A stretch of 32,000 bases of DNA from Vibrio cholerae ATCC 14035 (GCF_000621645.1 NZ_JHXR01000003.1:180001-212000); one strand, 5' to 3'. Positions 1 to 32,000 are shown, numbered from the stretch's first letter. Numbers and translations are program-made. Notes: generated by a model from the sequence alone, not told the origin.

Positions 1-2
1 TT

Positions 3-1091
3 AAGAAGGGTGATACCATTCTTAACAGCGCAACAGGTAAAACTGAGCGTATCGGCCGTATGGTTGAGATGCACGCAAACGACCGTAACGAAGTGGAATC
101 TGCACAAGCAGGTGACATCATCGCGATCGTTGGTATGAAGAACGTTCAAACAGGTCACACTCTATGTGATCCTAAGCACGAATGTACTCTTGAGCCAATG
201 ATTTTCCCAACACCAGTTATCTCTATCGCTGTTAAGCCTAAAGATAAGAACGGTTCTGAGAAAATGGGTATCGCGATTGGTAAGATGGTTGCAGAAGATC
301 CATCATTCCAAGTGGAGACTGACGAAGATTCTGGCGAAACCATCCTGAAAGGTATGGGTGAGCTGCATCTAGACATCAAAGTAGACATCCTTAAGCGTAC
401 TTACGGCGTTGAGCTGGAAGTGGGTGCTCCTCAAGTTGCTTACCGTGAAACTATCACTAAAGCAGTTGAAGATAGCTACACGCATAAGAAACAGTCTGGT
501 GGTTCAGGTCAGTTCGGTAAGATCGACTACCGTATCCGTCCAGGAGAGCAAAACTCTGGCTTCACCTTCAAGTCAACCGTTGTTGGTGGTAACGTTCCTA
601 AGGAATTCTGGCCAGCAGTTGAGAAAGGCTTCAAGTCTATGATGGATACCGGTACTCTTGCTGGCTTCCCTGTACTTGACGTTGAAGTTGAACTGTTCGA
701 CGGTGGCTTCCACGCAGTTGACTCATCTGCAATCGCATTTGAAATCGCAGCGAAAGGCGCATTCCGTCAGTCAATTCCAAAAGCGGCTCCTCAGCTTCTT
801 GAGCCAATCATGAAAGTGGATGTGTTCACTCCGGAAGATCACGTGGGTGACGTTATCGGTGACTTGAACCGTCGTCGTGGCATGATCAAAGACCAAGAAA
901 TGGGTCTTACAGGCGTACGCGTTAAAGCAGACGTACCACTATCTGAGATGTTCGGCTACATCGGTTCTCTACGTACAATGACTTCTGGTCGTGGTCAGTT
1001 CTCTATGGAGTTCTCTCACTACGCACCATGTCCAAACAACGTAGCTGAGCAAGTTATTGCTGAAGTTAAAGAGCGTAATGCGAAGAAGTAA
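3..1091 (+). CDS. fusA: Elongation factor G, C-terminal ~362 aa (5' end cut by the window edge); stand-alone EF-G paralogue
   Basis: The frame is already open from nt 3 ([26 protein letters not shown]...), upstream of the track's first ATG at 60. It is colinear with E. coli EF-G domains II-V ([60 protein letters not shown]). Stop TAA at 1089-1091. Confidence 0.95.
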
Positions 1092-1109
1092 TTCTTTGTT
1101 TTAAAGCTT

Positions 1110-1145
1110 AAAAAGCCCCGTAAGTGAAAGCTTACGGGGCTTTTG
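1110..1145. terminator. Rho-independent terminator, bidirectional in form, between convergent fusA and the acyl-CoA ligase gene
   Basis: Perfect 10-bp stem gccccgtaag (1115-1124) / cttacggggc (1131-1140) with a 6-nt loop. An A-run lies 5' (1110-1114) and tttt lies 3' (1141-1144). Confidence 0.85.
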
Positions 1146-1204
1146 TCTTCCTGCCAGCGAGGACGGCTCGACAAGCAAGGCCGTCCGCTTAGCGTGCTAA
1201 GTCC

Positions 1205-2890
1205 TTACTCTTCCCAAACGACGAGCTGACCTTTAGGCCAGTTTTGGCCGACATCGTGATATTTCTTCTCTAGAACATGACGTTTGATCTTGAGCGTTGG
1301 CGTTAAGATGCCGTTATCAATGCTCCAAGGATCTTTAATCATTAACACCCCTTTAATTTGTTCGTGAGATTCCAATTCACTATTGATGCGTGCTATCACT
1401 TTTTGGGTGGTGCGTTCATAACGCGCACGATCAAAGTGAGGAAAATTGTGCGGAACGGCTAACAAGATGGGGGCTGGGAGACCAGAGCCGATCAAGCACA
1501 TCATCTCAACTCGGCTGTATTCAAACAGCTTTTTCTCGATAGGAACGGGGGCGACGAACTTGCCTTTAGCGGTTTTAAAGGTGTCTTTTTTACGACCTTG
1601 AATGGTTAAATAGCCTTCACTGTCCAATGACCCGATATCGCCAGTATGTAACCAACCGTCATCGTTAAAGCTTTCGGCTGTCGCGGTGTCATTTTTATAG
1701 TAGCCAGCAAACAAGCCTTTGCTGCGGACTAAGATTTCTTCATCCTCCGCGATTTTCAGTTCAATGCCCGGTCCAGCATTACCCACAGTGCCGATTTTGT
1801 CAGCACGGAATGGATAGTTGAGTGTGCTGTATGCAAAGGATTCCGTCATGCCCCACGCTTCGGTAATGTTTAGTCCGACACTGCGATACCATTCGAGTAA
1901 TGCTGGGGAGACTGGTGCGGAGCCACAACCGAGCACGCGAGCTTGATCTAGCCCTAAACCATCGGCCAACTTACGTTTGATGAGTGAGTTGACGAAGGGG
2001 ATTTTGAGCAGAATATTCAGCTTTTTCTGCGGCAGTTTATCTTGGATGCGTTGTTGGAACAGTGTCCATAAACGAGGTACAGAAATAAACAGGGTTGGGC
2101 GGTGCATTTTGACATCTTCGATAAAGGTATCGAGAGATTCCGGAAATGCGGTCAGTACGCCACCGATGATCGATGAACCAAAAATATAAACTCGCTCAGT
2201 GATATGAGCGAGTGGCAGATATGAGAAAAGTCGATCGTTTTCTTCGATGCCTATGTGGTTGATCAGTTGTTGGGCGGACCAAGTAAATGCGCCATAAGTG
2301 AGCATGGCACCTTTCGGTTGTCCTGATGTACCAGAGGTATAAACGATGGACATCAGTTTTTCATCAAAGTGGGTGGGGCGCTCTTCACTGGGTTGATGCT
2401 GTTTGATCAGCGTTTGAAACTCATATTGGCATTTGGCTGCCGAAGGATAAGGAAGCGAGATACTGATAAGATTAGGACGCTCTGCTAACACATGCGCAGT
2501 GGCTTTATTATCATCCAGCTTGCCGACGATCAGGATTTTACTTTCACTGTGCTCAAGGCAGTAATCGATAGTCTCACTGCCTGCTGTCGGGAAGATAGGC
2601 ACACTGATGTAATCCCCGAGCATCATGGCTAAATCGCAAATAAACCATTCCGCACAGTTTTTTGAAATTAATGCAACTTTATCGCCCGGATCAGCCCCTA
2701 AGGCTCGCAAAGCGGAAACGAGGCGTAGAGCCTTATCCGCAACTTCGGCGTAAGTAAACTCAACAAATTGGCGGTTAATAATCTGTTTTAGGTACACCTC
2801 ATTCGGACGCTCTTTAGCCCAACGCAGCAACATCTCATTGGGTGGTGGGAGAGCACAAGGAGGGTGATTGAACTGATTAGGCTGGATCAT
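1205..2890 (-). CDS. AMP-dependent acyl-CoA synthetase/ligase (long-chain fatty-acid-CoA ligase-like)
   Basis: Long ORF carrying the adenylate-forming signatures YTSGTSGQPKGA and GWLHTGDIG...GRKKD. The ORF-track start at 2896 is TTG. The ATG two codons downstream (2890) has GGAG ~9 nt upstream, so I prefer it. Confidence 0.85.
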   Translation of the reverse strand: MIQPNQFNHPPCALPPPNEMLLRWAKERPNEVYLKQIINRQFVEFTYAEVADKALRLVSALRALGADPGDKVALISKNCAEWFICDLAMMLGDYISVPIFPTAGSETIDYCLEHSESKILIVGKLDDNKATAHVLAERPNLISISLPYPSAAKCQYEFQTLIKQHQPSEERPTHFDEKLMSIVYTSGTSGQPKGAMLTYGAFTWSAQQLINHIGIEENDRLFSYLPLAHITERVYIFGSSIIGGVLTAFPESLDTFIEDVKMHRPTLFISVPRLWTLFQQRIQDKLPQKKLNILLKIPFVNSLIKRKLADGLGLDQARVLGCGSAPVSPALLEWYRSVGLNITEAWGMTESFAYSTLNYPFRADKIGTVGNAGPGIELKIAEDEEILVRSKGLFAGYYKNDTATAESFNDDGWLHTGDIGSLDSEGYLTIQGRKKDTFKTAKGKFVAPVPIEKKLFEYSRVEMMCLIGSGLPAPILLAVPHNFPHFDRARYERTTQKVIARINSELESHEQIKGVLMIKDPWSIDNGILTPTLKIKRHVLEKKYHDVGQNWPKGQLVVWEE

Positions 2891-3095
2891 TCTCAAACTC
2901 CGGGTAACGTTGTTATTATGTTAATTTATTGTAAAGCGTAGCATGGAGAGCGTATTTCATCGAACCTTTTTGCATAAGAGAAGTGTAAAACTTTACGATT
3001 TGTTGACGAGATCAAACAAGACTCTGAATCTAATCAGTGGATTACTTACCCTAAGCGGTTCAATTTTGTCGATGCACGTGATTGGGAGGATGCGC

Positions 3096-4250
3096 TCAGT
3101 GGGTGATTCCCTGGTCCTTGGGATCTTGTTCCGGGAAACGGGCAACGATCTCTTTAAGCTCTTCTTGATTCTCACGCAGGGCATTCACACAATGACGATC
3201 TAACTTGCCATCGCTGACCATTTTTTCCAGTTCCAATAGGGCATGAGGAATGGATTGCGCTTGTTTGTAAGGGCGATGTGCGGTCAGGGCATCAAAGATG
3301 TTAGCGACCGCTATAATGCGTGCTGGGATAGGAATTTGGTCACTGACTAGACCAAATGGATAGCCGCTGCCATCCAAAAATTCATGGTGATAAGCCATGA
3401 TTTCTCGCAAAACGGCCAAACAAGGATGGTGAGGTGTACCTAGCTTTGCAATCACTTCATTGAGTAAATCAATGCCGTATTCAATATGGTTATGAACTTG
3501 CTCTTTTTCATGGTTGGCCAGTGAAGCGCGTTTTTGCAGAAGATCGGCTGGCAAGGCCAATTTCCCAAGATCATGGCAAGTGGCAAACTGGCTGATGTTT
3601 TCTATGAGCTCATCATCGAGCGCATACTGATCTGCGACATCGAGTGCGATGATCCGCGCGTAACGGCTGATCCGCTCTTTATGTTGCTTGATGTGAAGCC
3701 AGTGTTCGGGAGATTGAGTTTCAATTTGGTGTACATGGTCAACCAATTGATGGATTAAGGCGTATTCACCACAGATAGATTGTTGGATGAGCGATAAATA
3801 GGTTTCTAGCCGTTCAACGACTGACGCAGAAAAATAATGGCTCATTGAAGCGTTAAAAAATAAGAAACCGACGAAGGTGTGTTGATCAAAAACGGGTTTC
3901 ACTAACGAAGAGCAATATTGCTGTTCCAGCAACCAGCGGTTATGAGGTGTATGGCTTTTGGCTTGATTCGCGAGATCGTGAATAATGCGCAGTGCTCCGG
4001 ACTCTTTGCTCTGTTGTAAAGAGGGTAAGTTCGCGAGTGGTAACTCATAATGCACAAAGTCATGACTGACCGGAGAGCTGTCGGCACAGGTTTTAATCGA
4101 GTCTTTCTTCTCATCGTACAGAGCGAATGAAATCCTTTGGATATCAGGCAGCTCTACCCGAATTTTCTCGAGCATATTGGTTAAATAGGTATTTAGCGAC
4201 CCCACCGATGGGTAATAGCGAAACTGACCGACTTTGGGTTGCATCTGCAT
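3096..4250 (-). CDS. HD-GYP domain protein (probable c-di-GMP phosphodiesterase) with an N-terminal sensor-like region
   Basis: The C-terminal half contains HDLGKLALP (HD) and HHEFLDGSGYP (GYP) motifs. AAGGAAGGG lies ~8 nt upstream of ATG 4250. Confidence 0.85.
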   Translation of the reverse strand: MQMQPKVGQFRYYPSVGSLNTYLTNMLEKIRVELPDIQRISFALYDEKKDSIKTCADSSPVSHDFVHYELPLANLPSLQQSKESGALRIIHDLANQAKSHTPHNRWLLEQQYCSSLVKPVFDQHTFVGFLFFNASMSHYFSASVVERLETYLSLIQQSICGEYALIHQLVDHVHQIETQSPEHWLHIKQHKERISRYARIIALDVADQYALDDELIENISQFATCHDLGKLALPADLLQKRASLANHEKEQVHNHIEYGIDLLNEVIAKLGTPHHPCLAVLREIMAYHHEFLDGSGYPFGLVSDQIPIPARIIAVANIFDALTAHRPYKQAQSIPHALLELEKMVSDGKLDRHCVNALRENQEELKEIVARFPEQDPKDQGITH

Positions 4251-4331
4251 ATCACCGCCCTTCCTTGCTAGCTACTCATTAAGTTTAGACAAGGTTTTGT
4301 GGATTGCCGCATTAGGGCGGTGCTTTTCTAT

Positions 4332-4369
4332 GTCTGTTTTACTACTCGAGGTCTGTTTTACTACTCGAT
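4332..4369. repeat. Two-copy perfect tandem direct repeat (19-bp period)
   Basis: gtctgttttactactcga occurs at 4332-4349 and again at 4351-4368, head to tail. It sits in the 135-bp chrA / HD-GYP intergenic region. Confidence 0.9.
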
Positions 4370-4385
4370 CACATCCCGTTGCTTT

Positions 4386-5528
4386 TTAGATTAAGCCGCT
4401 GAGCACACCAAATAACAAGGTGCTCCCCACCATGCCAATTAAAGGAAGTCGCAAGACTTTAAACAAGAAGAAGCCGACTAACAGGGCTGCCCAATCGAGT
4501 GGGGCATGTACTGTGCTACTCCAAACGGGTTGATATAAGGCGGCGAGCAGTAAACCGACCACACAGGCGTTTACTCCTTGCATGGCTCCTGCAACTTTCG
4601 GGCGCTGAGCCAATGCCGACCAGTTTTTGAGTACGCCGAGTAGCAATAAAAAACCGGGGAGAAACACGGCTAAGGTTGCGATTAAAGCGCCAACCACGGG
4701 CATCTCTGGTGTCAGCACATAGCCAAGGTAAGTGGCTAAGGTAAACATTGGGCCCGGCACCGCTTGTGCTGCCGCGTAGCCTGTCAGAAATTGATCGGTC
4801 GATAGGCTGTCACCTAAGGCATTTTGCAGCAAGGGAAGAACCACATGACCGCCACCAAACACTAAGCTTCCTGCTTGGAAGAAATGGCCAAACAACTCAA
4901 CCAGCGGTGAGCTTGCAGCCAAGAGCGGCAGCCCGAGTAATAAACTTGCAAAAAGTAGCAGTGAAAGCCAAGAGGGGCTGAACGTGGTTGTCGAAAATGA
5001 CTGTTGTGGTGCCAAGCGGGCTTGGCCAACGAAAGCGGCGATCAGAAGGACCGCAAACTGAGTGATGAGACCGGGAGCTAACGTAATCGCAACCGCAGTC
5101 AGAACACATAACCCTGCAGTAAGGCGTTGCTGACAAAAATTGCGATACATGGTTAAACAAGCATCGGCCACCACTATGATCGCGAGTAGCTTCAAGCCAT
5201 GAATCATTTGTTCAAACAGTGGGGTATCAAGGAGATGGCTGCTTAGCCCCGCGAGCAGCAGCATGATGAGCACGGAGGGAAGGGTAAAACCGAGAAACGC
5301 TGCCCAAGCGCCAGCCAGACCACCACGATGATAACCAATCGCAAAACCAACTTGGCTAGAACCGGGGCCAGGAAGGAACTGGCTCAGTGCCACAAATTGT
5401 GCATATTCTTGCTCGCTAACCCAGCGTAATTTCTCAACAAAGGTGTGGCGAAAGTAACCTATATGTGCGGCTGGCCCACCAAAACTCACCCATCCGAGAG
5501 CAAAAAAAGTTCTAAAAATCGTTAGCAT
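4386..5528 (-). CDS. chrA: Chromate ion transporter (CHR family), two-domain form
   Basis: 380-aa polytopic hydrophobic protein with two homologous halves, each carrying the CHR motif (GWVSFGGPAAHIGY and GSLVFGGGHVVLPLL). Confidence 0.8.
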   Translation of the reverse strand: MLTIFRTFFALGWVSFGGPAAHIGYFRHTFVEKLRWVSEQEYAQFVALSQFLPGPGSSQVGFAIGYHRGGLAGAWAAFLGFTLPSVLIMLLLAGLSSHLLDTPLFEQMIHGLKLLAIIVVADACLTMYRNFCQQRLTAGLCVLTAVAITLAPGLITQFAVLLIAAFVGQARLAPQQSFSTTTFSPSWLSLLLFASLLLGLPLLAASSPLVELFGHFFQAGSLVFGGGHVVLPLLQNALGDSLSTDQFLTGYAAAQAVPGPMFTLATYLGYVLTPEMPVVGALIATLAVFLPGFLLLLGVLKNWSALAQRPKVAGAMQGVNACVVGLLLAALYQPVWSSTVHAPLDWAALLVGFFLFKVLRLPLIGMVGSTLLFGVLSGLI

Positions 5529-5617
5529 AATGATCTGAAGTCATCCGTAATCAATGGAAGGTCAACATCCGTAGGAGCATAGGTTATGGAGAGTCAAAGC
5601 GCAGAACAACTCCGAAT

Positions 5618-5633
5618 GTGTAAAAAATTACAC
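5618..5633. promoter_or_regulatory. GalR/LacI-like palindrome (outer arms only), possible auxiliary operator
   Basis: GTGTAAaaaaTTACAC has perfect 6-bp inverted arms identical to the arms of GalR-type operators. It lacks the central CG. Confidence 0.3.
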
Positions 5634-5701
5634 CATTATGATGGCAATCGTATGAATCGATTCAGAAATAGAAAAATTGGGTCAATATCGACCTCTATTT
5701 A

Positions 5702-5725
5702 AATTGTGGAAACGTTTACACAATT
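5702..5725. promoter_or_regulatory. GalR-type (LacI-family) operator upstream of lacZ
   Basis: aattGTGGAAACGTTTACACaatt is a 24-bp near-perfect palindrome with one mismatched pair. The core 16-mer (5706-5721) differs at one base from the reverse complement of E. coli galOE as I remember it (GTGTAAACGATTCCAC). Confidence 0.7.
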
Positions 5726-5847
5726 GGTGAGTGGTTCACAGAATCGGTGTTTGAAAGTTTGTTAGACTTTTTTGCATCTGCAGCATGTCATCATTCCTAT
5801 TCAAAGCTGCGAATCTTATTGAATGACTTCTTTACTCCTCGGCTTGA

Positions 5848-8985
<3,138 letters not shown>

Positions 8986-8988
8986 GCC

Positions 8989-9013
8989 AGAGAGCCTTAA
9001 GGCTCTCTTTTTT
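8989..9013 (+). terminator. Rho-independent terminator of lacZ, overlapping the 3' end of galR
   Basis: Stem agagagcc (8989-8996) / ggctctct (9001-9008), loop ttaa, then a T-run through 9013. The loop contains the galR stop codon (complement of 8997-8999). Confidence 0.8.
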
Positions 9014-10004
9014 GTGCCACGCTGTCGCGGCGAACGATGGTGGGCGAAAAGATCATCGGATCATTTTCACGCGGTGCATCGGTTGCCAAAGCAAGAGCCA
9101 ACTGAGTGGCTTTTTCTGCCATCAGTTGGATTGGGTAACGCACGGTCGTCAGGCGTGGGCGTAAGTAGCGCGAAATCAGGGCATCGTCAAAACCAATCAC
9201 TGAGACATGTTCAGGAACCGAATGCCCATTTTCCTCAAGTACCAACAGGGCTCCAGCGGCCATATTGTCGTTGTAAGCGACCACTGCGGTAAAAGGCAGT
9301 GATTTCACCAGTAGGTTAGTCATCGCCTGTTCGCCGCCTTCACTGTCTGGGCTGGCTTTTTCAATATAGCTGCTGCTTAGGGGGATGCCATGTTCGTTCA
9401 AGGCTTGTTGATAGCCCGCAATACGCTGATCGGCATCCTCAATTTGATGAGAGGAGCTGATGCAAGCAATGTTTCTATGTCCTTGACGGATGAGAAAATC
9501 GGTTGCTAAATAAGCACCTTTCTGGTTGTCGAGTGAAATACAGCGATCGGCGAGCTGAGGAATATGGCGATTGATCAACACCAGCGTTTTTACCTCGTTG
9601 GCGTACTCAATCAGCTCTTCATTGGGAAGCGCTTTGGAGTGGATGACCAGTGCATCACAGCGGCTGTTGATGAGCAGTTCCAGCGCGCGGCGCTCTTCTT
9701 CCGCTCGGTGGTAGCCGTTGCCGATCAGCAAATGTTTTCCTTCGCGGTGGGCGACAGTGTCGACGGCTTTGACTAAAGTTCCAAAGAAGGGATCAGAAAC
9801 ATCGCTGACCAAGACCCCTATGGTATTGGTGCTTTGATTGACTAAAGCGCGAGCCGCGGCGTTCGGACGATAGCCGAGTTTGTGCATCGCACTGGTCACC
9901 GTATCAATCGAGGCTTGGCTGGCTTTCGGGGATTTGTTGATGACGCGTGAAACCGTTGCCACAGATACACCGGCTTCACGTGCTACGTCTTTTATGGTTG
10001 CCAT
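8997..10004 (-). CDS. galR: Galactose-operon-type repressor (LacI/GalR family)
   Basis: The N-terminus MATIKDVAREAGVSVATVSRVINKSPKAS is nearly identical to E. coli GalR. Similarity continues through GDVSDPFFG, LLIGNGYH, SGGEQAM, IGFDD and RPRLTTVRYPI. Confidence 0.9.
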   Translation of the reverse strand: MATIKDVAREAGVSVATVSRVINKSPKASQASIDTVTSAMHKLGYRPNAAARALVNQSTNTIGVLVSDVSDPFFGTLVKAVDTVAHREGKHLLIGNGYHRAEEERRALELLINSRCDALVIHSKALPNEELIEYANEVKTLVLINRHIPQLADRCISLDNQKGAYLATDFLIRQGHRNIACISSSHQIEDADQRIAGYQQALNEHGIPLSSSYIEKASPDSEGGEQAMTNLLVKSLPFTAVVAYNDNMAAGALLVLEENGHSVPEHVSVIGFDDALISRYLRPRLTTVRYPIQLMAEKATQLALALATDAPRENDPMIFSPTIVRRDSVAQKREP

Positions 10005-10126
10005 AAGATTCCTTCTCTATCACAGGCGCAATAGTAGCGCTCCCTGTGAAAACAGCGCAATTGTAACTGAGTACATAAGAGTGAATTGTGAGCCATGACG
10101 CTTGTTCAACAGGGATTGGCGTAAAG

Positions 10127-10142
10127 TGTAAACGTTTTTAAT
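10127..10142. promoter_or_regulatory. Possible half-conserved GalR operator upstream of galR (autoregulation?)
   Basis: In GTGTAAACGtttttaa the left half-site plus central CG match the GalR operator, but the right half is degenerate. It lies ~120 nt upstream of the galR ATG. Confidence 0.3.
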
Positions 10143-10162
10143 GATTAAGAAGGATAAGAGTT

Positions 10163-10507
10163 ATGGACTCGGCGTTTTTGACGGTAGGGTACGATGATTT
10201 TGCGCGGCTGGATTTACGTATTGGCACCATTGTTGAGGCAAAGCTTCATCCTCGTTCGACCCGCAACTATATTGTGCAGATTGCGTTGGGAGAGCAGATG
10301 TTGCAAGCCGTCACCGCGTTAGCACCTTATTACTCGGCAGAACAATTACTCAATCAACAAGTGGTGGTGCTGTGCAATCTCAAACCGAGCTTGGTAGCTG
10401 GTGTAGAATCCCACTGCATGCTGCTGTGCGCGGAAACGCAAGATGGAGAAGAGAGTGTATTGCTCACCCCACAACGGATTATCGCCAATGGGGTGAGAAT
10501 CGTTTAG
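10163..10507 (+). CDS. ygjH: tRNA-binding (EMAP/CsaA-type OB-fold) protein
   Basis: 114 aa, colinear with E. coli YgjH as I recall it (DFARLDLRIGTIVEAK, VVVLCNLKP, MLLCAE...ESVLLTP). Confidence 0.75.
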   Translation: MDSAFLTVGYDDFARLDLRIGTIVEAKLHPRSTRNYIVQIALGEQMLQAVTALAPYYSAEQLLNQQVVVLCNLKPSLVAGVESHCMLLCAETQDGEESVLLTPQRIIANGVRIV

Positions 10508-11055
10508 CGTACTGCGGCAATCAGTTGATCAATCAAGCCATGCTGCTCCGGTTTTACCCCCGCCAAGTTGCCGTATTTGGGGGCGTGGCGGTCATTGTCT
10601 AACGGATGTTGCCAGCCCAAGGTTTGCTCGACAAATTGCCGTGCAAACGCTTCGGAAAACTCAAGGCAGCCACTGAGTACGGTATCGACATAGGTTTGCA
10701 CGATCGGGCTTTGTGAACAGGGCGGTTGATGCTGCTCGGTGACGTAAATCCAAATCGGTTTTTCTGGATCAAAATGCTCTTGTGTGTGAATACGATCCGC
10801 GGTTAAAGCGATGCGCTGATAACCACGCTCACGGCGATCAAATTCCGCTAACGCAACCTCATCAATTTCCAACAGCACGCCATTAATTTGCCCGTCGCCT
10901 TGATGAACCACTAAGGGTGAAAGAATGTAACTGTCATCGATTTTGCCAAAATAGCGCACCAATCCGGTTGCGCTGGCGGGAATGGCTCGTCCAGTCTGGC
11001 CGGTTAAACGGCGTGAGGCAGAATTAATCAGGCTTCCATAGCCAAAGATGTACAT
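10504..11055 (-). CDS. ChaC/GGCT-like gamma-glutamylcyclotransferase family protein
   Basis: The N-terminal FGYGSLIN motif and the FDRRERGY (catalytic Glu context) fit the ChaC/AIG2 fold. ATG 11055 has AGGA ~7 nt upstream and avoids overlap with zntB, so I prefer it to the track start at 11091. Confidence 0.7.
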   Translation of the reverse strand: MYIFGYGSLINSASRRLTGQTGRAIPASATGLVRYFGKIDDSYILSPLVVHQGDGQINGVLLEIDEVALAEFDRRERGYQRIALTADRIHTQEHFDPEKPIWIYVTEQHQPPCSQSPIVQTYVDTVLSGCLEFSEAFARQFVEQTLGWQHPLDNDRHAPKYGNLAGVKPEQHGLIDQLIAAVR

Positions 11056-11074
11056 GATGAGTTCCTGTAACGAT

Positions 11075-12016
11075 TTACGATTGATTATCAAAAAAGCGCA
11101 GACGGCGCAAAATCCAAAACTCTAAGCCGAAAATTAGCCCAAGTCCTGCACAAAACAGCCCAAAGGCGATGGGCGATTCAGTCCCCGGAATGCCGCCAAC
11201 GTTCACGCCTAACAAACCCGTTAAGAAACTGGTCGGCAGGAAAATTGCCGCGATCACGGAAAACAAATACGTGTTCTGGTTCATCTTCTCTGCATGGTAC
11301 TGGCGCAGTTCACCTTTGATGATTTCCAGCTCACTCAAGAAGAAGTCCAAGGTTTCGTTAATCCGCGTTACCGTGTTGACGCTGTGGCGCAAACGTAAAT
11401 GTTGGCTCTGCGCCAGGGCGACTTCCGAATTGAGATAATCATCCAAAGCGTATTGCTGCGGCTTAATGAAACGCTTCAATTTGAGCAGTGATTTATGGGT
11501 TTGCATCAGCTCATTACTGAGTTCGAGTTCTTCATCAAACTGGGTGATGCGTTCCTCAATCTGGTCGAGATAGAGGTCGATGTTTTTATTCAGTTCATCG
11601 ACTACACGCACAATCAGTTCTGCCAAATTGGATGGGCCTTGGCCGGCTTCAAGCGCTGTACGCACGGTACTGATCGCTTTCGAAGGTGTTTTACGAGTCG
11701 AGATCAACGCGCCGTGATAATAGAGAATACGCACACTGAGCATATCCGCAGGATCCGCGTTATCGTTAAGATTCACCCCACGCAAGATCAGCAGAAAGTT
11801 CTGTTCATCATACTGCTCAAACAGGGGGCGAGTATCTTCGGCCAACAAACTGTCGATAACCGAAGAGGGAACATTTTGGTCGAGTAACCACTCGCGCAGC
11901 CCTTTAGCATCGCGTTGGCAGTGATACCAATCACCGGCTTGTAGTGTTTGCAATTGAGCAGGATGTCGCTTTGGCGCGGAATCGCCAAAACGCCAGTGAT
12001 CGATGAGAAACTCCAT
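11075..12016 (-). CDS. zntB: CorA-superfamily zinc transporter ZntB
   Basis: The C-terminal FLPTSFLTGLLGVNVGGIPG has the GVN variant of CorA's GMN, followed by TM2, as in E. coli ZntB. ATG 12016 (MEFLIDHW...) has AAGGA ~6 nt upstream and is preferred to 12058. Confidence 0.8.
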   Translation of the reverse strand: MEFLIDHWRFGDSAPKRHPAQLQTLQAGDWYHCQRDAKGLREWLLDQNVPSSVIDSLLAEDTRPLFEQYDEQNFLLILRGVNLNDNADPADMLSVRILYYHGALISTRKTPSKAISTVRTALEAGQGPSNLAELIVRVVDELNKNIDLYLDQIEERITQFDEELELSNELMQTHKSLLKLKRFIKPQQYALDDYLNSEVALAQSQHLRLRHSVNTVTRINETLDFFLSELEIIKGELRQYHAEKMNQNTYLFSVIAAIFLPTSFLTGLLGVNVGGIPGTESPIAFGLFCAGLGLIFGLEFWILRRLRFFDNQS

Positions 12017-12048
12017 GGTGATCCTTGTTTCAAAACCTTGATGGCAAG

Positions 12049-12077
12049 AAAGTAACAATGGAGCGATAAAGAGTCAA
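12049..12077 (-). promoter_or_regulatory. Candidate sigma-70 promoter of zntB
   Basis: On the minus strand TTGACT (12077-12072), a 17-nt spacer, then TACTTT (12054-12049). This sits ~30 nt upstream of ATG 12016. Sequence pattern only. Confidence 0.3.
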
Positions 12078-12100
12078 AGCCCAGAATATTTCTGGGCTTT
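12076..12100 (-). terminator. Hairpin terminator downstream of the ATP-grasp gene and ERIC copy A
   Basis: Perfect 10-bp stem aaagcccaga (12076-12085) / tctgggcttt (12091-12100) with a 5-nt loop. The A/T tracts are built into both arms. Confidence 0.55.
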
Positions 12101-12114
12101 GATTAGAGAAGGAT

Positions 12115-12240
12115 ATTCCCTTCCTACTTGAAGTTGCAGCGGTGTTGGCTACGTTCGTTCACCCCAATCACATAGTCTATCTATGCTCATGGGGACTCAC
12201 TCACTTGCCGCCTACCTGCAACTCCAAGTTGTTTGGGAAT
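12115..12240 (+). repeat. ERIC/IRU-like intergenic repeat, full length (copy A)
   Basis: 126-bp imperfect palindrome. The central ...gttcaccccaatcaca...atgctcatggggactcac... matches ~17-18 of 22 positions of each ERIC-PCR primer site (ERIC2 and ERIC1R). It differs from copy D at only 3 positions. Confidence 0.85.
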
Positions 12241-12247
12241 AAACGGT

Positions 12248-13699
12248 TTAAAAACCACGCATTTGAATGCGGCGTAAGAACTCGGTCATGATGCGATCGT
12301 AGAGCAGATCGCCCAAGAAGGCGTCTTCCACATGGTGATCGATACTTGGGTTATCATTCACTTCAATTACGTAAACTTGACCATCAATCTCTTTAAGATC
12401 CACACCGTAGAGTCCGCCACCAATCAGGTTTGCGGCTTTGACCGCCACATCGACCACATGCTTCGGTACTTGTTTGAGATCGAGCGTTTCAAAGCCACCT
12501 GCGGTCACGCGGCCGCTGTTATGGTGTTGGTAAATCTGCCAGTGGCCACGGCTCATCATGTACTTACAAGCAAAAATCGCTTGACGGTTCATCACCCCGA
12601 TACGCCAGTCAAAGTCGGTCGGCATAAAGGCTTGCGCCAAAATCAGCGCGCTTTTCTCAAACAGGGTACCGGCTTCTTTCTCCAGCTCTTGCTCATTGCG
12701 CACTTTCACCACACCGCGAGAAAAGGCACCATCAGGAATTTTCAGCACCATAGGGAAATCCAACTGCTCCATCAGCCCGGTTTTCCACTCTGGGTCAAAA
12801 CTGCGGATGATCACGCTCTTCGGTGCGGGTACCTTGTTGGTTTCCAACAGCTCAGTCAAAAATACCTTGTTGGTGCATTTCATGATCGATTCAGAGTCAT
12901 CCATCACCACTAAGCCCATCTTCTCAGCGGTTTTCGCGAAGCGATAGGTGTAGTTACTGATGTTGGTGGTGGCGCGAATAAACAGACCATCAAATTCCCC
13001 CAAACGCGACAAATCATCCGGTGAAATGGTTTCCAAGTTCATACCCAAACGGTTGGCGGCGCGATGGAAACGTTTGAGCGCAGAAGCATCAGACGGTGGC
13101 ATTTTTTCATCTGGGTCGACCAGCATTGCGATGTCGTAGCGGTACTTCTTCTCTTGCTTTGGACGACGCCACACTTTGGTAGAGAACATTTCTAGAGACT
13201 CAATGAAGAAATCCTGCTCGGGGTCTTCTAAGTCTTGAAACGGGAAGGGAGCGATTTTGATGATCTGCCATTGCCCTTGGTATTTGTGCATTTCCAGTTC
13301 AATCACGGGCACCATGAACTGCTCAAACAGGCGGCGCGCCAGTTTTTCTAAGCCTTTTTGTGGAGTGCGGCCAAAGTAAATTTTGGTGTTGATGACGTCA
13401 GTGCCACTGTTCAGTTTGTGCATCTTGATCAGGCCGGAAGAGAGGAAAAACGGCTGATTGATGTCATTAATCGCCATCACGCGCGGGATCACGCGGTGGC
13501 CACGGGCTTCGGCCATCAAGGAAACATAGTAACCGCTACTCATGTAGCCGTAATCGCGACACAGGTTGACTACCTGTACACTGCGGTGATTGAATTTCCA
13601 GTCAGTATCGAGATATTGATCGACACTAACAACTTGTTCTGAAGGGAAATATTGTTGCCAGTCACTGACCTGATCGGTCACGATTAAAAGGTTAGCCAT
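12248..13699 (-). CDS. RimK-type ATP-grasp amidoligase with an N-terminal RLAN-like domain
   Basis: 483 aa. The C-terminal ~290 aa are ATP-grasp (FPMVLKIPDGAFSRGV, GGGLYGVDL, and YVIEVNDNPSI as the E-x-N metal/ATP motif). The N-terminal ~190 aa form a non-catalytic-looking alpha/beta region. AGGAAG lies ~10 nt upstream of the ATG. Confidence 0.8.
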   Translation of the reverse strand: MANLLIVTDQVSDWQQYFPSEQVVSVDQYLDTDWKFNHRSVQVVNLCRDYGYMSSGYYVSLMAEARGHRVIPRVMAINDINQPFFLSSGLIKMHKLNSGTDVINTKIYFGRTPQKGLEKLARRLFEQFMVPVIELEMHKYQGQWQIIKIAPFPFQDLEDPEQDFFIESLEMFSTKVWRRPKQEKKYRYDIAMLVDPDEKMPPSDASALKRFHRAANRLGMNLETISPDDLSRLGEFDGLFIRATTNISNYTYRFAKTAEKMGLVVMDDSESIMKCTNKVFLTELLETNKVPAPKSVIIRSFDPEWKTGLMEQLDFPMVLKIPDGAFSRGVVKVRNEQELEKEAGTLFEKSALILAQAFMPTDFDWRIGVMNRQAIFACKYMMSRGHWQIYQHHNSGRVTAGGFETLDLKQVPKHVVDVAVKAANLIGGGLYGVDLKEIDGQVYVIEVNDNPSIDHHVEDAFLGDLLYDRIMTEFLRRIQMRGF

Positions 13700-13730
13700 C
13701 GGTATATTCTTCCTATTGTCATAGGTTTAT

Positions 13731-13852
13731 GCCCTTCCTACTTGTCATGGCAGCGGTGTTGGCTAGGTTCATTCACCCCAAACATAGAGTGAACTATGCT
13801 CATGGGGATGAATTCACTTGCTGCCTACCTGCAACTCCAAGTCGTTTGGGGC
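13731..13852 (+). repeat. ERIC/IRU-like repeat, diverged (copy B)
   Basis: Alignable over its whole length to copies A and D (cccttcctacttg...cagcggtgttggcta...ttcacccca...ctatgctcatgggga...ttcacttgc.gcctacctgcaactccaagt.gtttgggg). It carries clustered substitutions in the left arm and one indel. Confidence 0.8.
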
Positions 13853-13903
13853 TATTATGTGAGTCGCAATCTCGTCAATCCACTCATTATTTAAGGACGT
13901 TGA

Positions 13904-14995
13904 ATGGACATTCGTCGTGCCAATAGCGCTGATCTCAATGCGCTCAATGCGTTAGAACAACAGCTTTTTGACGGGGATAGAATCTCTCCTCGCCAAATGA
14001 AGCGTTTTTTACATTCCGACCATGCGGCGTTATTCGTGGCAGATGCCGGCGACCAGCTGGCGGGATATGCATTGCTTCTATTTCATCAAGGTACACAGCT
14101 ATCAAGATTGTATTCGATTGCCGTAAAACCTGAATTCAGAGGGCAGAGAATTGCTCAGAGTTTAGTCGAGCAATGCGAGCGTGCTGCTCTTGATCAAGGC
14201 TCAACTACATTACGGCTGGAAGTGCGTGAAGACAATACCGCCGCCCTAAAATTATATGAAAAGATGGGCTATAAAACCTTGAAGTTGCTCATCCATTACT
14301 ATGACGATTTGTGCGATGGGCGCAGAATGCAGAAAAGGTTAACGCCTCAAGAGTCCAAAGTCTTGCTGCCGATGCCTTTGTATGTACAAACCACGCCATT
14401 TACTTGTGGTGCAGCCTGTCTGTTAATGAGTTTTGCCTGCTTGGATAAAACCTTTGAGCCGAGCCGCACGCAAGAGATGCAGCTGTGGCGTGAAGCCACC
14501 ACGATTTTTATGGCGGCTGGGCATGGTGGCTGCAGTGGCCAAGGTTTGGCGCTGGCCGCCGCAAGACGTGGCTATCATGTTGAGCTATGGAATCAATCTC
14601 GATCAACGCCTTTTATTGATAGCGTACGTGACCCCAACAAAAAGCAGATCATTGAGTTAGTGCACCAAGATTTTTGCCAGCAACTTACCGAGCAAGATGT
14701 GAGTATGATTGATGCGCCGCCATCGCAAGCCCAGCTTGAAGAGTGGGTACGGCAAGGAGCCTGTGTGCTGCTGCTCATTAGCACGTACCGTTTTGATGGT
14801 AAGAAAGAGCCGCACTGGATTGTGCTCAGTGGCTTGAGTGATAAGTTCTTCTTTTTCCACGATCCGCATGCAGAATCGGAAGAGCATGTGAGCGGTTCGG
14901 GTTATATTCCGGTGGGCAAAGCGGCACTGTCGCAAATCATCGGCTTTGGTAAGCAAAAGCAGATCGCTTGTGTGGTGATCACACCTCGCCTATAG
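13904..14995 (+). CDS. GNAT N-acetyltransferase fused to a papain-like (C39-like) cysteine peptidase domain
   Basis: aa 1-145 are GNAT (…YSIAVKPEFRGQRIAQSLV…LEVREDNTAALKLYEKMGY). aa ~150-363 hold a candidate Cys-His-Asp triad: TPFTCGAACL (Cys168, nt 14405-14407), EPHWIVL (His304) and FHDP (Asp320). AAGGA lies 6 nt upstream of the ATG. Confidence 0.8.
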   Translation: MDIRRANSADLNALNALEQQLFDGDRISPRQMKRFLHSDHAALFVADAGDQLAGYALLLFHQGTQLSRLYSIAVKPEFRGQRIAQSLVEQCERAALDQGSTTLRLEVREDNTAALKLYEKMGYKTLKLLIHYYDDLCDGRRMQKRLTPQESKVLLPMPLYVQTTPFTCGAACLLMSFACLDKTFEPSRTQEMQLWREATTIFMAAGHGGCSGQGLALAAARRGYHVELWNQSRSTPFIDSVRDPNKKQIIELVHQDFCQQLTEQDVSMIDAPPSQAQLEEWVRQGACVLLLISTYRFDGKKEPHWIVLSGLSDKFFFFHDPHAESEEHVSGSGYIPVGKAALSQIIGFGKQKQIACVVITPRL

Positions 14996-15021
14996 AGTTT
15001 GAGTGAAACACACATCAAAAA

Positions 15022-15056
15022 GTCATAATGACTCGATTTTTCGGTGTCATTATGAC
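15022..15056. promoter_or_regulatory. Two NorR-type enhancer boxes (GT-N7-AC)
   Basis: GTCATAATGAC (15022-15032) and GTCATTATGAC (15046-15056) are both palindromic, 24 bp centre to centre, and lie ~45-80 bp upstream of the sigma-54 element. Confidence 0.6.
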
Positions 15057-15097
15057 TTTTCCTTTTTCTAGTCTATTGATTTTAAATATGAATTATC

Positions 15098-15113
15098 TTG
15101 GCTTGGTTTGTGC
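15098..15113 (+). promoter_or_regulatory. Sigma-54 (-24/-12) promoter of nnrS
   Basis: TGGCttggtttgTGCt has GG and GC exactly 10 nt apart, as in the TGGCAC-N5-TTGC consensus. It lies 45 nt upstream of the preferred nnrS start. Confidence 0.6.
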
Positions 15114-15157
15114 TCATCACTGGTTCGGTCTGTGATGAAGTCGGCGAAGGAGCCAAA

Positions 15158-16342
15158 GTGATCAACATTATCGATAAACGTGTCGAAGAGCGTATTCCTG
15201 CCGTACTGCGGTTGGGATTTCGTCCTTTCTTCTTACTTGGCAGTGTTTATGCCGTGGTGGCGATTGTGGCTTGGGTGTGGATGTTTCAAACCGGACAACC
15301 GCCACGCTTGCAAGTCCCCGCGCTGTGGTGGCATGTGCATGAAATGCTGTTTGGTTTTGCGATGGCGATTGTGGCCGGATTTCTGCTCACGGCGGTGCAA
15401 AACTGGACGGGCATTACTGGCACGAAAAGTCACCGTTTAGCTCTCATTGTGGCTTTGTGGCTAATGGTGCGGATTCTGTTTTGGTTACCTGTGCCGCTCT
15501 GGTTAACGTCGAGTATTGAAGCGCTATTTCTTCTGGCGGTGGCCTATGAAGTGGGGTTACGGGTGGTAAAAGCCAAAGGTTGGCGCAACCTATTTTTTAT
15601 CCCTCTGTTTCTGTTGGCGATTGCCGCTAACTTTGCCAGCTACGCCACCATTAAAGGCATGCCGCCATTCCCGAGCAGTGCGGTGTGGCAAGCCATGCTG
15701 TGGTGGTTTATGTTGCTGCTTTCGGTGATGGGCGGGCGAGTGATTCCGTTTTTTACTGCAAGACGCTTTCAATTTACCAAAGCGGAGCCGATTTTGGCTT
15801 TGGATGTGATCGCAAACGGTAGCTTACTGGCGCTGTTTGTACTTAGTTTCTTCCCATTGACCACGGCACAACTCGGCCAGCCTTTGATGCTGTTAGCTGG
15901 CGTCGCGCAATTGATCCGCTTTTTACGTTGGCAGTCTTGGCGTACAGTGAGTGAGCCTTTAGTCTGGTCACTGCATGCTGCCTATCTGTGTATCCCGCTG
16001 AGTTTGCTGCTGCGCGGGGGAGTGAATAACGCTTGGCTGAACCACAACTTACTGCATTTATTTGCGATTGGTGCGCTCTCTGGCCTAGTTTTAAGCATGA
16101 TTGCGCGTGTCACTATGGGGCATACGGGACGAGCGATTTATCAAGGCCCTAACATGCAATGGGCATTTATCGCTTTGTTGCTTGCTGCACTTGTGCGCAG
16201 TTTCGGTGTGGGTTTGCTGCCGCAGCAGTTGCTGATTTGGGTGAACCTGAGCGCTGCGCTGTGGGTGATTGCGTTTGCACTGTTTGTGCTGCGCTTTGGC
16301 GCAATGTTGCTAAAACCAAGAGTGGATGGTCATCCCGGTTAA
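15158..16342 (+). CDS. nnrS: NnrS family haem/copper membrane protein (nitrosative-stress response)
   Basis: Polytopic protein with the N-terminal LRLGFRPFFLLGS and WWHVHEMLFGF motifs typical of NnrS. GTG 15158 is preceded by GAAGGAG (15146-15152). The track's TTG at 15098 coincides with the sigma-54 promoter, so I disfavour it. Confidence 0.8.
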   Translation: MINIIDKRVEERIPAVLRLGFRPFFLLGSVYAVVAIVAWVWMFQTGQPPRLQVPALWWHVHEMLFGFAMAIVAGFLLTAVQNWTGITGTKSHRLALIVALWLMVRILFWLPVPLWLTSSIEALFLLAVAYEVGLRVVKAKGWRNLFFIPLFLLAIAANFASYATIKGMPPFPSSAVWQAMLWWFMLLLSVMGGRVIPFFTARRFQFTKAEPILALDVIANGSLLALFVLSFFPLTTAQLGQPLMLLAGVAQLIRFLRWQSWRTVSEPLVWSLHAAYLCIPLSLLLRGGVNNAWLNHNLLHLFAIGALSGLVLSMIARVTMGHTGRAIYQGPNMQWAFIALLLAALVRSFGVGLLPQQLLIWVNLSAALWVIAFALFVLRFGAMLLKPRVDGHPG

Positions 16343-16370
16343 GCGTATTGAAATGCAAGATTTGAGATAA

Positions 16371-16400
16371 AAAAATGGCTTGGAAATTCAAGCCATTTTT
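16371..16400. terminator. Bidirectional rho-independent terminator between convergent nnrS and dapD
   Basis: Perfect 12-bp stem aaaaatggcttg (16371-16382) / caagccattttt (16389-16400) with a 6-nt loop. A- and T-runs serve both strands. Confidence 0.85.
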
Positions 16401-16423
16401 CTTGCATCACGAACGTATCAAGA

Positions 16424-17455
16424 TCAGTTGTTCTTGTGCAGTTCGCTGTTGAGTTCCACGGCCGATTTGTTGGCCAGACACTCAATTTGTCCAGTCAGTG
16501 AGTTACGACGGAACAGCAAATCCGAAACGCCAGCCAGATCGCGTGCTTTAACGATATCGACTTGGTTGCCATCTTTATCCAGCGTGCGCACTTTGGTGCC
16601 GGCCGTCACGTACAAGCCTGATTCCACAGTACAGCGATCGCCAAGTGGGAAGCCCAAGCCTGCGTTTGCACCAAGCAGAGAGTTTTCACCAATCGATACC
16701 ACTACTTTGCCGCCGCCAGACAGCGTACCCATGATGGATGCGCCGCCGCCGATGTCTGAGCCATTGCCCACCACAACACCCGCAGAAATACGGCCTTCAA
16801 CCATGCTCACGCCAGTGGTACCCGCGTTGAAGTTGATGAAGCCTTCATGCATGACTGTGGTGCCTTCACCCACATGTGCGCCAAGACGTACGCGAGAAGT
16901 GTCCGCGATACGAATACCTGCAGGGACCACGTAATCGACCATTTTCGGGAATTTGTCGACGCAATCGACCGTCAGCACTCGGCCAGCCAGACGCGCTTCG
17001 ATTTGGCGCTCTGCCAGTTCTGGAAGATCAATGGGGCCTTCATTGGTCCATGCGATGTTGTGCAGCAGACCGAAAATGCCATCCAGTACCGTACCGTGTG
17101 GTTTAACCAGACGGTGAGAAATCAGTTGTAGCTTGAGGTAGCCTTCAGCCACGCTTTGTGGCTTTTCATCGCTGGCCAGAATCACCAGCACGAGAGGCTG
17201 TTTGGCATTGGCAGCTTTATCAGCAAATGCTGCGCTTGCGACTTGTTGATGAGCGGCGAAAACTGCGGCTAATTGCGCGCTTTGTGCCGCGGTAATGTCT
17301 AGCGCTTGATTGCCTTCTTGGTAACCCACGATCGGTGCCAATGCCGCAACCAAAGCGTCGCTAGGAGCCAGAATGGGGGGTGGGAAGAAGGCTTCAATAA
17401 TTTTTCCATCACGATTTTTGGTCGCGGTTGCTAGACCTAAAGCAAAGTACGCCAT
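16424..17455 (-). CDS. dapD: 2,3,4,5-tetrahydropyridine-2,6-dicarboxylate N-succinyltransferase (long, ~340-aa form)
   Basis: Colinear with the Pseudomonas-type long DapD: KLQLISHRLVKPHG, DKFPKMVDYVVPAGIRIAD, hexapeptide-repeat core GEGTTVMHEGFINFNAGT...GTLSGGG, and LFRRNS. Confidence 0.9.
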   Translation of the reverse strand: MAYFALGLATATKNRDGKIIEAFFPPPILAPSDALVAALAPIVGYQEGNQALDITAAQSAQLAAVFAAHQQVASAAFADKAANAKQPLVLVILASDEKPQSVAEGYLKLQLISHRLVKPHGTVLDGIFGLLHNIAWTNEGPIDLPELAERQIEARLAGRVLTVDCVDKFPKMVDYVVPAGIRIADTSRVRLGAHVGEGTTVMHEGFINFNAGTTGVSMVEGRISAGVVVGNGSDIGGGASIMGTLSGGGKVVVSIGENSLLGANAGLGFPLGDRCTVESGLYVTAGTKVRTLDKDGNQVDIVKARDLAGVSDLLFRRNSLTGQIECLANKSAVELNSELHKNN

Positions 17456-17646
17456 GTGTATTCTCCATCATCAAATGTGGGTTGAGCTGTTTGCCCGCTT
17501 GTCATACATGGACAAAGCAAAGGCATTGAGTTGAGCATCCACAGCTCAACCGATAGGTGGTTCATCATAAAGAGTGGTTGAGCAGGATAAAAGACCGCAG
17601 AGGCAATACGTCTGTAGAAGAATGCATTTTGTCTTTTTAAAGTGAT

Positions 17647-17689
17647 CCCCGTCCTACTTGAAGCTGTAGCGGTGTTGGCTACGTTCGTT
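17647..17689 (+). repeat. Truncated ERIC/IRU-like repeat (left arm only, copy C)
   Basis: ccccgtcctacttgaagctgtagcggtgttggctacgttcgtt matches the first ~43 nt of copies A and D with about 4 substitutions. Similarity then stops abruptly before the central core. Confidence 0.7.
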
Positions 17690-17727
17690 TTTCGCAGTAC
17701 TTCGTTTGTGAGCCAACCTCAGCAAAT

Positions 17728-17759
17728 AAAAAAAACCGCTGGTTTCACTCAGCGGTTTT
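17728..17759 (-). terminator. Rho-independent terminator of yebG
   Basis: Stem aaccgctg (17734-17741) / cagcggtt (17750-17757) with an 8-nt loop. On the minus strand a run of 8 T follows (the A-run at 17728-17735). Confidence 0.8.
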
Positions 17760-17764
17760 CTTGA

Positions 17765-18073
17765 TTAGGCAGCGTCGTCGACCGACTCATCGTCATCACT
17801 GTCTGCAACCGCTTTCGGCTTCTTGCCCGTTGCTGGAGCAGGTTTACGCTTGGCTCCCAGTGCGCACAGTACGTCTTCTTTGTTTTGAGCCAAGAACATC
17901 GCCAGCTCTTCTTGCTTGGCTTCATCTTCGATCAGAGCACTTTTACCCAGCAGTTCGAACAACTCGTCTGCCATATCCAGCATTTTGTCATAAGCGTCAG
18001 CTTCGGCTTTCGAGGTAAAAGTCATTTTCTCTTCTCCGTTGCGCTCCACCACGTACTTCACGATAACAGCCAT
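17765..18073 (-). CDS. yebG: YebG-family DNA-damage-inducible protein
   Basis: MAVIVKYVVERNGEEKMTFTSKAEADAYDKMLD is almost identical in pattern to E. coli YebG (MAVEVKYVVIREGEEKMSFTSKKEADAYDKMLD). It has an acidic C-terminal tail, and GAGGAT serves as the SD. Confidence 0.85.
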   Translation of the reverse strand: MAVIVKYVVERNGEEKMTFTSKAEADAYDKMLDMADELFELLGKSALIEDEAKQEELAMFLAQNKEDVLCALGAKRKPAPATGKKPKAVADSDDDESVDDAA

Positions 18074-18104
18074 GGTTAATCCTCTAGTTTGTCGCTAAAA
18101 ATAA

Positions 18105-18120
18105 CTGGCTGTTTATACAG
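18105..18120. promoter_or_regulatory. LexA (SOS) box upstream of yebG
   Basis: On the gene strand this reads CTGTATAAACAGCCAG, which fits CTGT-N8-ACAG with one deviation (CCAG). It lies 32-47 nt upstream of the yebG ATG. Confidence 0.7.
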
Positions 18121-18188
18121 TTTTCATTCACTAAAGTCCAGTTGCGACCACCAAAATGCGCGCTGAGTCATATCCCTTGATTCACTGA

Positions 18189-19103
18189 TTAATCGAGTTG
18201 CAGTAGGGCGCTTTGGCTCGCCCATTGGGGACAAAATTCAATGAACTGCCGTAGCAGTGGGTTTTGGTATTTCTCTTTATGAACCAACATCCAGAAGCGA
18301 CGTTTCATATCGAGCGGGACATTGAGAATCACCACGCGCCCATCTTGTTGAGGCGTTTTCGCGGCTAATCGAGACAAGCAACCTAGCCCTAAACCGGAAG
18401 AGACACTATTGATCAGCGCTTCGGTGGTATTGAGTTCAAACGCTTCAATCCAGTGCTCGATGCGTGGCGCAATCACACGTAAGAAAAACTCGCGCGAGCC
18501 AGAACCTGCTTCACGCAGCACCCAATCACTGTGTTCAAAATCGCTCATGACCAAGCGCTCTTGCTGCGCGAGAGGATGATCGGGCGCACAGATGATACAC
18601 ATCTCATCTTGGCTAAACTGAGTAGAGATGAGCTCGGGATGTAGCGTTTTGCCTTCAATCAGACCGATATCGAGCTCGTAATCGACCAGCTTTTGGCACA
18701 CTTGCGCTGAGTTGGAAATAAACAGGCTTTGTGACGGATGAGGATGCAACTGCCTAAAAGCACTGATCAGATAAGGTGCAACTTGATTACCTATGGTGTC
18801 ACTCGAACCGATGCGCAGTTTGCCGGTAAGCACCTGCTGCTCTGCAAACAAACGGTCGATATCTTTGGCGCGTTGCAGCAGTTCATCGGCCATTGGCAGC
18901 AGTTTTTGCCCTTCTTGATTGAGCACCAAACGGTTGTTGACGCGATCAAACAGTGCGTGACCAAGCTGTTTTTCCAGCTCTGACAGCGCGACACTGACCG
19001 CGGCTTTGGAGAGGCACAGCACTTCTGCGGCGACAGTCAAACTTTTATGTTGAGTGATGGTGGTGAAAACCCGCAATTGTTTGAGCGAAATATGGCTAGC
19101 CAT
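18189..19103 (-). CDS. LysR-family transcriptional regulator
   Basis: N-terminal wHTH (LKQLRVFTTITQHKSLTVAAEVLCLSKAAVSVALSELEKQLGHALFDR) plus a LysR substrate-binding domain. It is divergent from the transporter gene. Confidence 0.85.
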   Translation of the reverse strand: MASHISLKQLRVFTTITQHKSLTVAAEVLCLSKAAVSVALSELEKQLGHALFDRVNNRLVLNQEGQKLLPMADELLQRAKDIDRLFAEQQVLTGKLRIGSSDTIGNQVAPYLISAFRQLHPHPSQSLFISNSAQVCQKLVDYELDIGLIEGKTLHPELISTQFSQDEMCIICAPDHPLAQQERLVMSDFEHSDWVLREAGSGSREFFLRVIAPRIEHWIEAFELNTTEALINSVSSGLGLGCLSRLAAKTPQQDGRVVILNVPLDMKRRFWMLVHKEKYQNPLLRQFIEFCPQWASQSALLQLD

Positions 19104-19213
19104 GGCGACCGTTTAGTTTTATTGAACATGTGTTAGAAATAATTAGATAGTTGAAAACAAAGTGCAAGCGTAAGATGCGTTTATTAACCGATAACCATCA
19201 ATAGAGAGACAGT

Positions 19214-20182
19214 ATGATTCGAGCAGCAAAAGCGAAAGTGATGGGAGCGCCGACCCCAATGGCCGGCCTCGCGCTAGGGATTGCGAGCTTGGGATGGAGT
19301 TGGGAAAACATGATTGCGGCACACGGTGTCGCGCAGTGGGTGGGTGCAGCAATCGCCAGTGTGCTATTGATTGTGCTGGCCTTTAAATTTTTATGGCACG
19401 GTCACTTGTTACGCCAAGATTTGGCGCATCCGGTAGTGGGCAGTGTGGTGCCAACCTTTGCCATGGCAACCATGGTGGTATCGGCGTCGCTGGGGCATTT
19501 TTACCCTGTGGCTGGCGATGCTTTGTGGCTGTTTGCTGTGGGCTTACACATTCTGTTTTTGGTGAGTTTTTTGTATCACCGCGCACAAGCGTTTGAGCTG
19601 CACCACATGGTGCCAAGCTGGTTTGTGCCTCCTGTCGGCATTATTGTCGCTGACGTTTCTTTCTCGGGCCATCCTGCGTTAGCGCCAATTGCCTACGCGT
19701 GTTTAGTGTTTGGCATGCTGGCTTACGCCGTGATGCTGCCTATGATGATCTATCGTTTTATTTTTACACATGAAATTCCAGATGCGGCGAAGCCAACATT
19801 GGCGATCATGGCCGCGCCAGCCAGCCTCTCTCTGGCGGGGTATTTGACCGTAGTGTCCGAGCCTTCACCTGTGATTGTGGCGCTGCTGTTTGGCATTGCG
19901 GTGCTGATGACCGCCATCATCTACTTGGCGTTCACGCGCTTACTGCGTCTGCCTTTTAGTCCCGGCTACGCGGCATTCACCTTCCCGATGGTGATTGGTG
20001 CGACCGCGCTGTTTAAAATGGCGCACTGGATGGAAAATATCGGTGTAGCAGAGCATTACGTAGCACAAGTGCATTGGTTAGCGAGCCTTGAGCTGATCGT
20101 AGCCACGGTGGTGGTGAGCTATGTTGCGATTCGTTATCTGGCCTTTTATCAACCACACAAAGTGTTAGTGGGTTCTCGTTAA
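19214..20182 (+). CDS. TehA/TDT (tellurite-resistance / dicarboxylate transporter, SLAC1-like) family membrane protein
   Basis: 322-aa protein of ~10 TM segments. Its overall pattern resembles TehA-family proteins (N-terminal PTPMAGLALGIASLG, FTFPMVIGA near the C-terminus). The start could also be ATG 19241. Confidence 0.65.
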   Translation: MIRAAKAKVMGAPTPMAGLALGIASLGWSWENMIAAHGVAQWVGAAIASVLLIVLAFKFLWHGHLLRQDLAHPVVGSVVPTFAMATMVVSASLGHFYPVAGDALWLFAVGLHILFLVSFLYHRAQAFELHHMVPSWFVPPVGIIVADVSFSGHPALAPIAYACLVFGMLAYAVMLPMMIYRFIFTHEIPDAAKPTLAIMAAPASLSLAGYLTVVSEPSPVIVALLFGIAVLMTAIIYLAFTRLLRLPFSPGYAAFTFPMVIGATALFKMAHWMENIGVAEHYVAQVHWLASLELIVATVVVSYVAIRYLAFYQPHKVLVGSR

Positions 20183-20184
20183 CC

Positions 20185-20310
20185 ATTCCCTTCCTACTTG
20201 AAGTTGCAGCGGTGTTGGCTACGTTCGTTCACCCCAATCACATAGTTTGTCTATGCTCATGGGGACTCACTCACTTGCCGCCTACCTGCAACTCCAAGTT
20301 GTTTGGGGAT
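20185..20310 (+). repeat. ERIC/IRU-like intergenic repeat, full length (copy D)
   Basis: 126 bp starting 3 nt after the transporter stop. It differs from copy A (12115-12240) at 3 positions. Confidence 0.85.
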
Positions 20311-20402
20311 ATATTGAGATCCTAGCCCGCGCTTTTTTATCCTTCCCGACATGCACTTATGCTACTCTCAGCTCATGATGAGTCGAGCAGCATGAGTGCA
20401 TT

Positions 20403-23400
20403 GTGTTTACGGTCTACCACTCCAACCAAGTTGAAACGCTGAAGATCCTGTTGGTGCATTTAATCAAAAATGAACCGTTGGACGATCCCTTTATTCCTGA
20501 GAGCATTTTGGTGCAAAGCCCCGGCATGTCGCAGTGGCTGAAAATGGCGCTGGCTAGCGAATTAGGGGTTGCCGCGAATCTTGAGTTTCCTCTACCGGCA
20601 ACCTTTATCTGGCAGATGTTTACTCAAGTGTTGCCCGATGTGCCGCAGCGCAGCGCCTTCAATAAAGAAGCCATGAGTTGGCGTTTGATGGAGCTACTGC
20701 CCAAGCTGCTTGACCGAGCCGAATTCCAACCGCTGCAACGCTATTTACAAGACGATGAAGATGATTCTAAGCGCTTCCAATTAGCGGAAAAAATTGCCGA
20801 TATTTTTGATGGTTACTTGGTGTATCGCCCCGACTGGATTTTAAGTTGGGAAGCGGGGGAAGAGGTGGCGGAAATCGCTGACCAACACCCGTGGCAGCCG
20901 ATTTTGTGGCGTGAACTCTACGCTTACACGCATAAGCAAGGGCACTCGATTTATCACCGTGCTAACCTCTATCAGCGTTTTATTGAACAGTTGGCGAGTG
21001 GCGATTTTGATCGCAGCACATGGCCTAAGCGGTTGTTCATCTTCGGTATTTCTGCGCTGCCGCCCCGTTATATTGATGCGCTGCGCGCGATGGGGGAGCA
21101 TATCGACGTGCACCTGATGCTGACCAACCCTTGTCAGCACTATTGGGGCGACATTCGTGACCGTAAATATCTGGCGCGAGTGGCAGCGCAAAAACGCAAG
21201 CTCCTGCACATTAACGGTGAGCAAGTCACTGTTGGCAGTGAAGTCTCGCCGCTCAAAGGCGATGTGGAAAACTATCTGCAAGAGTCGATGCACCTGAGTC
21301 ACGCGGTGGGCAATAGCTTACTGGCCTCGATGGGCAAAATGGGGCGCGATAATCTCTATCTTCTGGCACAAAACGATCAGTCTGAATTAGAGCTGTTTAT
21401 TGAGATTCAACGCGACTCGCTGCTGCATCACATCCAAGCAGATATTTTGCATCTGCAAGAGCATCAAGACGATGCCAAGTTTGCCAGCAGCGGTCATAAA
21501 CCCAGCATTGCCGCGCAGGATGATTCCCTGCAGATTGCCCTATGTCACAGCCCAATTCGTGAAGTGGAAGTGCTGCACGACCGACTGCTGGCCGAGTTTG
21601 AGCGTGACCCTAGCCTGAAACCGCGCGATGTGATTGTGATGGTGCCTGACATTAACGCCTACGCGCCTTACATTCAGGCGGTGTTTGGCAACGCGCCCGG
21701 CGAGCGTTTTATTCCGTTTTCAATTTCCGATCGCAGCGCCGATCAGGAAAGCCCTATCTTAACCGCCTTCTTGCAGTTGTTAGCGCTGCCGCAATCACGC
21801 TGTCTGGCTTCTGAACTGCTTGAGCTACTTGAAACCCCGGCGATTATGGCGCGTTTTGCGATTGACGAAGAAGAGTTTGCCACTGCCAAACGTTGGGTCG
21901 AAGAAGCGGGCATTCGTTGGGGGCTGAATAGCGACACGGGTGCGGAGTTTGAACTGCCCGCCAGTGAACAAAATACGTGGCAGTTTGGCATTGAACGTAT
22001 GTTACTGGGTTACGCCATGCCGGCTGAAGCGGGATTGTATGAACTTGGCGGCCAGTGGCTTGCTCCTTATAACCAAGTCCAAGGTATGAGCGCTGAGTTG
22101 GCGGGTAAGCTCGCACACTTTGTGGAAACGCTCAGCGATCTGCGTAGCCAACTGGCGCAAACCCAAAGCATGGAACAGTGGCGTTATTGGCTCAACGAGC
22201 TGTTGGAGCGCTGTTTTAGTGTCGATCTGCAAGGTGAGCTGGCGCTGAAAACCATCCGCGATAGTTTGGTGAACCTAAAACAGCAGTTGGCCGACGCGGG
22301 CTACCAACAAGCGATTTCACCGGCCATTATTCGCCAAGTGCTGACCAATAAACTCTCCGGAACTCGGATTAGCCAACGCTTTTTAGCGGGACAAGTGAAC
22401 TTCTGTACCCTGATGCCGATGCGTTCGATCCCGTTTCGCCGAGTGTGCCTGCTTGGCATGAATGATGGGGTTTATCCACCCAATGAAATGGTGGAGGGGT
22501 TTGACCTGCGCAATGTGCAGCGCCGAGTCGGCGACCGTTCACGGCGTGAAGAATCACGCTACCTATTTCTCGAAGCCTTGTTGTCAGCCAAAGAACAGCT
22601 TTATATCAGCTATGTCGGCCGCTCGATTCAAGATAACAGCGAGCGCGTGCCTTCAGTGCTGGTCAGCGAGCTTTTGGAATATTGCGAGCAGAACTACTGC
22701 TTGGCAGGCGATGAAAATCTAGAAAGTGATGACTCAGGACGCCGTTTGGTTGAGCACTTAACCACTCAGTATCCTATGGTGCCGTTCAGCCCGCAGGCGT
22801 TTATCGCTGGCAGTTTTGCCCGTGAATGGCTGCCTGCAGCGCGTCGCCAAGGGCAGAGCAGCGCAGATTTTCTCACCCCACTCAGTGATTATCTGCTCGA
22901 AGTGAGTTGGCCGATGGAGCTGGATCTGGTTGAGCTGCAACGTTTTTGGCGTCTGCCGGTGGCGTATTTTTTCAAACGCCGCTTGAAAGTGAGCTTTGAG
23001 CCGCCGCTGGCTGTGCTGGAAGATGATGAGCCGTTTGCTTTGGATGGATTGAGCGCGTATCAGTTGCGTGATGAGTTAGTGGAAAATCTGCTGGCTTGCT
23101 GTGATGGCGCAGAGCGCGACCAAGTGGTGGCGCAGTTTGCTAAGCAGCAACGAGCGCAAGGCAAGTTGCCGGTGGCGGCGTTTGGCGATCTTGAATTGGC
23201 GCAAAGTGCGCAGCAAGCTTTGGCGCTGGCGGAAAAAATTGGCTTTTTGTGTCACCAACCACTGGAAGATGAAGAGATTGATCTACGCTTGCAGCCCTTT
23301 GACGATGGCCGAGAAGTCTTACTACGTGGTTGGCTCGTGAAGCGTTATCAATCTGGCTTGGTGCGCGCACGCAGTGGCGCGATTCGCTCGGAAGATTTAT

Positions 23401-23849
23401 TAGCCGCATGGATTGATCATCTTTGCTTGGCGGTGAGCGGCAAAGCCGTCACGACCCATTTGATTGGTTATGAGCGCAAAGAAGGAGTGCAGCACCAAAT
23501 GCTGCCGCCACTTAATGACGCGCAGCAAGCCAAGGCGCTACTGAGTGAACTGGTGGCGCTGTTTTGCCAAGGCATGAACCAGCCTTTGGCTTATTTCCCG
23601 AAAACGGCGTTGGCTTGCGTTGAGGCGGGATTTTCCCGTGGCAAATGGCAGGAAGATGAAGAGAAGTCCTACAAGAAAATGGCGGACACCTTCAACGATA
23701 GCTTTTACATCAAGGGTGAAGGCGGTAATCGCTACATCGCGCGTATTTGGCCGCAGTGGAGTAATGAACTGGCAAAATCGCTGCGCCAATTGGCCATCAC
23801 AGTGCTGCAAACACCGCGTTTACAAGTGCAAGATGCCAAACAGGTTTAA
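20403..23849 (+). CDS. recC: Exodeoxyribonuclease V gamma subunit
   Basis: Colinear with E. coli RecC from the first residues (M/V-FTVYHSNQ vs MLRVYHSNR; ILVQSPGMSQWL; EFPLPATFIW; LVYRPDW; NPCQHYWGDI). The start is GTG. Confidence 0.95.
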   Translation: MFTVYHSNQVETLKILLVHLIKNEPLDDPFIPESILVQSPGMSQWLKMALASELGVAANLEFPLPATFIWQMFTQVLPDVPQRSAFNKEAMSWRLMELLPKLLDRAEFQPLQRYLQDDEDDSKRFQLAEKIADIFDGYLVYRPDWILSWEAGEEVAEIADQHPWQPILWRELYAYTHKQGHSIYHRANLYQRFIEQLASGDFDRSTWPKRLFIFGISALPPRYIDALRAMGEHIDVHLMLTNPCQHYWGDIRDRKYLARVAAQKRKLLHINGEQVTVGSEVSPLKGDVENYLQESMHLSHAVGNSLLASMGKMGRDNLYLLAQNDQSELELFIEIQRDSLLHHIQADILHLQEHQDDAKFASSGHKPSIAAQDDSLQIALCHSPIREVEVLHDRLLAEFERDPSLKPRDVIVMVPDINAYAPYIQAVFGNAPGERFIPFSISDRSADQESPILTAFLQLLALPQSRCLASELLELLETPAIMARFAIDEEEFATAKRWVEEAGIRWGLNSDTGAEFELPASEQNTWQFGIERMLLGYAMPAEAGLYELGGQWLAPYNQVQGMSAELAGKLAHFVETLSDLRSQLAQTQSMEQWRYWLNELLERCFSVDLQGELALKTIRDSLVNLKQQLADAGYQQAISPAIIRQVLTNKLSGTRISQRFLAGQVNFCTLMPMRSIPFRRVCLLGMNDGVYPPNEMVEGFDLRNVQRRVGDRSRREESRYLFLEALLSAKEQLYISYVGRSIQDNSERVPSVLVSELLEYCEQNYCLAGDENLESDDSGRRLVEHLTTQYPMVPFSPQAFIAGSFAREWLPAARRQGQSSADFLTPLSDYLLEVSWPMELDLVELQRFWRLPVAYFFKRRLKVSFEPPLAVLEDDEPFALDGLSAYQLRDELVENLLACCDGAERDQVVAQFAKQQRAQGKLPVAAFGDLELAQSAQQALALAEKIGFLCHQPLEDEEIDLRLQPFDDGREVLLRGWLVKRYQSGLVRARSGAIRSEDLLAAWIDHLCLAVSGKAVTTHLIGYERKEGVQHQMLPPLNDAQQAKALLSELVALFCQGMNQPLAYFPKTALACVEAGFSRGKWQEDEEKSYKKMADTFNDSFYIKGEGGNRYIARIWPQWSNELAKSLRQLAITVLQTPRLQVQDAKQV

Positions 23850-24113
23850 TCATGAATGACGTGGGAAGTGGGTGGCCGCCAGAAAATCATTATTGGTGTA
23901 GGGCGTTCGCTGTACGGCCACAGGTCAGAGGGACCTAAATTCTTGTGTAACCAATGAATTTGTTAACGTGCGCGCAGTGTAAAGCGCCGCCTTGGCTTGT
24001 GCCGTGAAGTGGATCCCATAAGCCCATACTCAATCACGGTTTTTAGTTTAATGCAGAGAAATATTCGTTTTAGGTCACATCTCTGTCATCGGTAGATAGA
24101 AGGATTAAGGCTG

Positions 24114-27100
24114 ATGAGTGCCGATTCAAATAAGCTCGCTGTTACGCTCGATACGTTGCGTTTTCCTTTGCATGGAGCGCGGCTGATTGAGGCCTCGGCA
24201 GGCACCGGAAAAACCTACACCATTGCCGGACTCTATCTGCGTCTGGTGCTTGGACATGGCTGCGCGGAAACTCGTCACGCGCATCCACTGAGTGTGGATC
24301 AAATTCTGGTGGTGACTTTTACCGAAGCGGCCACTGCAGAGCTGCGTGACCGTATTCGTCGCCGCTTGCACGATGCGCGCCTCGCTTTTGCTCGTGGCGC
24401 GAGTGACGATCCGCTGCTTCGCTCCCTGCTGGCTGAATTTACCGATCACAACTTAGCCGTCTCTTTGTTGCTGAGTGCCGAGCGGCAGATGGATGAAGCA
24501 GCGATTTTCACCATCCACGGTTTTTGCCAACGGATGCTGACGCAAAATGCGTTTGAATCGGGCAGTCGCTTTGAAAATGAATTCGTCACTGATGAAAGTA
24601 GTCTCAAAGCTCAAGTGGTGGCCGATTATTGGCGCAGACAGTTCTACCCTTTGCCCATTGCCCTCGCGAGCGAAGTGCGCCGCTTATGGCCTGCACCCTC
24701 TGCACTGTTGGCTGAGATTGCCGGTTATCTTTCTGGGCCGCCAGTCAAACTGACCACACCTTTGATGGAAGGGGATTTGGCCGCGCTGCAACAAGCGCAG
24801 ATAGCGCGCATTAGCGAGATTAAGCAGCACTGGTTAGCGGAGCGAGAGGAGATTGAGCCCGCAGTAACTGGCTCTGACCTGCACAAAAATAGCCAAAATG
24901 CGCTGCTGCGCCGTTTGCCGATTCTGGATGCTTGGGCGCAAAGTGAAACGCACGATCTGCACGTGCCGTCAGAGCTTGAAGAGTTCACCCAAAGCGGGTT
25001 GCTTGCCAAATCAAAGAAAGGCAATCCGCCACAATTAGCGCTGTTTGAACGAATAGAAGCATTTCTTGCTGAGCCTGTGTCACTCAAAACACCGCTTTTG
25101 GTGCATGCGATTCATCACTGTCGTCACTGGTTGGCGAAAGCCAAATCCACCCATCATTGGCTCTCGTTTGATGACTTACTGACTCAACTCAGCGCTGCGC
25201 TCGATAATGATGAGCAAGGGCTATTGGGCGAGCGGATCCGCTCGCTTTATCCGGTGGCGATGATCGACGAATTCCAAGATACCGACCCGCTGCAGTACAG
25301 CATTTTCAGTCGGCTGTATCTGGACCATCCGCAGTGTGGCTTGTTGATGATCGGCGACCCGAAACAGGCGATTTACGCCTTCCGTGGCGCCGATATTTTC
25401 ACTTACATCAAAGCGCGTAATCAGGTGAGCGCTCACTACACCTTGGGTACGAACTGGCGCTCCAGCGCGGCTATGGTGGCGGCCGTGAATCAAGTGTTTA
25501 GCTCCGCGACTCATCCGTTTATTTACAGTGATGACATTCCCTTTCAGCCCGTGGCGGCAAGCCCTGGTACTGATAAACGCCATTGGTCACTGGAGGGGCA
25601 AGTACAACCAGCCTTGACCTATTGGTGGCCGGAAGATCTCGATAAGCCGCAAAGCAAGACCGATTACTACGCGCAAATGGCTGAGGCGTGTGCGGCGCAA
25701 ATCCAGCACATTTTGACTGCTTCGGCCTCTGGCGCGGCGGCCTTTCACCGTGGCGAGGCGATTGAAGCGGGCGATCTGGCGGTGCTAGTGCGTACCGGTA
25801 ATGAAGCGCGTATGGTGCGTGATGCGCTCAGTCAGCAAGGCATCGCCAGTGTTTACCTTTCCAACCGTGACAGCGTGTTTGCCAGTGATGTGGCGCAAGA
25901 TATTGAACGCTTGCTGCTCGCCGTGTGGCAGCCAGAAGATGAACGCTTGCTCCGTGCGGCCATCGCCTCGAATCTGTTTGCGTTAACCGCCAGCGAGCTG
26001 GATGCGCTGAATAACGATGAAAACGAATGGGAACAGTTAATTGCCGAATTTCGTCAATATCGCCGCTTGTGGAGCGAGCGCGGCGTATTGCCGATGCTGC
26101 GGGCGGTATTAACTCAGCGCCACATCGCCGAGCGTTGGCTGACGGAAAGTGAAGGTGAGCGCTGGCTCACCGATTATCTGCACATCAGCGAACTCTTGCA
26201 GCAAGCGACGCGTGAGATCGATAGCGATCAGGGCTTACTGCGTTTTCTGACTCAGGCGATGGCGGATGCTGCCCAAGGATTGGGGGGCAGTGATGAGCAG
26301 ATCCAGCGTCTCGAATCTGAGCGGCGTCTGGTGCAGATTGTCACCATCCACAAATCAAAAGGGCTTGAGTACCCGCTGGTGTTTTTGCCGTTTGTGATGA
26401 GCTATCGCGAGAGCAGTGAAGGCAAATATTACGATACTGAATCGGCCACTACTTGGGTCGATTTAACCGGCAATGAAGAGGCGTTAGCCAAAGCCGATCA
26501 AGAACGTTTGGCAGAAGATTTACGCTTGCTGTATGTGGCGCTCACTCGCGCAGTGTATGGCTGTTTTATTGGGATTGCGCCGCTGCGCAACGGCAATTCG
26601 AGCCAAGAGCCGACCTCGGCGCATCGCAGTGCGATGGGGTTTCTGCTGCAAGATGGTCAAGAAGGTGGTATCGCGGATCTGCAGCAAGCGCTGCTTAAAC
26701 AGTGTGAAAACTTGCCAGATGTCGTGCAATGCCCGCCACCGAAGCGTTTCGAACAAGCGTATCAGCCACCCCAATTGGACGAGCGAGAGCTGACTGCCCG
26801 TGAGTTAAGCCAAGCGATTGATCGCCGTTGGCGAGTGACCAGTTACTCAGGCTTGGTGATGCAATCAAGTCATGCTCGCCATGATCCTTTGCAAGAGTTG
26901 CCCTTGCTTGAAGTAGGCGGTTTTGATCTTGATAGTGCGCAAGAGCGTGATGGAGCGGCGCTGGAATCTGTCGAGCGTTCGATTTTCAATTTCCCGCGTG
27001 GCGCACGCCCCGGCACTTTCTTGCATTCGCTGTTTGAAGAGGTGGATTTCCAGCAATCGGCACACAGTGAACCCAATACTAAAATCATCCTTGATTTGAT

Positions 27101-27740
27101 GGAAAGTGAGCAGATTGAAAGCGAGTGGCTGCCGGTGTTGCAACACTTGGTTGACACCGTATTGAGCACGCCACTGGATGGTAAAGCGCTGCGCTTACAA
27201 CAAATTATGGCCGCCCAGCGTCTGACCGAGTTGGAGTTTTTATTGCCGATCGAAGTGTTGGATGCGCCAACCCTGAATCGCATCACCCAGCGTCACGATC
27301 CGCTTTCGGCACAGGCGGGCGATCTCGGTTTTCATGCGGTGCAAGGCATGCTCAAAGGCTTTATCGATCTGGTGTTTCAATATCAAGGGCGCTATTACGT
27401 GCTGGACTGGAAATCCAACCATTTAGGTGACGATCCTGCGGCGTATCATCCACAGCGTTTGAGCGGTGCGATGGCCGATCACCGTTACGATCTGCAATAC
27501 CAGATTTACGCGTTAGCGCTGCATCGCTTTTTGCGCAGCCGTTTAGCCCATTACAATTACGAGCAGCATTTCGGCGGCGTGTTTTATCTCTTCTTACGCG
27601 GGATGGATGGCCGCACCGATCAAGGCGTGTTCCATACCAAGCCAAGCTTGGCCTTGTTAGATGAGTTGGATGGATTGATTGCAGGGCGCGAGCTGGCACA
27701 AAGAGCGAGTAAAGCTGGGCAGATGGAGCTTGATTTATGA
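24114..27740 (+). CDS. recB: Exodeoxyribonuclease V beta subunit (helicase-nuclease)
   Basis: LIEASAGTGKTYTIA (Walker A), MIDEFQDTD, TIHKSKGLEYP, and the C-terminal nuclease motif GFIDLVFQYQGRYYVLDWKSN. The N-terminus aligns with E. coli RecB. Confidence 0.95.
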   Translation: MSADSNKLAVTLDTLRFPLHGARLIEASAGTGKTYTIAGLYLRLVLGHGCAETRHAHPLSVDQILVVTFTEAATAELRDRIRRRLHDARLAFARGASDDPLLRSLLAEFTDHNLAVSLLLSAERQMDEAAIFTIHGFCQRMLTQNAFESGSRFENEFVTDESSLKAQVVADYWRRQFYPLPIALASEVRRLWPAPSALLAEIAGYLSGPPVKLTTPLMEGDLAALQQAQIARISEIKQHWLAEREEIEPAVTGSDLHKNSQNALLRRLPILDAWAQSETHDLHVPSELEEFTQSGLLAKSKKGNPPQLALFERIEAFLAEPVSLKTPLLVHAIHHCRHWLAKAKSTHHWLSFDDLLTQLSAALDNDEQGLLGERIRSLYPVAMIDEFQDTDPLQYSIFSRLYLDHPQCGLLMIGDPKQAIYAFRGADIFTYIKARNQVSAHYTLGTNWRSSAAMVAAVNQVFSSATHPFIYSDDIPFQPVAASPGTDKRHWSLEGQVQPALTYWWPEDLDKPQSKTDYYAQMAEACAAQIQHILTASASGAAAFHRGEAIEAGDLAVLVRTGNEARMVRDALSQQGIASVYLSNRDSVFASDVAQDIERLLLAVWQPEDERLLRAAIASNLFALTASELDALNNDENEWEQLIAEFRQYRRLWSERGVLPMLRAVLTQRHIAERWLTESEGERWLTDYLHISELLQQATREIDSDQGLLRFLTQAMADAAQGLGGSDEQIQRLESERRLVQIVTIHKSKGLEYPLVFLPFVMSYRESSEGKYYDTESATTWVDLTGNEEALAKADQERLAEDLRLLYVALTRAVYGCFIGIAPLRNGNSSQEPTSAHRSAMGFLLQDGQEGGIADLQQALLKQCENLPDVVQCPPPKRFEQAYQPPQLDERELTARELSQAIDRRWRVTSYSGLVMQSSHARHDPLQELPLLEVGGFDLDSAQERDGAALESVERSIFNFPRGARPGTFLHSLFEEVDFQQSAHSEPNTKIILDLMESEQIESEWLPVLQHLVDTVLSTPLDGKALRLQQIMAAQRLTELEFLLPIEVLDAPTLNRITQRHDPLSAQAGDLGFHAVQGMLKGFIDLVFQYQGRYYVLDWKSNHLGDDPAAYHPQRLSGAMADHRYDLQYQIYALALHRFLRSRLAHYNYEQHFGGVFYLFLRGMDGRTDQGVFHTKPSLALLDELDGLIAGRELAQRASKAGQMELDL

Positions 27741-29857
27741 TGTTTTGGGATAGTGAAGTAGCGAAACGTCTGCTGGCACAAGGCGCGCTGCGTCCTTTGG
27801 ATGTGCAGTTTGCCCGCTTTATTGGCAAGCAAGCCGCATTGGCAGGGCACAACGCTGCAGAAAGTGAACTGTTGAGTGTGCTGAGCGCGGCGCTCAGTGC
27901 AGAACTTGGGCGTGGACACATCTGTTTGCCACTGTGGGATGCACAGGGTAATCGCTGCGATCTGGCGGCGCTGATTGGTCTTTATGGTGAAGCGAGTTTG
28001 CAGCACAGTGAACGCTGGTTAGCGTTAGACTGGCAAGCCTTACTGCAAGCCTCGCCGTTGGTGGGGAAGCAAGGTGAAGCGGTGCCGTTAATGTTTGATG
28101 GCGCAAGGCTCTATCTGCATCGCTACTGGCATTATGAAAAGCAACTGGCAGCGCGATTGACTGAGTTGGCCGCACCCCAACGTTTAAGCCCTGCTGAACT
28201 GGCTAACTTGCGTGAACGCCTGAATACCTTATTTGCCCGCGACTATTTAGGCTTGTGGCAAGCACTACAACAAAAGCCGCTGAGTTCGGTCGAGCGGATT
28301 CAACTGCTGAATGATCGATTGGATGTGGTGGAGTCGGATGCGCTGGATTGGCCAGCGATTGAAGCTGTAGTCGAAAAAGCGCAGCGTGCCGCGGATTTGC
28401 AAGCTTTAGAGCAGCTTATTCCGCTTACTCACTGCTTAAACTGGCAAAAAGTGGCGGCTGCCGTCGCGCTCACGCGCCGTTTTGCGGTGATTTCCGGTGG
28501 GCCGGGAACCGGCAAAACCACCACAGTGACCAAGCTTCTGGCGGCGCTGATTAGCCAAAGCATGGCGCAAGGTAAAGTGCCAGAGATCAAATTGATTGCT
28601 CCAACCGGTAAAGCCGCGGCACGCTTAACCGAATCGATGGGTAAAGCGGTGAGTCAGCTGGCGATAGAGCCTGAGATCGCCGCGGCGATCCCAAGCACTT
28701 CCAGTACCATTCACCGTTTGCTTGGCGCGATTCCGGGCAGCGCTGAGTTTCGTCATCATGCACGTAATCCACTCCATCTTGATCTGTTGGTGGTGGATGA
28801 AGCGTCCATGGTCGATCTGCCTTTGATGGTGAAACTGGTCGAAGCGCTGCCCAAGCACGCTCGGTTGATTTTACTTGGCGATAAAGATCAGTTGGCCTCG
28901 GTAGAAGCGGGGGCGGTGCTCGGTGATATTTGTACCTTCCTGAACCAAGGTTACGGTAATGAGCAGGGCGCGCAGTTGGCTGAACTGACGGGGTTTGCCT
29001 CTTTGCGCCAAACTGCCAGTAAGACGGTGAATCCGGTGGCGGATTGCTTATGCATGCTGCAAAAAAGCTACCGTTTTGATGCACGTTCTGGCATTGGCCA
29101 ACTGGCGAAAGCGATCAACAGTGGATCTCCGGCGCGCGTTGAAACTGTGTGGCAGCAATCGTTCAGCGATATTGAACATTTTGCCCTTAGTGGCGAGCAT
29201 TATCAGCAACTGCTGCAAACCTTAGTGCAGGCTTATCGTCCTTATCTGAATTTGCTCAATCAATCGACTGAGCAGTTTGAGTCGACAAAGCAAACCATGC
29301 TCACACTAGCCAAATCAGCACTCGATGCGTTTAGTCGCTGCCGATTATTGTGCGCGTTACGTGAAGGCGATTTTGGGGTGATGGGGCTGAACACTCGCAT
29401 CGAACGGGCGTTGAATGCGCACAAGCTGATTAAAACTCAAGAAGAGATCTGGTATCACGGGCGACCGATCATGGTCACGCGTAACGATCATGGCTTGGGG
29501 CTATACAATGGTGATATCGGTTTGTGTATGCGCGATCGTGACGATGATCAGGGCAGACTGAAAGTCTATTTTGAGCTGCCGGATGGCAGCATTAAAGCCG
29601 TGTTACCGAGCCGAGTCCCGCAACATGAAACCGCGTATGCGATGACCATACATAAATCGCAAGGCAGCGAATTTGATTTAACTTTGCTGATTTTACCGCC
29701 GGATTACAGTCCGATTCTGACGCGTGAGTTAGTTTACACGGGGATCACAAGGGCGAAAAAACAGCTCAAATTGTATTGCGATAACAAGGTATTGCAGCGG
29801 GCAATTAAAGTGAAAACCCAACGGGCGAGTGGCTTAGTGGCAAGGTTGGAGCAGTAA
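27737..29857 (+). CDS. recD: Exodeoxyribonuclease V alpha subunit
   Basis: SGGPGTGKTTTV (Walker A), VVDEASMVD (Walker B), TIHKSQGSEF and YTGITRAK. The ATG overlaps the recB stop (ATGA, 27737-27740). Confidence 0.95.
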   Translation: MMFWDSEVAKRLLAQGALRPLDVQFARFIGKQAALAGHNAAESELLSVLSAALSAELGRGHICLPLWDAQGNRCDLAALIGLYGEASLQHSERWLALDWQALLQASPLVGKQGEAVPLMFDGARLYLHRYWHYEKQLAARLTELAAPQRLSPAELANLRERLNTLFARDYLGLWQALQQKPLSSVERIQLLNDRLDVVESDALDWPAIEAVVEKAQRAADLQALEQLIPLTHCLNWQKVAAAVALTRRFAVISGGPGTGKTTTVTKLLAALISQSMAQGKVPEIKLIAPTGKAAARLTESMGKAVSQLAIEPEIAAAIPSTSSTIHRLLGAIPGSAEFRHHARNPLHLDLLVVDEASMVDLPLMVKLVEALPKHARLILLGDKDQLASVEAGAVLGDICTFLNQGYGNEQGAQLAELTGFASLRQTASKTVNPVADCLCMLQKSYRFDARSGIGQLAKAINSGSPARVETVWQQSFSDIEHFALSGEHYQQLLQTLVQAYRPYLNLLNQSTEQFESTKQTMLTLAKSALDAFSRCRLLCALREGDFGVMGLNTRIERALNAHKLIKTQEEIWYHGRPIMVTRNDHGLGLYNGDIGLCMRDRDDDQGRLKVYFELPDGSIKAVLPSRVPQHETAYAMTIHKSQGSEFDLTLLILPPDYSPILTRELVYTGITRAKKQLKLYCDNKVLQRAIKVKTQRASGLVARLEQ

Positions 29858-29886
29858 ATGCTCCGCCATTCCGTGGCGGCACAGCA

Positions 29887-30072
29887 TTAAAGGTTGGCAA
29901 AAGCTTTAGTAAAGGTGATGCTGCGGATCTGGTAACGTTCACGCGATTGGAGCAGAAACGTTTTGAGATTATCACTGACGGGAAATACGCAGTGTACATC
30001 AAGCCCGGAGAGGAACTCAGCGTCAGCCATGTCCCAAAAGCTTTGTAGAGAATTACAAATAACGGTTTTCAT
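29887..30072 (-). CDS. Hypothetical 61-aa protein (doubtful)
   Basis: This is the only ORF with a start codon in the 441-bp recD-argA spacer. The SD is weak, I recognise no family, and an equally open start-less frame lies antisense to it. Confidence 0.25.
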   Translation of the reverse strand: MKTVICNSLQSFWDMADAEFLSGLDVHCVFPVSDNLKTFLLQSRERYQIRSITFTKAFANL

Positions 30073-30230
30073 AGACGATTTGCTCTTAGATACGGAATGT
30101 ACTCATAAAAGCAATCCATGCGTGAATTGAGAAAGATCTCAAGCGTCAAATCCTGACTCGATGATTGAACAACATTTAATCAAACGCGCGCATTCTACCG
30201 ATCTCTCTCACAAAATAAAAGCGAAAATCG

Positions 30231-30262
30231 AAGAAAAAAGATGCAACAATTTGCATCTTTTG
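30231..30262. terminator. Rho-independent terminator downstream of argA (bidirectional in form)
   Basis: Stem agatgcaa (30239-30246) / ttgcatct (30251-30258), loop caat. An A-run lies 5' and a T-run 3'. It sits ~37 nt past the argA stop. Confidence 0.8.
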
Positions 30263-30298
30263 TTCACTTCTGTTCACACGCTTTTCAACCTGTTGAAT

Positions 30299-31636
30299 TT
30301 AAAGCTGCAGCATCAAAATTTTTGAGCGGCGTTGGTAGTTGTATAAGCTCTTTTTCGCCATCGGTAGCGCTTCGACATCGACTTCATTGAAACCTTGCTC
30401 ACGGAACCAGTGTGTGCTGTGAGTGGTTAGCACAAATAGGTGACGAATGCCCATTTGCTTGGCTTGATGCTTGCTGTGCACCAATAAATGCAATCCACGG
30501 TGGCCATCACGGTATTCGGGATGAATCGCGACACAAGCCATCTCAGCCATGCGTTCTTCTGGATAAGGGTAGAGTGCCGAGCAACCAATCACTAAACCAT
30601 CTTTGTCGATGATGGTGAATTTATGGATCTCTTGCTCCAACTGTTCACGAGAACGGCGTACCAGAATGCCTTGTTCTTCCAACGGACGAATCAAATCAAA
30701 AATACCGCCGATATCATCAATCGTGGCTTGGCGGATCTGCTCAGCACTCGCCATTACGATCTGGGTGCCGATACCATCAAACGAGAACAGCTCTTGGATT
30801 AATGCACCATCTTCTTTGTAACTCACCAAGTGACTGCGCGGCACACCCGCGCGGCAGGCTTTTAAAGCGGCGCGCAAAAAACGCATGGTGCTGAAACACT
30901 CTTCATCATCTGGCGCGCACTCTTGCTCCATGTTTTTGACGAGGCGTTCAACATCGCTTGGGAAGAGTTCGGCAATCGCATTGCCTTTGGTATCGATGAT
31001 CCCTTGCTGTGGGCAAAAACCGATCAGCTTGTCGGCTTTAAGTTTTATCGCCACTTGGGTCGCCACTTCCTCAGAAAGCAGATTGAAACACTCACCAGTG
31101 ACAGAGCTAGCAATCGGGCCAAGCAGCACAATCGAGCCTAAATCCAACATGCGGTTGATGCCTTCCACATCAATCCGGCGAATGCGCCCGCTGTGGCAGT
31201 AATCGACACCTTCATCTATACCTAGTGGTTGAGAGATGATGAAATTGCCGCTCACAACGTTGAGTTGAGTGCCCGCCATTGGCGTATTGTTGAGGCTCAT
31301 TGAAAGACGCGCAGTGATCGCGTGTTGTAGTTGTCCGGCGGCTTGCATCACTAAGCCGAGTGAGGATTCATCAGTGATCCGCACACCTTTGTGGTATGGC
31401 GTATCACGTTGATTTTTTTCAAGGATTTGATTGATTTGTGGCCGAGCTCCGTGCACGAGTACCACTTTAACGCCAAGGCTGTGCAGCAGAGCGATATCGC
31501 TGATGATGTTAGGAAAATTTTTATCGGCAATCGCTTCTCCTCCCAGCATAACAACCATGGTTTTCCCACGGTGGGCATTAACGTAGGGCGCTGACTGGCG
31601 AAATCCTTTGACGAGAGCGGTACTGCGAATTTTCAC
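30299..31636 (-). CDS. argA: Amino-acid N-acetyltransferase (N-acetylglutamate synthase)
   Basis: Colinear with E. coli ArgA ([75 protein letters not shown]). GTG 31636 (VKIRSTALV...) aligns with the E. coli N-terminus and has AAGGA ~9 nt upstream. The track start at 31669 is TTG. Confidence 0.93.
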
Positions 31637-31650
31637 GGCTGAACATCCTT

Positions 31651-31689
31651 GGTGTTTAAATATGCGCAAATAATGACTTTTTATTCTTT
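31651..31689. promoter_or_regulatory. Probable tandem ARG boxes (ArgR operator) upstream of argA
   Basis: Core TGACTTTTTATTCT (31674-31687) matches TGAATwwwwATTCA at 12 of 14 positions. A second core, TGTTTAAATATGCG (31653-31666), matches 10 of 14 and lies exactly 21 bp away, the usual ARG-box phasing. Confidence 0.45.
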
Positions 31690-31906
31690 TTTGAGCAAGC
31701 GGTTTTTTATATGACCGATAGAATCCTCGGTTTATTGCAGACCCGTTTATTGCAGGCCCTATGGGTCAAAATAAATGGGATGTAAAACAGAAGGATGACA
31801 AAAGTATGAACAGTAAGGTTGAACGCTGCATCAATCTGTATGAGCAGTGCAGTTAATGGTGCAAAGCCTCGCCCCAAGAGGCTTGGATAAAGTGAGATAA
31901 AGCGGT

Positions 31907-32000
31907 ATGGCAAAAACGGAAAGCAAAAGTAAAGCCTTGAGTAAAGAGCGTTTATTGCTCTTGCTCGCGATTTTAGGCACCTCCTACGTTTTGATGCTGT
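31907..32000 (+). CDS. 5' end of a gene for a membrane-anchored protein (runs off the window)
   Basis: ATG 31907 opens MAKTESKSKALSKERLLLLLAILGTSYVLML: a basic N-terminus followed by a hydrophobic segment, open to the window end. Too short to identify. Confidence 0.4.
   Translation, partial: MAKTESKSKALSKERLLLLLAILGTSYVLML

Follow-up and report, generated by a model that had tools for sequence, protein, structure and literature searches.

In mammals, NAT8L and RIMKLA/RIMKLB make N-acetylaspartate and then N-acetylaspartylglutamate or beta-citrylglutamate; a GNAT enzyme and then a RimK-like ATP-grasp ligase thereby yield an N-acetylated acidic dipeptide, which is degraded by a dedicated peptidase. 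E. coli Gss couples an ATP-dependent amide ligase to a papain-fold cysteine amidase that undoes the ligase product. RimK, from E. coli and Pseudomonas (5ZCT, 4IWX, 7QYR), is the S6 poly-alpha-L-glutamate ligase. A closer precedent is the association of RLAN-ATP-grasp genes with GNAT(-papain-like) genes, which Iyer, Abhiman, Burroughs and Aravind reportedly catalogued by comparative genomics in 2009 (Mol Biosyst 5:1636). In its passage on DUF3335, a 2023 JBC survey of papain-like peptidases describes fusion to a GNAT domain as frequent among members of that family, citing Iyer et al. 2009 (PMC10318531). The association has therefore already been catalogued computationally, with no substrate or product named there, and our search of the literature found no experimental product, function or characterisation of the gene pair.

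The locus described here lies in a 32,000-nucleotide stretch of Vibrio cholerae ATCC 14035 DNA (the window) and is a typical member of the catalogued association, with the same domains and linkage and nothing different in kind. A first-pass annotation of the window had called it genuinely undescribed which, given the existing catalogue, is true for experiments only. Beyond the catalogue, we provide counts of linkage, both orders of fusion, the optional presence of DUF2817, a comparison with the RimK active site and a new hypothesis, that the RLAN domain is a duplicate of the ATP-grasp module. The features of the locus, counted from the first nucleotide of the window, are as follows.

12248-13699, minus strand: RLAN + RimK-type ATP-grasp ligase gene (ORF, Pfam, AF2, Foldseek)
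12251-13150, minus strand: predicted catalytic module of pre-ATP-grasp + ATP-grasp, aa 184-483 (aligned by profile with 5ZCT, E. coli RimK)
13151-13699, minus strand: RLAN domain, aa 1-183 (PF14401 match, invariant residues)
13700-13903, no strand: divergent intergenic region (sequence, promoter scan)
13732-13855, minus strand: diverged copy of a ~125-nt dispersed repeat, Rfam RF02818 V_AS5 (42.9 bits, E 3e-7)
13904-14995, plus strand: GNAT + DUF3335 (C39-like papain-fold) fusion gene (ORF, Pfam, AF2)
13904-14347, plus strand: GNAT domain, aa 1-148 (TIGR01575, PDB sequence matches, Foldseek)
14372-14980, plus strand: DUF3335 / C39-like papain-fold domain, aa 157-359 (PF11814, invariant columns)

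The two open reading frames encode 483 and 363 amino acids, each from an ATG start, and stand head to head across a gap of 204 bp, exactly as first annotated. The ligase is 100% and the GNAT-peptidase protein 99% identical to V. cholerae proteins, and matches to both at 99-100% identity were found on 507 to more than 1000 V. cholerae contigs, so that chance open reading frames can be discounted; the pair belongs to the core genes of the species. Its neighbours in V. cholerae are zntB, GGACT, nnrS and dapD. The codon positions of the named catalytic residues of both proteins were confirmed on the DNA. Judged from the translations, neither N-terminus has a signal-peptide-like hydrophobic stretch, and both proteins are predicted to be cytoplasmic. 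Neither matched any family of the PADLOC-DB 2.0 anti-phage models at E <= 0.01. Databases name the ligase 'RimK family protein' or 'S6 modification protein-related', and the second protein 'GNAT family N-acetyltransferase/peptidase C39 family protein'.

On its profile matches, the ligase is assigned to the RLAN-type RimK-like ATP-grasp ligases. The RLAN profile, PF14401, which the first-pass annotation had named, matched aa 27-167 (E 1.7e-41; 141.8 bits against a cutoff of 25) over profile positions 2-149 of 150, and the RimK profile, PF08443, matched aa 277-455 (E 9.5e-12; 45.3 bits against a cutoff of 21). The best Foldseek matches to an AF2 model of the protein (pLDDT 82.9) were Ddl, LysX, ArgX and RimK (E about 1e-17), and the nearest curated families were rimK_fam, LysX, MptN and CofF, all of which ligate glutamate-type amines. 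The ligase shares the ATP-grasp subfamily fold of RimK. In a profile alignment to 5ZCT, interpreted by the residue roles stated in PMC10375531, the ATP/Mg residues K100, K141, D248, E260 and N262 of RimK correspond to K278, K320, D434, E446 and N448. RimK R189, which serves the acyl-phosphate carboxylate, and R64, which serves the side chain of the incoming glutamate (PMC10375531), are kept as R366, a predicted carboxylate-substrate residue, and R242, in a predicted second-substrate site. Each of these seven ligase residues is invariant or at least 90% conserved (38 homologues; 108 diverse homologues), and E446 and N448, already recognised as the motif of a RimK-type ATP-grasp, are invariant in the 38 and at least 90% conserved in the 108.

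The ligase differs from RimK in its added RLAN domain, in its obligate GNAT partner and in two parts of the substrate-binding region. The positively charged belt of R96, R98 and R102, which guides the poly-glutamate tail in RimK (PMC10375531), aligns with K274/T276/F280, and the missing arginines argue against processive poly-Glu tailing. The RimK/GshB-type substrate motif FRSNLHRGG is swapped for an HWQIYxH that is invariant in the ligase family, and specificity could therefore differ from glutamate. The first strand of the pre-ATP-grasp domain carries a nearly invariant acidic residue, D195.

The RLAN domain carries a conserved motif of its own, N45-L-C47 ... G56-Y-Y-x-S-L-x-A-x-A-R66-G-H68 ... 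P72, and searching the PDB by sequence returned no robust relative of it. The N-terminal ~190 aa had been described as lacking a catalytic motif; we agree that this part appears non-catalytic, but it is probably not a blank. When RLAN aa 20-170 were aligned by HHalign with aa 221-424 of the same protein family, 142 columns were collinear and the score was 35.8 (P 9.7e-5, 58% probability), as against a top score of 20.8 among 30 column-shuffled control profiles; the result was not reproduced with a two-sequence RimK profile. On this single profile-profile result, we suggest that RLAN probably arose by duplication of the ATP-grasp module, then degenerated and lost its catalytic function.

The fusion of a GNAT to a papain/C39-like domain in the second protein was likewise borne out, with Pfam matches to Acetyltransf_1 (E 2.1e-19, aa 30-123), DUF3335 (PF11814, 'Peptidase_C39 like family'; E 1.5e-75, aa 157-359) and Peptidase_C39_2 (E 4.4e-4), and an AF2 model of pLDDT 89.4 and pTM 0.79. 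The GNAT domain is closest to the RimI/Naa10-type N-alpha-acetyltransferases: YpeA, Naa30 and RimI were its PDB sequence matches, and RimI (5isv/2cnm) and Ard1 its best Foldseek matches (E 1e-12 to 1e-10, TM about 0.82-0.87 on target). Residues E106 and Y118 are invariant, the CoA loop reads R79-G-Q-R-I-A84, and in PDB alignments E106/Y118 are offset by 3 from the RimI chain positions; we take the catalytic residues of RimI to be E103 and Y115. RimI proper was considered and rejected, as the domain scored 83.0 bits against TIGR01575 rimI, just short of the cutoff of 86.4, and, joined to a 210-aa peptidase domain, is not a stand-alone protein of ~150 aa.

The order of Gln, Cys, His and Asp in the DUF3335 domain, together with its modelled fold, points to a papain-like (clan CA) domain. 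The proposed triad of C168, H304 and D320 is invariant, as are Q162 (oxyanion-type, six residues N-terminal to C168) and the additional motifs W195-R-E-A-T-T and G206-H-G-G-C210, and the AF2 model places C168 at a helix N-terminus and H304 at a strand start in a papain-like secondary structure. With the domain profile, the PCAT double-glycine protease 6mpz and BtrH were matched at the level of motifs (E 0.01-0.06). The Q-x5-C-G and H...D-P motifs do align with those of the C39 domains of bacteriocin/PCAT ABC exporters (PF03412; 6MPZ), but the overall similarity is not significant (E 0.012), PF03412 is not one of the 14 families listed at E <= 0.1, and the protein is predicted to be cytoplasmic; no ABC transporter, double-glycine leader substrate or precursor ORF was found near the V. 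cholerae pair.

The gene pair is retained together in hundreds of bacterial species. Among 80 ligase loci sampled from many orders of other Gammaproteobacteria, the cognate GNAT adjoins the ligase in 77, is divergent from it in 76 and lies within 400 bp in 67, and a papain-like domain is fused to the GNAT in 44, in agreement with the earlier statement that RLAN-ATP-grasp genes almost always neighbour a GNAT that is sometimes papain-fused. Single-protein fusions of GNAT and ligase make up 15 of 149 diverse representatives at 50% identity (14 GNAT-RLAN-ATP-grasp and one RLAN-ATP-grasp-GNAT). Given this linkage and these fusions, the GNAT neighbour is not incidental. None of the three conditions that the first-pass annotation had set for its refutation held: the Pfam profiles (RLAN, RimK, Acetyltransf_1, C39-like) matched strongly, the genes are co-conserved as neighbours, and the ligase is not a RimK orthologue.

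The peptidase is absent from 33 of the 77 GNAT-bearing loci; it is lacking in the Rhodanobacter, Dyella, Frateuria and other Lysobacterales loci sampled and in some of Pseudomonas and Halomonadaceae, and an M14-like DUF2817 gene is added in 9/80. Since it is optional in the family, the peptidase appears to be an accessory activity rather than part of the core, and the patchy presence of both enzymes is more readily explained by accessory hydrolases than by an essential step of biosynthesis. The three-activity system first proposed therefore stands as to its domains and, at the level of sequence, its conserved catalytic residues, with the peptidase moved to an accessory place. A second ligase, GCS2, is fused in three of the 149 representatives, one of which, the fragment P0381, has no RLAN match; in the sole GCS2 neighbourhood fetched (P0340, locus L083) the operon that contains the fusion gene also has genes for a stand-alone C39-like protein and a GNAT. 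Together these suggest a product with at least two amide bonds. Beyond the pair, the neighbourhoods of the 80 loci share no conserved gene, whether target, precursor or dedicated transporter, and neither the V. cholerae pair nor any of five fused-architecture loci has a conserved small ORF beside it, those present being mutually unrelated.

The reading that we favour, at somewhat less than even confidence, is that the pair is a self-contained cytoplasmic two-gene module that makes, caps and cleaves a short N-acetylated, probably acidic, peptide. The RimK-type ATP-grasp would activate a carboxylate as an acyl-phosphate and link it to an amino acid through the amino group of the latter, and family precedent and the equivalents of RimK R64/R189 suggest glutamate or a similar acidic residue as the amine substrate. 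With acetyl-CoA, the RimI-like GNAT would cap the alpha-amino end of an amino acid or short peptide, and the product would arise independently of the ribosome, by the same logic as NAT8L with RIMKLA/B gives N-acetyl-Asp-Glu and Ngg gives N-acetylglutaminylglutamine. We infer the substrates, the product and the order of these steps. By analogy with the papain-fold amidase domain of glutathionylspermidine synthetase/amidase, the fused papain-like domain would act against the ligase as a hydrolase, trimming or recycling the product, as in some lineages might the M14-like DUF2817 protein, and RLAN, as a catalytically dead ATP-grasp duplicate, would be a scaffold or substrate-binding partner. Papain-fold domains can also be transferases, as BtrH and phytochelatin synthase are, and a transferase role may be compatible with the weak BtrH match.

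The likeness to the mammalian enzymes is one of cap-ligate-cleave logic; NAT8L and RIMKLA/RIMKLB lack RLAN and DUF3335, and no orthology is claimed. In Ngg (NAGGN synthetase) a GNAT and an ATP-grasp also work jointly, fused as they are in the 15 of 149 relatives here, and the Ngg trio, like the present pair, has a clustered peptidase gene. However, the trio contains an M42 peptidase and an AsnO-type amidotransferase, neither of which has a gene near the V. cholerae pair, Ngg has no RLAN domain, and the GNAT of the 363-aa protein scored 26 bits against a cutoff of 569 for TIGR03103 (Ngg). Gss resembles the pair in setting an amidase against a ligase, but the families differ, Pfam giving no GSP_synth or CHAP match, and in V. 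cholerae the activities are on separate proteins, with the predicted amidase fused to the GNAT.

Proteins or carrier proteins are the substrates of the closest characterised relatives (RimI, Naa10, RimK, LysX/ArgX), which makes a protein target a serious, if rather unlikely, alternative to a free peptide. The target would then be a housekeeping protein with an unlinked gene; the ATP-grasp would add one or a few amino acids to its C-terminus or to a side chain, the GNAT would acetylate its N-terminus, and the papain-like domain or M14-like DUF2817 would remove the tail. RimK on S6 and TTL/TTLL on tubulin are precedents for tailing, with vasohibins and cytosolic carboxypeptidases as erasers. The near miss of the GNAT at the rimI cutoff fits this reading, as does the conserved equivalent of R189, at which the C-terminus of a polypeptide is held in RimK, LysX and TTL, and the accessory hydrolases found here, papain-fold and M14-like, are the two eraser classes that oppose the ATP-grasp tubulin ligases. 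However, RimK's basic belt for an acidic tail is missing, fusion to GCS2, a family of small-molecule gamma-glutamyl ligation, suits a metabolite better, and none of the 80 neighbourhoods contains a co-conserved candidate target, although this last is weak evidence because RimK's own target gene is unlinked. A bacterial write-and-erase cycle for a short tail on an unlinked housekeeping protein, with the ATP-grasp as writer, papain-fold and M14-like enzymes as erasers and RimI-like N-terminal acetylation, is a step more doubtful again; if true, it would give prokaryotes a counterpart of the tubulin tyrosination/glutamylation cycle, present in V. cholerae and in sampled Pseudomonas, Shewanella and Marinobacter species.

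It is improbable that the ligase instead couples a carboxylate with a polyamine or a basic amino acid, with the papain-like domain as a redox- or demand-controlled amidase that hydrolyses the conjugate, as in Gss, and the GNAT acetylating the free amine. The pairing of an ATP-grasp-type ligase with a papain-fold amidase has a precedent in E. coli Gss, and the loss of basic residues from the acidic-substrate belt of RimK and the nearly invariant D195 would suit a basic substrate. Yet the equivalent of R64, which binds the glutamate side-chain carboxylate in RimK, is retained, and the polyamine acetyltransferases SpeG and PaiA, although among the Foldseek matches to the GNAT (E about 1e-10), rank under RimI and Naa; GSP_synth and CHAP are unmatched in Pfam, and polyamine genes are absent nearby.

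Butirosin synthesis uses an ATP-grasp (BtrJ), a papain-fold acyltransferase (BtrH) and a gamma-glutamyl cyclotransferase (BtrG), and comparable secondary-metabolite or protecting-group chemistry, in which the papain-like domain would transfer the ligase product to an acceptor, is in our view more improbable still. The C39-like domain gave a weak profile match to BtrH structures (E about 0.055), which is not significant, and the GGACT/AIG2-like gene at 10504-11091, two genes from the V. cholerae ligase and a neighbour in V. vulnificus also, is missing within 6 kb in all 80 other loci. Moreover, carrier-protein, NRPS/PKS, tailoring and export genes are absent, and the module is surrounded by housekeeping genes.

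Very little probability attaches to a graspetide-like RiPP of the microviridin type, whose clusters use the same three enzyme classes for ATP-grasp cross-linking, C39 leader removal and acetylation of the new N-terminus; a GNAT-C39-like fusion would couple the last two steps, but no conserved small ORF accompanies the genes in V. cholerae or the five fused-architecture loci, the peptidase is missing in 33/77 GNAT-bearing loci and an ABC exporter is absent. Finally, an ordinary RimK orthologue that glutamylates S6 beside an unrelated acetyltransferase, as the older annotation 'ribosomal protein S6 modification protein-related' would have it, can be dismissed, since the ligase scored 30.0 bits against 331 for the NF007764 equivalog and 90.8 against 143.4 for TIGR00768 rimK_fam, has 183 aa of RLAN in addition, conserves neither the belt arginines nor FRSNLHRGG, and is tied to a GNAT by linkage in 77/80 loci and by fusions.

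The spacer between the two genes must hold promoters for both, and a promoter scan of 13700-13903 gave no sigma-70 consensus match. It also contains the V_AS5 repeat, which is ~85-89% identical to a second copy at 12118-12242 and includes an 8-nt inverted repeat (13776-13783 and 13844-13851). This element is not part of the conserved module: it is missing from the orthologous spacers of V. ordalii and V. vulnificus, which are 66-70 bp long, and the 204-bp length in V. cholerae is due to its insertion.

The two genes lie head to head, 204 bp apart, and the open reading frames have the positions that the first-pass annotation had read from the sequence:

12248-13699, minus strand: ligase gene, 483 aa
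13904-14995, plus strand: GNAT-peptidase gene, 363 aa

The predicted domains were borne out by a Pfam search, which placed RLAN (PF14401, aa 27-167, E 1.7e-41) and a RimK-type ATP-grasp (PF08443, aa 277-455, E 9.5e-12) on the ligase, and several GNAT families, among them Acetyltransf_1 (E 2.1e-19), together with DUF3335 (PF11814, 'Peptidase_C39 like family', aa 157-359, E 1.5e-75), on the GNAT-peptidase. The proposed active-site residues stood up equally well: in alignments of 38 homologues each, no substitution occurs at E446 or N448 of the ligase, at the papain-like triad C168, H304 and D320, or at Q162, and the codon coordinates of the named residues agree with the sequence of the window. 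AlphaFold models of both proteins are confident (pLDDT 82.9 for the ligase, 89.4 for the GNAT-peptidase), and no hydrophobic, signal-peptide-like stretch can be read at either N-terminus of the translations. The pair belongs to the V. cholerae core: proteins of this species that match the two products at 99-100% identity occur on 507 to more than 1000 contigs. GC content, about 0.48-0.49, is unremarkable. Neither protein matched a PADLOC defence model, and an Rfam-type RNA search found no riboswitch or leader RNA 5' of either gene.

The expectation that the two genes are co-conserved as neighbours was confirmed across relatives. Ligase relatives, sought in one genome per species, were found in at least 588 species genomes, including those of Pseudomonas, Shewanella, Marinobacter, Rhodanobacter and methanotrophs. 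The best 80 of these loci were examined, with the three domains located separately by tblastn; they come from Vibrionaceae, Shewanella, Ferrimonas, Pseudomonas, Marinobacter, Halomonadaceae, Microbulbifer, Methylomonas/Methylobacter, Methylophaga, Rhodanobacter, Dyella, Frateuria and other Lysobacterales. The cognate GNAT adjoins the ligase in 77 of the best 80 loci, the orientation is divergent in 76, and the distance is below 400 bp in 67. A C39-like domain follows the GNAT in 44/80, and the GNAT stands without it in the sampled Rhodanobacter, Dyella, Frateuria and other Lysobacterales and in some Pseudomonas and Halomonadaceae loci. Nine of the 80 have a gene of the M14-like family DUF2817 between the ligase and GNAT genes; its product carries HxxE, NRN and H motifs and weakly matches the M14 enzymes REP34 and MpaA in the PDB. 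Clustering of the ORFs in the same 80 loci revealed no further conserved gene: the recurring neighbours are clade-specific housekeeping genes (AroE, XerC, UvrB and an aminotransferase), and the other clusters are spurious antisense ORFs of high-GC genomes.

Searched exhaustively, a set of 1.84 billion representative proteins yielded 401 clusters at E <= 1e-30, and the best 149 were assigned fusion architectures with local HMM searches. Fourteen of these 149 are GNAT-RLAN-ATP-grasp fusions, one is an RLAN-ATP-grasp-GNAT fusion, and three are fused to a carboxylate-amine ligase of a second family, GCS2, although one of the three (P0381) is a fragment with no RLAN match. In the single GCS2-fusion neighbourhood examined, that of P0340 at locus L083, the fusion is part of an operon, flanked by a GNAT gene on one side and a stand-alone C39-like gene on the other. 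Taken together, the linkage counts and the fusions show ligase and GNAT to be an obligate pair, to which the papain-like and M14-like hydrolases are accessories.

The catalytic half of the ligase groups with Ddl, LysX, ArgX and RimK in Foldseek. Its nearest curated families are rimK_fam, LysX, MptN and CofF, every score lies under its cutoff, and the RimK equivalog reaches just 30 bits against a cutoff of 331; on these scores the protein is not the plain RimK orthologue that the first-pass annotation had named among the findings that would overturn its reading. Residues were mapped by aligning the ligase family profile to E. coli RimK, with roles taken from PMC10375531. The ATP/Mg residues of RimK (K100, K141, D248, E260, N262) are kept as K278, K320, D434, E446 and N448. 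Two substrate arginines also have equivalents: R189, which binds the carboxylate that is to receive the phosphate, corresponds to R366, and R64, which grips the incoming glutamate by its side chain (both PMC10375531), to R242. The basic belt that guides the poly-glutamate chain in RimK (R96/R98/R102; PMC10375531) is K/T/F in the ligase, and the FRSNLHRGG motif of RimK is replaced by an invariant HWQIYxH. The two retained arginines, the lost belt and the changed motif favour an enzyme that would add one or a few glutamate-like residues over a processive poly-glutamylase.

Profile searches of the PDB detected no solved structure related to RLAN by sequence. RqcH (E 1.2e-3 with a shallow profile, gone with a diverse one) and eS12 (E 4e-3 with the diverse profile) are regarded as chance matches because both are borderline and profile-dependent. 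Within the family itself, profile-profile comparison (HHalign) aligns RLAN aa 20-170 collinearly with aa 221-424 over 142 columns (score 35.8, P 9.7e-5, HHalign probability 58%), and 30 column-shuffled controls scored at most 20.8. RLAN has no counterpart of the ATP-binding lysine strand or the Mg ligands. Because the match is collinear and above the shuffled controls, and because predicted secondary-structure elements follow one another in the same order in the two segments of the model, we hypothesize that RLAN may be a duplicated ATP-grasp module that has degenerated and lost catalysis. Its match to a two-sequence profile of genuine RimK is short and not significant (score 12.9), and shares the register of the internal alignment.

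Family HMMs, a PDB sequence search and Foldseek all place the GNAT closest to N-alpha-acetyltransferases of the RimI/Naa10 type, with 83.0 bits to the rimI HMM (cutoff 86.4) and a Foldseek E of 1e-12 to RimI. E106 and Y118, which we take to be the catalytic positions of a RimI-type GNAT, are invariant in the homologue alignment. In the model, the peptidase domain sets its Q/C/H/D residues on a papain-like secondary-structure pattern, and two further motifs, WREATT and GHGGC, are invariant and specific to the family. The latter lies within aa 201-211 (window 14504-14536), in the loop modelled with least confidence (block pLDDT 66), and provides a second conserved His/Cys pair, H207 and C210, beside the catalytic dyad. 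The distant stand-alone C39-like homologue at L083 has P-D-G-G-T at this site and so lacks both residues. GHGGC might act as a lid, form a metal or redox site, or supply a second nucleophile.

As the best-supported reading, we tentatively suggest, from sequence and by analogy, that the pair may be a cytoplasmic module in which a short N-acetylated peptide is made, capped and cleaved: the GNAT would add the N-acetyl cap, the ATP-grasp would attach a glutamate-like residue through one or more amide bonds, and the papain-like or M14-like enzymes would hydrolyse the product. Working systems that come closest are mammalian NAT8L with RIMKLA/B, which make N-acetyl-Asp-Glu; Ngg of the NAGGN pathway, a combined GNAT and ATP-grasp enzyme; and glutathionylspermidine synthetase/amidase, in which a ligase is paired with a papain-fold amidase. 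The main rival, reversible tailing of an unlinked protein, is less likely; it is favoured by the nearest relatives of both enzymes, which modify proteins, and by the eraser-like hydrolase classes. Polyamine conjugation appears improbable, and BtrH-like transfer chemistry more doubtful still; in profile searches the peptidase domain resembles BtrH and the PCAT C39 proteases at the level of motifs only. We rate a graspetide RiPP system very low because no conserved precursor ORF was found beside the pair or in the fused-architecture loci, and a plain RimK can be dismissed as refuted by the curated-family scores.

The first-pass annotation called the pair the best candidate in the window for a genuinely undescribed system. 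This holds in that no experimental work on its substrate, product or phenotype was found among 8 million full texts, but not for the association as such, which has already been catalogued computationally. Iyer et al. 2009 reportedly catalogued and predicted the RLAN-ATP-grasp/GNAT/papain-like association by comparative genomics. A 2023 survey (PMC10318531) cites that work for the GNAT fusion. Pfam already defines both RLAN and DUF3335, and the pair is a typical member of this catalogued association. It would overturn no concept, since systems that combine an amidoligase, a GNAT and a peptidase are already known. The product would be either a metabolite, in the form of an N-acetylated peptide, or a tail on a protein. 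The module is widespread, core in V. cholerae and a tractable subject in a major pathogen, though it would not surprise the specialist. Our analysis narrows the experiment: nothing beyond the two proteins, ATP, acetyl-CoA and amino acids should be needed, a glutamate-type substrate being favoured and processive poly-glutamylation and RiPP chemistry disfavoured, and natural peptidase-less and all-in-one fused variants could serve as simpler test enzymes.

Several transporter genes lie near the ligase or its relatives, as does a gamma-glutamyl cyclotransferase-like gene in Vibrio:

11075-12058, minus strand: zntB (ZntB/CorA family), beside the ligase in Vibrio
10504-11091, minus strand: GGACT/AIG2-like gene (gamma-glutamyl cyclotransferase family), overlapping the end of zntB by 17 bp
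about 7490-8430, plus strand, in Pseudomonas loci L053, L056, L060, L064, L073 and L078: CorA-like gene
about 7520-8750, minus strand, in Marinobacter loci L048, L050, L055, L063 and L076: CDF gene

The CorA-like gene lies 7-30 bp downstream of the ligase on the same strand in the six Pseudomonas loci, and the CDF (Cation_efflux) gene is convergent in the five Marinobacter loci. The CorA-family gene of V. vulnificus has shifted to the opposite side of the pair, and a CitMHS/DcuC-type transporter is immediately upstream at the fused-architecture locus L084/L085. These divalent-cation and anion transporters could be coincidence or could hint at a metal or anion link; for metals, the ZntB, CorA-like and CDF neighbours are suggestive but not general, and come from three clades. 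The GGACT gene is kept in the rearranged V. vulnificus neighbourhood, and none lies within 6 kb of the ligase in any of the 80 best other loci; as a BtrG analogue it was set aside, being confined to Vibrio synteny. For zntB, the TTG annotated as the start codon (12058) may lie too far 5', since an ATG at 12016 gives 'MEFLIDHW'. At L002, in Photobacterium galatheae, an RpsF leader (S6 operon leader, RF02893, 42.5 bits) lies at 12659-12741 on the minus strand, about 5 kb from the ligase; we take this as coincidental synteny, of note only in that S6 is the substrate of RimK.

No sigma-70 consensus was found in the spacer (13700-13903), which holds one of three copies of a dispersed repeat, V_AS5 (RF02818, 'Vibrio RNA AS5'):

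12118-12242, minus strand: V_AS5 repeat, Rfam 106.3 bits
13732-13855, minus strand: V_AS5 repeat, diverged copy, Rfam 42.9 bits
20188-20312, minus strand: V_AS5 repeat, third copy, Rfam 100.8 bits

The ligase gene is thus bracketed by two same-orientation copies of about 125 nt that are roughly 85-89% identical. V. ordalii and V. vulnificus lack the 5' copy (13732-13855), an insertion that accounts for a spacer of 204 bp against 66-70 bp in other vibrios. Judged by the ERIC primer sequences, the repeat resembles ERIC/IRU elements; in E. coli only 6 of 5426 genomes carry it at blastn sensitivity, with identity up to 84%. We take nnrS to be VC2330, so that VC2332 would be either the ligase or a spurious 65-aa ORF (13729-13926, plus strand). 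Liu et al. 2009 described a 116-nt antisense RNA candidate, AS6, against VC2332 (N16961 2482288-2482403; PMC2665243). If nnrS is so placed, AS6 is probably one of the V_AS5-type copies, at about 12118-12242 or 13732-13855. The 65-aa ORF lies inside the intergenic repeat, runs into the start of the GNAT gene and almost certainly does not represent a gene. Between the downstream repeat and the start of zntB is a hairpin (12074-12102, minus strand) with a 13-bp stem, TCAAAGCCCAGAA...TTCTGGGCTTTGA, and a weak T tail, which may be the terminator of the ligase or part of the flank of the repeat.
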